From contig CAZQXN010000009.1 of the NCBI GenBank assembly GCA_964597545.1, positions 16 to 64,015 of the forward strand: a DNA stretch of 64,000 nucleotides, in the 5' to 3' direction. This document shows, in pieces, positions 1 through 64,000 of this stretch. The position numbers and the translations under genes are program-made. The notes below the pieces were generated by a model. It did not search any database. It was not told the origin of the DNA and worked only from the letters and a program-made list of their open reading frames with translations. Origin of the DNA: an uncultured Planctomycetia bacterium. GTDB taxonomy: Bacteria > Omnitrophota > Gorgyraeia > 1-14-0-20-64-10. Each line of letters begins with the position of its first letter. The first letter of the stretch is position 1.

Positions 1-303
1 ATTAAACTCACTGTGCTCATCAACCCAAAGGTGCGCCCCCTCAGCAGGAGAAAGGCTTTAGATTGGGAGGGGTGCCTTTCGGTGGAGAATCTGCGGGGCC
101 AGGTTCCGCGCTGGAAATCCATAGAGGTTCGGGCTTATAATGCTCAAGGTAAGCTGGTGCGCTTTAAGGCGAGTGATTTCTTTGCCCGGGTGATCCAGCA
201 TGAGTGTGATCATCTTCAGGGCAGGTTATTCATCGATCGAATGAAGGATTTCTCGACCCTCACGCACTTAGAGGAGTTTACGAGGTATTGGGAGCATGGT
301 TAA
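1..303 (+). CDS. def: peptide deformylase, C-terminal part (5' end lies outside the window)
   Basis: Open frame from position 1; the translation contains the EGCLSV and QHECDHLQG metal-binding motifs of peptide deformylase. Confidence 0.85.
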   Translation: MKLTVLINPKVRPLSRRKALDWEGCLSVENLRGQVPRWKSIEVRAYNAQGKLVRFKASDFFARVIQHECDHLQGRLFIDRMKDFSTLTHLEEFTRYWEHG

Positions 304-694
304 GGTAGAGAAACAGCTTTCGATCTTCCTGGAGAATCGACCAGGTGGTTTGGCCCGGATCTGCGGCACTCTGGCAGAGGCCGGCATCAACATCGTGGCA
401 CTGACGGTTCACGACACGGTAGACCACGCCATTGTGCGCCTTTTGGCCGATCGACCGGTCAAGGGCCTCTTGATCCTCGAGCAGTTGGGGCTCTATATCT
501 TAGAAAGTGATGTTGTGGTGATGGAGCTGGACAATCGCCCCGGTACCCTCGCTGAAATTGCCCGAAAGCTTGCCCGCGCTGATATCAACATCGAATACGC
601 CTACTGCACTGCCACTGACCACCAGGGACTTGGCGCCCTGGTCTTAAAGACCGACGAACCTGACCGCACCCTCGAGCTGCTCAACGAAGGTTGA
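296..694 (+). CDS. ACT domain-containing protein (two ACT-like halves)
   Basis: 132 aa with a duplicated GxLARI/GTLAEIA beta-alpha-beta-beta-alpha-beta pattern typical of ACT regulatory domains; overlaps the def 3' end by 8 nt. Confidence 0.55.
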   Translation: MVKVEKQLSIFLENRPGGLARICGTLAEAGINIVALTVHDTVDHAIVRLLADRPVKGLLILEQLGLYILESDVVVMELDNRPGTLAEIARKLARADINIEYAYCTATDHQGLGALVLKTDEPDRTLELLNEG

Positions 695-766
695 CCCCGC
701 TGACCTAGGTATCCTCTTTGCACCGCTGGTGGCGGCGTAATTCCCCTCCCCCCAAAACCTAAGATC

Positions 767-807
767 GGTACCGGGTACAAACTGCCAAAATAAGTGTACC
801 CGGTACC
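767..807. repeat. palindromic element copy A: GGTACCGGGTACA-N15-TGTACCCGGTACC
   Basis: Perfect 13-bp inverted arms read directly in the sequence, about 30 bp upstream of cstA. Confidence 0.6.
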
Positions 808-839
808 AAGTGTGCGGATTCTTTTGTACAATGCTTTGC

Positions 840-2489
840 ATGAGTTCTGTTGTTGTTCTGCTGGGAGCACTCCTCATCTTTTCGGCCGGCTATCGCTGGT
901 ACGGCCAAAGGCTTGCCCGGTACTTCGGGGTGGATCCCTCTAAGCCCACTCCAGCCCACACCAAGGAAGACGGTCGCGACTTTGTTCCGGCCCGCAGCTG
1001 GTGGGTCCTCTTTGGCCATCACTTCTCTTCGATCTGCGGGGCAGGGCCCATCGTGGGGCCGGTGCTGGCGGTTGCCTTCTGGGGTTGGGGGCCGTCCATT
1101 CTGTGGGTTTTGGTGGGATCGGTCCTGATGGGGGCGGTTTCAGATTTCTCCAGCCTTTTTGTCTCGGTGCGTGCAGGCGGCGAGTCCATTCCTGAGGTTG
1201 CCCGACCAGAGATCTCCCCCAGGGCGCGCTTACTGTTCTCTGCCTTTATCTGGCTTTCTTTGGTTCTGGTGATTGCGGTTTTTGCCATCTTTGCTGCCAA
1301 GACCTATATCCAGGTGGCCGAGGCTGTCCTGCCATCTTGGGGATTGATTCCGGTGGCCCTGTTGACCGGCTGGCTCCTCTACCGCAGAGCATGGCCCACC
1401 TGGCTGGCGACCTTGGTTGGATTAGGCGGTTTGGCCGCCCTTTTGGTGGCCGGCAAAGCTTTTCCTGTGAATTTGCCTGAAATCCCAGGGCTTACTCCTC
1501 AGAACGCGTGGATTCTACTGCTGTTGGCCTATGCTTTCTTGGCATCGGTAATGCCGGTCAACATTCTTTTGCAGCCCAGGGATTATCTGGCAAGCTTTCT
1601 GCTCTTATCTGCGATCGGGATCGGGGTGGTTTCAGTTTTGGTGAGCCGTCCTACCATGGATCCGGTTTTGCTCCATTCTTTGAGGCCCCAAGAGTGGGAA
1701 GCGGCCGGGCCCCTCTGGCCCATGCTCTTTGTGACCATTGCCTGCGGCGCGATCTCCGGGTTCCATGCGTTGGTTTCCTCTGGGACGACCTGTAAGCAGT
1801 TGGGTTCTGAGGCCCATGCCTGCCGCATCGGCTACGGCGGGATGTTGATGGAGGGGTTGGTGGGTGTTTTAGTGGTGATTTGTGTGGCAGCAGCCCTCTC
1901 AAGGACAGAGCTCATTACGCTGCTCAAGTCAGGTGGGCCGATCTCTGCCTTTAGCGGTGGCTATGGCAAGCTCTCTTTTGCTTTCCTAGGAACTTTTGGA
2001 GCTGCTTTTGCGGTGATGGCCCTCAATGCCTTTATCCTGACCACCCTGGATACGGCCACCCGAATTGGGCGGTATTTGACCGGTGAGCTCTTTGGGATCC
2101 GCTCAATTTACGGCTCAACGCTGCTGGTCGTGGTTGCGGCGGGATGGCTGGCCCTTACCGGGCAGTGGACTCGAATCTGGCCGGCCTTTGGCGCTTCCAA
2201 TCAGTTGGTAGCCGGGTTGGCCCTTTTGGTGGTTTCCTGCTGGATGATTCGGCGTGGGCGGCCGGCAAGATTCACACTGATACCGGCGCTGATCATGTTG
2301 GTGACCACCCTGGCAGCCTTTGGGTATCAATTGGCGAGTGCTTTGTCCAGGCGCAATGCGGATACAGGGATTCTCGAGCCGGATTACTTTCTTTCGGGGG
2401 TGGTGGTGGTTTTGATGGTGCTGGCTGCGGTGGTTTTTATTGAGGCTTTAAAGGTACTGCGGGAGAAGCCGCAAGCAGCTCTTCCCTAA
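840..2489 (+). CDS. cstA: carbon starvation protein A (CstA family transporter)
   Basis: The LFGHHFSSICGAGPIVGPVLA motif matches the CstA signature; polytopic membrane protein. Alternative in-frame starts lie at 810 (GTG) and 831. Confidence 0.85.
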   Translation: MSSVVVLLGALLIFSAGYRWYGQRLARYFGVDPSKPTPAHTKEDGRDFVPARSWWVLFGHHFSSICGAGPIVGPVLAVAFWGWGPSILWVLVGSVLMGAVSDFSSLFVSVRAGGESIPEVARPEISPRARLLFSAFIWLSLVLVIAVFAIFAAKTYIQVAEAVLPSWGLIPVALLTGWLLYRRAWPTWLATLVGLGGLAALLVAGKAFPVNLPEIPGLTPQNAWILLLLAYAFLASVMPVNILLQPRDYLASFLLLSAIGIGVVSVLVSRPTMDPVLLHSLRPQEWEAAGPLWPMLFVTIACGAISGFHALVSSGTTCKQLGSEAHACRIGYGGMLMEGLVGVLVVICVAAALSRTELITLLKSGGPISAFSGGYGKLSFAFLGTFGAAFAVMALNAFILTTLDTATRIGRYLTGELFGIRSIYGSTLLVVVAAGWLALTGQWTRIWPAFGASNQLVAGLALLVVSCWMIRRGRPARFTLIPALIMLVTTLAAFGYQLASALSRRNADTGILEPDYFLSGVVVVLMVLAAVVFIEALKVLREKPQAALP

Positions 2490-3012
2490 GCGTTTCAGCT
2501 TTCTTTGCCCCGACCAAAATCCCTACAAGGGTCAACGCAAACTCCATGGCCGTGCCCGGTCCGCGAGAAGTGATGATCTTCTTGTCTACCACTACCCGTT
2601 CTTCGCTGTAGCGGGCGACCTGGTTCACCCCTGAGCGGACCGAAGGGTGGCTCGTAGCCCGCCTGTCTCTGATGAAACCGTTTGCGGCCAGCAGGGCGGG
2701 GGCGGCACAGATGGCAGCGATGTACTTGTCCTGCCGTGCGAATTCTTCCAGCAGAGACAGAAAATCGGGATACCTCTGGAGATGCTCCACCCCTTTGGTG
2801 CCTCCAGGCAGGGCAATCATGTCAAAGAGGACAGGGTCTGCTTCATTCAGCAGGCAGTCGGCCATCATGTGGATGCCGTGGGAGCCTTCCAGAGACCCAG
2901 AGGCGGTACCCGCAACCGTTACACCCACCTCAGCCCGACGCAGTACGTCAATGAGGGTAACCGTCTCAATCTCCTCAAACCCCGGAGCCAGAGGAACCAG
3001 AACCCGTTTCAT
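2437..3012 (-). CDS. DJ-1/PfpI family protein
   Basis: 191 aa with the DJ-1/ThiJ fold pattern (IAAICAAPALL nucleophile-elbow region); convergent with cstA and overlaps its 3' end by 53 nt. Confidence 0.7.
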   Translation of the reverse strand: MKRVLVPLAPGFEEIETVTLIDVLRRAEVGVTVAGTASGSLEGSHGIHMMADCLLNEADPVLFDMIALPGGTKGVEHLQRYPDFLSLLEEFARQDKYIAAICAAPALLAANGFIRDRRATSHPSVRSGVNQVARYSEERVVVDKKIITSRGPGTAMEFALTLVGILVGAKKAETLREELLAASPAVPLKPQ

Positions 3013-3045
3013 GGGGACATTTTACCATGTGTTAGAATAAGGGTC

Positions 3046-4401
3046 ATGCCAACTCGAAAAACCATTCGATTTAAGAAAACTGAGAAATACCAGGCAGCTG
3101 TCGGCATTGTCCGCCTCCTCTATGAGGCAAGACATGAGGCCTACTTGGTGGGGGGGTGCGTCCGGGATCTGCTGATGAAGCGGACCCCTCAAGATTTTGA
3201 TGTAGCCACCTCAGCTAAGCCTGAGGAGGTCAGCCGCCTCTTCAGGCGGACGATCCCGGTAGGGGTGAAGTTTGGTGTGCAGTTGGTGCTGGTCAAGGGG
3301 GTTCCCTATGAGGTGGCGACTTTCCGGACGGATCAGGCGTACAAGGACGGCCGCCGTCCCGAGGGGGTGATCTTCTCCAACCCCAAGGAGGATGCCCTTC
3401 GACGAGATTTTACAGTAAACTCCCTCTTCTTTGATCCGAAAAAGAATCGCGTGATCGATTTCTGTTCAGGGCAGAAAGATTTAGATGCTCGCGTCATCCG
3501 GGCAATCGGCGAACCGCGCCGCCGCTTCTCAGAGGATCGCTTAAGGATGCTGCGCGCAGTCCGCTTTGCAGCGACCCTAGAATTTACCATTGAGCCCAAG
3601 ACCTTCCGGGCCATCCAGAAGGAGGCCAGGGCAATCACCGAGGTGAGCCTTGAGCGCATCCGGGATGAATTGGTGAAGCTCTTTACCGGACCCCATCCCG
3701 GCAAAGGCCTAGCACTTTTGGACGCAAGCGGTTTATTGCCATATATTCTGCCTGAGGTATCCAAGATGAAGGGGGTGCAGCAGCCGCCGGAGTTCCATCC
3801 GGAGGGGGATGTCTTTGTGCATACCAAACTCCTCCTGGACAAGCTCCCCAGCACCTCTGCGGTGTTGATCTTTGGAGCACTGCTGCACGATGTGGGCAAG
3901 CCTCCGACCTTTAAGGTGAAGGAGCGGATTCGTTTTGACGGTCATGACGTGGTCGGTAAGCGCATGGCAGAGAAGATCTGCCGACGCCTGCACTTTTCCA
4001 ATGCCGAGGGACAGGCCATTGTCGAGATTGTCGGCAACCACATGCGTTTTAAGGATGTCAAACTGATGCGCATGTCCACCCTTAAGCGGTTCTTGGCACG
4101 GCCGACCCTTGCCGAGGAGATGAAGCTTCACCGGGCGGACTGCCAAGTCAGCCACGGGGATCTCAGCAATTGGAGGTTCCTGCGCAGAAAGCAGAAGGAG
4201 TTTTCCATTCGGGAGATACGGCCCAAGCCCCTGTTGCGCGGCCAGGATCTGTTGGCATTGGGTTTTCAGACCAGCCCTTTGATTGGTGTGATCTTAAAGG
4301 CTGTTGAGGAGCGCCAACTGGAGGGGGAGTTGACCGCTAAGGCTCAAGCCCTCGCTTGGGTTAAGGAATCTTTTTCGCCGGGAAAGAGAGATATCCGATG
4401 A
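3046..4401 (+). CDS. cca: CCA-adding tRNA nucleotidyltransferase / poly(A) polymerase family with HD domain
   Basis: GGCVRDLLMKRTPQDFDVATSA nucleotidyltransferase head, RRDFTVNSLFFDP, and an HD motif (LHDVGK). The upstream extension of the ORF to 2647 overlaps the opposite-strand gene and was discarded. Confidence 0.8.
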   Translation: MPTRKTIRFKKTEKYQAAVGIVRLLYEARHEAYLVGGCVRDLLMKRTPQDFDVATSAKPEEVSRLFRRTIPVGVKFGVQLVLVKGVPYEVATFRTDQAYKDGRRPEGVIFSNPKEDALRRDFTVNSLFFDPKKNRVIDFCSGQKDLDARVIRAIGEPRRRFSEDRLRMLRAVRFAATLEFTIEPKTFRAIQKEARAITEVSLERIRDELVKLFTGPHPGKGLALLDASGLLPYILPEVSKMKGVQQPPEFHPEGDVFVHTKLLLDKLPSTSAVLIFGALLHDVGKPPTFKVKERIRFDGHDVVGKRMAEKICRRLHFSNAEGQAIVEIVGNHMRFKDVKLMRMSTLKRFLARPTLAEEMKLHRADCQVSHGDLSNWRFLRRKQKEFSIREIRPKPLLRGQDLLALGFQTSPLIGVILKAVEERQLEGELTAKAQALAWVKESFSPGKRDIR

Positions 4402-5189
4402 CGCCGAGCCCGGCCAGACCCGAGCGCCGCCCACTGATCATAGAGGTGATCGGATCCGTCCTTGCCTGGATCATGATCATAGTAGTCACCTTTATCGCGG
4501 CAGCGGTCATGGCCCTGATTTATGTTTTCACTAGGGGTTTTGATCCGCACCGCCGGCGTTGCCACCAGGTTGCTCACTGGTGGGGCAAATCATTGATTAA
4601 GCTCAACCCCACCCACCAGGTCTATGTCCATGGCCGGGAAAATATCCCCAAGGACCGGTCCGTGATCTTTATGGCAAATCACCAAAGCTACTCGGATATT
4701 CCTGTCATCTACTTTATTAATCAGGATTTCAGATGGCTGGCAAACCAGGAGTTGTTTCGCACTCCTCCGGTTGGTTGGTGCATGGGGATGGCCGGCTATG
4801 TCCCGGTTCGCCGAGGCAATCCTAAAGCGGCCAAGCGGACCGCCGAGCAGGTTCGCTCCTGGCTGGGAAAGGGTGTCTCTGTCTTTGTTTTTCCGGAAGG
4901 GACCCGTTCCCGCGTGGGGGCGTTCGGTAAATTTCTCATGGGTGGATTCCGGCTGGCGGTGACGACCGGAACCCCGATTGTTCCGGTGGTGTTAGTGGGG
5001 ACCCGGCAGCTGTTGCCCCGGGGTGGGTGGATTTTCCGAATGGGGGCAAAGCCCCAGATCCATCTCCTGCCGCCTATTGCCCCGGAATCCTCTGACTTGA
5101 AGGAGGTGCGCTTCTTGGCGAGAAAGGTGAGGGGTGCAATGGTTCAGGTTTATCGCAAGTATTTAAAGGAGGCGCGGCGCAGTGTCTAA
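4398..5189 (+). CDS. plsC: 1-acyl-sn-glycerol-3-phosphate acyltransferase
   Basis: NHQSYSD and FPEGTRS acyltransferase motifs; N-terminal TM segment. Confidence 0.8.
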   Translation: MTPSPARPERRPLIIEVIGSVLAWIMIIVVTFIAAAVMALIYVFTRGFDPHRRRCHQVAHWWGKSLIKLNPTHQVYVHGRENIPKDRSVIFMANHQSYSDIPVIYFINQDFRWLANQELFRTPPVGWCMGMAGYVPVRRGNPKAAKRTAEQVRSWLGKGVSVFVFPEGTRSRVGAFGKFLMGGFRLAVTTGTPIVPVVLVGTRQLLPRGGWIFRMGAKPQIHLLPPIAPESSDLKEVRFLARKVRGAMVQVYRKYLKEARRSV

Positions 5190-6312
5190 GGGATGTACAG
5201 CTGCGCTCATGGTGGCGGCCAGCCAAAACAGCGCAGATCTCTTCTATGCCACGCGCTTTAGGGCGCCGGACCCCTTTATCTATGTTGAGATTGCAGGTAA
5301 AAAGATTCTGGTACTGTCTGACCTGGAGATTGATCGAGCCAAGAAGGAGGCTCGGGCCGATGAAATCCTTTCCCTCTCCAAGATTCAGGCGGTGTTGAGC
5401 AAGGGGGATCTTCCACGGGCCGGAACCTTAGAGGTGATCGACCACCTCTTTAAGGAGCGGGGCGTTACCTCGGTGCGGGTGCCGAGCGCCTTCCCGGTGT
5501 CCCTGGCTGACCGCCTGCGCAAAAAGAAATATGCCCTCAAGGTCATTGAGGAGCCCTTCTTTCCTGACCGGATGATCAAGGCCCCTGATGAGGTGGAATC
5601 GATTCGACAGACCCTGCGCAAGGCAGAGTCGGCCCTGGAGGGTGCCTTGGAGTTTATCGGGAGTGCGGAGATTCGAAAAGAGGAGCTGTGGGTTGAGGGT
5701 GAACCGTTAACCTCAGAGTTGGTGCGCCGGCGCATGCAAATTGCCCTCTTGAATGAGGGGTATTGGGCCCGTGAGGTCATTGTGGCCGGCGGCGCGCAGG
5801 CTTGCGATCCTCACAACACAGGCTCCGGAGCCCTTAGGGCCCATTGGCCGATCATCCTGGACCTGTTTCCAGTTTCCCTGGAGAGCGGTTATTGCGCTGA
5901 TATAAGCCGGACTGTTGTTAAGGGTAAGTCTTCCGAGAAGGTCAAGCGGATGTACCAGGCGGTCCAGCAGGGGCAGGAGCTTGCTTTCATGCAATTGAAA
6001 GACGGCATTGACGGACGCGTGGTGCACCAGGCCATACTGGACCATTTTGAGGCTCAGGGATTCCCGACGCGGGAAGAACAGGGCCGGATGGTCGGTTTCT
6101 TCCATGGGACCGGCCATGGGTTGGGGCTGGAGGTGCATGAGCCTCCCCGCATCAGTCCCGTAGAGGAGGCCCTTAAGGCTGGGCAGGTGGTTACAGTGGA
6201 GCCCGGCCTCTACTATCCTGACGCCGGCGGCATCCGGCTAGAGGATGACGTGTTGATTACCGAGACCGGCTGCGAGAACCTGACTGTCCTGCCGAAATTC
6301 CTGGAGCTATAA
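5182..6312 (+). CDS. Xaa-Pro aminopeptidase / M24 family metallopeptidase
   Basis: Creatinase-like N-domain followed by M24 metal ligands (HGTGHGLGLEVHE, VEPGLY). Confidence 0.8.
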   Translation: MSKGCTAALMVAASQNSADLFYATRFRAPDPFIYVEIAGKKILVLSDLEIDRAKKEARADEILSLSKIQAVLSKGDLPRAGTLEVIDHLFKERGVTSVRVPSAFPVSLADRLRKKKYALKVIEEPFFPDRMIKAPDEVESIRQTLRKAESALEGALEFIGSAEIRKEELWVEGEPLTSELVRRRMQIALLNEGYWAREVIVAGGAQACDPHNTGSGALRAHWPIILDLFPVSLESGYCADISRTVVKGKSSEKVKRMYQAVQQGQELAFMQLKDGIDGRVVHQAILDHFEAQGFPTREEQGRMVGFFHGTGHGLGLEVHEPPRISPVEEALKAGQVVTVEPGLYYPDAGGIRLEDDVLITETGCENLTVLPKFLEL

Positions 6313-6315
6313 CCC

Positions 6316-6366
6316 GGTACCGGGTACAGTTTTCAACAAGCGGTGTTAATAAGTGTACCCGGTACC
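6316..6366. repeat. palindromic element copy B: GGTACCGGGTACA-N25-TGTACCCGGTACC, followed by a T-tract and an extra GGGTACCGG half-site
   Basis: Read directly; sits between the convergent 3' ends of the M24 peptidase (+) and leuD (-). Confidence 0.6.
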
Positions 6367-6394
6367 AGTTTTGGGTACCGGTGTTGGGGTTGCT

Positions 6395-6997
6395 TTAGCG
6401 CTGGGGGCTGTGCTTGGCTTCAAAGGCGGTGATGACCGCCTCTTGTTTCAGAGTCACAGCGATGGGGTCGAGCCCGCGGACTAAGAGCTCCTTAACGGCC
6501 GGATCGATCTCGAAGCTAAAGACAAGTTCCTCATCCAGGTGCAGGGTGACCCGCTGGTGATCCAGAGCCACCGTGGCCTCTAGCCCCTGGGTGCGTCCTA
6601 CCCTCTGAAAGATTTCATCTACCTCAGCTTCTTCTAGCGTTACCGTCAGCAGCCCATTCTTGGCGCTGTTGTTGCGGAAGATGTCAGCAAAGCTTGGTGC
6701 AATGACCACACGGAAACCCGCCTGCTGAACTGCCCAGACGGCGTGCTCCCGAGAGGAGCCGCAGCCAAAGTTGTTCCGGACCACCAGAATGGAGGCTCCC
6801 TTAAAGCGCGGAAGGTTCAACGCAAACTCCGGATTGGGTTTGCCCTTTGAAAGCTTCGCCCAGTCATAGAAGAGGGATTTTCCAAAACCGGTCTTCTTGA
6901 TCGATTTTAAGAACTGCTTGGGGATAATCTGGTCGGTATCCACATTGGACCGGTCTAGGGTAACCACGAGGCCGCGGTGGCTCTTAAAGGGCTTCAT
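6395..6997 (-). CDS. leuD: 3-isopropylmalate dehydratase small subunit
   Basis: 200 aa of LeuD/aconitase swivel-domain sequence; its start overlaps the leuC stop (ATGA). Confidence 0.9.
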
Positions 6998-8403
6998 CGG
7001 TTCTTACCCCATTTGCGGATGTCCACAAAGTGTCCTTCCACAGCTGCCGCTGCCGCCATCTCAGGGGAGACCAAGTGAGTTCTTCCTCCCTTGCCCTGGC
7101 GGCCTTCGAAGTTGCGGTTAGAAGTAGAGGCGCAGCGCTCCCCGGGTTTCAGCTGGTCTGGGTTCATCCCTAAGCACATGCTGCAGCCCGAGTGTCTCCA
7201 GTCAGCTCCAGCACTCTTAAAGATCTTGTCCAATCCCTCTGCTTGCGCTTGGGCGCGCACAGGCTCTGAGCCGGGGACCACCAGGACCTTAACACCGGGG
7301 GCAATCTTGTGTCCTTTAAGCATTTGTGCGGCGGCCCTTAAATCCTCGATGCGGCCGTTGGTGCAGCTGCCGATGAAGACGGTGTTGATTCTAATCTGTT
7401 CCATTGGGGTGCCTGGAGTCAGCCCCATGTAGCTCAGCGCCTGCTCCACGTCCTTGCGGCTGTAGCCGGGAACCTTTCCTGGGTCAGGGACGCGGCCTGC
7501 GACATCGATTACCATCCCAGGGCTTGTTCCCCAGGTAATCTGAGGAGCGATCTCGAAGGCATCCAGGGTGACGGTTTTATCGAATAGGGCGTTCGAATCG
7601 CTGGGCAGCGTGCGCCAAAAGGCGAGCGCCTTCTCCAGAGCTGCACCCTTGGGCGCAAAGGGACGATCTCCAGAGGCGATGTATTCGAAGGTGGTCTCGT
7701 CAGGGGCGATCATGCCGGCACGGGCTCCAGCCTCAATCGACATGTTGCAGATGGTGGTTCTTGCCTCCATGGAGAGGGCGCGAATTGCAGAACCGGCATA
7801 CTCCAGGACATGACCGGTGCCGCCGGCCGCTCCAATGGTGCCGATGAGCTTTAAGATCATGTCCTTGGCCGTGACGCCAGGGGAGAGGGAGCCGGTAAAT
7901 TCTACCCGAAAAGTCTTAGGCTTGGTTTGAGTCAGGCACTGGGTGGCCAGGACGTGCTCTACCTCAGAGGTTCCAATCCCAAAGGCCAAAGCTCCGAAGG
8001 CACCGTGCGTAGAAGTATGGGAATCCCCGCAGACCAGGGTGATGCCGGGCAGGGTCAGTCCCAGCTCAGGGCCGATGATGTGGACAACGCCCTGACGGTC
8101 GCTGGATAGGCCATAAAGCGTAATGCCAAAATCCCGACAGTTCTTCTCCAGGGCCTCGATCTGGGCGCGGGAGGTCAAATCACGAATGTTGACCCGGTCA
8201 TCGGTCGGAACGTTGTGGTCCATTGTCGCAAAGGTGAGCTCCGGTTTGCGGACACCCCTTTTATTCAGGCGCAGCCCTTCAAAGGCCTGAGGGGAGGTCA
8301 CCTCATGGACCAGGTGGCGGTCGATGTAGAGCAGGGTCCCTCCGCCGGGCTGGACCGCCACTGCGTGGGCCTGCCAGATCTTTTCAAACAGGGTTTTCGG
8401 CAT
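6994..8403 (-). CDS. leuC: 3-isopropylmalate dehydratase large subunit
   Basis: Aconitase-family large subunit; N-terminus [15 protein letters not shown] parallels E. coli LeuC. The start was chosen at the internal ATG (8403), since the longer ORF runs to 8535. Confidence 0.9.
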
Positions 8404-8887
8404 TCTTCTTCTCAAAGGTGAGAAAGCTGTAGGGATAAGGGTTATCTGCATCTGCTTGACAATCCTTCCGCGAGGTCTCCTGCCAGAGTTCCTTGTCCAA
8501 ATCAAAGAGCAGGGTGTCCCCCTCAAACTCCTCATGGATCTGGGTCAGATAAATCTTGTGGGCCATGGGAAGGGTTTGCTGATAGATGCTGGCGCCGCCG
8601 ATCACAAAGATCTCGGGTGCTTCGCTGCAAAGCTGAAGCCCCTCGGACAGAGAGCCGGCGATCAGACAATCCTTGGCTTGAAAATTCTTCTGCCGCGTGA
8701 TCACCACATTTTTGCGTCCGGGCAGGGCTCTGCCGATGGACTCATAGGTCTTGCGGCCCATCACCACCGGATGGCTGAGCGTCATCTCTTTGAAGCGCTT
8801 TAAATCCGCCGGGAGCTTCCAGGGCAGCCGGTTGTTGGCGCCGATGACTCCGTTGGCTGAGGTTGCACAGATCAGTGAAATGCTCAT
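8384..8887 (-). CDS. folA: dihydrofolate reductase
   Basis: ISLI(C)A...NGVIG...LPW...D...VVMGRKT(Y/F)ESIG DHFR signature; 167 aa. Confidence 0.85.
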
Positions 8888-8890
8888 GGG

Positions 8891-9685
8891 TCAGACCGCA
8901 ATCTCAGCTCGGATGAGCGGGTGGTGTGTGTAGTTTTCCAGGGCGAAATCCTCGTAGTCGAAGTCAAAGATGGACTGCACCTTTGGGTTTAAGCGCATCT
9001 GGGGCAGAGGATAGGGCTCGCGAGTCAGCTGGAGTTTTGCCTGCTCCAAATGATTGCTGTAGAGATGCGCATCGCCGAAAGTGTGAACAAAGGTTCCGGG
9101 TTTCAGCCCGCAGGTTTGCGCCATCATGAGTGTCAAGAGGGCATAGGAGGCGATGTTGAAGGGGACTCCCAGAAAGACATCGGCTGAACGCTGATAGAGC
9201 TGGCAGGAGAGTTGCCCTTGAGCCACATAGAATTGGAAGAAGCAGTGGCAGGGGGGAAGCTTCATCTTGGGAATCTCCGAGGCATTCCAGGCAGAGACGA
9301 TCAGGCGCCGAGAGTTGGGGTTGGTTTTGATCTGGTCAATGACCTGATTGATTTGATCTATGGCGCCCCCATCAGGGGTGGGCCAACTGCGCCATTGGGC
9401 GCCGTAGATTGGGCCCAGGTTCCCCTGGGCATCGGCCCATTCATTCCATATGGTGACCCCATGGTCATTGAGGTATTGGGTGTTGGTGTCCCCCTTGAGG
9501 AACCAGAGCAGCTCATAGATGACCGATTTCAGATGCACCTTCTTCGTGGTCACCAGGGGGAACCCCTGGGACAGATCAAAGCGCATCTGATGGCCGAAAA
9601 CAGACAAGGTGCCTGTGCCGGTTCGATCGGCCTTCTGGATGCCGCAATCCAGGATATGCTGCATGAGTTCCAGGTAGGTTTTCAT
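8891..9685 (-). CDS. thyA: thymidylate synthase
   Basis: ThyA motifs (YLELMQHIL..., catalytic-Cys region [12 protein letters not shown]); start taken at MKTYLEL. Confidence 0.9.
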
Positions 9686-9733
9686 GGGGGATCTATTATA
9701 CACCAAGAGGCCTGTCCCCTTGAGGGGGTGTCA

Positions 9734-9742
9734 TGTTATACT
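9734..9742 (+). promoter_or_regulatory. candidate extended -10 promoter (TGtTATACT) for nuoA
   Basis: TGnTATACT sits 18 nt upstream of the nuoA ATG in the 74-bp divergent thyA/nuoA spacer. Confidence 0.25.
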
Positions 9743-9759
9743 CTCAGTCAACCCCAGTC

Positions 9760-10113
9760 ATGAACGAGTATCTCGGCGTCTTTATTTCCCTAGTTTTTGC
9801 AGCCCTGGTTGCGGGCGGTTTTCTCCTTTTGGCGGCCCTCCTGGGCCCCAAAAAACCTTCTGCGGCCAAGTCAGAACCCTTTGAGTGCGGAAAACCCCCG
9901 TTTCATCTGCCTGCCGGTCGTTTCCCTGTGAAGTTCTATTTGGTTGCCATGCTCTTCCTTCTCTTTGATGTGGAGCTGGTTTTCCTCTTTCCTTGGGCCG
10001 TGGTCTATCGACAGCTCGGTTGGTTTGGTTTCCTGGAGGTGCTGGTCTTCCTGGGAATTGTGGTGATCGGATTTGTTTATGCCTGGAAGAAGGGGGCGCT
10101 GGATTGGGAGTAA
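9760..10113 (+). CDS. nuoA: NADH-quinone oxidoreductase subunit A
   Basis: Small 3-TM protein with the conserved (F/Y)ECG and FLLFDVE(L/V)VFL(F/W)PWA NuoA/ND3 motifs. Confidence 0.9.
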   Translation: MNEYLGVFISLVFAALVAGGFLLLAALLGPKKPSAAKSEPFECGKPPFHLPAGRFPVKFYLVAMLFLLFDVELVFLFPWAVVYRQLGWFGFLEVLVFLGIVVIGFVYAWKKGALDWE

Positions 10114-10592
10114 ACCTGCTCGGTAACGGAAAGAATTTCCTGACGACCCAGGTGGATTCTGCGGTCGGCTGGGCACGGAAGTTCTCCCTCTTTCAATATC
10201 CCTTTGTGACTGCCTGCTGCGGCATGGAGTACATGGCGACTGCCTGCTCCCACTACGACATTGACCGCTTTGGAGCGGGCTTCCCCCGCTTCTCCCCCCG
10301 GCAGGCTGATCTCCTCTTTGTGGTCGGGACCATCAGCCACAAGCTTGCCCCGGTCCTCAAGACCATCTATGATCAAATGGCCGAACCCAAATGGGTAATT
10401 GCCTTCGGGGTCTGTACCTGCACCGGGGGGTTCTATGACAACTACGCGACGGTCATGGGGATTGACACGATCATCCCGGTGGACATTTACATCCCGGGCT
10501 GTCCGCCGCGTCCAGAGAATGTGTTGGACGGCTTAATGAAACTGCAGGCAAAAATTCAGGAGGAGCACCGTGGACCCCGCCGCGCTGTGTGA
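10107..10592 (+). CDS. nuoB: NADH-quinone oxidoreductase subunit B
   Basis: PSST/NuoB cysteine ligands (TACCGMEYMA, GVCTCTGGFY, GCPPRPE). The start is uncertain (TTG at 10107; there is no in-frame ATG). Confidence 0.85.
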   Translation, partial: GVNLLGNGKNFLTTQVDSAVGWARKFSLFQYPFVTACCGMEYMATACSHYDIDRFGAGFPRFSPRQADLLFVVGTISHKLAPVLKTIYDQMAEPKWVIAFGVCTCTGGFYDNYATVMGIDTIIPVDIYIPGCPPRPENVLDGLMKLQAKIQEEHRGPRRAV

Positions 10593-11154
10593 GCTTCTCC
10601 AGAAGCGTTTCGCCGATGGCGTGATTGCGACACACCACCATCGGGGAGATGCGACGGTGACCCTTGGCAAGGGGTGCCTTTTAGAGGCGGCCCGCTTCTT
10701 AAAGGAGGAACCCTCCCTTCAGATGAACTTTCTTGTGGATTTGACCGCCGTGGATTACTTGAACTTTGGCCAGTGCCTGCCCGCTGGCGGGGCCTTTGCC
10801 AATCAGGGAGTGCCGTTGGCCCCCCCAAGCGCTCTTCAGGATGATCTCCCTTGGCCGGGATCGGCAACCCCAGAGCGCTTTGAGGTGGTTTATCACTTCT
10901 TCTCTTTGTGCCACCGGCACCGCATACGAGTGAAGGTTCCGGTTGGGGTGGAGGACCTGGCGGTGGATTCATTGGTTTCACTCTGGGCAGCGGCCGATTG
11001 GTTTGAGCGTGAGGTGTGGGACATGTTCGGGATCCATTTTCAGGGACATCCGAATCTTAAGCGGATCCTCATGTACGAGGAGTTTCAGGGCCATCCCTTG
11101 AGAAAGGATTATCCGGTGAACAAGCGTCAGCCCCTGCTGGGACCCATCAACTGA
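10570..11154 (+). CDS. nuoC: NADH-quinone oxidoreductase subunit C
   Basis: 30-kDa subunit family (AADWFEREVWDMFGIHFQGHPNLKRIL motif). Confidence 0.85.
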   Translation: MDPAALCELLQKRFADGVIATHHHRGDATVTLGKGCLLEAARFLKEEPSLQMNFLVDLTAVDYLNFGQCLPAGGAFANQGVPLAPPSALQDDLPWPGSATPERFEVVYHFFSLCHRHRIRVKVPVGVEDLAVDSLVSLWAAADWFEREVWDMFGIHFQGHPNLKRILMYEEFQGHPLRKDYPVNKRQPLLGPIN

Positions 11155-12536
11155 TGAGCGAGCGCACCGTGGCAGATCACCCCCTTGAAACACGCGAGAT
11201 GCTCTTGAACGTTGGCCCTGCGCATCCGGCTATGCATGGGATTGTTCGCTTGATCATGAAGCTGGAGGGGGAGACCATTCGAGAAGCCGAGACCGAGATC
11301 GGCTATCTCCACCGGGGTTTTGAGAAGATGTCTGAAAACGTCTCCTACAACGGTGTCATCCCCTATACCGACCGGCTCAACTACGTCTCTCCCCTCATCA
11401 ACAACATGGGGTACTGCATGGCGGTGGAGAAGCTTTTGGGACTCTCTGTACCGGAGCGCTGCCATGCGATACGGGTGATCATGTCTGAGATCTCCCGCAT
11501 CACAGATCACCTGACTTGCATCGGGGCGACCGCGATGGAGCTGGGGGCCTTTACGGTATTTTTGTACATGATCAAGGCCAGAGAATATCTTTGGGAGCTG
11601 GTCGAGGCGGTGACCGGAGCGCGTCTCACTGTTTCTTATTGCCGGGTGGGCGGGGTCAAGGCGGATTTGCCGGTTGATTTTGAAGGGCAGTGCCGCAAGG
11701 CGCTTCAGCAGACCCGCGATGTTCTGCTTGAGGTGGATAAGCTTCTGACGCGCAACCGGATCTTTGTTGATCGACTCAAGGGAACGGGTCGGATTTCACA
11801 AGAAGCGGCCATCTCTCATGGGATGACCGGCCCCTTCCTGCGCTCGACCGGTGTTAACTACGATGTCCGCAAAGTTTCACCCTATGCGATCTATGACCGC
11901 CTTGATTTTGAGGTCCCCCTGGGGGTGGAGGGAGACAACATGGAGCGGTATTACGTGCGAATGCAGGAGATGGAGCAGTCGGCGCGGATCATTGAGCAGT
12001 GTCTGGAGCGGATGCCCGCGGGTCCTGTCGGTGTGGATCCCCAGACCGGCCGCCCATGGTCAGGGCAGGGTGGGTCCCCACAGGTGATGCCGGCGGCTGA
12101 GATGGTGGACAAGGCGAAGCTGGGAAAAATCGATGAGATCCGAGGTAAGGTTGCCGGGGTGGGGCCCACGTTGGCCGGCGGCGAGAAGCCCATACGGGGA
12201 GGGATTGCTACCGGCGAGAAGCAGGTCTCTTTGCCGCCTAAGGAAGATACCTACGGCAACATCGAGGGGCTCATGAACCACTTTAAGCTTGTCATGATGG
12301 GTCATGGGATTCGACCGCCCAAAGGGGAGGTGTACTTGCCCGTAGAGGGGGCCAACGGAGAGCTCGGTTTTTACATTGTCAGCGATGGCTCAGAAAATGC
12401 TTACCGGGTTCGGGTTCGACCTCCCTGCTTTACGATTATGTCTGCCCTCTCCCAGATGTTGGTGGGGGATATGATGGCTGATTTGGTCCCCACCTTTGGA
12501 TCAGTCAACATGATTGGCGGAGAACTGGACCGATGA
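11154..12536 (+). CDS. nuoD: NADH-quinone oxidoreductase subunit D, with a ~55-aa Gly-rich insertion
   Basis: 49-kDa subunit motifs (N-terminal GPAHPAMHG, C-terminal GELGFYIVSDG). It is 460 aa rather than the usual ~400-417. Confidence 0.9.
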   Translation: MSERTVADHPLETREMLLNVGPAHPAMHGIVRLIMKLEGETIREAETEIGYLHRGFEKMSENVSYNGVIPYTDRLNYVSPLINNMGYCMAVEKLLGLSVPERCHAIRVIMSEISRITDHLTCIGATAMELGAFTVFLYMIKAREYLWELVEAVTGARLTVSYCRVGGVKADLPVDFEGQCRKALQQTRDVLLEVDKLLTRNRIFVDRLKGTGRISQEAAISHGMTGPFLRSTGVNYDVRKVSPYAIYDRLDFEVPLGVEGDNMERYYVRMQEMEQSARIIEQCLERMPAGPVGVDPQTGRPWSGQGGSPQVMPAAEMVDKAKLGKIDEIRGKVAGVGPTLAGGEKPIRGGIATGEKQVSLPPKEDTYGNIEGLMNHFKLVMMGHGIRPPKGEVYLPVEGANGELGFYIVSDGSENAYRVRVRPPCFTIMSALSQMLVGDMMADLVPTFGSVNMIGGELDR

Positions 12537-12557
12537 AAGGTCTGGCTCTGAGGATGT

Positions 12558-14318
12558 ATGAAAGTGCCTGACCCTTTGGTACAACTTGAACCTCAGGCAC
12601 GCGAGATCATCGGCCGCTACGAAGAGAAGCGGGCGGCGATGCTGCCTATGCTGTGGCTGGTTCAGAAGGCGTTTGGGGTTGTCTCCCCAGAGGCAGAGGC
12701 ATGGGTCAGTGACCAGCTAGAGGTTCCGATCGTTCATGTGCGAGAGGTGGTCTCTTTCTATACCTTACTGCGCACCGAGCCTGTTGGAAAACAGTGCATC
12801 CAAGTCTGCAATTCACTCTCATGCCGACTCAAGGGTTCTGAGGCGCTCCTTAAAAACTTGAGTGATAGATACGGGATTGGGCCGGGCCAGACCACGCCTG
12901 ATGGCAGCGTCACCCTTTCGAGGGTAGAGTGTCTCTGCGCTTGCGAAGCTGCCCCGGTTGCACAGGTGAATGAGCAGTACGAGCGACTCCAAGAGGGATC
13001 AGACCCCTTTTGGATCTCTAGCGAGGGCCCGGTTCTCTCTAAACGGTTTAAGCATGCCGAGGGCTGTTCGCTGGAAGCGTACCTTGCCGATGGGGGGTAC
13101 CAAGCAGCCAAAAAGGTGCTCACCCGCATGAAACCTCAAGAGGTCATCGATGAAGTCACCCGGGCGAATCTTAGAGGCCTGGGGGGTGCAGGTTTCTCAG
13201 CCGGCAAGAAATGGAGCTTTGTGCCGAAGAGGAGCGGCAAACCTGTTTTCCTTGTGGTCAACGCCGATGAGGGGGAGCCGGGCACCTTTAAGGATCGCTA
13301 TATTCTTGAACGGGATCCTCATGCCCTGATTGAGGGGATGATCATCGCTGCTTTTGCCATCGGCGCGCACAAGGCCTATGTCTACATCCGCGGTGAGTAT
13401 GTCCGTCCGGCTGAACGCTTGGCACGCGCTTTGGAGGAGGCCAAGAAGGGCGGCTGGCTTGGAAAGAAAATCCAGGGGACCCGCTTTGATCTTGAGGTGG
13501 TCATCCACATGGGGGCAGGGGCCTATATCTGCGGCGAGGAGACAGCCCTCTTAAGCTCCCTGGAAGGGGGCAAGGGTTTTCCGAAGCTCAAACCCCCTTT
13601 TCCGGCGATCTCGGGGCTCTTTGGGTGTCCGACCATCATCAACAATGTTGAGACCCTTGCCTGCGTGGGGCCGATTCTTCAAATGGGGGCGGCGTGGTTT
13701 GCAGGGCTTGGGACGCCCCAGCAGGGAGGAACAAGGTTCTTCAGTTTGTCTGGACATATCCGCCGGCCTGGTTTGTATGAGGCCCCTGTGGGTATTCCTT
13801 TGCGGCAGTTGATTGAGGACAAGCGTTATGGCCAGGGGATCCGAGAGGGCAAGAAACTTAAGGCGGTGATCCCGGGCGGGATCTCGGCCAAGATTTTCAA
13901 AGCCGATGAGATTGATGTGCCGATGGACTGCGACTGTATGTTGGCGGCAGGCAGCATGGCTGGTTCGGCCGGGGTGATTGTGTTGGATGAGACGGCTTGC
14001 ATGGTGGAGGCCTTGCGTGCTGCAACCCATTTCTTTGCCGAGGAATCTTGCGGGCAATGTTCTCCGTGCCGAGAGGGGACTGGCTGGATCCATAAGGTGG
14101 TCGAGCGCATCGCAGCGGGGAAGGGACGTGCGGCTGATCTGGAGACACTGCTTTCGGCTGCGCGCAACATGGAGGGCAATACGATCTGCGTTTTTGCCGA
14201 TGCGGCTGCCTGGCCGGTGATCTCCTACATCACCAAGTTCAGAGAAGAATTTGAGCACCACATCCAAACCGGCGCATGCCCCCTCAAGGGGCGTCTCCTG
14301 GAAGGGGTGGAGGCATGA
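12558..14318 (+). CDS. nuoEF: fused NADH-quinone oxidoreductase subunits E and F (24-kDa plus 51-kDa)
   Basis: The N-terminal ~165 aa carry the NuoE 2Fe-2S cysteines (CNSLSC ... CLCAC). The remainder is NuoF (GLGGAGFSAGKKW, FMN/NADH site, ESCGQCSPCREG 4Fe-4S motif) in one continuous frame. Confidence 0.85.
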   Translation: MKVPDPLVQLEPQAREIIGRYEEKRAAMLPMLWLVQKAFGVVSPEAEAWVSDQLEVPIVHVREVVSFYTLLRTEPVGKQCIQVCNSLSCRLKGSEALLKNLSDRYGIGPGQTTPDGSVTLSRVECLCACEAAPVAQVNEQYERLQEGSDPFWISSEGPVLSKRFKHAEGCSLEAYLADGGYQAAKKVLTRMKPQEVIDEVTRANLRGLGGAGFSAGKKWSFVPKRSGKPVFLVVNADEGEPGTFKDRYILERDPHALIEGMIIAAFAIGAHKAYVYIRGEYVRPAERLARALEEAKKGGWLGKKIQGTRFDLEVVIHMGAGAYICGEETALLSSLEGGKGFPKLKPPFPAISGLFGCPTIINNVETLACVGPILQMGAAWFAGLGTPQQGGTRFFSLSGHIRRPGLYEAPVGIPLRQLIEDKRYGQGIREGKKLKAVIPGGISAKIFKADEIDVPMDCDCMLAAGSMAGSAGVIVLDETACMVEALRAATHFFAEESCGQCSPCREGTGWIHKVVERIAAGKGRAADLETLLSAARNMEGNTICVFADAAAWPVISYITKFREEFEHHIQTGACPLKGRLLEGVEA

Positions 14319-15925
14319 GTGCCGTCCAGCGCGTTACCCTGACCATTGACGGGCAGTCGGTTTCAGTCTCCCAGGGAACCACGGTCATGCAGGCTGCCGA
14401 GCAGATCGGCATCTTCATCCCCCGCTACTGCTACCATCCGGGCCTCTCCATTGCCGGCAATTGCCGCATCTGTTTGGTGGAGATTGAAAAGGTGCCCAAG
14501 CTTCAGATCTCCTGCAACACCCCGGCGGCCGAAGGGATGATGGTTCTGACTCAATCGCCGCGCGTGCTGAAGGCCCGGCGGGCGGTGTTGGAGTTCTTGT
14601 TGATCAACCATCCCCTGGATTGTCCGGTGTGCGACCAATCCGGGGAGTGCGACCTCCAGAATTACTACCAGGCTTACGGCCAGTACGATGCCAGGTTTAC
14701 GGAGCAAAAAGTCAAGAAGCCCAAGGCGGTTCCCTTGGGGCCCACCGTTATGCTGGATGCCGAGCGCTGCATCCTCTGCTCCCGTTGCGAGCGATTCACC
14801 GACGAGGTCTCTAAGACCGGGGATCTGGGGATCTTCAATCGAGGTGATAAGGCCCAGGTTGGTCTTTACCCCGGCAAGGCACTTGATCACAGCTATTCCG
14901 GCAATGTTGTGGATCTCTGTCCGGTGGGGGCTTTGACCGATCGCGAGTTCAGGTTCAAGGCCAGGGTCTGGTATCTTTCCGCTGCGCCATCAATCTGCAC
15001 CGGGTGCGCCCAAGGGTGCAACATTGATCTCCATTACACGCTGGACCGTCCCCATCTGGCTGAGGGTGCTCGAGTCATGAGGGTCAAGCCTCGGCACAAT
15101 GCCCATGTGAATCACTGGTGGATGTGTGATGAGGGCCGGTACGGCTACAAATTTATCGACCGGGAGCGATTGACTCATGTGCGCTTGAGGGGGGCCAAGA
15201 GCAGCTGGGAGGCGGCGTTGTCTGAGGTTGCGGTTTTGCTCCATCGCATCCGGGTGCAGGAGCGCTATAAGGCGATTGCGCTCCTACCCTCAACACAGCT
15301 GACCCTAGAGGAGATGTTCTTGGTGAGCCAGCTTGGCAAGGCGCTGGGGGTGAAGGGCATTTCTTCTCAAGTTCCAGCCCGGCCCGGATACAGCGATGAT
15401 TTCTTGATTCAAGCAGACAAAAGCCCCAATGCGTTCGGAGCAAGGTTGATTGGTTTCGGGGAAGGGGGGGCTCAGAGCGCAGAGGAGCTTATCCAGCACT
15501 GCTTGTCAGGCAAGGTGGATCTTTTGTGGGTATTCGGCCACGATCTGGTTGATCTATTCGGCAAGGAAAAGGCCAAACAGGTCAGCCAAAAGGTGAAGTT
15601 GATGATCTTTCAGGGTGCCAACGAGAATCCCACCTGCCAGCTGGCGCATTGTGTGCTGCCCAGTGCTGTTTTCGCCGAGAAGGATGGTGTTTTTGTGAAT
15701 GCGCAGGTCCGGGCACAGCGCGTTACCCGGGCCTTTGATCCCCTCGCTGGGGTCAGGGCCGATTGGGAAATCTTATTGGATGTGGGAGCCCGTCTCGGGG
15801 TTCCGTTTGATTTTAAAACCCCGGAGGAGATCTTCGCCCTCTTGGGGGAATATCTGCCGGCCTTCAAGGGGTTGACCTATGAGCGGCTCGGTTCGGAAGG
15901 GGTGCAATTGACCGATGTGGATTGA
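14315..15925 (+). CDS. nuoG: NADH-quinone oxidoreductase subunit G (short form, ~537 aa)
   Basis: N-terminal 2Fe-2S and two 4Fe-4S Cys motifs (CYHPGLSIAGNCRICLVE, HPLDCPVCDQSGEC, CILCSRCERF). It lacks the long C-terminal extension of E. coli NuoG. The start overlaps the nuoEF stop. Confidence 0.85.
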   Translation: MSAVQRVTLTIDGQSVSVSQGTTVMQAAEQIGIFIPRYCYHPGLSIAGNCRICLVEIEKVPKLQISCNTPAAEGMMVLTQSPRVLKARRAVLEFLLINHPLDCPVCDQSGECDLQNYYQAYGQYDARFTEQKVKKPKAVPLGPTVMLDAERCILCSRCERFTDEVSKTGDLGIFNRGDKAQVGLYPGKALDHSYSGNVVDLCPVGALTDREFRFKARVWYLSAAPSICTGCAQGCNIDLHYTLDRPHLAEGARVMRVKPRHNAHVNHWWMCDEGRYGYKFIDRERLTHVRLRGAKSSWEAALSEVAVLLHRIRVQERYKAIALLPSTQLTLEEMFLVSQLGKALGVKGISSQVPARPGYSDDFLIQADKSPNAFGARLIGFGEGGAQSAEELIQHCLSGKVDLLWVFGHDLVDLFGKEKAKQVSQKVKLMIFQGANENPTCQLAHCVLPSAVFAEKDGVFVNAQVRAQRVTRAFDPLAGVRADWEILLDVGARLGVPFDFKTPEEIFALLGEYLPAFKGLTYERLGSEGVQLTDVD

Positions 15926-17012
15926 GCTGTTTATTAAAGCAGGGCTTGCGGCAGTTGTTTTCTTTGGGGTGCTGAATCTCGCCGGTTTGCACACCTGGAT
16001 TGAGCGCAAGCAGTCTGCAGTGATGCAGGATCGCATCGGGGCCAATCGCGCCTCCATCTTGGGGCTGCGCCTTTTGGGCCTCTTTCACCCCCTGGCCGAT
16101 GCCATCAAGATGTTTACCAAAGAGGATTTCATTCCTGCGCGCGCAGACAAGCTTCTCCACACCCTGGCTCCCTTTCTTTCAATCTTCTTTGCCCTGGCGG
16201 CTTTTGCCGCCATCCCCTTTGGGGATCGATTGATGGTGTGGGGACGAACCATTGAGCTGCAGGTGGCCAAGATCGATGTGGCCCTTCTGTACGTCTTTGC
16301 GATGCTCTCTTTGGGGATCTATGGGGTCATTCTGGCCGGCCTCTCCTCGCGGAGCAACTATGCGGTATTGGGGGGCTTAAGGGCAACGGCCCAGATGCTT
16401 TCCTATGAGATCAGCTTAGGCGTTGCCATCGTGGGCATCGTCATGGTCTTCGGCACCCTGGATCTGCAGGAGATGGTGCGGGCACAGGGGGCGTATTGGG
16501 CTGGGGGGTGGATTCCCCGATGGGGATTTCTCCTGCAGCCTCTCTCGGCAGTAATCTTCTTAACGGCTGCCTTGGCGGAAACCAAACGTGTGCCTTTCGA
16601 CCTGCCTGAGGGGGAGAGTGAGATTGTCGGCTACTTTGTTGAGTACAGCGGGATGAAGTTTGGGATGTTCTTCATGACCGACTTCATCGAGACGATCCTG
16701 GTGGCCTGTCTGGCCACCACCCTCTTCTTTGGGGGGTGGCAGGTGCCGTATCTGCATCCGGACGGTTTCCACTTTCCTTGGGGCGCGTTCTTGCCTGTAG
16801 GGCATCTGCTCTATGTGGGGTTGGGGGTGATGAGCTTCTCAGCCAAGGTCATCGCCTTCTGCTGGCTCTTCATGACGGTTCGCTGGACCCTGCCGCGCTT
16901 CCGCTACGATCAATTGATGCGGCTGGGTTGGAAGTATCTCTTTCCGCTGGCGGTAGCCAACGTGCTGCTGACGGGGTTGGTGTTGGCCCTGCTGTATCCG
17001 AAGGGGTGGTAA
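15915..17012 (+). CDS. nuoH: NADH-quinone oxidoreductase subunit H
   Basis: ND1 family, 8-TM; conserved (A/V)DA(I/L)K(M/L) and (E/Y)SE(I/L)V(A/G)G(F/Y) motifs. Confidence 0.9.
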   Translation: MWIELFIKAGLAAVVFFGVLNLAGLHTWIERKQSAVMQDRIGANRASILGLRLLGLFHPLADAIKMFTKEDFIPARADKLLHTLAPFLSIFFALAAFAAIPFGDRLMVWGRTIELQVAKIDVALLYVFAMLSLGIYGVILAGLSSRSNYAVLGGLRATAQMLSYEISLGVAIVGIVMVFGTLDLQEMVRAQGAYWAGGWIPRWGFLLQPLSAVIFLTAALAETKRVPFDLPEGESEIVGYFVEYSGMKFGMFFMTDFIETILVACLATTLFFGGWQVPYLHPDGFHFPWGAFLPVGHLLYVGLGVMSFSAKVIAFCWLFMTVRWTLPRFRYDQLMRLGWKYLFPLAVANVLLTGLVLALLYPKGW

Positions 17013-17016
17013 GGCG

Positions 17017-17589
17017 ATGATTGTAAGAAAGCGCGATCTCAACTTCTGGGAAAAGCTGTACCTGCCGGAGATTATCCGGGGGGTTGCGGTCACCTCCAAG
17101 CACTTCTTCAAAAACCTCTGGCTGCATACCGCCCACCGGGCGGGTCTTTTCAAAGATCGCCAGGCAGCGGTCACCTATCAATACCCGGAAGATCCCCGTC
17201 CCCTCTCGCCGCGTTTGAGGACCCGGCATCGCCTCACCGTTCGCGCCGAAGGGACCCCGCGATGCGTAGGCTGCATGATGTGTGAAACGATCTGTCCGGC
17301 CAAGTGCATCACGATTGTGGCTGGGGAGCACCCTGACCCCCATGTCGAGAAATACCCTGTCCGGTTTGACATTGATTTAGGGATGTGCGTCTATTGCGGC
17401 TACTGCGTGGAGGCTTGCCCTGAGGATGCGATTCGGATGGATACCCAAATTCTAGACATCGCCAGCACCAGCCGAGACGACATGAAGCTGGACCTGCATG
17501 CCCTGATGGATCCTAAGCTGCGCAAGCCGCTGACGCGTTGCGCCTTAAGCTTTCCGCACCACTGCGCTTTCCAAAAACCGGCGCCCTAA
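17017..17589 (+). CDS. nuoI: NADH-quinone oxidoreductase subunit I
   Basis: Two CxxCxxCxxxCP ferredoxin motifs (CVGCMMCETICP, CVYCGYCVEACP). Confidence 0.9.
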   Translation: MIVRKRDLNFWEKLYLPEIIRGVAVTSKHFFKNLWLHTAHRAGLFKDRQAAVTYQYPEDPRPLSPRLRTRHRLTVRAEGTPRCVGCMMCETICPAKCITIVAGEHPDPHVEKYPVRFDIDLGMCVYCGYCVEACPEDAIRMDTQILDIASTSRDDMKLDLHALMDPKLRKPLTRCALSFPHHCAFQKPAP

Positions 17590-18998
17590 AACAGAGCCCG
17601 AACGGTAGCAAAGGCCAGCTGAACCCAAGGTCCCTGGAAGATTCCGATTCCCACCATCGCCACCAGGCAAGCATAAAGGGCTATTCGGATTGAAAGTGCG
17701 ATGGGAATCGGGGAGGCCTCCGTCGGGGGGTCGGCATACATGGTCTTGACGATCAAAAGATAGTAGTACAGGGAGATGATCACTCCAGCCAACCCCACGA
17801 GCCCCAAGCCCAGATGGGCCTGATGAAAGGCCGACAAGAGCAGCAGGAACTTTCCGAAGAATCCGGATAGCGGCGGAATGCCGGCTAAAGACAACAAGGC
17901 CACCAGGAGTGTTGCCGCCAACAGGGGAGAGCGGCGGCTTAAGCCCGCGTAATCCCGAATTTCATCGGATCCCACCTGCCTCGAGAAAGCGATGACCACC
18001 AGGAAGACCGCCAGGTTGGTAAAGAGGTAGCTCACCAGGTAGAAGTTGATTGCTGTGGCCCCCAGGCTGGTGCCCGCGGCCACTCCGATCAGGAAATATC
18101 CCGCATGGCCAATCGAGGAATATCCCAAGAGGCGCTTGATATTCTTCTGCGGGATGGCACCCAAATTTCCATAGAGGATGGTCAGCCCCGCAATCCATGC
18201 AACGAGGCCTGTCCAGGCCTCTGCTTGCGGCAAGAAGATCTCGTAGAGCAGCCGAAAGATAACCAAGAGCCCCACGGCCTTAGAGCCCACAGAGAAGAAG
18301 GCGGTGACCGGTGTGGGGGCCCCCTGGTAGACATCGGGCGCCCACAGATGGAAAGGAACCGCCGCCACTTTGAAGAGTACCCCGGCCAAGACCAATAGGA
18401 GCCCCAGCATAAGCCCGGCCGGCAGCAGCGTGGCGGATTCAACCGCCTGTCGGATTGCAGAAAATTGGATCGACCCGCTGGCACCGTAAAGGAAGGCGAC
18501 ACCATACAGCAGGAAGGCCGAAGCCACGGAACCGAGGATCAGGTACTTTATCCCGGCCTCCAGGGAAGCGGGATGGGTCTTGAGGTATGCAGTGAGGATG
18601 TAAAAGGTGATGGTGACCAGCTCCAAGGAAACAAAGAGCATCAAGAAGTTTGCTGAGGAGGCTGCAAACATCATTCCCAGGGTAGCGGTCAAGATCAGCA
18701 GATAAAACTCCCCATGTCCTTCTGCCAGGGTCGCCTGGAACTGACGAGTCATGAGCAGCACCAAGAAGGCCGTGCCCACGAAGATCGCCTTAAAGAAGAT
18801 GGCCAGCGCATCCACCCGATACATGCCCCCTAGAACTTCCTGCGGGGCAGCGTGCCACTGCATTGCCAGCAAAGGAAGTGCCAACAGAATGCCCGCAGCC
18901 GAGATCGTCCCCATCCAGAAGAGTCGCTTAGGAATGCGTGTCAAGTCCATGGCCAGCACCCCGAGAATCAGCAGGCCTACGTAAAGCTCCGGAAGCAT
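17586..18998 (-). CDS. nuoN: NADH-quinone oxidoreductase subunit N
   Basis: ND2-family antiporter-like subunit (FHLWAPDVYQGAPTPV motif). Start taken at MLPELYVGLL. Its stop codon overlaps the nuoI stop on the opposite strand. Confidence 0.85.
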   Translation of the reverse strand: MLPELYVGLLILGVLAMDLTRIPKRLFWMGTISAAGILLALPLLAMQWHAAPQEVLGGMYRVDALAIFFKAIFVGTAFLVLLMTRQFQATLAEGHGEFYLLILTATLGMMFAASSANFLMLFVSLELVTITFYILTAYLKTHPASLEAGIKYLILGSVASAFLLYGVAFLYGASGSIQFSAIRQAVESATLLPAGLMLGLLLVLAGVLFKVAAVPFHLWAPDVYQGAPTPVTAFFSVGSKAVGLLVIFRLLYEIFLPQAEAWTGLVAWIAGLTILYGNLGAIPQKNIKRLLGYSSIGHAGYFLIGVAAGTSLGATAINFYLVSYLFTNLAVFLVVIAFSRQVGSDEIRDYAGLSRRSPLLAATLLVALLSLAGIPPLSGFFGKFLLLLSAFHQAHLGLGLVGLAGVIISLYYYLLIVKTMYADPPTEASPIPIALSIRIALYACLVAMVGIGIFQGPWVQLAFATVRALF

Positions 18999-19030
18999 CA
19001 CAGACCAGCCGGTAGGGGGGGTGAGGGGCG

Positions 19031-20521
19031 TCACAGCCTTGCCACTGCCTCCAAGGGGCTCAAGTGAAAGAGTAGCTGCTCCACTGAAGGGCTGATCACA
19101 TCCAACAAAAGCCTGGGCCAACAGCCGACAATCAGCAGGCCTGCCAAGAGGATGAGATACGGAACGCGCTCAAAAACAGTGGCGTCCTTAATGGTGGACC
19201 ATCTCGGATTTGGGGGCCCAAAGAAGCCGGTCCGAACGGCTCGAAGCATGTAAAAGGCGGTGATGACAATCCCGAAGATGGCTGCGACGGCCAACCATCG
19301 GTATGGATTCCATGCGCCAAAGAAGATCAAGAGCTCTGAGGCAAAGTTTGCAAATCCAGGCAGCCCGGCCGAGGCCAGCGCAGTCATGACAAAGGCGACC
19401 GCAATAAAGGGGACCTGGCGGGCCAGTCCGCCCCACTCGGCAGTCAGCCGCGTATGGGTTTGGTCGTACACGTGCCCCACTGCGGCAAAGGCCAGGGCGG
19501 TCATCAGGCCGTGAGCAAACATCAGCAGCACCGTGCCGTTGAGGGCGATGGGATTGAGGCAGGCAATTCCGAGCAGGACATACCCCATGTGACTTGAGGA
19601 GGAGTAGCCGATCATGAACTTGATGTCCTTTTGAGCCATGGCGACATAACCGCCGTAGATCACGTTCATGATGGCAATCCCCGCCACCCACGGCAGCCAC
19701 GCAAAGGCCCCTTCCGGCAGCAGTTGGACTGCGATTCTTAGAATCGCGTAGGATCCCAGCTTCATCAACACCCCTGCGTGCAGCATGCTCACTGCCGAAG
19801 GGGCTGCGGCATGGCCAATTGGAGACCAAGAGTGGAGTGGCCACATGGGGGCGATGACGCCAAAGCCAATCAACAGAAAAGGAAAAAGCCAGATTTGCAG
19901 ATGGCTGGGAAGAGGGTGCTGGGCCAGAAAGCGCTCCAGGAAGATCAAGTCAAAGGTCGCAACGCCGGAGGTCAGGTACAGCGCGAACAAGCCCGCCAAG
20001 GCCAAGACTGCCCCGGCCGAAAGATAAAGGGTCAGCTTCATCGTGGCGTAGCTCTTCTCCCCGGAGCCCCAGATGCCGATCAAGGGAAACATGGGGATCA
20101 CCGCCATCTCGAAGAAGAAGTAGAAGAAGAAGATGTCCAGGGAGGTGAAGACCCCATACACTGCGCCGATCAGCAGCAAGTAGAAGATGTAATAGGTTTT
20201 GACCCGCTCATGGATGCGATAGGAGATGAGCACCCCGGTGAAGCTGCAGAAGGCGTGCAGCAGGGTCAGGATCAGGCTGATGCCGTCAACCCCCACTTGG
20301 TATTGGATGCCCAAAGAAGGAACCCACGGGATCCGGTGGACCCACTGGTACCCAGCGGCAGTTCGATCGTACTGCACAAGCAGCCACAGGACGATCAAGA
20401 GCGGAATGCCGGTTGCGATAACGGCCACGCGTCGCACCCAGGCCTCTTGCCGGTTCGGGATGAGAATAAGAGACAAGGCTCCCAGGAAAGGGAGGAGCAG
20501 AATCCAGGTCACAGGGTTCAT
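19031..20521 (-). CDS. nuoM: NADH-quinone oxidoreductase subunit M
   Basis: ND4 family; start taken at MNPVTWILLLPFLGA. Confidence 0.85.
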   Translation of the reverse strand: MNPVTWILLLPFLGALSLILIPNRQEAWVRRVAVIATGIPLLIVLWLLVQYDRTAAGYQWVHRIPWVPSLGIQYQVGVDGISLILTLLHAFCSFTGVLISYRIHERVKTYYIFYLLLIGAVYGVFTSLDIFFFYFFFEMAVIPMFPLIGIWGSGEKSYATMKLTLYLSAGAVLALAGLFALYLTSGVATFDLIFLERFLAQHPLPSHLQIWLFPFLLIGFGVIAPMWPLHSWSPIGHAAAPSAVSMLHAGVLMKLGSYAILRIAVQLLPEGAFAWLPWVAGIAIMNVIYGGYVAMAQKDIKFMIGYSSSSHMGYVLLGIACLNPIALNGTVLLMFAHGLMTALAFAAVGHVYDQTHTRLTAEWGGLARQVPFIAVAFVMTALASAGLPGFANFASELLIFFGAWNPYRWLAVAAIFGIVITAFYMLRAVRTGFFGPPNPRWSTIKDATVFERVPYLILLAGLLIVGCWPRLLLDVISPSVEQLLFHLSPLEAVARL

Positions 20522-22371
20522 TGGAGAGCCACGTAAAGAATGAAGGTCAGTCCTGCCAGCAGCACCAAGGCATAGCCTTGAACCTGACCGGTTTGTGCAC
20601 GTCTGAGTGCCGAGCCGGTGAGCTGCGTAAGCCGCGCGATACCGTTGACCCACAGGCCGATGATCACGATGCGCTCAAAGAGGCCCAAGAGTATGGCCAA
20701 CCGCTGTTGAATGTTTCGGTTGATCCATGCGTAGAGCTCATCCATGTAATACTTGCGCTTGAGGATCGTTCCCAGACCCAGGAATCGATCTCTCAACGCA
20801 GGCTGCAGTGAAAATCCTCTCTGGTAGATGGCATAGGCCAGTACCAATCCGGCGACAGCGACCCCAGTGGACAGGAGGGCCACCGGTAGGCTAAATGCGG
20901 TATGCGCTGATCCTAAGTGGGCGCGATGGAGGAAGGCTGGAATTCCCAGAAAGCCAGCTGCCGTCGAGAAGATTGCCAGGACGACCATCGGTATCGTCAT
21001 CACGCGCGGGGATTCATGAGCATGTTCTGCGGCAGCGGTGCGGGGGCGGCCTAAGAAAACAAACCAGGCCAGTCGCCCCACATAAAAGGAGGTCAGTCCC
21101 GCTGTAAACGTGCCCACAATGCCTAAGAGGGGGTTTTGGGTGAGGGCCAAGGCTAAGATTTCGTCTTTACTCCAGAAGCCGGCAAGCGGAAAGATTCCAG
21201 CCAGGGCCAGGGCGGCAATCCCAAAGGTGATGGAGGTCCACGGCATCCGTTTGAATAACCCTCCCATCTGGCGGATGTCATTGGTGTGCAGCGCGTGGAT
21301 GACAGACCCTGCTCCTAAGAAGAGCAGGGCCTTGAAAAAGGCGTGCGTGGTCAAGTGGTATGCCCCGGCAATCGCACCCCCTAGACCGATCGCCATAACC
21401 ATATAGCCCAGCTGGCTTAGGGTGGAATAGGCCAGAATGCGTTTGATGTCGTTTTCGACCAATGCCATGCTGGCGGCAAAAAGGGCGGTGAAACCGCCTA
21501 TGACTGCAATCCAAGACATCAATTCCGGTGCGCTGGATACCAGGAAGAAAACCCGAATCAGCAGATAGACGCCCGCTGCCACCATGGTGGCAGCATGAAT
21601 CAAAGCCGAGACCGGGGTAGGGCCCTCCATGGCATCCGGTAGCCAGACGTGTAGGGGAAATTGCGCTGATTTTCCGACGACACCACAGAAGATCAGCCCC
21701 CCGGCAGCTGCAAGCATCCCGGTCGTTATGGTGCCGCTTGCCAACAAAGACCCTAAGCGCTCTGCCAGCAGATAGAAGTTTAGGGTGCGCACTGTCCCAT
21801 CAGCGCCTGAAAGGTTCCACAGCATAAGGATACCCATGAGGAAGCCGAAGTCGGCCAGCCGGTTGACCAAAAAGGCCTTCTTGCCGGCTTCGGCCGCCTG
21901 GGGCCGTTCATACCAGTGGCCGATCAAGAGATAGGAGCTGGCTCCGACCAACTCCCAAAAGATGAAGAGGGTGATGAAGTTATTGGCCAGCACAATGCCC
22001 AGCATGGAGAAGGCAAAGAGGGCAAGCATCGCAAAATATCGCGGAACCCCTTGGTCCTTAGCCATATAGCCGATCGAATAGATGAAGATCATCAACCCCA
22101 CGCCGGTGACCACCAGGCTCATCAAGATTGCCGGGGCATCCAGGAGCAGCCCAAACTCAATAAAAAGTTCGGGCAGGACAATCCAAGGCAGAGAGGTTTC
22201 CAGGACGTGCTCGCCCAGTCGCAGAAGAGCTGCACAAGAGCCCAAGAAGGAGAGGGCCATCGCCCCTATGGCAAGACGAGCGCTGGCGCTGCGCGATTTA
22301 CGGGCAAAAAGCACAATACTCATGCAGGCGAGCATGGGGGCAAAGAGGATGATCCAGGGCAGCACTACCAT
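20518..22371 (-). CDS. nuoL: NADH-quinone oxidoreductase subunit L
   Basis: ND5 family, 617 aa, with the long C-terminal amphipathic region; overlaps the nuoM start. Confidence 0.9.
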   Translation of the reverse strand: MVVLPWIILFAPMLACMSIVLFARKSRSASARLAIGAMALSFLGSCAALLRLGEHVLETSLPWIVLPELFIEFGLLLDAPAILMSLVVTGVGLMIFIYSIGYMAKDQGVPRYFAMLALFAFSMLGIVLANNFITLFIFWELVGASSYLLIGHWYERPQAAEAGKKAFLVNRLADFGFLMGILMLWNLSGADGTVRTLNFYLLAERLGSLLASGTITTGMLAAAGGLIFCGVVGKSAQFPLHVWLPDAMEGPTPVSALIHAATMVAAGVYLLIRVFFLVSSAPELMSWIAVIGGFTALFAASMALVENDIKRILAYSTLSQLGYMVMAIGLGGAIAGAYHLTTHAFFKALLFLGAGSVIHALHTNDIRQMGGLFKRMPWTSITFGIAALALAGIFPLAGFWSKDEILALALTQNPLLGIVGTFTAGLTSFYVGRLAWFVFLGRPRTAAAEHAHESPRVMTIPMVVLAIFSTAAGFLGIPAFLHRAHLGSAHTAFSLPVALLSTGVAVAGLVLAYAIYQRGFSLQPALRDRFLGLGTILKRKYYMDELYAWINRNIQQRLAILLGLFERIVIIGLWVNGIARLTQLTGSALRRAQTGQVQGYALVLLAGLTFILYVALQ

Positions 22372-22667
22372 CTCAAGTTTCTCACCTCATCTGCGTTGGT
22401 CTTTCCGGTATGCCGGACCAACAGCAGTGCGACAGCCAGACCCACCGCGATTTCAGCGGCTGCGACGATCATCACAAAGAAAACTATGATTTGACCGGTT
22501 AAGTCTCCCTGCGCTCGGGAGAAGGCAACAAAGGCCAGGTTAACGGCACTGAGCATCAACTCGATGCTGAGCAAAATCAGTATGATATTGCGCCGCGTGA
22601 TGACGCCGATCAAACCCATGGTAAAGAGAAGGGCGCTTAAGAGCAGCAGATGCGACAGGGTGATCAC
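22365..22667 (-). CDS. nuoK: NADH-quinone oxidoreductase subunit K
   Basis: ND4L family, 100 aa, 3 TM. Confidence 0.9.
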   Translation of the reverse strand: MITLSHLLLLSALLFTMGLIGVITRRNIILILLSIELMLSAVNLAFVAFSRAQGDLTGQIIVFFVMIVAAAEIAVGLAVALLLVRHTGKTNADEVRNLRW

Positions 22668-23167
22668 GGCAACCTCCGCTTGGCAAGCGCAATGGCGCCG
22701 ATGATTCCTACCACTAAGAGGGCACTGGCCAGCTCAAAGGGGAGGGCATAGGTGGTGAAGAGATGCTTTCCCACCTCAGCGGTGGTCCCGAGAGGCGGGT
22801 GGGCTGCAGGGGGGAGCGCTTGCTGCAGGACATTCGGAAGAAGAAAAGCCAACTGCAGCAGGAAGAGCAGTCCAACAACGGTCCCGGTAAATTTGAGAAT
22901 CCGCCCCGGGGTTCGAGAAAGGGCTTCGGGAGCTGTATCAAGCAGCATGACCACAAAAAGGAAGAGCACCAGAACCGCCCCGGCGTACACCAAGATCTGA
23001 ATGATCGCCACAAAATAGGCCCCCAAGCCCACAAAAAGGGCAGAAAGACCTAAGAGTGTTACGACCAAGGAAAGGACAGAATAGACAGGATTGCGAGCGA
23101 GGAGAACTCCCAAGGCGCCCGCAAGAATCACCGTGGAAAGAGTGGTAAAGAGGACTGGATGAATCAT
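22664..23167 (-). CDS. nuoJ: NADH-quinone oxidoreductase subunit J
   Basis: ND6 family, 167 aa; overlaps the nuoK start. Confidence 0.85.
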   Translation of the reverse strand: MIHPVLFTTLSTVILAGALGVLLARNPVYSVLSLVVTLLGLSALFVGLGAYFVAIIQILVYAGAVLVLFLFVVMLLDTAPEALSRTPGRILKFTGTVVGLLFLLQLAFLLPNVLQQALPPAAHPPLGTTAEVGKHLFTTYALPFELASALLVVGIIGAIALAKRRLP

Positions 23168-23200
23168 GCGTGAAAAGGAAGGCCATTATAACAAAACGCC

Positions 23201-23229
23201 GTTGACGCTTTTGGAAAAAATCGGTATCA
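23201..23229 (+). promoter_or_regulatory. candidate sigma-70 promoter TTGACG-N17-TATCAT for the transketolase genes (leaderless or near-leaderless)
   Basis: Good -35/-10 with 17-nt spacing; the -10 ends only ~5 nt before the first ATG at 23234, which implies a very short or absent 5' UTR. Confidence 0.35.
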
Positions 23230-23233
23230 TCTG

Positions 23234-24124
23234 TTGATCATGGCAACTCCCCACCTTCCCGTGGAACAACTACCCGCCCGTGCTCGTGACATTCGGAAAG
23301 AAGTGATCCGGATGCTGGCTGCGGCAGGCTCTGGGCATCCGGGCGGTTCCCTTTCGGAAGCCGAGATCCTGGCCGCGCTCTATTTCCATCTCCTTCGATG
23401 CGATCCCCGTCGCCCCGATTGGGAGGATCGGGACCGCTTTGTCCTGAGTAAGGGGCATGGGGTGCCTGCGCTCTATGCGGCCATGGCACTGGCCGGATAC
23501 TTCCCGAAGGAGAAACTTTCGACCTTGCGTCAGTTGGGATCCCCCCTGCAGGGTCACCCCGACATGCGGCGCTTGCCGGGACTGGAGGCCTCCTCCGGCT
23601 CCCTGGGGCAGGGGCTTTCCGTCGCCATTGGCATTGCGCTTGCTTTGGCCTTGGACCGCAAGGGGTGCTGGACCTACTGCCTCATGGGTGATGGTGAGAA
23701 CCAAGAGGGGCAGGTGTGGGAGGCAGCGGCTTTTGCAGGTTTTAGGCGCCTGGATCACTTGATTGCCATTGTAGATTACAACAAATTCCAGCTCGACGGC
23801 GCCATCAAAGATATCGGTGATCTGGAACCTCTTACCTCCAAATGGGAAGCCTTTCGCTGGCACGTCCAAGAGGTGGATGGCCATGACATTGCTCAGTTGC
23901 TGTCGGCTGTTGAGCAGGCCAAGTCCACCGAAGGCCAGCCCCATCTGATTATTGCCCATACCGTCAAGGGCAAGGGTGTTTCCTTCATGGAGGGGAACAA
24001 CGCCTTTCATGGGGTGGCCCCAACCCAAGAGGAGATGGAGGCTGCTCTGGCCGAACTCGATGGAGATCCATCCGCCTCCCAAGCCCTGATCGCAACTGGC
24101 AAGATCAAGCAGGGGGGCAAGTGA
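23234..24124 (+). CDS. transketolase, N-terminal (TPP-binding) subunit
   Basis: Transketolase N-terminal motifs (GHPGGSLS, GDGENQEG) in a stand-alone 296-aa protein. Confidence 0.85.
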   Translation: MIMATPHLPVEQLPARARDIRKEVIRMLAAAGSGHPGGSLSEAEILAALYFHLLRCDPRRPDWEDRDRFVLSKGHGVPALYAAMALAGYFPKEKLSTLRQLGSPLQGHPDMRRLPGLEASSGSLGQGLSVAIGIALALALDRKGCWTYCLMGDGENQEGQVWEAAAFAGFRRLDHLIAIVDYNKFQLDGAIKDIGDLEPLTSKWEAFRWHVQEVDGHDIAQLLSAVEQAKSTEGQPHLIIAHTVKGKGVSFMEGNNAFHGVAPTQEEMEAALAELDGDPSASQALIATGKIKQGGK

Positions 24125-25086
24125 CCATGGCGGTAATGGCTAAGACGATGGGAAAGGCAACGCGCGATGCCTACGGCGAGGCCCTTTGTGAGCTGGGGCG
24201 CAAGGACCCCAGGATTGTGGTGCTGGATGGAGATCTCTCCTGCTCGACCCGGACCAGCCTCTTTGCCGCTGAGTTCCCGGATCGGTTTTTCAACGTCGGC
24301 ATCGCTGAAGCCAACATGGTCAGCATGGCCGGCGGCTTGGCCCATTCCGGGAAGATCCCCTTCATCTCCAGCTTTGCCTGCTTTATGACCTGCAAGGGAT
24401 ATGACCAACTTCGCATGTCTGCTGCTTTCCCTCGACAGAATGTTAAGGTGGTTGCCTCCCACGGCGGCATTTCGGTGGGCGAGGACGGCGTCAGTCAGCA
24501 GTCGATCGAAGATGTGGCCCTGATGACATCACTGCCCCACTTTACCGTTACCATCCCGGCGGATGAGCATGCGACCCGCGCTTTGGTTCTGCAGTCGGCA
24601 GTCCTGGATGGCCCCTTTTACATGCGGACCGGCCGGCCCAAGGCGCCGATCATTTATAAGCCGAGCGACTCCTTCCAGATCGGCAAGGGGATCCGTTTAC
24701 GTGAAGGTAAGGATGTGACCCTGGTGGCCAATGGGTTGATGGTCTACGAGGCCTTGGTGGCAGCAGGGAAGTTGGCTGCTCAGGGGGTCTCTGCCGCGGT
24801 TGTGGACATGCATACGGTCAAGCCCTTGGATGAGAAGCTGCTCTTGGCTCAGGCCAAGGCAACCGGGGCCATGGTCATCGCCGAGGAGCATCAAATCTGG
24901 GGCGGTTTGGGCTCAGCGGTTGCGCGCTTGCTTGCCAACAACAGTCCCGTCCCGATGGAATTTGTAGCGATCCAAGACATCTACGCAGAATCCGGAAAAC
25001 CGGCTGAGCTTCTTGAAAAGTACGGTTTAACGGCCCGCCAGATCACCGAAGCGGCCCAGCGCGTTCTCCCCAGGAAGAAGGGGTGA
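24121..25086 (+). CDS. transketolase, C-terminal (pyrimidine-binding) subunit
   Basis: Transketolase Pyr and C-terminal domains in a 321-aa protein; its start overlaps the stop of the N-terminal subunit gene. Confidence 0.85.
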   Translation: MTMAVMAKTMGKATRDAYGEALCELGRKDPRIVVLDGDLSCSTRTSLFAAEFPDRFFNVGIAEANMVSMAGGLAHSGKIPFISSFACFMTCKGYDQLRMSAAFPRQNVKVVASHGGISVGEDGVSQQSIEDVALMTSLPHFTVTIPADEHATRALVLQSAVLDGPFYMRTGRPKAPIIYKPSDSFQIGKGIRLREGKDVTLVANGLMVYEALVAAGKLAAQGVSAAVVDMHTVKPLDEKLLLAQAKATGAMVIAEEHQIWGGLGSAVARLLANNSPVPMEFVAIQDIYAESGKPAELLEKYGLTARQITEAAQRVLPRKKG

Positions 25087-25727
25087 AGGTTTACCTCAAG
25101 CAGCTCGAGCTTGGACCCCTTCAAAATTTTGTTTACCTCATCGGCTCTCCTGAATCCCGACAAACTGCTGTTGTAGATCCAGCGTGGGATGTCCCCCGCA
25201 TCTTAGAGACTGCCCAGCAGGATGAGATGCGCATCACCCACGCCATCATCACCCACACCCATTTCGACCACATCAACGGCCTCGAGCCGCTCTTGGAGGC
25301 CCTTGACATCCAAGTGGTGGTGCATAAGAAGGAGGCAGATGCCCTGCCGATTGACCCATCCCGCGCTGAAGTGATCGAGGGAGGGCAGGAGATCTCCTTA
25401 GGGGGAGTGACCCTTTCGTTTCTGCATACCCCCGGGCACAGTCCGGGTTCAATCTGCGTGGCCACCGGGGATCTGCTCTTGACCGGGGATACCCTCTTTG
25501 TTGGGGGGTGCGGCCGGTGTGATTTGCCGGGCAGTGACCCCGAGGCGATGTATAAGAGCCTAACGCGTTTGAGCCAATTGGATGAGCAAATGGTCATTCA
25601 TCCGGGCCACAACTACGCTAACCAACCGACTGCATTGCTGGCCGAGGAGAAGTCGTACAACCCCTTTCTCCAGGCAGAAAGCCTCAATCAATTTCTCACC
25701 CTGGTTGGCTCTGTGCGCAGGAAGTAA
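25083..25727 (+). CDS. MBL-fold metallo-hydrolase (glyoxalase II-like)
   Basis: THTHFDHINGL metal-binding motif. Confidence 0.7.
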   Translation: MKVYLKQLELGPLQNFVYLIGSPESRQTAVVDPAWDVPRILETAQQDEMRITHAIITHTHFDHINGLEPLLEALDIQVVVHKKEADALPIDPSRAEVIEGGQEISLGGVTLSFLHTPGHSPGSICVATGDLLLTGDTLFVGGCGRCDLPGSDPEAMYKSLTRLSQLDEQMVIHPGHNYANQPTALLAEEKSYNPFLQAESLNQFLTLVGSVRRK

Positions 25728-25730
25728 TCG

Positions 25731-26102
25731 ATGGATCGGATCTTAGTGACTGGACTGTCACTGCAGGCGCGCGTAGGGCTAACAGCTGCAGAGCGAAGGA
25801 AGCGCCAGCAGATCCGAATCGACCTGGAGCTGTCTCTGGACCTTCGACCGGCAGGCCGCCGAGATGAGATGCACCGGACGATCGATTATGCAGCGGTAGC
25901 AGCCCAGACCAAGCAAACGGCAGCGGCTCGGTCTTACCGGCTGGCTGAGGCTTTGGCTGAGGCGGTGGCCGAGGTCTTGCTCAAACGCTTTCGGCCGCGG
26001 GCAGTGCGTGTGCAGGTAAAAAAATTCTCAGTTCCAGGGACAGAATCGGTGGGCGTGGAGATTGTACGCAGATCTACCCGCGGTAGGTTGCAAAAGAGTT
26101 AG
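25731..26102 (+). CDS. folB: dihydroneopterin aldolase family protein
   Basis: 123 aa with FolB-like pattern (GLSLQARVGLTAAER ... IDYAAV). Confidence 0.65.
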   Translation: MDRILVTGLSLQARVGLTAAERRKRQQIRIDLELSLDLRPAGRRDEMHRTIDYAAVAAQTKQTAAARSYRLAEALAEAVAEVLLKRFRPRAVRVQVKKFSVPGTESVGVEIVRRSTRGRLQKS

Positions 26103-26481
26103 GAGTTTCCCACAGGGTGACTTGGCTGACCGGGAACCCGGCGTGCCGGGCCCCATCAAAGATCATCTGGGCAAGTGTTTCAGCTGTTGGATTCCGGGGT
26201 AAGGCCACAAAGGGTTCTTTGAGGGCTTTAAGCTGAGGCACGATCGGGTCTTTTTCGTTTAAGAGCATCTTGTGATCCAGCACAGAATCGACCCACCCTT
26301 GAATGTGCTCCTTGACCTTTGCAAAGTCCATCACCATACCCAGCGGATTGAGAGTGTCGCTGGCCAGCTCAATCTCCACCTTGGCGTTGTGGCCATGCAG
26401 AAAGCGGCACGGACCCTTGTAATCCAAGAGCCGGTGCCCGTAGCAAAAGTGGATGACCTTGGTGATCTTGTACATGGACAT
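26074..26481 (-). CDS. queD: 6-carboxy-5,6,7,8-tetrahydropterin synthase / 6-pyruvoyl-tetrahydropterin synthase family
   Basis: CYGHRL ... HGHN zinc-ligand motifs of the PTPS/QueD family; its 3' end overlaps folB by 29 nt (convergent). Confidence 0.8.
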   Translation of the reverse strand: MSMYKITKVIHFCYGHRLLDYKGPCRFLHGHNAKVEIELASDTLNPLGMVMDFAKVKEHIQGWVDSVLDHKMLLNEKDPIVPQLKALKEPFVALPRNPTAETLAQMIFDGARHAGFPVSQVTLWETPNSFATYRG

Positions 26482-26568
26482 TAGGTTGAAGCGGTTCCTA
26501 TATTAGAATGAGTTGCTTGCGCAATCAAGTAAGAGTCGTTCGGTCGTCCATGTTCACGGAGAGCTGCG

Positions 26569-26937
26569 GTGATGATCTATAAAGGTGGCATCGGGCAATG
26601 GTCCTGGGCGCTGCACCGGTTAACCGGTGTCGGAGTAGGACTCTTCCTGTTGATCCACATCATGGATACCGCCCTGATTCTCTTGGGGCCCGATCTCTAC
26701 AACAAGATTATGCACTTTTACCGGATGCCCCTCTTTGCTCTGATGGAGATGGGGCTCTTCGCAGCGGTTTTGTACCACACCCTCAACGGAATCCGCATCA
26801 TCTTAATTGACTTCTTCCCGGCACTGACCATACATCATAAGCGTCTGTTCGCGGTCGTTGCGATTCTCTTTATTGCCATCTTTGTGCCCGTGGCCGGCAT
26901 CATGGCAGGTCACGCCCTGGAGGGGATACAGCGATGA
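26569..26937 (+). CDS. sdhC: succinate dehydrogenase cytochrome b subunit
   Basis: SdhC signature S..HRLTG plus a heme-ligand His in a 3-TM protein; sits upstream of sdhDAB. Confidence 0.7.
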   Translation: MMIYKGGIGQWSWALHRLTGVGVGLFLLIHIMDTALILLGPDLYNKIMHFYRMPLFALMEMGLFAAVLYHTLNGIRIILIDFFPALTIHHKRLFAVVAILFIAIFVPVAGIMAGHALEGIQR

Positions 26938-27356
26938 ACGTTTCCGGGGGCCATGAGCGGCCGGTAGGCGGCCTGGAGTTGTATGCTTGGCTCTTCATGC
27001 GCATCTCCGGGGTGCTCCTACTCCTGCTGGCCTTGGGGCACCTGTTTATCATGCATGTCTTTAACTCCATTCAGGTCATTGATTACGATTTTGTAGTCAA
27101 TCGCTACCAACATCTCTTTTGGCGGTTCTATGACTTGGCACTGTTGTGGCTGGCGCTGCTGCATGGGCTCAATGGGTTTCGAATGATTGCAGATGATTAT
27201 TTGCGCCCAGGGGTGCGGGGGATCGCCGTGCGCCTCCTCTTTGCCGGAGGGTTCTTTTTTCTGGTTTTGGGGAGCTGGGTGATCCTTGCTTTTCAACCGG
27301 CCTCCCCATTATCGGTACCGGGTACACTGCTGGAAAGTGTACCCGGTACCTTTTAA
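26934..27356 (+). CDS. sdhD: succinate dehydrogenase hydrophobic membrane anchor subunit
   Basis: 3-TM protein with a His ligand (LALLHGLNGFR), in the operon position of sdhD. Its last 14 codons are encoded by palindromic repeat copy C. Confidence 0.55.
   Translation: MNVSGGHERPVGGLELYAWLFMRISGVLLLLLALGHLFIMHVFNSIQVIDYDFVVNRYQHLFWRFYDLALLWLALLHGLNGFRMIADDYLRPGVRGIAVRLLFAGGFFFLVLGSWVILAFQPASPLSVPGTLLESVPGTF
27314..27350. repeat. palindromic element copy C: GGTACCGGGTACA-N11-TGTACCCGGTACC followed by TTTT
   Basis: Read directly; it lies inside the sdh operon at the sdhD/sdhA junction. Confidence 0.6.
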
Positions 27357-27360
27357 GGCT

Positions 27361-29106
27361 ATGGCTACCTATCGTTTTGACGGGTTGATCGTGGGTGCGG
27401 GCGGGGCTGGGCTCATGGCTGCTCTACAGGCCAGCCAAGGGTCTTCTTCAGATTCCGGTCCTAAGATTGCGGTCCTTTCGAAGCTCTATCCTACCCGCTC
27501 CCATACCGGCACAGCCCAAGGGGGAATCGGGGCTGCCCTGGGCAATTCCGAGGAGGATCGCTGGGAGTGGCACGTCTTTGATACGGTCAAGGGATCTGAT
27601 TATTTGGCCGATCAAGATGCGGTGGAGACGATGTGCCGCGAGGCGGTCGACACTGTCTATGAACTTGAGCACATGGGGTTGCCATTCTCCCGCACCCCTG
27701 AAGGCAAGATTGCCCAGCGGCCTTTTGGCGGGCACACCAAAGAATTCGGAAAGGCCCCGGTCCGCCGCTCCTGCTATGCTGCGGATCGAACCGGCCACAT
27801 GATCCTGCAGACCCTTTACCAGCAGTGCATCAAGCAGGGGGTCACTTTTTTTGATGAATTCCATGTGGTGGATCTTTTGGTTCAGGATGGGGTGACCTGC
27901 GGTGTCGTGGCCGTTGAGATTGCCACCGGCGAGCTCCACACCTTTCATGCCAAGGCGGTTCTCTTTGCCACCGGTGGCTGCGGCCGGATGTTTAAGATTA
28001 CCTCCAACGCTTTGACCCTCACCGGCGATGGCATGGGGGTGGTGCTTGAGCGGGGTCTCCCCTTAGAGGATATGGAGTTCTTCCAGTTTCACCCGACCGG
28101 CATCTACAAGATGGGGATTTTGATCACCGAAGCAGCGCGCGGGGAAGGGGGGATACTGCGCAACAAGGGCGGCGAGCAGTTCATGGAGCGTTATGCGCCC
28201 ACCCTTCTGGATCTAGCTCCGCGGGACATGGTCTCCAGGGCGATCACCCAAGAGATCAGAGAAGGGCGCGGAATTGATGGAAAGGGGTATGTGACGCTGG
28301 ACCTTACACACCTTGCCCCTAAATTGATTCAGGAGAAGCTTCCGGACATCTCAGAGTTCGTCAAAACCTATATCGGAATTGATCCTACCCGGCAGCCCAT
28401 ACCGGTCCAGCCGACGGCCCATTATGCGATGGGGGGAATCCCCACCAATGCAGATGGCGAGGTGGTCGTAAACGGTCAACAGCAGGTCATGCCCGGGCTC
28501 TATGCTGCCGGGGAGTGCGCCTGCGTGTCAGTGCATGGAGCCAATCGCTTGGGAACCAATTCCCTGGTGGACATTATTGTCTTTGGGCGGCGCGGCGGCA
28601 GGGCGCTGCGTGCCTTCGCTGAGAAGACCGATTGGCCCAGGCTGCCAAAAGACCCCCAAGGCCAACTCAGAGGTCGATTAGAGAAGCTGCGCAGCGGCGC
28701 AGGCTCTGAATCTGCCGCCCAAATTCGCCAGAGCCTTCAGACAGAAATGATGGATCACTGTTCGGTTTTAAGAACTCAGAAGGGTTTGGAACAGGTGCAG
28801 GGGGTGATCCGACAGCTTAAAGAGCGCTACAGCCATGTTCAGCTGCAGGACAAGGGAATGAGGTTTAATTCGGAGCTCTTGGAGGCATTGGAGTTGAAGC
28901 ATCTGCTTGGCCTTTCCCAGGTCACGGTTGCCGCTGCTCTGGCTCGGACCGAATCACGCGGTGCCCACTACCGGGAGGATTTCCCAGAGCGGGATGATGC
29001 CAAGTGGCTTAAGCACTCCCTCTGCCGCCTGGAAGGTAATCAAGTGTCGATGGAGAGCCGCCCGGTTGTGATCACCCGCTTTGAGCCCAAGGAGCGGAAG
29101 TACTGA
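27361..29106 (+). CDS. sdhA: succinate dehydrogenase / fumarate reductase flavoprotein subunit
   Basis: FAD-binding GAGGAGL, covalent-FAD His region (SHTGTAQGG), RSHTV/active-site HPTG and RGEGG motifs. Confidence 0.9.
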   Translation: MATYRFDGLIVGAGGAGLMAALQASQGSSSDSGPKIAVLSKLYPTRSHTGTAQGGIGAALGNSEEDRWEWHVFDTVKGSDYLADQDAVETMCREAVDTVYELEHMGLPFSRTPEGKIAQRPFGGHTKEFGKAPVRRSCYAADRTGHMILQTLYQQCIKQGVTFFDEFHVVDLLVQDGVTCGVVAVEIATGELHTFHAKAVLFATGGCGRMFKITSNALTLTGDGMGVVLERGLPLEDMEFFQFHPTGIYKMGILITEAARGEGGILRNKGGEQFMERYAPTLLDLAPRDMVSRAITQEIREGRGIDGKGYVTLDLTHLAPKLIQEKLPDISEFVKTYIGIDPTRQPIPVQPTAHYAMGGIPTNADGEVVVNGQQQVMPGLYAAGECACVSVHGANRLGTNSLVDIIVFGRRGGRALRAFAEKTDWPRLPKDPQGQLRGRLEKLRSGAGSESAAQIRQSLQTEMMDHCSVLRTQKGLEQVQGVIRQLKERYSHVQLQDKGMRFNSELLEALELKHLLGLSQVTVAAALARTESRGAHYREDFPERDDAKWLKHSLCRLEGNQVSMESRPVVITRFEPKERKY

Positions 29107-29807
29107 TGAAGGTCACCTTTAAAATTCGCCGCTTTGATCCTGAAAGGGATGCCAAACCCCATTGGAAGGCTTACACCGTTGAGCTTGAGCCAACCGATCG
29201 GGTGCTCGACGGTTTAGAGGCGATCAAGAATCAGTTGGATGGCACCCTGACCTTTCGGCGTTCCTGCGCGCACGGGGTGTGCGGATCAGACGCCATGATG
29301 ATCAACGGCAGAAATCGCTTAGCCTGCAAGCTGTTGGTCAAGGATGTGCGCCAACCGATCACCCTGGAACCCTTGATGCGCTTTAAAGTGGAAAAGGACT
29401 TGGTCGTTGATATGGAGCAGTTCTTTGCCCAGTACCGCTCGGTAAAGCCTTACCTTATGGATGCCGAAACCCCGCCGCAGAAGGAGCGGCTGCAGTCTCC
29501 TGAACAGCGGCAGCGCTTTGACGATACCACCAAGTGTATCCTCTGCGCAGCCTGCACCACCAGCTGCCCCTCTTTTTGGACCAATCCCGATTATGTGGGA
29601 CCGGCCGCTGTGGTTCAGGCCCACCGCTTCATCTTTGACAGTCGGGATGACGGGCAAGGGGAGCGGCTTAAGCTCCTCAATGAGCAAGCGGGGGTTTGGC
29701 GCTGCCGAACGATTTTCAACTGTGCTGAAGCCTGCCCCCGCGACATCAATGTTACCCGCGCTATCGGCGAGATCAAACTCGCCCTCACCAAGAAAAAGCC
29801 CAAGTAA
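29106..29807 (+). CDS. sdhB: succinate dehydrogenase iron-sulfur subunit
   Basis: 2Fe-2S (CAHGVCGSDAMMINGRNRLAC), 4Fe-4S and 3Fe-4S cysteine clusters (CILCAACTTSCP ... CRTIFNCAEACP). Confidence 0.9.
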   Translation: MKVTFKIRRFDPERDAKPHWKAYTVELEPTDRVLDGLEAIKNQLDGTLTFRRSCAHGVCGSDAMMINGRNRLACKLLVKDVRQPITLEPLMRFKVEKDLVVDMEQFFAQYRSVKPYLMDAETPPQKERLQSPEQRQRFDDTTKCILCAACTTSCPSFWTNPDYVGPAAVVQAHRFIFDSRDDGQGERLKLLNEQAGVWRCRTIFNCAEACPRDINVTRAIGEIKLALTKKKPK

Positions 29808-29865
29808 CCCCCTTCATTTTAGCCGGTTTGGCAACATTAGGTGTAGATAAATGTAGTTATTTACC

Positions 29866-29894
29866 TTGAAGTTAAGCAAAACTTAAGCCATACT
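29866..29894 (+). promoter_or_regulatory. candidate promoter TTGAAG-N17-CATACT in an AT-rich 97-bp spacer upstream of the giant ORF
   Basis: Read directly; this is the only markedly AT-rich stretch in this part of the window. The spacer also contains the CTTAAG-containing direct repeats AAGTTAAGC and AACTTAAGC. Confidence 0.3.
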
Positions 29895-29904
29895 TTAACT
29901 AACC

Positions 29905-32900
29905 ATGCGCATGTTCAACGCCAGACGAATAATCCACATATTGCTTATCCTTGCCTTTTCGTGCACAGAGGCACAGGCTCTGCGACAGGTCAGTCCCAAG
30001 CAGTCGGATGGGGTCCGGCAGGAGTTAGCCGCCGGCTTGGAGGAGACAGCAACTCAGAACGTTACAGAACTCATCCACCGCGAGGGCAAAACAAACGCTC
30101 TTTTTCCGGGTACCCGGGTGGTCAATCTTATCGCCGAGGAGGATGACCCTGTTTTTATTAGAGGTGTTCAATACGAAGCAGAAGTGAATAATGGACTGCG
30201 CAGGCTGAATCAGACAGGGTTTTTCTGGGTGACGAATGGTTCTGGGCGGCTTGAGCTTGGCGCTACCTCAGAACCGATCAGATACGGGAAGATCATATAT
30301 CTTCCCAGGGACATCTATTTTAGAGTTGTTCCCAACTTTGGCCCTGGGCAGCCCCCGCTAGAGCTTCTTCAGATCTTTCCGTGCCGCCCTGAGTCATTTC
30401 GGCTTTCCAAAAGCGTTACCCCAGAACAAGCCAACACCGCAGAGGCATTGGAAGGCTGCCTTGGCTACTCATCGGGCGAGGTTGACGATGTAATCCTCAA
30501 TTTCTCGCCCAAAATGGATGGGCTGGATGTTGTCCGCTACCGCAGCTCAAGCACCAGACCCACCCTCATGCTGGATGCTTCTGAGCACCCGAGTGTCCTT
30601 GTTGCCATGTCCGGCACAGCCAGGGTCAAAGGCAAAGTCAACACGCAGGATTGGGAAAGAATCCTCACAGAGGGTGATGTGCGCCGCTTGCCTGTTTTTG
30701 ATGGTCCCTTCTCGATTTCCGGTGATCGGATCATCGTTTTGGCCATTGGACCTGAAGATTCTGTTGGGCCCAAGACCCAAGATGGGCTGAACGCCTTAAT
30801 TAAAGTTGCTCCTCCGCCGACTCAGCCGCTTTCATTCCGAATGGCAGATGTTTATGTTGTAGGGGGTGCTGGCGACATCCCTTCCTCGACTGAGCGCTTG
30901 CCATCTGAAAGAGGTGATTTTGCTGCTGCAGATCTTGGAGGGGGTCAGGCGGACTCGACATCAATCGATCAAAGAGCGCTGGCTGATGCCGAAGAAGACG
31001 ATGAGGGTGGTCCAGCCGCAGAGGAAGAGGAAGGAGAGGCAGCACTTAAAGCAGCTCGCAAGACTGCTGCAAGAAGACCATCCGCAAAAGCCGGGGAGCC
31101 CTCTGTGGCGAAGGCAACCAAGCAACCAAAAAGGAAAGCCCCCAAGAAGAGCTTTGAAGAAAAGGCTGGTTTGCGCAAGATGCTTCGCAAAAAAGGCAGA
31201 TACGGCGGAGTTGCAGTAGGCTTCACCGAACCGCTCGAGTTCTTAAACGGCATGGAGGTGGCTGAGCAGCACATCGCGCACCGCCAGCTTGCTGCCGCGC
31301 TCTCCGCCGAGGAAGGAATAGCGTCTTTACACGTTTTAAGTCCCGCCAAGGGCGGGGAGCAATGGCTAGAGTTTGCGATTCCAAAACGGCAACCCGAGGA
31401 GCTGATTGCTTCTGTTCGGGATTTGTTGCCGCAGGGGCCTGAATATATCCTGCTGGAGGCAGATGAGGGGCACTTCTGGCTCATGCCGCAGGCTGTTTTC
31501 TGGAGGCCTTCAACGGAAGGCCAAAGGCAGAGGTTCAAAGAGCTCGTTAGGCGGACTGAACTCGGAGAAGGAAGGAGGCAGGTACAGGCTTTCCAGAGCC
31601 TGCTCAATCGGTTCTCTGAAGAAGGGGGTGTGCCCCTCACAGGGGGTGTGCGGATGCGTGTTTCCTCCTGGTATAAATTTTTTCTTTTCAGCTCAGCGCT
31701 TCAACCTGGTACGCGGGTAGGGTCTGTGCTTGCGCTACCTAGTCAATATAAACACCAAGCAGTTCATGTCGTGCCGAGGCAAGAGGAAGGAAGGCTGGTC
31801 TTGTCTGTTTATGGATTGTCCCCTTTTCGGCTAATCCACTCTTATAGCCGCGATGCTGATTCCGGATACTACACTTTGGCAGGGACCGTCATAGGGGACA
31901 AGGTTGCCTCCCTGCCAGATGCATCCCAGAAGGCTTTTCCTGCAGTCGACGAGTCGCGCGGCTATAAACGCTCTGAGCTTTCGAAGGTGACCGGTTTGCC
32001 AAACCCCTTGCTCAACCGCCTAGAGAAACGAGGGGTGGTTTATCTGGACTCCGCTCAATTGGTACCGGGCTGGCTGGTTGCTCTATTGGCCGGGGCTTCG
32101 AGGGAGGCGGACAAGAAGATATACCCCATCAGCGGTCTTACTCTTTTCCTGAGTCTCACCAGGCACGCTGCCGATCGGGCGTGGAGGGTCTCAGGGCTGC
32201 CTGCGATTGAGCAGCCCGGAGAGCAGAAGATGCTAGCGCGCGAAACAGTTTTGGAGATCGTGCTTACCTATCGCTTTAAAGACAAGGTAGAGGAATTGGC
32301 CGGCCCTTATCTGGATTGGCGGGCGGCAGCCAAAAGGCTGAAAATAAAAAGTACCGTACTAAAGTCCTGGCCGACCGTTGCTCAGAGAGTTCCAGTCTCT
32401 AATGGATTTCCTCTCTGGGTGGCCTCTGGTTCGGTGCACCGGATTACCCACCTTGGAGTTGAGGGGCTTCTTGAGGCGGAGCAGGAGGCGGTGCAAGCCG
32501 CAGAAGAACAAGGCAAGAGAGTCCTTTTTCATGCCGCTCAGAAGCGCTTTCCTGACGATTTGGTTTCAAAGCAGATTCTGTTGTATCGGCGGATGTTCCG
32601 GGCAGCGAAGGAACTTGGCATCCCTCTGGAGGTGCTCGAGCACCCCCTTGCCCCGGTTCAAACGCGCTACATCGTTCCCCAGGGACGCTTGGAAGAGATC
32701 TTTCATGAGGTTGATCACCCGATGGCCTGGACTCCTAGGAATATTCAGACGGGGTCCAGCTATATCATGAGCTCAGCTGCGCGGGTACTGGGCTTTAGAA
32801 ACGGAACTGTGGCGAAAAACTGGCTCACGGGCGAGCATCCCGAAGTTAACCTTGCGCAGGAGCTTGGGCATTCTTGGGTGTCGGGCGCCGATCTCATTCG

Positions 32901-35900
32901 CGTTGCAGAGGAAAAAGCTTCTTCCTCCGGCCAAGAAGAGGGTGGCCTGGAAGAGACAGCAACCCAGAATGTTTCGGAGTTGCTGTACCGGGAGGGCCGG
33001 ATAAGCGCTCTGGCTCCGGGCGTCAAGGAGTTCAACCTTATTGCCAAAGCGGGCGACCCTGCCTTCGTAAGGGTGGTCCGATACGAACCTGGGGAGGGCA
33101 ATGGGCTGCGCAGGCTAAACCAGCCAGGACTTTTTTGGGTGGCAGGTGGCTCTGGGCAGCTTGAGTTGGGTGCTACCTCAGGACCAATCTCTGCAGGGCA
33201 GATCATCTATATGCCCAGCGATGTCTATTTTAGAGTAATTCCCAGCGCTACTCCCGGGCAGCCCCCCTTGGATCTTCTTCAGATATTTCCGCGCCGCCCA
33301 GATTCACTTTGGCCTCCCAAGGGCGCTTCCCCCGAGACAGTCAACAGCGAAGAGGCATTGGCAGGCTGTCGCCTCTACTCCTGGGGCGGACCTGAGGATA
33401 CAATCGTCAATTTCTCGCCCAAGATGGATGGGTTGGATGTCGTCCGCTACCGCAGCTCGAGCGTCACACCCACCCTCATGCTGGATGCCTCTGATCATCC
33501 CAGAGTCCTTGTTGTTATGTCTGGTAGGGCTCGGATTCGGAGCCAGGTTAACCAAGATAACTGGAACAGGCTCCTGTCAGATGGAGACTTAATCCGTCTT
33601 CCGGCGACTGAGCACCCCCTCTCGATCTCCGGAGATCCAGTCACCCTCCTCGCCATCGGACCTAAAGATTCCATTGAGCCCAAGGCAATCGAGGCGCTGG
33701 GCAGGTTGACCGCCGCCCATCCGCCAGTTCAGCCGATGACATTCCAAGTGGTGGACAGCTTTGTTGCGGGAGGTGTTGGTGATTTTTCCGGGCGCGGAAG
33801 TGAGCGCATGCCCTCTGAGACAGGTGATTTTGCTGCAGTCGACCTTGCGGGGGGGCGGGCAGATGTGGCAGCGGTCGATCAAAGAACGCTGGCAGATGCC
33901 GAGCAGGAAGATGACTCTGCGGCAACCGAACCGGACAAAGAGGAGGAGAAGGCACTCAAGGCAGTTCGCAAGACTGCGGCAAAGAAGCCATCCAAGAGAG
34001 CCAGTGAACCTTCTGCAGCGAAGCCAACAAGGAAACCAAAGAAAAGAGTTTCCAGGAGGAGCTTCGAAGAACAATCTGGAGTACGCAAGATGCTTCGTAG
34101 GACTGGGCGTTCCGGCGCAGTCGCAGACGGTTTCACCAAACCGCTTGAGTTCTTAAACGGTATGACGGTCGTTGGGCAGCATATTGCCCACCGCAGGCTT
34201 GCCGTCGCCCTTTCTTCCCACGAAGAAATGGTTTCTCTGCACGTTCTCAATTCCGTCAGGGGCAGAGATCAATGGATGGAATTTGCGGTTCCAGAAAAGC
34301 AGCGAGGGGAGTTGTTCGCCTCTGTTCGTGGCCAGCTATTACCGGGTTTTGAGTATATCTTGCTGCAGGCAGATGAGGGCCATTACTGGCTTATGCCGCA
34401 AAGTGTTTTCTGGAGAACCTCTGCGGGGGGCCAAAGAGACAAGCTTAGAAAACTCCTTAAGCTTGCAGAGTTTGAGGAGGGGGAACGCCAAGAAAAAGGC
34501 CTTGATCGGTTGCTTAAGCAATTTTCCGAAGAAGAAGGCGAACCACTAACGAGAGGGGTTCGGATACGTGTTACGGCCGATTACCAAGCCTACCTCTTTA
34601 AGCTGGCGCTGGAGAGTGGCCGCTATTGGTCCGCCTACCTCACCGTGCCCATTGCTTACCGGCATCAAGTGATTCATGTTGTGCCGAGGTTGGGGGAGGA
34701 GGGGGTGGTGTTGAATGTTTACGGACTGTCTCCCTACAGGCTGGTTCAATCTTTTAGTTGGAATGCGGGCTCCAGAAGATACAAGGCACTTGAAACGGCC
34801 TTAGAGAGGCGGATTGCATTTGCGCCGGATATCGCCGAGAAGAAACTTCCTCAGATTGAAGCGGCGCGCGGATATGAGCGTTCTGAGCTTGCGAAGGTGA
34901 GCGGATTGCCCAACAGACTGCTTAGCCGATTGGAGAGTCAGGGTATTGTGTATCTGGATTCCTCTAACTTGGTGCCTGGGTGGCTGGTTGCATTATTGGC
35001 AGAGGCTTCTAGGGAAGTGGACAAAGCCGAATATCCCGCTTCTGCTCTAAGCGTTTTGTTGGGGCTTGAGAACGAGACTGCGGTGCAGTTGTGGAGGCGT
35101 TCGGGGCTGCCCAGTATCCGGGCGTCTCGGCAGCGGAACTTGCTGTCGCGTGAGGTGGTTCTGGAGCTTGTGATTACGCGGCGCTTCCAGGATGAAGTAG
35201 AGAAATTGGCCGGCCCTTATCAGGAATGGAGAGCAGCAGGCAAGAAGCTGTCGATCGGTGCCCACCCCCTTTCTTCTTGGCCGTCTATCGCCCAAACCGT
35301 TCCTGTCTTTAAGGGTTTTCCGCTTTGGGTGAAATATAGGTCATGGCACCGTCTCACTCACCTTGGGTTTGAGGGGCTTGTCGAGGCGGAGCAGGAGGCA
35401 GTGCAGGTTATTCAGGATGCGGGTAAAGCGGTTCTCTGGAGTGCGGTTCAGGATCGTTACCAGAGGAAGCCGCGCAGTAATTTCCTCGCACAGTATTCCC
35501 GAGCTTTTCAAGCGGCAATGGAACTCAATATTCCCGTTGAGGAGCTTGAGCACCCCCTTGCTCCGGTTCAAACGCGGTATGTGGTTCCCCAAGAACGTCT
35601 GGATGAGGTCTTTAATGAGGTGGATGAGCCGACAGCTTGGACCACAAAGACAGTCCTATCGGAGGGATGGTATGCGCTCTCATCTGTCAGGCAGGCGCTG
35701 GGATTGACTGAAGGGGCTCTGAAGCGACGGGTCTACGCAGGAGCCCTTGGTGATTTCAAAAAGATAGAAGGCAAGCTTTGGGTATCGGGAGCCGGCATCC
35801 TTCAGTATGCCGAGAATCAACCATCCCGCTCCGGCCTCGAGGAAAACAACCTGGATGCGCGGGTCGCCCGGATGCAGCGGCGCCTTGGCCAGGAAAGAGC

Positions 35901-36249
35901 AGATGTCGTTCTGGGCCCAGTCTACGGTCTTTTGTCAGACTACCACTCTTCCCGTATCCATGATGCTCCGAAGCTTTTCGACCAATATGTGGATTTGGTC
36001 TCTGAAACCTTCTCCGACGATGCGGGGTCTGTCTTCTGGGTCACCTTGCAGACCTTGCGCCACCTAGAGACCCTAGACGGCATCGCCTCCCCAGAAACAG
36101 TCCTTCGGCAAGCCCTAGAGCAGTTCAGCGGCCCCCAAGAACCTCTCAACTGGGACAACTTCTCCCAATTTGAACCCCCCTGGAATTCCTTCAAGGGTAT
36201 ACTCTCTTGTGCGAGAATTTGGACCCTCAGGGCGTCGCCAGAGCGCTGA
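29905..36249 (+). CDS. giant (2114-aa) protein with a signal-peptide-like N-terminus and two tandem ~970-aa modules; function unknown
   Basis: Single uninterrupted ORF. N-terminus MRMFNARRIIHILLILAFSCTEAQA has the n/h/c regions of a signal peptide with an AQA site. Residues 44-1013 and 1014-1980 are clearly homologous to each other. I recognise no characterised family. Confidence 0.8.
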   Translation: MRMFNARRIIHILLILAFSCTEAQALRQVSPKQSDGVRQELAAGLEETATQNVTELIHREGKTNALFPGTRVVNLIAEEDDPVFIRGVQYEAEVNNGLRRLNQTGFFWVTNGSGRLELGATSEPIRYGKIIYLPRDIYFRVVPNFGPGQPPLELLQIFPCRPESFRLSKSVTPEQANTAEALEGCLGYSSGEVDDVILNFSPKMDGLDVVRYRSSSTRPTLMLDASEHPSVLVAMSGTARVKGKVNTQDWERILTEGDVRRLPVFDGPFSISGDRIIVLAIGPEDSVGPKTQDGLNALIKVAPPPTQPLSFRMADVYVVGGAGDIPSSTERLPSERGDFAAADLGGGQADSTSIDQRALADAEEDDEGGPAAEEEEGEAALKAARKTAARRPSAKAGEPSVAKATKQPKRKAPKKSFEEKAGLRKMLRKKGRYGGVAVGFTEPLEFLNGMEVAEQHIAHRQLAAALSAEEGIASLHVLSPAKGGEQWLEFAIPKRQPEELIASVRDLLPQGPEYILLEADEGHFWLMPQAVFWRPSTEGQRQRFKELVRRTELGEGRRQVQAFQSLLNRFSEEGGVPLTGGVRMRVSSWYKFFLFSSALQPGTRVGSVLALPSQYKHQAVHVVPRQEEGRLVLSVYGLSPFRLIHSYSRDADSGYYTLAGTVIGDKVASLPDASQKAFPAVDESRGYKRSELSKVTGLPNPLLNRLEKRGVVYLDSAQLVPGWLVALLAGASREADKKIYPISGLTLFLSLTRHAADRAWRVSGLPAIEQPGEQKMLARETVLEIVLTYRFKDKVEELAGPYLDWRAAAKRLKIKSTVLKSWPTVAQRVPVSNGFPLWVASGSVHRITHLGVEGLLEAEQEAVQAAEEQGKRVLFHAAQKRFPDDLVSKQILLYRRMFRAAKELGIPLEVLEHPLAPVQTRYIVPQGRLEEIFHEVDHPMAWTPRNIQTGSSYIMSSAARVLGFRNGTVAKNWLTGEHPEVNLAQELGHSWVSGADLIRVAEEKASSSGQEEGGLEETATQNVSELLYREGRISALAPGVKEFNLIAKAGDPAFVRVVRYEPGEGNGLRRLNQPGLFWVAGGSGQLELGATSGPISAGQIIYMPSDVYFRVIPSATPGQPPLDLLQIFPRRPDSLWPPKGASPETVNSEEALAGCRLYSWGGPEDTIVNFSPKMDGLDVVRYRSSSVTPTLMLDASDHPRVLVVMSGRARIRSQVNQDNWNRLLSDGDLIRLPATEHPLSISGDPVTLLAIGPKDSIEPKAIEALGRLTAAHPPVQPMTFQVVDSFVAGGVGDFSGRGSERMPSETGDFAAVDLAGGRADVAAVDQRTLADAEQEDDSAATEPDKEEEKALKAVRKTAAKKPSKRASEPSAAKPTRKPKKRVSRRSFEEQSGVRKMLRRTGRSGAVADGFTKPLEFLNGMTVVGQHIAHRRLAVALSSHEEMVSLHVLNSVRGRDQWMEFAVPEKQRGELFASVRGQLLPGFEYILLQADEGHYWLMPQSVFWRTSAGGQRDKLRKLLKLAEFEEGERQEKGLDRLLKQFSEEEGEPLTRGVRIRVTADYQAYLFKLALESGRYWSAYLTVPIAYRHQVIHVVPRLGEEGVVLNVYGLSPYRLVQSFSWNAGSRRYKALETALERRIAFAPDIAEKKLPQIEAARGYERSELAKVSGLPNRLLSRLESQGIVYLDSSNLVPGWLVALLAEASREVDKAEYPASALSVLLGLENETAVQLWRRSGLPSIRASRQRNLLSREVVLELVITRRFQDEVEKLAGPYQEWRAAGKKLSIGAHPLSSWPSIAQTVPVFKGFPLWVKYRSWHRLTHLGFEGLVEAEQEAVQVIQDAGKAVLWSAVQDRYQRKPRSNFLAQYSRAFQAAMELNIPVEELEHPLAPVQTRYVVPQERLDEVFNEVDEPTAWTTKTVLSEGWYALSSVRQALGLTEGALKRRVYAGALGDFKKIEGKLWVSGAGILQYAENQPSRSGLEENNLDARVARMQRRLGQERADVVLGPVYGLLSDYHSSRIHDAPKLFDQYVDLVSETFSDDAGSVFWVTLQTLRHLETLDGIASPETVLRQALEQFSGPQEPLNWDNFSQFEPPWNSFKGILSCARIWTLRASPER
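30034..32943 (+). repeat. module 1 of the intragenic tandem duplication (970 codons)
   Basis: Begins GLEETATQNVTELIHREGK and ends ...SSSGQEEG; aligns colinearly with module 2. Confidence 0.8.
32944..35844 (+). repeat. module 2 of the intragenic tandem duplication (967 codons)
   Basis: Begins GLEETATQNVSELLYREGR and ends ...SRSGLEE; roughly 55-60% identical to module 1 by eye. Confidence 0.8.
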
Positions 36250-38411
36250 CGCACTCTGACTTCACAGACAACATTCGATTGCCAAACCTCACCACCAAAA
36301 AACCCGACTGGCGCTCCATCCAGCTTGATGGAAGGCGGGCTGTCGCAATCTCAAGACTGCTCGGCTTCTTGCCGGAACGGCACCGCTACGCCATGCTGCA
36401 TTCCGGCAGGGCAATGATCATTGTCCCGCAGGCCACCCTTCTTCAGCCTGCCCCGGAGGAAGAAATCAAGGCTTTTCGCCAACAGGTGCTGCAAGCCCTC
36501 CATGGAGCTCAAGCGGATCGGGACGAAGCGGTGAGGAGATTGCTTCACACCTATCAGAATCCCCTGTGGGGAGCAGAGGGCATTGATGTGCGCGTTCCGA
36601 GCACCGCATCGGGCCTCTACCTCTTTTATCTGGGGGCGGCCATGGGCGTACCCAAGAGTGTGATGATCAATTTCTCACGTACCCGAAGGAATCAGGTGAT
36701 GCGCCTGATCCCCTGCGTCCTGGACGGGGAGTTGTATTTGGAGGCGTACCAGCACGCCCCTTTTCAATTTGACCGGAGAGTGAAGTGGAATAAAAAATCG
36801 CTGTCTTTCAGGGGTGTCAGCGGACCGATTCAGACTTACAGCCGTTTTGGCCAGTCTGCCGATATCCTTCGAGCTCTGGATGGAATTGATCCGGATTTGG
36901 ATTATGAGCCCGACTTTGAACGACTCCAACAACTGACGGGCATTTCTCGTGAGGTCCTGGATGAACTGGGCAGCCGGGGCTATCTGTATCGGAATCGATC
37001 CGGAAAGATCCCAGGCGATTTGGTGCGGCTTCTGGAAGGCGAATCCAAGAAATACAAGCAGAAGTGGTATACCGCCGGCATCTTTACTCGTGGCCTGGAC
37101 CAATCAACAAGGGACGTTGACGGTCTTCAGCACCGGGCTCGCTTCGGCGTCCTGGAGGAGCCAGGCAGTTCCAGGCGGTACAGCCGAAACTCTGTCTTGG
37201 AGATCATCTTGACCAAGAAACTTGAGGAATGGATCAAGAAGGAGGTGGGGGGTTTTGTTTCAAGGGAGAAGGTTTTGTCCGATGACAAGGTGGGCATCAA
37301 CGCCAGGCGCTTAAGGCGCTGGCTCAAGCAGAGTAGATCACCCTTCCTAAAGAAAGCTGGAGTTCCTGTGTGGGTCACTTTGGATGAGAGGCACTACCTG
37401 ACCGGCAAGGGTATTGAGGCCGAGAAACGGGCCTTGGCGAGAATCCCTGCAACCCATACTATTCTTGCCGATGCCATGAGGCGAGCGTACACATTTGATG
37501 ATGATCTGCACTTTGCCGACTTTTACTTAGAGGTTTTTCGGGCTGCGCAGGAGCTCGGCAAGGAGTGGAAGTTCTGGGAACACCTCTTTGCTCCGATACT
37601 GACCCTGGTTGTTGTGAAAAAAAGAGATCTAACAGCCATCTTCAAGGAGGCGGAGCATCCTACAGCTTGGAGCGTTTCTCAGATCAAGCCGGACCGCTAT
37701 TACGGCAATGGCACCGTTGTACGCTTGAGCGGTTATAAGCCCAATACAGTGTCGAACCACTTTTCGAATAACAAGATAGCAAGCGTGGTAGCTCTCGGGC
37801 GGCACTGGGCTCCGGGCCCTGAGGTTATCCGCCTTGCCAGAGCGCGTGAAGCATCTGCCGGTTTAGAGGAGCTGTCGCCAGAAATTGTAGAGATTTTGAG
37901 GGAGCAGCCGGGGGCTGCGGTTACCTGGGCTGTTATTGAGCCGGCCGGCTTGGAGGATCTGCCAAGTACGGTAGCCATACAAAGAATTCCGGCTGACACG
38001 GGAGAGGCTCCAGATATACCTAGGCAACCCCTTGTGATGGTGCAGAAGGGGCTCCTGCCGGAGGAGGTGCTGCGGCAAATGGATCAGGGGGGCTGGGCTG
38101 TTCGGTTGCTTCCGGAGAAGCCAGGTGGAGATGGGCTTGAGCATGCCGTGGCAGTTGGCTTAGAGGAACAGGAAGGGCCTCTTTTGGTGATCGTGGAGGC
38201 CTCCCTTCAAGATGCGGTGAGAAGGCTGACGGCCTATGACAGGGTAACGGCTGTGGTGCTGGAACAGGGTATGGCACAGCTGCTTGCGCCGGGAAATCTA
38301 ATCTTATTCCTCAAGCACACCTTGGCCCATCTTCCGGGGCGCTTCCTCGATTTACAGATCTTTTTAGCGGCCGGCCAAGAAGAGCTTTTTGCAGTGGCAG
38401 ACCAGCTGTAA
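36207..38411 (+). CDS. 734-aa paralog of the C-terminal half of the giant-protein module; function unknown
   Basis: Shares colinear blocks with the modules, for example FRAAQELGKEWKFWEHLFAPILTLVVVKKRDLTAIFKEAEHPTAW versus FRAAKELGIPLEVLEHPLAPVQTRYIVPQGRLEEIFHEVDHPMAW, plus the SAGLEE junction motif and HTH-like segments. The start is either the TTG at 36207 (overlapping the giant ORF by 43 nt) or the ATG at 36393. Confidence 0.65.
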   Translation: MCENLDPQGVARALTHSDFTDNIRLPNLTTKKPDWRSIQLDGRRAVAISRLLGFLPERHRYAMLHSGRAMIIVPQATLLQPAPEEEIKAFRQQVLQALHGAQADRDEAVRRLLHTYQNPLWGAEGIDVRVPSTASGLYLFYLGAAMGVPKSVMINFSRTRRNQVMRLIPCVLDGELYLEAYQHAPFQFDRRVKWNKKSLSFRGVSGPIQTYSRFGQSADILRALDGIDPDLDYEPDFERLQQLTGISREVLDELGSRGYLYRNRSGKIPGDLVRLLEGESKKYKQKWYTAGIFTRGLDQSTRDVDGLQHRARFGVLEEPGSSRRYSRNSVLEIILTKKLEEWIKKEVGGFVSREKVLSDDKVGINARRLRRWLKQSRSPFLKKAGVPVWVTLDERHYLTGKGIEAEKRALARIPATHTILADAMRRAYTFDDDLHFADFYLEVFRAAQELGKEWKFWEHLFAPILTLVVVKKRDLTAIFKEAEHPTAWSVSQIKPDRYYGNGTVVRLSGYKPNTVSNHFSNNKIASVVALGRHWAPGPEVIRLARAREASAGLEELSPEIVEILREQPGAAVTWAVIEPAGLEDLPSTVAIQRIPADTGEAPDIPRQPLVMVQKGLLPEEVLRQMDQGGWAVRLLPEKPGGDGLEHAVAVGLEEQEGPLLVIVEASLQDAVRRLTAYDRVTAVVLEQGMAQLLAPGNLILFLKHTLAHLPGRFLDLQIFLAAGQEELFAVADQL

Positions 38412-38415
38412 TGCC

Positions 38416-38445
38416 CGGTATCTGTTGATAAGTGTACCCAGTACC
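38416..38445. repeat. degenerate palindromic element copy D (CCCGGTATCTGTTGATAAGTGTACCCAGTACC)
   Basis: The right arm and spacer (TGTTGATAAGTGTACCCaGTACC) match copy B (TGTTAATAAGTGTACCCGGTACC); the left arm is decayed. Confidence 0.4.
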
Positions 38446-38462
38446 TGGTACTATCCTACGTC

Positions 38463-39086
38463 ATGAATAAAGCCTTACCAGCCATTCGCGCCTTTCTTTT
38501 TGATCTGGGCAATGTACTTTTCCGCTTTGATCACATGCGTGTAGCGCATGCGGTTACTCAAGGCACCCCTGTGGATCCGGCAGCCCTCTTTAAGCTGGTC
38601 TTTGACTCCCCGATCGTGGTGGAGCACGACACCGGCAAGATCACGACTGAACAGTTTTACGAGATTCTCAAAGCTGAGCTCGGGTTAGACATGACGTACG
38701 ATCGATTCCTTGAGGTATGGAACGATATCTTTACCGAGAACCAGCAAATGATTCATTTGGTCGAGCGGCTGAGTAAACGCTATCCCTTGTACCTGATCTC
38801 CAATACCAACCGCCCTCATTTTGAATTTCTTAAAAAGCAGTGTCCGGTTTTGGGGCGGTTTAAGGGTGTCGTCCTCTCCTACGAGGTCGGACACTTAAAG
38901 CCTCACCCAGAGATTTACCGCAAGGCCCTTGAGCTGGCGGGGTTGCTGCCACCCGAGATTCTCTACATTGATGATCGGAAGGATCTGATTGCTGCCGGGG
39001 AAGCCCTGGGTTTTAAGACCCACCGCTTTACCGATTTTGAGACCCTTCAAGGGGAACTCGCTTCCCTGGGAATTGATCCCTTATAA
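38463..39086 (+). CDS. HAD-IA family hydrolase
   Basis: FLFDLGNVL motif I and an (I/V)DDR motif IV. Confidence 0.75.
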   Translation: MNKALPAIRAFLFDLGNVLFRFDHMRVAHAVTQGTPVDPAALFKLVFDSPIVVEHDTGKITTEQFYEILKAELGLDMTYDRFLEVWNDIFTENQQMIHLVERLSKRYPLYLISNTNRPHFEFLKKQCPVLGRFKGVVLSYEVGHLKPHPEIYRKALELAGLLPPEILYIDDRKDLIAAGEALGFKTHRFTDFETLQGELASLGIDPL

Positions 39087-39094
39087 TAAACAAG

Positions 39095-40042
39095 ATGTCT
39101 ACCTCTGATGCTTCCCTTGCTGCTCTGATTAAGCTGTTGGCAGACGACCACACAGAAGTGGTCGAAGCGGCCCGAGCCAAATTGGTTGAGCTGGGTGGGC
39201 GCGCGGTGCCTGTTTTGCAGGAGGCCGCTGACCGCCATACCGATCACAAGGTCCGCATTGAGGCGCGGGGTGTTTTGGAACGTATTCGTCTCGCGAATAT
39301 GCGCGATGAATGGCAGCAGGTCGCCGACGTGGCCGATAAGCGTTTGAATCTGGAGGAGGGCGTCTTCCTCATGGCGCGAGTCTCTTATCCGGATTTGGAT
39401 CCCAAGGTTTATCAGCAGCAGTTGGATGAACTGGCCAAACGGATTCGACCGAAGCTTAAATCCCTCTCCAGTTTCCCCGGCCGACTGCGTGCTGTCAGCC
39501 GCTTCCTCTTTCGAGAACAAGGGTTCAAGGGCGACTGGAACGACTACTTCAACCCCCAGAACAGCTACCTTAACTGTGTGCTGGATCGAAAACTCGGCAT
39601 CCCCATCTCCCTTTCGGTGCTGTATATGCTCTTGGCCTGGCGCCTGAAGATTCCGGTCCAAGGCGTTGGGATTCCCGGTCACTTCATGGTGAAGTACCAG
39701 GATGCCAAAACCGAGCTGTATGTCGATACCTTCAATGAGGGCCGCTTCCTGAGCCGCCCGGAATGCATCCAGTTCATCGTCGAGGCAGGCTACCCGTATC
39801 AGCGGGAGTTTTTGGAGGGGGTCACCCCTCGAGAGATCCTGGGCCGGATGCTCCGCAATCTCATCCTCATCTATGTTGAGCGGCGGGAAGAGATCCTCGG
39901 CCGGACCCTCACGCGATTCTTGGATGTCCTCTACCCCGGAGAGGGGGCTGTGGCCATATCTGAATTGCCGACGTCCGAAGATGAGCCCGAGGCAGAAGAT
40001 CCGCAAGCCGATGATCCAGAGACGGGTGAGCCTGAACCGTGA
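39095..40042 (+). CDS. transglutaminase-like / SirB1-family protein with acidic C-terminal tail
   Basis: The central region NPQNSYLNCVLDRKLGIPISLSVLYMLLAWRLKIPVQGVGIPGHFMVKY resembles the transglutaminase-like core of the SirB1/UPF0162 family. Confidence 0.5.
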   Translation: MSTSDASLAALIKLLADDHTEVVEAARAKLVELGGRAVPVLQEAADRHTDHKVRIEARGVLERIRLANMRDEWQQVADVADKRLNLEEGVFLMARVSYPDLDPKVYQQQLDELAKRIRPKLKSLSSFPGRLRAVSRFLFREQGFKGDWNDYFNPQNSYLNCVLDRKLGIPISLSVLYMLLAWRLKIPVQGVGIPGHFMVKYQDAKTELYVDTFNEGRFLSRPECIQFIVEAGYPYQREFLEGVTPREILGRMLRNLILIYVERREEILGRTLTRFLDVLYPGEGAVAISELPTSEDEPEAEDPQADDPETGEPEP

Positions 40043-40869
40043 AGATCCGCATTGGGCATAGCCCCGATCCGGACGATGCCTTCCTCTTTTATGCCCTAAG
40101 CCAACACAAGCTCTCTACTCCAGAGTTTACCTTTACTCACCTGCTGGAGGGGATAGAGGGGTTAAACCAGCGAGCCCTTCAGGGTGAACTGGAGATGACC
40201 GCCATCTCTCTGCACGCCTATGCCTACTGTGCTGACCGGTATCTGCTGATGTCTGCCGGTGCCAGCATGGGTGAAGGCTATGGGCCGGTCGTGGTGACGC
40301 ATGATTCTTTGTCCCGAAAGGACTTAAACAAAGTGCTGCTGGCCATACCAGGAGAGATGACAACGGCCCGGCTCCTGACGCAGTTGGCAGTGGGCCCCTG
40401 TAGCTTTCAGGTGATGCCCTTTGACCAGATCCTCCCGGCTGTTTTGGCCCAGCGCATTCCGGCGGGCGTGTTAATCCATGAGGGTCAACTGACCTACGCT
40501 GAGCAGGGGCTTAAAAAGGTTCTGGATTTGGGCGCCTGGTGGCAGGAAAGGACGGGATTACCGGTTCCCCTAGGAGTCAACGTCCTGCGGCGCGATTTGG
40601 GCCCTGAGCGGTGTAAGCGCCTCGCCGGCATCTTTCAAGAGAGCTTGAATTATTCTCTCAACCACCGGCAGGAGGCGCTTCAATATGCCCAGCAATTTGC
40701 CCGGGGGTTACAGCCTGCACTCACAGATCGATTTGTCGGGATGTACGTTAATGCTCTAAGCCTCGATTGCAGACCGCGGGGTGCTGAGGCCATGCGGCGG
40801 TTGTTGGATTGGGCAGCCCAGATGCACATTACACCGGGCAAGGTTCCTTTGGAGTTCGTTGGTGGCTGA
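40039..40869 (+). CDS. mqnD: MqnA/MqnD-family protein, probably 1,4-dihydroxy-6-naphthoate synthase (futalosine pathway)
   Basis: N-terminal RIGHSPDPDDAFLFYAL resembles the MqnD SPCPND motif; periplasmic-binding-protein-like fold family. Confidence 0.55.
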   Translation: MKIRIGHSPDPDDAFLFYALSQHKLSTPEFTFTHLLEGIEGLNQRALQGELEMTAISLHAYAYCADRYLLMSAGASMGEGYGPVVVTHDSLSRKDLNKVLLAIPGEMTTARLLTQLAVGPCSFQVMPFDQILPAVLAQRIPAGVLIHEGQLTYAEQGLKKVLDLGAWWQERTGLPVPLGVNVLRRDLGPERCKRLAGIFQESLNYSLNHRQEALQYAQQFARGLQPALTDRFVGMYVNALSLDCRPRGAEAMRRLLDWAAQMHITPGKVPLEFVGG

Positions 40870-41680
40870 CCCGCGGGCCTTAGCGGTTGCAGTCAAGGCT
40901 GCTCAGGCAGCCGGCCGAGTCCTCATGAAGCATCTGGGTAAACTCAAATCCTCTCAGGTCAGGCGAAAGGGGGGTTCTGACTGGGTCACGGCTGTGGATC
41001 ATGCCTCTGAGGAGGCGATCATCAAGATCATCCGCAGGGCCTTTCCGGATCATGCGATTGTGGCCGAGGAGTCCTCCCCTGGGGGGAGCCGGCGTCCCAC
41101 CCAATGGTTGATCGATCCGCTTGACGGGACAGTGAACTATCTGCACAGCTTCCCGGTCTTTGCGGTCTCGGTGGCTCTGGTAGAGCGCGGGCAACTTGCG
41201 GTTGGGGTCATTTTCGATCCGCTGCGCAAGGAGCTCTTCACCGCCCAGCGCGGCAAGGGGGCCTGGCTCAACGGTAAGTGCATCCGCGTCTCTTCGATGC
41301 GGCGCTTTGAGGATGCGCTTTTGTGCACCGGTTTTCCGTTTAGAAGGCGCAAGCAGTTTGACCTGTATTTGGAGTCCTTTCGGAAGATTCTGCATCGAAC
41401 AGGATGGGTCCGTCGGCCCGGGTCAGCGGCCATTGATCTGGCCTATGCCGCCTGCGGTCGAGCCGACGGTTTCTGGGAGATGGGGCTCAACCCCTGGGAT
41501 GTGGCGGCAGGGGTGCTGCTGATCCAGGAGGCCGGGGGGCGGGTGACTGATTTCTTTGGGGGCAAGGATTACTTGTGGGGCGGATCGATTGTGGCGGGTA
41601 ATGCCACCTTACACCGGAAGCTGTTACGGGTGCTGGCCCCCATCTTCCGAGGACAACGATTGCGCTCGTCATCAGACTGA
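40858..41680 (+). CDS. suhB: inositol monophosphatase family protein
   Basis: IMPase motifs (AEES, WLIDPLDGT, WDVAAG). The start is approximate (GTG/TTG just after the mqnD stop). Confidence 0.8.
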
Positions 41681-41742
41681 AGCGTGATATCATGAAAACC
41701 AACTTGTCAGCACAGCACGGATTGCGCGTCAGGAGGTCAAAA

Positions 41743-42210
41743 ATGTTTTGGTTCTGGTTCTTCGGGTTTCTGCTCATCCCATCGGTCGCGTATGCTCACT
41801 GCGATATCCCCTGTGGGCTGTACAGCCCGGAGGCGCTACTTATGGCTGCCAAGACAGTCTGGACCATGGTGACGAAGATCAAGGCGCTTAAACACCCGGG
41901 AGCCGGCGCACCTCAAGGGGAGGTGGATGACTTTGAGAATGCGGTCAGCCGCATGGTGGCCGTCAAAGAGGAGCATGCCCAGATCGCAAAAAAGGAACTT
42001 CTCATCCTCTGGACAGATTACTTCAAGCCGGAGCACCTCAAGCGCTTTCCCAAGCTGCATGAAATCTTCTGGAATGCGGCAAAGCTCTGCTCCAAGAACA
42101 AGCAGAACATTGACGTCAAGGCGGCCGAAGATCTGCGCAAGGCAGCGGATGAAATCGCCGGTATCTTTAACCAGGCCGAGGAGGCCAAGAAGGCAGCTGC
42201 CGCAGCCTAG
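41743..42210 (+). CDS. sodN: nickel superoxide dismutase precursor
   Basis: Ni-hook HCDIPCGLYSP plus conserved WTDYFKP; strong AGGAGG Shine-Dalgarno 6 nt before the 41743 ATG. The longer ORF begins at 41692. Confidence 0.85.
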   Translation: MFWFWFFGFLLIPSVAYAHCDIPCGLYSPEALLMAAKTVWTMVTKIKALKHPGAGAPQGEVDDFENAVSRMVAVKEEHAQIAKKELLILWTDYFKPEHLKRFPKLHEIFWNAAKLCSKNKQNIDVKAAEDLRKAADEIAGIFNQAEEAKKAAAAA

Positions 42211-42234
42211 CGGCGACTTACCCGGACATCGATT

Positions 42235-43173
42235 GTGGGAACACAAGAAAACGTTATTATCTTAGGATCCGGCTGCGCCGGCTTGACCGCGGCGGTCTAT
42301 GCGGCGCGTGCCGATCTAAAACCCTTGCTGGTGGAGGGCGCTCAGCCCGGCGGGCAGCTGACACTGACCACCGAGGTGGAGAATTACCCTGGTTTTCCTG
42401 AGGGGGTTGGGGGCCAGGAGCTGACCGAGCGAATGAAGAAACAGGCTGAGCGTTTTGGGACGCGGTTTCTCTCCGGCGCGGCCTCCAAGGTGGACGTGAC
42501 GCGCCCCCCCTTTACCGTTGAGGTGGAGGGGGAGGCCTTCCAGTGCAAAACCTTAATTGTTGCCACCGGCGCGACGGCCCGATGGCTGGACCTGGATTCT
42601 GAGCGGGCGCTATTGGGCCATGGAGTTTCGGCCTGTGCGACCTGTGACGGTTTTTTCTTTCGCGGTAAAGAGGTTTTGGTGGTCGGCGGTGGCGATACCG
42701 CCATGGAGGAAGCCCTCTTTCTAACCAAGTTTGCCAGCAAGGTAACGGTAGCCCACCGACGGGATGCGCTTCGCGCCTCCAAGATTATGCAAGAGCGTGC
42801 CAAGGCCAACCCCAAGATTCATTGGGCTTGGAATTCGGTGGTAACCGAGGTCCGGGATCCCAAGCAGAAGAAGGTGACGGGGGTCACCCTTAAGGATGTC
42901 AAGACCGGGCAAACCCGTCCCTTTGCTTGCGAAGGGGTCTTCGTGGCCATTGGGCATGAGCCCAACACACAGCTACTCAAAGAGCAGGTGGAGTTGGATG
43001 AGAAGGGTTACTTGGTGCTTAAGCGTGGCACCCAAACATCGGTCCCAGGTATTTTCGGCTGTGGCGATGTGCATGATCTTGGATACAAGCAGGCGGTCAC
43101 TGCCGCAGGATGGGGGTGTATGGCAGCCATAGATTGTGTGCGTTTCTTAGAGGTACAAGAGAGCGGGGGTTAA
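42235..43173 (+). CDS. trxB: thioredoxin-disulfide reductase
   Basis: GSGCAG FAD motif, redox-active CATC, and a second GGGDTA NADPH motif. Confidence 0.9.
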   Translation: MGTQENVIILGSGCAGLTAAVYAARADLKPLLVEGAQPGGQLTLTTEVENYPGFPEGVGGQELTERMKKQAERFGTRFLSGAASKVDVTRPPFTVEVEGEAFQCKTLIVATGATARWLDLDSERALLGHGVSACATCDGFFFRGKEVLVVGGGDTAMEEALFLTKFASKVTVAHRRDALRASKIMQERAKANPKIHWAWNSVVTEVRDPKQKKVTGVTLKDVKTGQTRPFACEGVFVAIGHEPNTQLLKEQVELDEKGYLVLKRGTQTSVPGIFGCGDVHDLGYKQAVTAAGWGCMAAIDCVRFLEVQESGG

Positions 43174-43182
43174 GCGCAAGCC

Positions 43183-43953
43183 ATGTCGATTCGAGACGAT
43201 CTTTTTGACCTGACAGATAAGGTAGCGTTGGTGACCGGTGCTTCCCGGGGATTGGGCCAGGCCATGGCATTGGCGTTGGCGCAGAATGGGTGCCATGTGG
43301 CGATTAATGCGCGGGAAGGGAAGTCCCTGGGTAAGACGGCGCAGCAGATCGAAGCCCTTGGACGACGAGTCCTGGTGGTGGCCGGGGATGTCAGCGATGA
43401 AGACTTCACCAAGAAGATGGTTGACGAAGCTGCCAAGGTTTTTGGCCGCATCGACATCTTGGTCAACAATGCAGGGATTTGGGAAGGGACCTATTTCTTT
43501 CGCTTAAAGAAGAGCGATTGGGACAATGTGATTCGCGTCAACATGACCGGAGCCTTCTTGGTGGCCAAGGCGGTTTCACGCGTCATGATGAAGCAGCGCT
43601 CCGGTAAGATCATCAATGTGAGTTCCGTTTCGGGATTTCGCGGTTCTCCCGAAGCTCTGGCCTATTGCGCAACCAAAGGTGCCTTGATCCAGATGACCCG
43701 GGTCATGGCCATTGAGATGGGACCGGTCAACGTGCAGGTCAATGCCGTTGCTCCCGGGATGTTTGATACCGACATGACCAAGGAGTACATCGAGGACAAG
43801 GCGGCCATTGAGCCCTACCTCGCGCGCGTCCCTTCCAAGCGTTATGGCCAACCTAAGGAGTTGGCGGGATTGGTGATCTTCTTGGCCTCCAAGGCATCTG
43901 ACCATATGACCGGGCAGATCATTGCCTTAGATGGGGGGGCGTCTCTTGTTTGA
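43183..43953 (+). CDS. SDR-family oxidoreductase
   Basis: TGASRGLG Rossmann motif and a YxxxK catalytic dyad (YCATK). Confidence 0.8.
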   Translation: MSIRDDLFDLTDKVALVTGASRGLGQAMALALAQNGCHVAINAREGKSLGKTAQQIEALGRRVLVVAGDVSDEDFTKKMVDEAAKVFGRIDILVNNAGIWEGTYFFRLKKSDWDNVIRVNMTGAFLVAKAVSRVMMKQRSGKIINVSSVSGFRGSPEALAYCATKGALIQMTRVMAIEMGPVNVQVNAVAPGMFDTDMTKEYIEDKAAIEPYLARVPSKRYGQPKELAGLVIFLASKASDHMTGQIIALDGGASLV

Positions 43954-44005
43954 TCAATTCACATCGGGCCTGAGGACCCGGGTGGGGAAAAGCTAAGGAG
44001 GAGTC

Positions 44006-44521
44006 ATGGCAGTCGGCAAGAAGGTGTTGATGGTCATTGCATCCAGTCAGTTTCGGGATGAAGAGTACCAGAAACCCCGCACCCTCCTAGAGGCGGCAGG
44101 GGTTGAAGTCACTGTTGCCTCTTCCAGTTTGAGCGAGTCGGTTGGGATGTTGGGTCTCAAGGTAACCCCCGATGTCCTGCTCCAGGATGTCAAGATGGAG
44201 GCGTACGATGCCCTGTTGTTGGTTGGGGGCATGGGTTCTACTGAATATTGGGAGAGCGCCGAAGCGCATGCCTTGGCTCGTTCCGCCTTTGGAGCCAACA
44301 AACCCACGGCAGCGATCTGTTTGGCCCCTATGACATTGGCCAATGCCGGACTCTTGAAGGGCAAGAAGGCCACGATTTGGCAGGATGCAGCAGGCGAGTT
44401 CAAGGCCAAGGGAGTCCATTACACCAGTCAGGATGTGGTTCGGGATGGCCTGGTTATTACCGGATCCGGACCTGATGCGGCCGAAGCATTCGGACGGGCT
44501 TTGGTTGAAGCCCTCTCATAG
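44006..44521 (+). CDS. DJ-1/PfpI family protein
   Basis: AAICLAPM nucleophile-elbow region; second DJ-1 paralog in the window; AAGGAGG Shine-Dalgarno. Confidence 0.75.
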   Translation: MAVGKKVLMVIASSQFRDEEYQKPRTLLEAAGVEVTVASSSLSESVGMLGLKVTPDVLLQDVKMEAYDALLLVGGMGSTEYWESAEAHALARSAFGANKPTAAICLAPMTLANAGLLKGKKATIWQDAAGEFKAKGVHYTSQDVVRDGLVITGSGPDAAEAFGRALVEALS

Positions 44522-44530
44522 GGGCGGTCG

Positions 44531-46102
44531 GTGATGCGGATGCTCAAGCGTTGGGCTGCTGCTTGCTGCTTAAGTCTTGCGGCGGTTGCCGCAGCCGCAG
44601 GATCGGTCGAGTGGAGCGCTTTGGATGATCGTGTTGTCCAGCATTATCAGGCTGGCCGCTATGCCGAGGCAGCCCAGCTTGCGGAAAAGACCCTTGTCAT
44701 TTCCGAAAAAGCTTTTGGCTCAGACCATCCCAACGTAGCCGTTTCCCTCAACCGACTGGCCTCTGTGTATCGGGCGCAGGGAAGGTACAAGAGCGCCCTG
44801 CCTCTTTTTGAGAGGAGCTTGAGTATCTACCGCGCTCGCTTTGGCGATCCCCATCCGCACGTTGCCGCAACCCTCAACCACTTGGCCTCGCTCTACCGCG
44901 CTCAAGGCAGCTATGTCCAAGCCGAGGCTTTTTCTCAACAGGCTGTTGAGCAGTACGAGACCCTCTTTGGCAAGGAGCATCCTGAGATTGCCTCCTCCTT
45001 GAACAACCTGGCCGAGCTGTATCGGATGCAGGGTCACTATGACAAGGCAGAACCTCTCTACGAGCGTTCCCGCGTTATGGTTGAAGCCCTTTACCCATCG
45101 GCGCATCCCCATGTTACGACTGCCCTCAACAACCTGGCCGAGTTGTATCGATCCCAGGGCCGGTATCCAGAAGCCGAGAAGTTTCTCCGGGAAGCGCAGA
45201 AGAGGGTCCAGGCCGGCTTAGGAGAGAAACATCCTGTGCTGGCGACCGTTTTAAACAACTTAGGGTTGCTGCGTAAAGCGCAGGGCCGCACCGAGGAATC
45301 AGAACGTCTTTACCGGCAAGCTCTCGAAATTGCCGAAAAAAACCTTGGCGCCGAACACCCTCAATTGGCCAACTACCTGAATAACCTGGGCGAGCTGTAT
45401 CGATCTGAAGCCCGCTATGCCGAAGCCAAAAAGAGCCATCAGCGCTCCCTGGCCATCCGGGAAAAAACTTATGGTAAGGATTACCTCCCGGTGGCCACGG
45501 CACTGCATAACTTAGCCGAGCTTGCCCGAGTGCAGGGTCAGCACAAGCAGGCTAAGGCATTGTTCAGCCGGGCCCTGAAGATTCGGGAGAAGGGTTTAGG
45601 GTCAGATCATCCCGACATTGCTTTCACCCTCAATGGTTTGGCCAGTGTTCATTACGCCATGGGGCAATATGACCGTTCTGAAGTGCTCTATGAGCGCGCT
45701 TTGTCTATCTTAGAGCAGCGCTTGGGTGCGGCCCATCCCGAGATTGCCACTTCGCTCAATAACCTCGCCGGACTCCATCAAACGCGGGCCAGGTACAAGG
45801 AAGCAGAACAGCTCTACCGCCGGGCCATTGAGATTCTCCGGCATGCTTCCGGGACAGAGGCTTCACTCCTGGCCACCTCCCTGAATAACCTCGCTATCCT
45901 TTACCGTATTCAGGGGCGCTTTGCAAAGGCAGAGCCCCTTTACCGGCAGGCCATTGATTTGTTGGAGAAGGCGTTAGGGCCCAAGCACCCGGATGTGGCA
46001 GCAGTGCTGGAGAATTACGCTGTTTTCTTGGATGAGATGGCTCGACCGATCGAAGCGCAGAAGATGCGCGAGCGGGCACGCGGGGTCCAGCCAGCTTCTT
46101 GA
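44531..46102 (+). CDS. tetratricopeptide-repeat protein (about ten TPR_12-like repeats) with a signal peptide
   Basis: Iterated NNLAELYRxQGRYxEAE pattern; N-terminal MMRMLKRWAAACCLSLAAVAAAAG signal-like segment. Confidence 0.85.
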   Translation: MMRMLKRWAAACCLSLAAVAAAAGSVEWSALDDRVVQHYQAGRYAEAAQLAEKTLVISEKAFGSDHPNVAVSLNRLASVYRAQGRYKSALPLFERSLSIYRARFGDPHPHVAATLNHLASLYRAQGSYVQAEAFSQQAVEQYETLFGKEHPEIASSLNNLAELYRMQGHYDKAEPLYERSRVMVEALYPSAHPHVTTALNNLAELYRSQGRYPEAEKFLREAQKRVQAGLGEKHPVLATVLNNLGLLRKAQGRTEESERLYRQALEIAEKNLGAEHPQLANYLNNLGELYRSEARYAEAKKSHQRSLAIREKTYGKDYLPVATALHNLAELARVQGQHKQAKALFSRALKIREKGLGSDHPDIAFTLNGLASVHYAMGQYDRSEVLYERALSILEQRLGAAHPEIATSLNNLAGLHQTRARYKEAEQLYRRAIEILRHASGTEASLLATSLNNLAILYRIQGRFAKAEPLYRQAIDLLEKALGPKHPDVAAVLENYAVFLDEMARPIEAQKMRERARGVQPAS

Positions 46103-46115
46103 AAAGGGTGGTGTT

Positions 46116-47015
46116 TTAAGATTTTCGCAGAAGGGATTGCAGTGCTTCTGCCAGATTCGGATGGCGGAAGGTAAACCCTGAGCTTTCAAGTTTTCTGGGG
46201 CAAGCACGAGTGCTGGCCAGCAAGGTTTCATCCGCCATCTCCCCGAGCATGAGACGAAGGAGATAGGCGGATGTGGAAAGTACGGCTGGGCGCCGCAGCG
46301 CAGCTCCCAATTGGCGGGTGAATTCTCGGTTGGTCACCGACTGCGGGGCAACGACATTGACGGGCCCTGAAAGCGTTTGGGTTTCCAAGGCGTAGAGGAT
46401 TGCCCTGACCGCATCTTCCAAAGTAATCCAACTGACGTATTGCTGGCCGCTGCCCAGCGGACCTCCCAACCCCAGCCGAAACAAAGGCAGCATTTTGGAC
46501 AAGGCCCCTCCGGTTGGATGCAGGACAAGGCCAAAGCGCAGATGAACCACGCGGCTTCCCATCTGCAGGATCGGCTCGGCCGCTTGTTCCCAGCGCCGCC
46601 CCATCTCAGCCAAGAAGCCATCACCTGAGGCGCTCTCTTCCATCAGCGGTTCGCCGGCGCGGTCGCCGTAGTAGCCGATGGCCGAGGCGCACAAGAATGT
46701 TTTAGGGGGGGAGGCCAATTGCGCAAGGGCCTCAGCCAGCAGGCGCGTTCCTTGGACGCGGCTTGAGCGAATCAAGGATTTGTTTTTTGTTGTCCAGCGC
46801 CCTGAAGCAATCGGTTTTCCTGCCAGGTGGATGACTTGATCGATCCCCTCAAGGGCTGTGAATTCAAGTTGGCGCTTCATGGGATCCCAAAAAACCTGAT
46901 CGGGCGACCGAGAACCCTTTCGGGTAAGGCGCAGGAGTTGGTGACCCTTCTTGCGTAAGACCTGCAGTAGGGCAGAGCCGATAAAGCCGGAGGAGCCGGT
47001 AACCAGGATTTTCAT
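46116..47015 (-). CDS. TIGR01777 (YfcH-like) NAD-dependent epimerase/dehydratase family protein
   Basis: GSSGFIGSAL Rossmann motif and a DUF1731-like C-terminus. Confidence 0.7.
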   Translation of the reverse strand: MKILVTGSSGFIGSALLQVLRKKGHQLLRLTRKGSRSPDQVFWDPMKRQLEFTALEGIDQVIHLAGKPIASGRWTTKNKSLIRSSRVQGTRLLAEALAQLASPPKTFLCASAIGYYGDRAGEPLMEESASGDGFLAEMGRRWEQAAEPILQMGSRVVHLRFGLVLHPTGGALSKMLPLFRLGLGGPLGSGQQYVSWITLEDAVRAILYALETQTLSGPVNVVAPQSVTNREFTRQLGAALRRPAVLSTSAYLLRLMLGEMADETLLASTRACPRKLESSGFTFRHPNLAEALQSLLRKS

Positions 47016-47039
47016 AGGGACGATTGTAGCAGTCGCTGA

Positions 47040-47061
47040 ATGACCATGACAAGATGGTCAT
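47040..47061. promoter_or_regulatory. candidate operator: perfect palindrome ATGACCAT-N6-ATGGTCAT
   Basis: Read directly; it abuts the -35 of the downstream promoter in the divergent spacer between the YfcH-like gene and the alcohol dehydrogenase. Confidence 0.35.
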
Positions 47062-47062
47062 C

Positions 47063-47090
47063 TTGGTCCGGGAGATCTTTTTGGTAGAAT
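47063..47090 (+). promoter_or_regulatory. candidate sigma-70 promoter TTGGTC-N16-TAGAAT for the MDR alcohol dehydrogenase
   Basis: Good -35/-10 spacing, followed by an AAGGAG Shine-Dalgarno 8 nt before the ATG at 47110. Confidence 0.4.
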
Positions 47091-47109
47091 AGACCAAAGG
47101 AGAACACCT

Positions 47110-48147
47110 ATGAAAGCGGTCTTTTTTCGTCAGCACGGCGGCGCTGAAGTGCTTCGATACGGGGAGCAGCCAACCCCCAAGCCGGGTCCGCATGAAGCCC
47201 TGGTGAAGGTAGAGGCCTGCGGACTCAACCACTTGGACCTTTGGATTCGACAGGGGCTTCCCGGTATTCCGGTCAAGCTGCCCCATATCGTAGGTTCCGA
47301 GATCGTTGGAAAGGTTACCAAGATCGGCTCAGAGGCCAAGGGGGTTAAGGGGATCAAGATCGGTCAACGGGTGCTGGTGGCTCCTGGGATCCATTGCGGA
47401 AGCTGCCCCAACTGCCGCAAGGGGCGGGAATCCCTATGTCGGGAGTTTGAAGTCCTCGGCCTTCAGCGTAATGGCGGCTATGCTGAATATGCTTCGGTTC
47501 CGGCCAAGAACTTGATTCCGGTTGATTCAAAGCTCAAGCCTGAGGAGTGGGCTGCAGTCCCGCTGGTCTTCTTGACCGCTTGGCACATGCTGGTTACCCG
47601 AGGCAACCTCAAGGCCGGCGAGACAGTCCTCATTCATGCTGCGGGCTCTGGAATTGGATCGGCTGCGGTTCAGATTGCCAAATTGTCGGGCGCGACTGTT
47701 TTTGCAACGGTGGGTTCTGAGAAGAAGCTCAAGCGAGCCAAGGCCCTGGGAGCCGATTGGGTCATCAATTACAATGCCTGGGATTTTTCAGATGAGGTCC
47801 TGCAGTTGACCGAAGAGCGAGGGGTCGATCTGGTTTTCGAGCATGTGGGGCCTGCCACCTGGCGAAAGAGCGTGCGGTGTTTGGCCAAGGGAGGAAGGCT
47901 GGTCACCTGCGGCGCCACCACCGGTCCCATTGTTGAGTTGGATTTGCGTTTCTTCTTCACCAAGGAGCTCTCGGTGGCGGGCTGCTACATGGGCAGCCGT
48001 CAAGAACTGGATCAGGTGTTGGGGTTGATTTCCGAAGGGAAGTTGAAGCCGGTTTTGGACAACACATTTGCGCTCAAGGATGCAGTGCGGGCTCAGGCCA
48101 CCCTGGAGAGCCGTAACTTCTTTGGCAAGCTTGTGCTGACGGTGTAA
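47110..48147 (+). CDS. zinc-binding alcohol dehydrogenase / quinone oxidoreductase (MDR family)
   Basis: GHE-like catalytic zinc region, structural-zinc CxxCxxCxxxxxxxC ([15 protein letters not shown]), and GxGxxG ([12 protein letters not shown]). Confidence 0.8.
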
Positions 48148-49232
48148 TGGATATCCCGCTCACTCCCGAAGCTATCCTGGAGGCCCTCAGGTGCGTCGAA
48201 GACCCCGAGCTTCACCAAGACGTGGTCTCGCTGGGGATGATACAAGATCTTTCGGTGTCCCAAGGCGTTGTGCGCCTCACCCTGGTATTGACCACGCCGG
48301 CTTGTCCCCTTAAAGCCGAGATGGAGCGGCGTGTTCGCTCAGCCGTGGAGGGCCTGGCCGGCGTCTCGAAAGTGGAGCTGACCACGACAGCGCGGGTCCG
48401 CACCTCAATTCCATCGGATCGCAAGGGGCTGCCCGGGGTGCGCAATATCATTGCGGTTGCTTCGGGCAAAGGGGGTGTCGGCAAGACAACGGTCAGCGTG
48501 AATACAGCCGTGGCCCTGGCCAAGAGTGGCGCCAGGGTCGGCTTGATGGATGCCGACATCTATGGGCCGAATGTTCCTCTGATGATGGGCTTAAAGCGTT
48601 TGCCCCCCACCGAGAACCAGAAGATTATTCCGGCAGAGAACTTCGGGGTTGGGGTGGTCTCCATGGGGTTTCTTCTGGAACCCGATGACCCTGTCATATG
48701 GCGCGGCCCCATGCTCCATGGAGCGGTGAATCAATTCCTAAGAGAGGTTCGCTGGGGAGAACTGGATTATCTCCTGGTGGATCTTCCTCCCGGGACCGGT
48801 GATGTGCAGCTGTCCCTTTCGCAGCTGATCCCGCTGACCGGCGCCCTGGTGGTTACCACGCCTCAAGATGTGGCGCTGTTGGATGTGCGCAAGTCGATTG
48901 CCATGTTTGAAAAGGTTTCGGTGCCGGTCTTAGGACTCGTCGAGAACATGTCCGGTTTTGTTTGTCCTCACTGCCAGAAGTCCTCGGATCTTTTTGCGCG
49001 GGGTGGGGGCCGCTGCATGGCCGAAGCCCTGAAGATTCCGTTCCTCGGAGCCATTCCCTTGATTGGCGAGGTGCGCTTAGGCGGTGATGCCGGTTCACCC
49101 GTCGTTGTTGCCCATCCCGATACCTCTGCTGCTCAGGCCTTGGCCTTGGTGGCCCAGCGATTGGCTGCCCAGACGAGTCTTGTGGCCGCCCAGGCTGCCG
49201 CGCCGGTTGCATCGACGAAAAGAACAGAGTGA
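48147..49232 (+). CDS. apbC: Mrp/NBP35 family Fe-S cluster carrier ATPase with N-terminal DUF59
   Basis: Walker [11 protein letters not shown] and a CxxC motif (CPHC). Confidence 0.9.
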
Positions 49233-49283
49233 CCGTAACCCACCCCCGCCGCCGTTTAAGTTTCTGGCCTCGTCACTTAGATT

Positions 49284-49315
49284 TTCTGCCATCGGCCGTA
49301 AATCCGATGACAGAA
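49284..49315 (+). terminator. candidate intrinsic terminator or regulatory hairpin: TTCTGCCATCGG-N8-CCGATGACAGAA followed by TTT
   Basis: 11 of 12 bp paired in the stem, 50 nt downstream of the apbC stop, followed by ATTTAGG. Confidence 0.35.
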
Positions 49316-49337
49316 TTTAGGCAAGGTGATAAAGTAA

Positions 49338-49445
49338 ATGAGGTTCAGACCTATGGAGCGCAGCGAACATGAGTCTGCGACCGAATTTATTTCGAGCGAA
49401 ACGAGAGATCTGACGCATTACTGGTTTACCCTACAACTTAATTGA
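49338..49445 (+). CDS. possible 35-aa small ORF (MRFRPMERSEHESATEFISSETRDLTHYWFTLQLN) with a Shine-Dalgarno sequence
   Basis: AAGGTGA lies 8 nt upstream of the ATG; the ORF sits in the 225-bp leader of the ferredoxin/reductase operon. No homology is recognised. Confidence 0.2.
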   Translation: MRFRPMERSEHESATEFISSETRDLTHYWFTLQLN

Positions 49446-49463
49446 ATCCTAGGAGGAATGGTC

Positions 49464-49778
49464 ATGGCCTATGTTATTGACGAGCGGTGCCTCGGTGAGC
49501 AGTATGCCCAGTGTGTTGAGGTCTGCCCGGTAGACTGTATTTATGCCGGCGACCACAACGGCGAGCCCTTCATGGTGATTGATCCCGAGGTGTGCATCAC
49601 CTGCGGGGCCTGCGTGCCGGTTTGTCCAGTAGGCGCCATCCTAGAATCCGAGGAGCTCAATGCTGAGTATGCGAAGCTCAATGCGGAACTTTCCCCTCAG
49701 TGGAAGGACAATCCCAAGGTGACTCCGCGCCCCAGCGACGAGCCACCCCGTAAACCCCACCACAAGCTGGTTATCTGA
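49464..49778 (+). CDS. 4Fe-4S ferredoxin
   Basis: CxxCxxxCP-type motifs (CITCGACVPVCP); AGGAGG Shine-Dalgarno 7 nt upstream. Confidence 0.75.
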   Translation: MAYVIDERCLGEQYAQCVEVCPVDCIYAGDHNGEPFMVIDPEVCITCGACVPVCPVGAILESEELNAEYAKLNAELSPQWKDNPKVTPRPSDEPPRKPHHKLVI

Positions 49779-49796
49779 TCTCTTTCGATCTTCCGG

Positions 49797-51389
49797 ATGA
49801 CGGTCGCATCGGAGGAAGTTAAGCAGCGCGCCACAAACCCTTTCCTCATTAGCGAAAAACTCGAAGCGGTATCGCGACAAGGATGTGCTTGCCTTTCTGA
49901 GGAGGATCGCCTGCTCCTGCCATGGGCAGGGCTCTTTCCCTATTCGGATAAGCCTGATTATTGCATGCTGCGCTTGAAGATCCCTGGCGGGGGATTGATG
50001 AGCGGACAGCTCAAACATCTGGCCCAGCTGACGCAAGAGCAGACCCACAAGTTTGTAGACCTGACCACACGGCAGGAGATCCAGTTGATCGGGGTACCGC
50101 TCAAGGCTGCCCATGCCCTTTTAGATTCCTTGGAAACTGTGGGGTTGTCCTCCTGGGGAGCAGGGGGGGATACCGTACGCAATGTCGTAGGATGCCCTGT
50201 GAGCGGATTATCCGCAGAAGAGTCCTGGGATCCCTCCGGCGCATTGCTTGAGGCGCATCAAGCCTTCCTGAGGGATCCTGAGTTTTCCAACCTTCCGCAG
50301 GAGCTTACCATCTCCATTTCGGCTTGCCCACAGCAGTGCCAGCATCCCGAGATCCACTGCGTAAGCCTCGTTGGCATGACGCGCAAAGTGGGCGAAGCTG
50401 TTCAGCCGGGGTTTGATCTTCGTCTTGGGGGGGCGCTGGCCCCCGAACCTTGCTTTGCTCAACGCCTAAACACCTTTGTTCCCTCAGAACAGGTTATCCC
50501 TGTCTTAAAAGCTGTTGCTCTGCTCTATCGGGATGCCGCGGGTTTAAGGGCAGACCGTGCGCGGGCTCGATTGAGTTTTCTCGTGGCCGAGCTGGGGCCC
50601 TCTGGTTTCCGGGCTGCGCTTGAAGAAAAGCTTGGGCACCGCCTCGAGGAGGTCGGCCCCTCCGAGGACCCTCCGGACACCTGCCAGGATCACGTGGGGG
50701 TGCACGAACAAAAACAAAAGGGACTCTTCTGCATTGGAATCCCGGTTTTGGCAGGGCGGTTGAGTGCGGAGCAGATGGCAAAGGTAGCCGACCTTTCCGA
50801 GCGCTACGGCGGCGGCACGCTTCGGATAACCGCTCGGCAGAATCTACTGCTCGGAGGCATTCCTCAAGAGCGCGTTGCTCAGGTCATGGAGGGGTGTGAG
50901 TCGGTGGGTTTGAAGGTGAATGCCTCGGCGCTCCTGCGCGCGGTGGTGACCTGCACCGAAACGCCCCCTGCTCCCCCGGACAGCACTGAGGCCAAAGCGC
51001 GGAGCGAGGAGTTGGTTGAATACCTGCAAACCCAAGTCTTGCTGGATGAACCCTTAAGGATTCATCTTTGCGGCTGCGGCGCTACCTGCGCCGTGATACC
51101 CATCGCGCACATTGGCCTGGCGGCGACGACGGTGGAGGTGGAGGGTCAAGCCATTGATGCCTATGATGTTGCCTTGGGAGGAGGGATGGGCGCTCAGCGC
51201 GCTTTCAGCCGTTGGGTGGTTCGGGGTATTCCTGCCGCCGAGCTTAAACTTCGCCTGGAGCGGTTGCTGGTGGGCTACAAGAAAGGGCGCAAGGCCAAGG
51301 GGAAGGAGACCTTTAACGCTTTCTGTCAACGGGTAGGAGAAGAAGCTCTTGTGCGACTTTTGGAAAAGAAGAAGGAGGAAGAGCAATGA
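49797..51389 (+). CDS. nitrite/sulfite reductase family protein (divergent)
   Basis: Internally duplicated NiR/SiR ferredoxin-like halves; CPQQC (Cx3C) and CGCGATC cysteine clusters. Confidence 0.55.
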   Translation: MTVASEEVKQRATNPFLISEKLEAVSRQGCACLSEEDRLLLPWAGLFPYSDKPDYCMLRLKIPGGGLMSGQLKHLAQLTQEQTHKFVDLTTRQEIQLIGVPLKAAHALLDSLETVGLSSWGAGGDTVRNVVGCPVSGLSAEESWDPSGALLEAHQAFLRDPEFSNLPQELTISISACPQQCQHPEIHCVSLVGMTRKVGEAVQPGFDLRLGGALAPEPCFAQRLNTFVPSEQVIPVLKAVALLYRDAAGLRADRARARLSFLVAELGPSGFRAALEEKLGHRLEEVGPSEDPPDTCQDHVGVHEQKQKGLFCIGIPVLAGRLSAEQMAKVADLSERYGGGTLRITARQNLLLGGIPQERVAQVMEGCESVGLKVNASALLRAVVTCTETPPAPPDSTEAKARSEELVEYLQTQVLLDEPLRIHLCGCGATCAVIPIAHIGLAATTVEVEGQAIDAYDVALGGGMGAQRAFSRWVVRGIPAAELKLRLERLLVGYKKGRKAKGKETFNAFCQRVGEEALVRLLEKKKEEEQ

Positions 51390-51805
51390 AGCTTGCAAGG
51401 ATAGTGATCGCGGGGGTGCTGGTTACACTCTTTGACGCTGTTGTGGGTATGGTGACTTGCGGTTGGATCTTTAATTGGGTTTATCATCTGGAGCCGACAT
51501 CGGTCTGGAAAGCAGGTGCTTTGGATGCGCCTCCGGGGGTGCTCTATTACGCTGGGAGCATCCTGCTCAGCATTGCTCTGGCTTTTGTGTACGCCTTGCT
51601 TCGCCGCGGCATTCCAGGTAAGACCCAGTTGGTCCGCGGGTTGGTGTTTGGGCTCTGCGTCTGGGTGGTCGGCATGCTGCCCGGGATGTTTGCCCTGCAT
51701 TACTTCACGTCGATTGCCGCGACGGTTATCCTCTATTGGACGCTCATTGGCTTAGTCCAGAGCCCGCTTAGAGGTCTCATCATCGCGGCGGTCTACGGAG
51801 AGTAA
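51386..51805 (+). CDS. hypothetical small membrane protein, translationally coupled to the reductase gene
   Basis: 139 aa, four predicted TM segments, ATGA start/stop overlap with the upstream gene. Confidence 0.4.
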   Translation: MKLARIVIAGVLVTLFDAVVGMVTCGWIFNWVYHLEPTSVWKAGALDAPPGVLYYAGSILLSIALAFVYALLRRGIPGKTQLVRGLVFGLCVWVVGMLPGMFALHYFTSIAATVILYWTLIGLVQSPLRGLIIAAVYGE

Positions 51806-51872
51806 ATACCCTTCGGATATATGCGCCTGGGCTGATTCTCTGTTGTAAAATAAACGGAGCGTACCCCAGGAA

Positions 51873-52592
51873 CTATCGCTTCAGATTCCAGTTGGAAGAG
51901 GCATAGCGGCTCTTCGCCGTTTCTCTGATCTGGGATTGAGGAAGGGCCGTCAGTTTTCCTTTAGCGTCCCACACGCTTCGCAGTGCCGCCTTGATGGTTT
52001 GGGCCGTAAGGGGAAGGGGCGCGAGAAAGGCAGCATGGCTCCTCTTGTTTCGGTAAGACGGCTGTTTGGCAGGTAGGGGCAAGAGCTGTTTCATGAGCTT
52101 CACGTCGGCCTGAATAAGAAAGGTTCCATGAAAGAGCAGGGCTCGGCGCTTGCGCCGCTGTGCATTGCCTGAGAATTTCATGGTACCGAGCGTTAAATCG
52201 GTATCCCCCTGAATCCTGATCGGTTGCCCCAGGAGAGGTTCCAGCGCTTGGCGGTTGCGGTTCAAGACAAAGCGATTGGTTCCACCGATGGTGGTCAGTG
52301 CGCCGGAATCAGGAATCTTCAATATCAGGCTGAAGTTCAGGCAGCCGGGTCCCTGGAGCACTGCGCCGCCTCCGCTGATGCGTCTGAGGACCGGGATCTT
52401 GAGGCGCTTGGCCGCGGCCAAGTTCACCTCTGCTTGTGCGCGATTGGACAAGCCTAAGACCACAAAGGGGCGTGGTGTCTCCCAGAAGCGAAGCACCTCA
52501 TGCGGGAAACCGGCTTCGACGAGGTCCAAGAGGATCTGGTCGCAAGCGAGATTGAGTTCCGGCGTTGGTAATGTGAGTTCCAGCGTCTTCAT
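51873..52592 (-). CDS. lipoate-protein ligase / octanoyltransferase family protein (BPL_LplA_LipB domain)
   Basis: RRISGGGAVLQGPGCLNFSL resembles the LplA/LipB catalytic loop (RRxSGGGAV). It diverges from aceE across a 27-bp gap. The ORF-track extension to 53057 was discarded. Confidence 0.55.
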   Translation of the reverse strand: MKTLELTLPTPELNLACDQILLDLVEAGFPHEVLRFWETPRPFVVLGLSNRAQAEVNLAAAKRLKIPVLRRISGGGAVLQGPGCLNFSLILKIPDSGALTTIGGTNRFVLNRNRQALEPLLGQPIRIQGDTDLTLGTMKFSGNAQRRKRRALLFHGTFLIQADVKLMKQLLPLPAKQPSYRNKRSHAAFLAPLPLTAQTIKAALRSVWDAKGKLTALPQSQIRETAKSRYASSNWNLKR

Positions 52593-52619
52593 TTGATTGA
52601 AAACCATTATAGCTTGACC

Positions 52620-55184
52620 ATGACAGCTCCACCATCTTCCAGCAGGGCTCCCGATCGCCCCCAGGCACCTTGGGCGGTGGGGTCCCCTTATGTCAATACG
52701 ATCTCGCCCCAGGCTGAGCCTGCTTTTCCCGGGGATCGGAAGATTGAGCGGCGCATCAAGAGCTTGATCCGTTGGAATGCGATGTCTATGGTGGTCAAGG
52801 CCAACCGAATTCACGACGGCATCGGAGGCCACATCTCCACCTTTGCTTCCTCTGCCACCCTTTATGAGGTTGGTTTTAACCACTTCTTCCGAGGGCCCCA
52901 CGGGGAGGGGCCGGGGGACCTGATCTATTTCCAAGGGCATGCGGCTCCGGGCAATTATGCACGGGCTTTCCTGGAGCGGCGTCTGGACATTAAGCATCTG
53001 CATCACTTCCGCCAAGAATTGGCGCACGGGGGAGGGGGGCTTTCCTCCTATCCCCACCCGTATCTGATGCCCTTCTTCTGGCAGTTTCCGTCGGTTTCCA
53101 TGGGGCTGGCGCCGGTCATGTCCATTTACCAGGCCCGTTTTAGCCGTTACCTTCAGGCCCGAGGATTTCTTAAAGGTCCAGAGCCTAAGGTTTGGGCCTT
53201 TGTGGGTGATGGCGAATGCGACGAACCAGAGTCCTTAGGAGCTTTGACGCTGGCCTCGCGAGAGGGACTGGACAACCTGATCTGGGTCGTCAACTGTAAT
53301 CTCCAGCGGCTGGATGGGCCGGTACGCGGCAACGGGAAGATCATCCAGGAGCTTGAGGCCGCTTTCCAGGGGGCCGGGTGGAATGTGATTAAGGTCATCT
53401 GGGGCTCGAATTGGGATCCCCTTTTGGCCGCCGATCAGAAGGGACTGCTCTTAAAGCGCATGGAAGAGGCGGTGGATGGGGATTACCAGAAATACTCGGT
53501 TGAGCCCGGAAGTTACGCCAGGAAACATTTCTTTGCGAAATATCCAGAGCTTCTGCGCATGGTCAATCACTTGACCGACGTCGAGATCCAGAAGCTGGTG
53601 CGGGGCGGGCATGATCCCGAGAAGGTGTATGCTGCCTATCATGCAGCGGTTCGCCACCAAGGGGCTCCCACGGTGATTTTGGCCAAAACCGTCAAGGGGT
53701 ATGGATTGGGGGAAGCCGGCGAGGGGCGTAACATCACGCACCAGCAGAAGAAGCTCAATGAGAAGGAGCTTCGGGAATTCCGAAGCCGCTTTGACATCCC
53801 GATCAACGATGAGGAGGTAGTGGATGCCCCTTTTTATCGGCCTCCCTTAGAGAGCGAAGAGACCCGGTATTTGTTGGAGCGCCGCAAGGCACTGGGTGGT
53901 TTTGTGCCGGAGCGCAAGGTCCATCCGGTGGCCCTTAAGGTGCCTGGAGCTGACCTCTATCAGGAGTTTTTAGCTGGATCCGGGCGGACATCAGTTTCCA
54001 CCACCATCTCTTTTGTTCGGCTGTTAAGCAAGCTGCTTCGGGATAAGGAGGTGGGTCGTCAGATTGTTCCGATCATTCCGGATGAAGCCCGAACCTTTGG
54101 CATGGATACCCTCTTCCGACAGGTTGGTATCTATGCGAACCGGGGCCAGCTGTATGAGCCGGTGGACCGGGAGACCCTCCTTTTTTACCAGGAGGCGAAA
54201 GACGGTCAGCTGCTGGAAGAGGGGATTACCGAGGCCGGTGCCACCTCTTCGTTTATTGCAGCAGGGACTGCTTATTCCAACTTTCATGTGCCCATGATCC
54301 CCTTTTACATTTACTACGCCATGTTTGGTTTTCAGCGGGTTGGGGATCTGCTTTGGGCGGCTGCGGATTCCCGAACCAAGGGATTCTTGCTGGGGGCGAC
54401 GGCAGGCCGCACCACCCTTCAAGGGGAGGGGCTGCAGCACCAGGATGGACACAGCCATCTGCTGGCCACGACAATCCCGACGCTCCTCACCTATGATCCG
54501 GCCTTTGCCTATGAGGTGTCGGTGATCATTCGAGAGGGGATGCGGCGGATGTATGTGGAGGGGGAGGAGATTTTCTATTACTTGACCCTCTACAATGAGA
54601 ATTATCCGATGCCGACAATGCCAAAGGGGGTCGAGGAAGGAATCCTTAAGGGGCTCTACAAGTACCGATCGGGGGCGAAGGCCAAACGGCACAAGGTGCA
54701 CCTGCTGGGCTCCGGTCCGATCCTAAATCAAGTGCTTGAGGCGCAGAAGCTCTTGGCAGAGCGCTACGATGTCTCTGCCGATGTCTGGTCAGCTACCAGC
54801 TATAAAACATTGCGCACCGAAGCCATGGAGGCGCAGCGGTGGAACATGCTGCATCCCACCGAGCAGCCCAAATGCTCCTACTTGGAGTCGGTTTTAAAGG
54901 GCGAAGAAGGTGTTTTTGTGGCGGCCTCAGACTATGTGAAGGCAGTTTGTGAGCAGATTGCCCCTTGGGTGCCGGGGGGATTGACAGTGTTGGGGACAGA
55001 TGGGTTCGGGCGAAGCGACACTCGAAAGGCCTTACGGCGCTTCTTTGAAGTGGATACTGAGATGATTATGGTGGCCACGCTTTACGCGCTTGCACAAAAA
55101 GGAAAGGTGGGGATGCCCTTGGTCGCACAGGCCATCGACGATCTTGGCGTTGATCCTGAGAAGCTCCATCCCCAATTTGCATAA
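52620..55184 (+). CDS. aceE: pyruvate dehydrogenase E1 component (homodimeric type)
   Basis: Colinear with E. coli AceE (RRIKSLIRWNAM, DLIYFQGH, GDGECDEPES, etc.). Confidence 0.9.
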   Translation: MTAPPSSSRAPDRPQAPWAVGSPYVNTISPQAEPAFPGDRKIERRIKSLIRWNAMSMVVKANRIHDGIGGHISTFASSATLYEVGFNHFFRGPHGEGPGDLIYFQGHAAPGNYARAFLERRLDIKHLHHFRQELAHGGGGLSSYPHPYLMPFFWQFPSVSMGLAPVMSIYQARFSRYLQARGFLKGPEPKVWAFVGDGECDEPESLGALTLASREGLDNLIWVVNCNLQRLDGPVRGNGKIIQELEAAFQGAGWNVIKVIWGSNWDPLLAADQKGLLLKRMEEAVDGDYQKYSVEPGSYARKHFFAKYPELLRMVNHLTDVEIQKLVRGGHDPEKVYAAYHAAVRHQGAPTVILAKTVKGYGLGEAGEGRNITHQQKKLNEKELREFRSRFDIPINDEEVVDAPFYRPPLESEETRYLLERRKALGGFVPERKVHPVALKVPGADLYQEFLAGSGRTSVSTTISFVRLLSKLLRDKEVGRQIVPIIPDEARTFGMDTLFRQVGIYANRGQLYEPVDRETLLFYQEAKDGQLLEEGITEAGATSSFIAAGTAYSNFHVPMIPFYIYYAMFGFQRVGDLLWAAADSRTKGFLLGATAGRTTLQGEGLQHQDGHSHLLATTIPTLLTYDPAFAYEVSVIIREGMRRMYVEGEEIFYYLTLYNENYPMPTMPKGVEEGILKGLYKYRSGAKAKRHKVHLLGSGPILNQVLEAQKLLAERYDVSADVWSATSYKTLRTEAMEAQRWNMLHPTEQPKCSYLESVLKGEEGVFVAASDYVKAVCEQIAPWVPGGLTVLGTDGFGRSDTRKALRRFFEVDTEMIMVATLYALAQKGKVGMPLVAQAIDDLGVDPEKLHPQFA

Positions 55185-55185
55185 G

Positions 55186-56439
55186 ATGGAGATCCGACTT
55201 CCCCAACTGGCTGAAGGGGCTGATTCCGGAACCGTGGTCAATCTCTTGGTTTCTGTAGGGGATAAGATCGAGAAGGATCAGACGATTTTGGAGCTGGAGA
55301 ACCAAAAGGCCGTTGCCCCCATTCCATCCCCTGCGTCCGGAAAGGTAGAGCAAATTCATGTCAAGGAAGGGGATGCGGTTGCGGTTGGCCAACCCTTGAT
55401 TGTTTTGGCTGAGGTTGGCAGGGACTTAGGTTCTTCTGAGGGTCGGGCAGCTCCTGCGGCTTCAACGGTTCGCTCCATCCCGAAGCCGACCACCCCTTCG
55501 GGTGCGGTTCCTGGCAGCCGTCAGGTCCCGTCACCCTCTGGGGCATCACCGCCTGCAGCCCCCTCCATACGTAAGATGGCAGAGGAGCTGGGATTGAATT
55601 TGACTCAGATTCCTGGCAGCGGTCGCGGGGGAAGGATTACCCGGGAAGATGTTCAGGGTTATCTGGCCGCACTTCAATCTACTTCGGGAGGACAGAAGCC
55701 TGCAGCAGCAGCGCCTCAAATTGATTTTTCCAAGTGGGGCAAGGTGACCCGCAAGCCATTATCCCCCTTACGGCAGACCGTGGCTCGCGTGATGACAGAG
55801 TCATGGAATAGCATCCCCCATGTCACTCAGTTTGGCCAGGCCGATGTCACCGACCTCTTGGCGCTCAAGCAGAGGTACGACAGTGATTACCGCCAGAGGC
55901 AGGCGCCCTTGACCATGACCTCCTTTATCTTGAAGGCTGTGATTCGCCCCCTTCGAAAGTTCCCCCTCTTTAACGCCAGCCTTGATGAGGCGGCCAAGGA
56001 ATTGGTGCTCAAGGAGTACCTGCACATCGGTATTGCTGTGGATACTCCGGAAGGTCTTTTAGTCCCGGTCCTCAGGGATGCAGATCGGCAGAGCACCGAA
56101 GAGCTCTCCAGGCAACTGAGCGCGCTTGCCGAGCGCGCAAGAGCGCGTAAGCTTAACCTAGATGAGATGCGGGGGGCCTCCTTTACTATCTCGAATCAGG
56201 GGGGGATTGGCGGGACACACTTTACCCCGATCATCCCTTGGCCGCAGGTGGCCATTTTGGGGGTGGGGCGCGCAGCGGCACAGCCGGCGCCTCGGGGCAA
56301 TACCGTTGAGAGCCGAACGATGCTTCCCTTGGCCCTTTCCTATGATCACCGGGTGGTTGACGGCGCTGATGCTGCCCGATTTATTACAGAACTTATCAAC
56401 ACCCTTGAACAGTTTCCTGAAGAGGAGGTCAGACCGTGA
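55186..56439 (+). CDS. aceF: dihydrolipoamide acetyltransferase (E2)
   Basis: Lipoyl domain (ELENQKAV), Ala/Pro linker, subunit-binding domain, catalytic domain with DHRVVDG. Confidence 0.85.
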   Translation: MEIRLPQLAEGADSGTVVNLLVSVGDKIEKDQTILELENQKAVAPIPSPASGKVEQIHVKEGDAVAVGQPLIVLAEVGRDLGSSEGRAAPAASTVRSIPKPTTPSGAVPGSRQVPSPSGASPPAAPSIRKMAEELGLNLTQIPGSGRGGRITREDVQGYLAALQSTSGGQKPAAAAPQIDFSKWGKVTRKPLSPLRQTVARVMTESWNSIPHVTQFGQADVTDLLALKQRYDSDYRQRQAPLTMTSFILKAVIRPLRKFPLFNASLDEAAKELVLKEYLHIGIAVDTPEGLLVPVLRDADRQSTEELSRQLSALAERARARKLNLDEMRGASFTISNQGGIGGTHFTPIIPWPQVAILGVGRAAAQPAPRGNTVESRTMLPLALSYDHRVVDGADAARFITELINTLEQFPEEEVRP

Positions 56440-57872
56440 CAAAGAGCCACTCCCACGCCATCGAAACCGACCTGGTTGTTCTCGGGGCAGGCCCAGGGGG
56501 AACTGCAGCTGCCTTTTATGCAGCGGACAAGGGCAGGCAGGTGGTTCTTGTTGAGCAGGCCGAGCGTTTGGGCGGCGTGTGCCTTCATCGCGGCTGCATT
56601 CCCTCCAAGGCGCTGCTGCATGCAACTGAGCCCCTTCGAGAGGCCGAAGCTTCCAAGGGGCGCGGGATTGATCTGGGTACCCCCAAGGTACAGTCTCAGA
56701 AGCTTCGCGCATGGAAGAATTCGGTGATTGAAAAGTTGGCCGGCGGATTGGAGCTGTTGCGCAGGAAGCGCAACGTCGAACGGGTCATCGGCCGCGGCCA
56801 CTTTGAGGATTCCAACACGTTGCGGGTGGAGACGCCCGAAGGGCAGCTCTTTATTCGGTACAAGTCTGCAATCATTGCGGTGGGTTCCAGGCCTGCCATG
56901 CCGCACACCTTTGATTTGGGCAATCCCCGCATCATGACCTCCACCGAAGCGTTGAATGTAGAGGAGACCCCCAAGGAGCTGTTGGTGGTAGGCGGCGGCT
57001 ACATTGGGATGGAGTTGGGGACCCTGTATGCCTCACTCGGCTCCCAAGTGGTCATGGTTGAGGCATTGAACACCTTGTTGTTAGGGGCTGATCCGGATTT
57101 GGTTCGCCCGGTCATGCGCTATGCTGAGCGAGCTTTCAAGGCGGTCCGTTTGAACACTAAGGTTCTCAAGATGGCCACCTCCGGCAAGAAGATCAAGGTG
57201 GCCATGGAGACCGATGGCAACAAAACCGAAGAGAATTACGACCGCGTCCTGGTTTCGGTGGGGCGCGCCCCGAATTGCGATGATCTGGGCCTGGAGAACA
57301 CCCGGGTTGCCCGAGACGAAAAGGGATTTATCCAGGTCAATCAGCGCCAACAGACGGCAGATTCTGCCATCTACGCTATCGGGGATGTGGTGGGTGGGGT
57401 TCTCTTGGCCCACAAGGCCTCTAAGGAGGCGCGGATTGCCGTGGAGGTGATCATTGGAGAGGCCAGCGCTTTCGAGAACATTGTCATTCCTGCGGTGGTC
57501 TTTGCTGATCCCGAGGTGGCTTGGTGCGGTTTGACCGAGACTCAGGCCCGAGAGAAGGGCATCCCGATTCAGGTCACGCGCTTTCCATGGGGCGCCTCCG
57601 GGCGCGCCATTACGCTGGATCGGACTGACGGGATGACCAAACTGATTTTGGAACCCCAGACCGATCGGATCCTGGGCGTGGGGATTGTTGGCGTCGGGGC
57701 AGGAGAACTGATCAGCGAAGGAGTGCTGGCGGTTGAGATGGGAGCGACTGCCAAGGACTTGGCAGAAACCGTCCATCCTCACCCCACCCTCTCAGAAACC
57801 CTTATGGAGTCTGCCGAGGCCTTTTACGGAACTGCAACCCATACCTTTTCCCCGCGCGCGAAACGCCCGTGA
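56436..57872 (+). CDS. lpd: dihydrolipoyl dehydrogenase (E3)
   Basis: GAGPGG FAD motif, redox-active CLHRGCIPSK, and a C-terminal HPHPTLSE motif. Confidence 0.9.
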   Translation: MTKSHSHAIETDLVVLGAGPGGTAAAFYAADKGRQVVLVEQAERLGGVCLHRGCIPSKALLHATEPLREAEASKGRGIDLGTPKVQSQKLRAWKNSVIEKLAGGLELLRRKRNVERVIGRGHFEDSNTLRVETPEGQLFIRYKSAIIAVGSRPAMPHTFDLGNPRIMTSTEALNVEETPKELLVVGGGYIGMELGTLYASLGSQVVMVEALNTLLLGADPDLVRPVMRYAERAFKAVRLNTKVLKMATSGKKIKVAMETDGNKTEENYDRVLVSVGRAPNCDDLGLENTRVARDEKGFIQVNQRQQTADSAIYAIGDVVGGVLLAHKASKEARIAVEVIIGEASAFENIVIPAVVFADPEVAWCGLTETQAREKGIPIQVTRFPWGASGRAITLDRTDGMTKLILEPQTDRILGVGIVGVGAGELISEGVLAVEMGATAKDLAETVHPHPTLSETLMESAEAFYGTATHTFSPRAKRP

Positions 57873-58762
57873 GCGTGTTGCCCCCCTCCTCCGTGCGGCC
57901 GCAAACGGCTCCTCTGTATATTGACCCCCGCGTTGTCGTAGGCGAGAAGCGTCAGGCCATGAACCGTCAGGTCTTGAAAGAGTGCGCCGAGGACCTGGAG
58001 GATTTCATGGGCCGCTCCATGCAGGAGATCGCGGAGGAGTGGTGGGCCAACAAAGAGGCGGTGCACAGGCTTGAAGAGCATCTGCTGCAAACCGCAACCG
58101 ATCCCCGCCCGATCACAGAATTCTATGCAACGACCGACTATTACCTCTACGAGAGCACCTACTGGGAGGCGCAGGCGGACAAACAGCAAGAGTTTCGCAA
58201 GCTGTGGCTGGCATGCCGCCGATTGGGGCTTACGCGTCTGTTGGATTTCGGTGGTGGCACAGGGGGTGCCACCCGCTATTTTCACAAGCGTGGGATTGCC
58301 TGCGACTATTTGGATGTCCCGGGAAGAACTTTTGATTTTGCGCGCAGGCGGATTGAAAAGCACAATATCCCAGTTCGGATCTTCAGCGCTTTAGATCCAA
58401 AAGCACCGCCTCAGGGGGTCTATGACGGGGTGATGGCCTATGATGTGCTGGAACACCTCTTCGATGTCCCTGCAGCTCTGCGTCAGATTGCTGGTCTGTT
58501 GCGGTCGGGGGGAATCTTCTTTGTGAAGTCCACTTTTATGGGGGGTGGGGCGCACCTCTCCAAAAACGATATCTACGAAGAGCTCCCCAACCTGAACCGA
58601 ACAGCAGCCGAGTGCGGGTTTCGCTTTTTGGGGCAGCTCAAAACCGACCGGATGAGCCGCTTACTCTCCCGCTTAGGGCTCAGGTACGCAACCCTGGGGG
58701 TTCGGATTGCGCTCCGCAAGAAGACCGGCGGCAACATTCTTGTGTACCGGAAGGGTTCATGA
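57869..58762 (+). CDS. class I SAM-dependent methyltransferase
   Basis: LLDFGGGTGGAT motif I; possible ATG start at 57959. Confidence 0.65.
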   Translation: MSVLPPSSVRPQTAPLYIDPRVVVGEKRQAMNRQVLKECAEDLEDFMGRSMQEIAEEWWANKEAVHRLEEHLLQTATDPRPITEFYATTDYYLYESTYWEAQADKQQEFRKLWLACRRLGLTRLLDFGGGTGGATRYFHKRGIACDYLDVPGRTFDFARRRIEKHNIPVRIFSALDPKAPPQGVYDGVMAYDVLEHLFDVPAALRQIAGLLRSGGIFFVKSTFMGGGAHLSKNDIYEELPNLNRTAAECGFRFLGQLKTDRMSRLLSRLGLRYATLGVRIALRKKTGGNILVYRKGS

Positions 58763-59028
58763 TGGCAGGCGAAACAGCACAGCGCATCCTGGAATTTGTT
58801 CAGGGCACCTTTGCCGTCCGCCTTGAAAGCGCGGGGAAGCTGGATCTTTCCAGCCCGCTGTTTTCTTCTCAGGTGATCGACTCGATGGGAGCGGTAGAAT
58901 TGCTGGCATTCATCGAGCAGGAATTTCATGTTTCTATCGACCTGACGATTGAAGAGCTGCGGCGCTTGGACAGCGCGGAGAATTTTGCCGCCCACGTCGA
59001 ATCCCTTCAACAGGCTCAGCCGAAATGA
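58759..59028 (+). CDS. acyl carrier protein (DltC-like)
   Basis: 89 aa with a VIDSMGAVEL phosphopantetheine-site pattern; ATGATG overlap with the upstream stop. Confidence 0.65.
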   Translation: MMAGETAQRILEFVQGTFAVRLESAGKLDLSSPLFSSQVIDSMGAVELLAFIEQEFHVSIDLTIEELRRLDSAENFAAHVESLQQAQPK

Positions 59029-60002
59029 TGTCCTGGAAGCCGTATGAGTTGACCATTGGGTTGCCGCAGACCAACTACCGGCATTTCGCTGAGGTGAAGT
59101 TGCTCATGGAGGCCGGTAACTTCTTCTGGTGGGCTCTGGGGGAGGCCATGGGCTCCCCTGTATCGAAACTTCGTTCCGACACAGGGGAGCCGCTCTATGC
59201 GACCATCTACTTCATCGAGGAGAACTTCCCGTTCGAGCGCTCCCTGCCGAGTTTCACGTTGGATGACCGGTTGAACTTCTTCGTTGCGCTGCGCACCCTG
59301 AGGAATACAAGCGTCGAGGGCCGCGTTGTCTTTGATCGCGCAGACCGAATTGCTTCCGCGGAGGAGAACAGTTCCTGGTGCACTGAAGGATCTGCCCATC
59401 CATGGGTTCGATACGGCTCCATTTTTGCCGCCCCTGAAGCCGGCACCAACAAGCTGACCGTCGCCTCCCCGGCCAATGCCACCGCAACGAAGCTGCCCCC
59501 GTTGCCGTTTGGGGAGAATCCCGCTCGCATTACGCGAGAAGCAGAGGCCACCGGTCAACTGGGGGTGATCCCAGAGGACTGGGTTTCCTTGGATGCTGCG
59601 GGGTCGGTTTCGGTCACATACGCCATCGATCCGGACCGGGATACCAACGCGGCGGGGTTGGTTTATTTCGCCAATTATGTTGCTTTCATGGAGGTGGCAG
59701 AGCGTCAGGTGCTGGTTCGGCCCACGGCATCGGGCAAAGGGCTTACCAGCGAGCTCCTTGCCCAGCGCCGGGTGCTGCGGCGGAGAATCGCTTATTACGG
59801 CAATGCCAGCTTGTCTGGCCAACTGATGATTGCGGTTTCTCGATTTGCACCGCCGGCCTCATCTGACCTGGTTGGGCTTCGGTACCGCATCACCCTGGCA
59901 GGACAGGAGAAGCCGATCTGTCTCTCAGAGGTGCTGTTTGCCCTTTCGCCGCTGGCCAGTCTACACTCTCAAGGAGCTGCCGCCGAAGGCAAGAAAAGGT
60001 GA
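59025..60002 (+). CDS. LnmK-like double-hotdog protein (probable ACP acyl-loading acyltransferase/decarboxylase)
   Basis: Two 4HBT-like halves (…NYRHFAEVKLLMEAG… and …DTNAAGLVYFANYVAFMEVAE…), ~325 aa as in LnmK-like proteins. Confidence 0.45.
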   Translation: MMSWKPYELTIGLPQTNYRHFAEVKLLMEAGNFFWWALGEAMGSPVSKLRSDTGEPLYATIYFIEENFPFERSLPSFTLDDRLNFFVALRTLRNTSVEGRVVFDRADRIASAEENSSWCTEGSAHPWVRYGSIFAAPEAGTNKLTVASPANATATKLPPLPFGENPARITREAEATGQLGVIPEDWVSLDAAGSVSVTYAIDPDRDTNAAGLVYFANYVAFMEVAERQVLVRPTASGKGLTSELLAQRRVLRRRIAYYGNASLSGQLMIAVSRFAPPASSDLVGLRYRITLAGQEKPICLSEVLFALSPLASLHSQGAAAEGKKR

Positions 60003-60003
60003 G

Positions 60004-61050
60004 TTGAGTTCTCCATCCGGATCTACCCGTTCCCACTGGCGTCGTCTCTTCGTCTGCTTTGCACTGCTGGCAGCGGTAGATCAAGCGGTCCTACCCGCCC
60101 TGCAAAGCTCAGAAGCCCGCCGGTATGAGTCGACCGACCCGATGCGATTCGGAAATTCAGATCTTTTCCTGATCGGTCCCATGACCGAGTATCTTCGAGA
60201 GCACCCTGTGGGTCTAAAGCCCCGCGCGATCTTCTTAGGGGACTCCATTGTCTGGGGATATCTCCTGGAGACCGGAGAAACGCTTCCGGCGAACTTTCAG
60301 CGTTTTGTTCCAAACGTCAAGGTTTTGAACCTAGGCAGCAACGGTTTTGATGCTGTGAGCGCCTATCTTATGACCAAGGCGCTCATCGATTCGGTCGACA
60401 CCTTCTATTATGTCTATGAGCAGGATGATCTGGATCGTCGGCCCCACCCCCTGCTGGCCCGGCTCATTCCGGTAAGCCCCGAGGATACTTCCCGGTTTGA
60501 GCTTGAACTTCCCCCGCCCTGGGTAGCTACTTTCAACCGCATGGCCCACTTCTGGAAGTTGGCGCGATATTCCTACCGCCTTCAAGGGGCGTTGTTTGGG
60601 AACTCGGGCCGGCAGTACCTGTACTCCAAGGGGAGGCGGCTTGGGAAGTTGCTGCACAACCCTTCGGGGCAGGGGGAGGCTGCGGAAGGGACCAGGAAAG
60701 CTGCTTTGCGCGTGCAGTGGAGTTCCCCCTCAGCCGGAGGTCCCCTTTCCGAAGAGGAGGCGGGCGATTTAGCCAGGCGTCATCCCATGTTGTGGGAGTA
60801 CGCCTCCTTGCTGGCCGGCCACCAAAAGCAAGGGGTCATCATCGAGTTTGCGCATCACAAGAAAATCTTGAGCGACTCGGAGCGACGGAAGTTCAACCGT
60901 CGTTTCCGTCCCTTTGTGGTCTTTGCGAAGCTGACCGTTCCCGATGCTTATCTCATGCCTGATGAAGCCCACCTGGCAGCTGAAGGGACTCGAGCTGTTG
61001 CTTCAACTCTCTCCGAACATGCCAGCCCTTCTCGGTTGCTGTCCAGATGA
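60004..61050 (+). CDS. membrane-anchored SGNH/DltD-like protein
   Basis: N-terminal TM segment (LFVCFALLAAV) followed by a GDS-type block (AIFLGDSIVWGY), positioned like the DltD PIYGSSEL region. The TTG start is uncertain. Confidence 0.35.
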   Translation: MSSPSGSTRSHWRRLFVCFALLAAVDQAVLPALQSSEARRYESTDPMRFGNSDLFLIGPMTEYLREHPVGLKPRAIFLGDSIVWGYLLETGETLPANFQRFVPNVKVLNLGSNGFDAVSAYLMTKALIDSVDTFYYVYEQDDLDRRPHPLLARLIPVSPEDTSRFELELPPPWVATFNRMAHFWKLARYSYRLQGALFGNSGRQYLYSKGRRLGKLLHNPSGQGEAAEGTRKAALRVQWSSPSAGGPLSEEEAGDLARRHPMLWEYASLLAGHQKQGVIIEFAHHKKILSDSERRKFNRRFRPFVVFAKLTVPDAYLMPDEAHLAAEGTRAVASTLSEHASPSRLLSR

Positions 61051-62219
61051 TTGTCAATGAACCCCTCTTTATCGCGCTGGTAATTGGGACGGTTTGCACC
61101 TTCTTCCTGGTCCCGGTCCGCTGGCGCCATGGGATCCTGATCCTCTCCGGGATATGCCTCTACCTCTTTTACGCGGCGGAGTTTCTTCCGCTGGTGGCGG
61201 GGCTCGTGCTGCTGACCTATTGGGTCTCGGGGCGCCTTGGGGTCTGGATCAATGTGGCAGCGCTTGTTGGCGTTATGTTCTACTTCAAACTGCAGGGAGG
61301 TTTTGGGGTGATCTCAGCCGGGATCACCCCCGGCCAAACCCTGGTGGACCGACTGGTTTTCCCTTTGGGGTTGTCGTTTCTCACCTTTGAGTTGATCCAT
61401 TTCTCGATTGAGCGCCAACGCGGAAAAATCCCCCAAGCCTCCCTGGCTAGCCTTGCCGCATTTGCCTTTTTCTTCCCGTGCCGCATCGCAGGACCGATCA
61501 AACGCTACCAGCCATTCGAGAAATCGGTGCGGAGCTCGCGATGGTCTGTTGAGCAGCTCTACCGCGGTTTGGTGCGTATCCTGTGGGGGTTCTTGAAGAA
61601 GGTGATGTTGGCCGATCTCCTGGTCCTTGCGGTGCCCTGGATGGGTCAGGCACACCACCCCTTGCAGGTGTGGGGGGGGCTGGTGGCGTATTCCTTTTAC
61701 ATCTTCCTTGATTTCAGCGCCTATTCAGACATCGCCATTGGGATCTCATGGCTGATGGGTTTAAACGTACCGGAGAACTTCCGGGCTCCGTACCTGAGCC
61801 GCAACATCCGAGAATTCTGGAGCCGGTGGCACATTTCCCTTTCCAGTTGGCTGGGGGACTATCTGTTTCTACCGATCAGTAAGCGATTGGCCACCTCGAA
61901 GGTGCATCTGAAGCCTCAAGCAGCTGCCGCGGCAGGCTTCTTGATAACCTTTGCCATCTGCGGGCTGTGGCATGGGCCGTCCGCCAACTTTCTGCTGTGG
62001 GGCCTGTACCATGGTGCGCTGCTCTCTCTGTACTCCTTCTACAGAGCTTCGAGGTTTTCAACCGTGCGTTTGGATGCTATGCTGAAGTGGTGGCCAGCGC
62101 TCCATCAGGTCCTCGCTCCTGGAATCACCTTCCTGGTTGTAACCATTGGCTGGGTTCTCTTTGCAGTGCAGGGCAGTGCCATCCCTGAGGTTTTTCAAGC
62201 GTTGTGGACAGGAAGATGA
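61047..62219 (+). CDS. MBOAT-family membrane O-acyltransferase (DltB/AlgI-like)
   Basis: The conserved block FWSRWHISLSSWLGDYLFLPI closely matches the DltB catalytic-His region. Confidence 0.85.
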   Translation: MIVNEPLFIALVIGTVCTFFLVPVRWRHGILILSGICLYLFYAAEFLPLVAGLVLLTYWVSGRLGVWINVAALVGVMFYFKLQGGFGVISAGITPGQTLVDRLVFPLGLSFLTFELIHFSIERQRGKIPQASLASLAAFAFFFPCRIAGPIKRYQPFEKSVRSSRWSVEQLYRGLVRILWGFLKKVMLADLLVLAVPWMGQAHHPLQVWGGLVAYSFYIFLDFSAYSDIAIGISWLMGLNVPENFRAPYLSRNIREFWSRWHISLSSWLGDYLFLPISKRLATSKVHLKPQAAAAAGFLITFAICGLWHGPSANFLLWGLYHGALLSLYSFYRASRFSTVRLDAMLKWWPALHQVLAPGITFLVVTIGWVLFAVQGSAIPEVFQALWTGR

Positions 62220-62326
62220 GAATCTGGCTGGTGGACATTGCAGTGGGGTTTATTTTGGCTCTCGGGGTGATCCTGGTCGTTTTGTTTTCAACCTTTGATT
62301 CCACCTTTCTCTATCGTGGGTTCTAG
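62216..62326 (+). CDS. unannotated 36-aa single-TM protein ending FLYRGF (DltX-like C-terminal FxYxxF motif)
   Basis: MRIWLVDIAVGFILALGVILVVLFSTFDSTFLYRGF; its ATG overlaps the MBOAT stop (ATGA). It is absent from the ORF track because it is shorter than 60 aa. Confidence 0.45.
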   Translation: MRIWLVDIAVGFILALGVILVVLFSTFDSTFLYRGF

Positions 62327-62328
62327 GA

Positions 62329-62757
62329 ATGCGTAGCGCACAGACAATGCTGCAGCGGCTCCTTTTGGGAGGGGCGATCTATTTCTTGCTGGTTTCGGCT
62401 GCACACATGCTTGGGATCAAGATGCCCCTTCTTTTTGTGTACTTTAGCGTTCCTTCGTATGCTTACCAAGACAGGATCATCTCCTTCTTGTCTTTTGGTT
62501 GGGCGATGTTCTTACTCTCAGGTGTTTCTAGTGTCAAGCAGGGTGCCCTGGAGGTTGTCCGGTATATCCTCTGGGCCGGCTGCGCAGGGGTCATAGGGTT
62601 GTGCGTGATTAACTTCACGTTGGGTTCTGGAGCCGCATCCCGGCGGCTCCTTCCTTTCTGGGTTGAGACAGCGGTGTTTTTTATCTACCTGGTTCTTCTG
62701 GCACGCTGTTACCGCGAAGCGGCAGGGCGAAATATTTCCGGCACATCGCAGCGTTAA
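62329..62757 (+). CDS. hypothetical 4-TM membrane protein
   Basis: 142 aa; begins 2 nt after the small ORF. Confidence 0.4.
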   Translation: MRSAQTMLQRLLLGGAIYFLLVSAAHMLGIKMPLLFVYFSVPSYAYQDRIISFLSFGWAMFLLSGVSSVKQGALEVVRYILWAGCAGVIGLCVINFTLGSGAASRRLLPFWVETAVFFIYLVLLARCYREAAGRNISGTSQR

Positions 62758-62775
62758 ATAAAAAGGAGGCTTGTC

Positions 62776-63744
62776 ATGGTTGGGAGTCAGGAGGTAACGG
62801 CGCAGGATTTAGATACCAAGGTTTTTATTGATGAGAAGACTGCCGAGATTTCCGCCGCGGCGGGAACTGGCGAGGCGATCAACGCCCTTTCGGGCGGGGT
62901 TGATTCCTCTGCCGTGACGATGCTGGGCCACAAGGCCTTAGGCCCACGCCTTAGAACCTATTTTGTTGATAACGGGATTATGCGTGAAGGTGAGCCCCAA
63001 AAGGTGGCCAAGATCTTCAAGGCGCAGGGTGTTCATGTGGAGATTGTTGACGCCCAGGACGAATTCTTCAAGGCACTCAAGGGTATTACTGATCCCGAGG
63101 AAAAGCGGGAGGCCATCACCCAGACCTTCTATAGGGATGTCTTTGGCAGGCTGGTCCGGGAAAGTGGGGCGAAGCACCTGCTGCAGGGCACGATCTTGAC
63201 CGATGTCGATGAGACCGTTGCGGGAATCAAGAGGCAGCACAATGTGTTTGAGCAGCTGGGCATCGATCCGCAAGCCGCTTTTGGCTATAAGATCATTGAG
63301 CCCTTGATCCAACTGCGCAAGGACGGTGTTCGCAAGGTGGCCGAGGCCCTGGGATTGCCTGAGTCGATCTACAACCGCATGCCCTTTCCAGGTCCGGCCC
63401 TCACAGCTCGGGTCATCGGTGAGGCAACGCGAGAGAGGATTGCGACCGTCAGGATTGCTACCCGCATTGTTGAGGAGGAGCTCGCTTCAACCCAGGCGTT
63501 TCAATACATGGCGATTCTACACGAGGACAGAGTCACCGGGATGCGCCAGAACAAGCGGGATTTCGGCTGGCAGCTTGAGATTCGCTGCTGGGACAGCGTG
63601 GATGCCAGGAAGGCAGAGCCGACAAAGCTCCCCTACGATCAGCTCAAGAAGATGGCCGATCGGCTGACGGAAGAGGTTCCCGGGGTGGTCAGCGTGACCT
63701 ACAATATCACCTCCAAGCCTCCCTCCACCATGGAGGCCGTTTAA
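62776..63744 (+). CDS. guaA: GMP synthase ATP-pyrophosphatase subunit (GuaA C-terminal domains as a stand-alone protein)
   Basis: PP-loop SGGVDSS, FVDNGIMREGE, and a C-terminal dimerisation block MPFPGPALTARVIGE, all colinear with the E. coli GuaA C-terminus; AAGGAGG Shine-Dalgarno. Confidence 0.8.
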   Translation: MVGSQEVTAQDLDTKVFIDEKTAEISAAAGTGEAINALSGGVDSSAVTMLGHKALGPRLRTYFVDNGIMREGEPQKVAKIFKAQGVHVEIVDAQDEFFKALKGITDPEEKREAITQTFYRDVFGRLVRESGAKHLLQGTILTDVDETVAGIKRQHNVFEQLGIDPQAAFGYKIIEPLIQLRKDGVRKVAEALGLPESIYNRMPFPGPALTARVIGEATRERIATVRIATRIVEEELASTQAFQYMAILHEDRVTGMRQNKRDFGWQLEIRCWDSVDARKAEPTKLPYDQLKKMADRLTEEVPGVVSVTYNITSKPPSTMEAV

Positions 63745-63797
63745 GACATTTTGTTCGAATCATTGCTTTCTGTGCAACTTACGAAGAGGAGCGAAGC

Positions 63798-64000
63798 ATG
63801 AGCGGAATCTTTGGAGTGGTTTCAAAAGAGAGCTGTTCTCAGGATTTGCTCTATGGGACCGATTATCATTCCCATCTCGGGACTGAATTCGGCGGGATGG
63901 CGGTTCTGGGAAAGCTCTTTAACCGTCAGATTCACAGCATTGCCCAGAGCCAATTTAAATCGAAATTCTATGATGATCATAAAAAGATGCAGGGGAACAA
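63798..64000 (+). CDS. partial CDS (3' end outside window); N-terminus MSGIFGV resembles class-II (Ntn) glutamine amidotransferases but with Ser in place of the Cys2 nucleophile
   Basis: The frame stays open to the window end; GAGGAG lies upstream of the ATG. Confidence 0.3.
   Translation, partial: MSGIFGVVSKESCSQDLLYGTDYHSHLGTEFGGMAVLGKLFNRQIHSIAQSQFKSKFYDDHKKMQGN

Follow-up and report, generated by a model that had tools for sequence, protein, structure and literature searches.

Genes of the locus

The window (the whole stretch of DNA that was analysed, 64,000 nucleotides) carries on its forward strand a run of genes that ends in a gene for a microprotein of 36 residues. The following features were considered.

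57869..58762, + strand: SAM-dependent methyltransferase (Pfam Methyltransf_23/12/11)
58759..59028, + strand: acyl carrier protein, 89 aa, with a D-S-M phosphopantetheine site (Pfam PP-binding, 8e-5)
59025..60002, + strand: LnmK-family bifunctional acyl-CoA:ACP acyltransferase/decarboxylase, double hot-dog, 325 aa
60004..61050, + strand: SGNH-like protein, 348 aa, with an N-terminal signal-anchor and a TTG start
61047..62219, + strand: short DltB-like MBOAT, 390 aa, without a C-terminal FxYxxF of its own (Pfam MBOAT, 2e-19)
62216..62326, + strand: microprotein gene, 36 aa, stop included, encoding MRIWLVDIAVGFILALGVILVVLFSTFDSTFLYRGF
62237..62287, + strand: predicted single transmembrane (TM) helix of the microprotein, residues 8-24 (IAVGFILALGVILVVLF), read from the sequence
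62306..62323, + strand: C-terminal hexapeptide F31-L-Y33-R-G-F36 (FxYxxF), with Tyr33 as the proposed acyl acceptor

The best NCBIfam match of the MBOAT was DltB (TIGR04091), with 213 bits under a cutoff of 375. Its sequence matches in the PDB were DltB only (6bug/8jem, 2.5e-35). The AF2 model (pLDDT 89) was closest to DltB in Foldseek (TM 0.74), and HHAT and PORCN were matched at about 0.7. H309, in a W-H-G motif, and H262 were invariant among 40 homologues; the catalytic His and the core of the family are thus both present.

The SGNH-like protein matched no Pfam family, Pfam DltD included, and gave a weak GDSL match in NCBIfam (0.008). S81 (in F-x-G-[DNS]-S), N109, N113-G114 and H323 were invariant among 18 homologues, and D320, in D320-x-x-H323, was nearly invariant. 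The best Foldseek PDB matches of the AF2 model (pLDDT 80) were TesA, DltD and PatB, all of them weak (E ~1e-3, TM 0.2-0.6). The SGNH assignment is based on these motifs, in which Ser, Asp and His are kept, and on the weak structural matches. The protein is proposed to be an extracytoplasmic acyl acceptor/transferase in the position of DltD or PatB.

The 325-aa protein was assigned to the LnmK family by TIGR04098, whose cutoff of 100 bits it passes with 109.9 (E 1.3e-31), and aligned over residues 29-270 with LnmK in the PDB (4hzo/6x7l, 5e-10). The roles of Tyr62, the nucleophile, and of Phe65 in the LnmK mechanism have been described (PMC11350588). In the alignment to 4hzo, a Tyr is conserved opposite Tyr62 and Phe65 is replaced by Ile. 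This enzyme is proposed to load the carrier protein, which gave weak DltC and ACP matches in NCBIfam and whose gene has an ATGA overlap at either end. Carrier orthologues of 84-93 aa occupy the same position. A DltA/AMP-binding protein was found neither in the cassette of the window nor in the orthologous cassettes.

The methyltransferase gene is translationally coupled to the cassette in the window. Since tblastn found none at the same position in any orthologous cassette, it probably lies outside the core. The upstream pyruvate dehydrogenase genes, a 142-aa membrane protein and a PP-loop ATPase were also considered as core parts and rejected, none of them recurring beside orthologous cassettes.

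The microprotein gene

The microprotein ATG at 62216 shares the sequence ATGA with the MBOAT stop (62217-62219): the MBOAT gene ends TGG ACA GGA AGA TGA and the microprotein gene begins ATG AGA ATC TGG. The microprotein stop is TAG (62324-62326), and the next ORF begins after 2 nt. The first-pass annotation had reported a 36-aa ORF coupled in this way to the MBOAT, and both its coordinates and the quoted peptide were reproduced exactly from the window sequence. It had also called the ORF unannotated. That status is not decidable from the window, and the translated ORF is an exact match to P0121, a 36-aa product already present in a public protein collection. The query for the search of the protein collection was a 40-aa, GTG-extended version of the ORF. 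The orthologue had been called by gene callers in L036, L038-40, L123 and L124 and missed in L037 and L121. No RNA family was matched in an Rfam scan of the window.

An orthologous gene of 36 codons lies downstream of orthologous MBOATs (40-64% identity) at 13 independent loci. The first-pass annotation had made its reading depend on conservation of the small ORF and its C-terminal motif beside orthologous MBOAT genes, and both were found to be kept. The length was exactly 36 codons in 10/10 aligned orthologues. Its start codon and the MBOAT stop share 4 or 1 nt in eight of these ten loci, and a spacer of 106-127 nt leaves the gene free-standing in L038 and L121. For all orthologue pairs except the closely related L045/L046, pS was 0.4-0.9 and pN 0.13-0.41, and pN fell to 0.03-0.30 in the C-terminal half of the aligned orthologues. 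Divergence is close to saturation at synonymous sites and low at non-synonymous ones. When 1.84 billion representatives were searched exhaustively with hmmsearch, 19 microprotein clusters were obtained, nearly all of 35-37 aa. Relatives are found in Omnitrophica, in Vicinamibacterales (Acidobacteriota) and in metagenomes from soil or groundwater, not in Firmicutes. The ORF is a genuine conserved gene under purifying selection, and is presumably translated into a single-pass membrane protein of 36 residues.

Architecture of the microprotein and relation to DltX

The columns of the TM helix were hydrophobic in 25/25 family members. By analogy with DltX, and from the K/R at position 2, the microprotein would be oriented N-in/C-out; this topology leans mainly on the analogy, because the charge bias around the helix is only modest. 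D7, F31, Y33 and F36 were the sole invariant columns in the alignment of the 25 members. In the window the three motif residues are encoded at 62306-08 (F31), 62312-14 (Y33) and 62321-23 (F36). Stop-to-stop ORFs with a minimum length of 25 aa were collected from all six frames of the window (1483 ORFs), and the microprotein was the only one ending in F.Y..F. The same count was obtained for the relaxed pattern [FYWLIMV].Y..[FYWLM]. Composition alone would give an expected 0.02 ORFs with that ending in the window. Motif invariance and gene context together suggest Tyr33 as a putative acyl carrier.

The first-pass annotation gave ...FIYNEF as the ending of DltX in B. subtilis. The motif F-X-Y-X-X-F has been given for DltX (PMC12148441), and the microprotein fits the description of that protein: small, single-pass, with F-x-Y-x-x-F as its final six residues. 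The DltX-type architecture that the first-pass annotation had seen, one TM helix followed by an FxYxxF at the extreme C-terminus, is therefore borne out. Membership of the DltX family (DUF3687/PF12459), to which the same annotation had pointed, was not supported: PF12459 was matched by 0/25 family members at E<=10, whereas a DltX-like sequence, used as a positive control, matched it at 7.2e-17 over profile positions 2-43 of 43. The window microprotein itself gave no Pfam match at E<=1 and no NCBIfam match. When the microprotein and the DltX-like sequence were searched against PDB chains with phmmer, no DltX chain was found. Since tblastn of the DltX-like sequence against plasmids gave no match, and hence no DltX genes, the comparison with DltX is one with the Pfam HMM alone. 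Beyond the hexapeptide, no homology to DltX was detected in the Pfam searches. Motif positions 4-5 are R/Q-G in the microproteins; DltX differs there, as do fused MBOATs, which usually have F-[QRN]. To judge from sequence, the family is distinct from DltX, and the cassette has a different loading enzyme.

Conservation of the cassette

The order of genes is DltC-like carrier, LnmK-family enzyme, SGNH-like protein, short MBOAT and, last, the microprotein. The colinear cassette is conserved in every orthologous locus with enough sequence; colinearity was seen in L036-40, L042, L047, L048, L050, L121, L123 and L124. Fifteen loci with MBOAT orthologues of at least 40% identity and usable flanks were counted. 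The microprotein adjoins the MBOAT in 13 of them, a DUF5989 microprotein takes its place in one (L122), and one (L047) has no microprotein within the 8 kb examined. In L122 the DUF5989 microprotein, which ends in FVYAGF, is encoded directly upstream of the orthologous MBOAT-ACP-LnmK-SGNH cassette and the 36-aa gene is absent.

The C-terminal motif, in the relaxed form [FYWLIMV].Y..[FYWLM], was present in all 74 long MBOATs sampled, most commonly as F[ILV]YF[QRN]F, and in 0/120 short MBOAT homologues. Because the long proteins carry the motif fused and the short ones do not, the short MBOATs would need it in trans. The Dlt-like relay predicted by the first-pass annotation thus stands in part. 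A carrier, a motif-less DltB-like MBOAT and an anchored SGNH-like protein do adjoin the microprotein; the Dlt pathway itself is not supported, as DltA is missing and an LnmK-family loader is present. No description of this cassette was found in the literature searched, whose scope was without Schultz et al. (2023).

Proposed acyl-tyrosine relay

The microprotein, encoded last in a cassette of five genes, is likely to shuttle the acyl group as acyl-O-Tyr from the MBOAT to the SGNH-like protein. The LnmK-family enzyme would decarboxylate (methyl)malonyl-CoA and place propionyl or acetyl on the carrier protein. The acyl-S-carrier protein would then dock at the cytoplasmic face of the DltB-like MBOAT, and the acyl group would cross the tunnel of this motif-less MBOAT and be transferred to Tyr33 in the extracytoplasmic FLYRGF tail. 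The tail would hand the acyl group to Ser81 of the membrane-anchored SGNH-like protein, which would esterify an envelope polymer, probably a glycan. Acyl-Tyr intermediates have been demonstrated for DltX and PatA (PMC12148441), and the DltX C-terminus binds in the DltD active site (PMC13653941). For the present cassette we infer that Tyr33 is acylated, and likewise which acyl group is carried and what kind of polymer receives it. Because there is no DltA, the cargo is probably not D-alanine but propionyl or acetyl.

Alternative explanations

One alternative is a divergent dlt operon, with D-alanine as the group added to an envelope polymer and with the microprotein as a true homologue and family member of DltX. 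It would agree with the identical architecture and C-terminal FxYxxF, with DltB as the closest match of the MBOAT by family and by structure, and with the weak DltC matches of the carrier. It is nevertheless very improbable given the PF12459 result and its positive control. The MBOAT also scores under the DltB equivalog cutoff, the SGNH-like protein lacks a Pfam DltD match, and the orthologous cassettes are without DltA, the position of the loader being held by an LnmK-family acyltransferase/decarboxylase. Alternatively, the microprotein may serve structure or assembly only, for instance as a membrane tether between the MBOAT and the SGNH protein. Its Tyr would then be no carrier, and the SGNH protein or the polymer would receive the acyl group from the MBOAT itself. 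DltX does also scaffold the DltB-DltD-DltX complex (PMC12148441; PMC13653941), but this alternative is unlikely. The invariant residues cluster in the exposed C-terminal hexapeptide and not in the helix; L122 substitutes an unrelated microprotein that is alike in the last 9 columns only; every long MBOAT sampled retains the terminal motif in fused form; and in both experimentally tested systems the Tyr is the acyl carrier (PMC12148441).

The ORF might also have no independent existence, being a chance ORF, a pseudogene remnant of a long MBOAT broken by a frameshift, or the 3' end of a frameshift fusion. An ATGA overlap could in principle permit such a fusion, and long MBOATs do bear the motif at their own C-terminus. 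The split is, however, stable over MBOATs that are 40-64% identical, with an own start codon each time and a fixed 36 codons. The 106-127 nt that separate the two genes in L038 and L121, the strong purifying selection and the low chance expectation in the window also speak against it. Moreover, the motif of long MBOATs reaches the outside by way of two additional helices (PMC12148441); fused directly through a single helix, it would end up on the wrong side. This explanation is effectively refuted.

Comparison with known systems

The cassette resembles the Dlt system in that a single-pass microprotein with FxYxxF at its extreme C-terminus is encoded beside a short motif-less MBOAT, together with a carrier protein and a membrane-anchored protein that is proposed as the SGNH-type transferase. 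The chemistry would be expected to take the same course, from thioester to O-acyl-Tyr, O-acyl-Ser and polymer. It differs in that the microprotein is shorter (36 residues; DltX has about 45-50), that its gene comes last in the cassette, 3' of the MBOAT, and that an LnmK-type acyl-CoA decarboxylase/acyltransferase stands in place of the ATP-dependent ligase DltA, with a cargo that is probably a short acyl group.

With systems of the PatA/PatB, AlgI/AlgJ/AlgX and WssH/WssI type, which belong to Gram-negative-type bacteria and have envelope polymers as targets, the cassette shares an MBOAT, a terminal tyrosine motif and, as proposed, an extracytoplasmic SGNH transferase. The MBOATs of PatA/AlgI/WssH type are longer (about 470-500 aa), bear the motif on a pair of additional C-terminal helices and use acetyl-CoA as direct donor, with no carrier (PMC12148441). 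Here the MBOAT has 390 aa, a separate gene encodes the motif, and there is a carrier with its own loader. Non-Dlt MBOAT/SGNH pathways have been stated to be without a carrier protein and a DltX-like microprotein (PMC12148441, 2025); the cassette is an exception to this statement.

As in LnmK/LnmL of leinamycin beta-alkylation, which turns methylmalonyl-CoA into propionyl-S-ACP, an LnmK-family protein with a Tyr nucleophile adjoins a discrete ACP. Unlike there, no polyketide synthase or HMG-CoA synthase context is found. Because an SGNH-like protein and an MBOAT accompany the ACP instead, the acyl-ACP presumably serves envelope export and not polyketide branching.

DUF5989 (PF19451) proteins are likewise single-pass; they have about 52 aa and end in F-[IV]-Y-x-x-F. 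They form a separate sequence family, which hhalign aligned with the microproteins over 9 C-terminal columns only (probability 61%), and PF19451 was matched by 0/25 microprotein family members at E<=10. In L038/L039 a DUF5989 gene adjoins SxtJ and carbamoyltransferase genes and not an MBOAT. Other short MBOATs adjoin a further microprotein family, 'HYxLYR...PFIYVAF'.

Significance

The cassette pairs a carrier protein with a DltX-like microprotein outside Firmicutes, and with a different loader. Tentatively, it may represent an undescribed, carrier-dependent way in which Omnitrophica, Acidobacteriota and other poorly cultured lineages attach short acyl groups, possibly propionyl, to an envelope polymer, with a decarboxylating loader of the LnmK type in place of DltA. 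As part of the same tentative proposal, the FxYxxF shuttle may be a modular device supplied by interchangeable unrelated families (DltX, the 36-aa family, DUF5989 and 'HYxLYR...PFIYVAF'). In the DUF5989/SxtJ/carbamoyltransferase trio the device might ferry a carbamoyl group. If the acyl-tyrosine relay proposed above is right, the Dlt-type architecture would not be confined to D-alanylation, and a gene of about 110 nt, sometimes missed by gene callers, would be needed by the short MBOATs labelled 'AlgI' in metagenomes. A small TM ORF ending in FxYxxF beside a motif-less MBOAT would then serve as an aid to annotation, and an envelope modification whose acyl group is probably propionyl or acetyl would be opened to experiment.

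Microprotein ORF and cassette

The MBOAT gene ends ...TGG ACA GGA AGA TGA, and an overlapping frame opens at 62216 with ATG AGA ATC TGG... and closes with a TAG stop at 62324-62326. Its translation, MRIWLVDIAVGFILALGVILVVLFSTFDSTFLYRGF, is identical to the peptide given in the first-pass annotation, and the ATGA overlap described there was read at 62216. The stop and the following ORF are 2 nt apart. The six frames of the window contain 1483 stop-to-stop ORFs of 25 aa or longer, and only this microprotein ended in F.Y..F (0.02 such ORFs expected from composition). An Rfam scan of the whole window found no RNA family. The microprotein gene is the last in a series of tightly coupled genes, whose ATGA overlaps fall at 58759, 59025, 61047 and 62216:

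58759-59028, 89-aa carrier protein (ACP) with a D-S-M site; PP-binding, weak DltC matches
59025-60002, 325-aa LnmK-family protein; TIGR04098, 109.9 bits (cutoff 100)
60004-61050, 348-aa SGNH-like protein; residue motifs and weak structural matches
61047-62219, short MBOAT (390 aa); nearest to DltB by family, PDB sequence and fold
62216-62326 (+), 36-aa microprotein ending FLYRGF; closes the cassette

The LnmK-family protein matched the LnmK of the PDB at 5e-10, with the nucleophile Tyr conserved. The SGNH-like gene was given the TTG start at 60004, 1 nt past the LnmK stop; the resulting 348 aa compare with 330-356 aa in orthologues. The public product (P0130, 289 aa) cuts off the N-terminal membrane anchor, which is preceded by Arg-Arg. 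Residues S81 (in F-x-G-[DNS]-S), N109, N113-G114 and H323 were invariant and D320 nearly invariant in 18 homologues; TesA, DltD and PatB ranked first against the AF2 model (pLDDT 80), with weak matches. The nearest MBOAT family was DltB (TIGR04091, 213 bits, under the cutoff of 375), DltB 6bug/8jem were the only PDB sequence matches (2.5e-35), and DltB gave the best superposition on the AF2 model (pLDDT 89, TM 0.74).

Wherever an orthologous locus extended far enough upstream, tblastn found the order ACP, LnmK, SGNH, MBOAT, permuted in L122. Neither the methyltransferase and pyruvate dehydrogenase genes upstream nor the 142-aa membrane protein and PP-loop ATPase downstream recurred beside orthologous cassettes. 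The nearest named relatives were Omnitrophica and Vicinamibacterales MAGs.

Start/stop overlaps form an unbroken chain over 56436-62326 (E3 lipoamide dehydrogenase/methyltransferase, GTGA at 57869; methyltransferase/ACP, ACP/LnmK, SGNH/MBOAT and MBOAT/microprotein, each ATGA). The cassette thereby shares a single transcription unit with a full set of pyruvate dehydrogenase genes, E1-E2-E3 (52593-57872). This linkage was not seen in other loci. The PP-loop ATPase (62776-63744) is GuaA-like and lacks a glutamine amidotransferase domain. It is followed at 63799-64000 by an ORF starting MSGIFGV that resembles class-II amidotransferases, with Ser at what we take to be the position of the catalytic Cys. 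The cassettes of L036 and L038 are also flanked by asparagine-synthase-like genes.

Conservation of the microprotein

MBOAT relatives number thousands; the best 120 were 41-64% identical, all about 365-416 aa, and none carried the C-terminal FxYxxF motif. DNA around MBOAT orthologues was gathered by exact look-up, genome scan and metagenome scan. ORFs of one family, each of 36 codons, lie downstream of the MBOAT in records L036/37, L038-40, L041, L042, L044, L045, L046, L048 (displaced 1.7 kb), L050, L121 (Omnitrophica), L123 and L124. In 8 of 10 aligned loci, the start of the ORF and the MBOAT stop share 4 or 1 nt; the ORF lies 106 nt downstream in L038 and 127 nt in L121. These detached copies argue for its own translation rather than a frameshifted MBOAT tail. 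In pairwise Nei-Gojobori comparisons of the ten loci, pS was 0.4-0.9 and pN 0.13-0.41 (close pair L045/L046 excepted), with pN of 0.03-0.30 across the C-terminal 17 codons. A chance ORF or frameshift remnant is effectively excluded by the fixed length of 36 codons, pN below pS and the standalone position in L038 and L121. Judged from these sequences, the microprotein gene is real and predicted to be translated independently.

When 1.84 billion representative proteins were searched exhaustively with a profile, 19 clusters emerged, with few exceptions 35-37 aa long. Only D7, F31, Y33 and F36 were invariant among 25 aligned members, so FxYxxF belongs to the part fixed by selection. Association was counted over 15 orthologous loci with usable flanks (two more ended too near the MBOAT). 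The ORF and its motif, whose conservation beside orthologous MBOATs had been proposed earlier as a test, were kept in 13. In one locus (L122, Vicinamibacterales), the MBOAT is instead immediately preceded by a DUF5989 protein of 52 aa with the ending APFVYAGF, the sole motif-ended ORF there; in the other (L047), no microprotein was found in 8 kb of locus sequence (5 kb downstream of the MBOAT).

In L048 (3535-5325), the 36-aa gene, 1.7 kb past the MBOAT, directly follows a repeated MBOAT 3' end (...ALMFGVGR), which looks like a DNA insertion or duplication; L047, in which no microprotein was found over the 5 kb downstream, is a close relative. The 36-aa genes at L121 6900-7010 and L037 3578-3688 were missed by the records' gene predictions, the former leaving an empty 344-nt gap in the Omnitrophica genome GCA_016179785.1. 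They exemplify the under-annotation of the family.

Relation to Dlt systems and proposed relay

DltB transfers D-alanine from DltC to the Tyr of the C-terminal FXYXXF of DltX, which passes it on to the serine of DltD; in PatA, where two extra helices carry the motif as a C-terminal fusion, the corresponding Tyr is auto-acetylated, and PatB accepts the acetylated hexapeptide as donor (PMC12148441). The DltD active site binds the DltX tail (PMC13653941). LnmK, from leinamycin biosynthesis, converts methylmalonyl-CoA to propionyl-S-ACP via a propionyl-O-Tyr62 intermediate (PMC11350588).

The cassette could be read as a divergent dlt operon, since its carrier protein, its MBOAT without the motif and its separate microprotein recall Dlt. 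This reading is disfavoured by the family tests. The first-pass annotation had linked the peptide to the DltX family (DUF3687), and this link was not borne out: PF12459 was matched by 0/25 members at E<=10. A DltX-like control sequence reached the profile end at 7e-17, which shows only that the model took part in the search and is sensitive. No NCBIfam model matched the microprotein. The SGNH-like protein did not match Pfam DltD, the MBOAT scored under the DltB cutoff, and an LnmK-type loader is present without DltA. The cassette is therefore not a dlt operon, and the microprotein, predicted to work like DltX, falls outside the DltX family by sequence.

Among 121 loci sampled, each of the 74 long MBOATs carried a fused C-terminal motif (relaxed pattern [FYWLIMV].Y..[FYWLM], most commonly F[ILV]YF[QRN]F) and no short MBOAT did, which argues that the short MBOAT must get the motif in trans. 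Apart from DltA, whose position an LnmK-type enzyme takes, every element of the Dlt logic is present, with the SGNH-like protein as candidate transferase. From this logic, LnmK chemistry and the motif in trans, a relay is proposed: the LnmK-type enzyme would convert (methyl)malonyl-CoA to acyl-S-ACP, from which the MBOAT would form O-acyl-Tyr33 on the microprotein; the acyl group would then pass to Ser81 of the SGNH-like protein and on to an envelope polymer. From the DltX analogy, we infer a topology with the microprotein C-terminus outside. Neighbour genes in other loci (glycosyltransferases, polysaccharide deacetylase, sugar-nucleotide epimerases and dehydrogenases, Kdo transferase with LpxK) suggest a glycan acceptor.

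A purely structural subunit is disfavoured, as the conserved residues cluster in the exposed tail and DUF5989 substitutes for the microprotein in L122. The two proteins have only their last nine columns in common, and this replacement by an unrelated protein argues that function requires a membrane helix bearing the terminal motif, and not the remaining sequence.

Other motif-ended microproteins

DUF5989 proteins (PF19451, 52 aa) were found at L038 8052-8210 (also L039 7130-7288; ...APFIYTLF), between SxtJ (PF19588) and a carbamoyltransferase, and at L122 1081-1239 (...APFVYAGF), immediately 5' of an orthologous MBOAT-ACP-LnmK-SGNH cassette that has no 36-aa gene. DUF5989 may represent a further family of microprotein shuttles for acyl (or carbamoyl) groups.

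Near other short MBOATs, which share 29-43% identity with that of the window, stands a separate family of small ORFs ending ...HYxLYRxxxPxxPFIY[VMQ]AF, without match in Pfam or NCBIfam (L001, L002, L005, L006, L013, L015, L019, L032, L056, L078, L097, L098). It lies at most about 180 nt from the MBOAT stop or ~1.3 kb downstream, past a ~400-aa gene, in Verrucomicrobiae, Melainabacteria, Planctomycetota, Chloroflexota, Gammaproteobacteria and Bacteriovoracaceae MAGs. Further small TM ORFs with a terminal x-Y-x-x-F (FIYTDF, FIYIDF, FIYVAF, FVYVVF, YLYANF, YLYGNF) lie downstream of short MBOATs, adjacent or about 1.2-1.4 kb off: L012 6883-7107 (GDSL protein before the MBOAT), L014 3178-3423, L052 about 6394, L089 about 3057, L030 8226-8354, L003 7948-8079 and L004 8206-8334. 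In L057 (1002-2328), a long MBOAT is apparently split by a frameshift, the MBOAT-match frame ending Arg-rich and another frame carrying ...AAFIYFQF; an LnmK-like gene (31% identity) lies nearby on the opposite strand.

A literature search found no description of the cassette; it may have been mentioned elsewhere. Other MBOAT/SGNH pathways are explicitly stated to work without a carrier protein and without a DltX-like microprotein (PMC12148441). Trans-encoded motifs seem common and diverse. The shuttle chemistry is already known; what appears to be new is the Dlt-type architecture outside Dlt (carrier protein, motif-less MBOAT and microprotein in trans), the LnmK-type loader within it, and the microprotein family.
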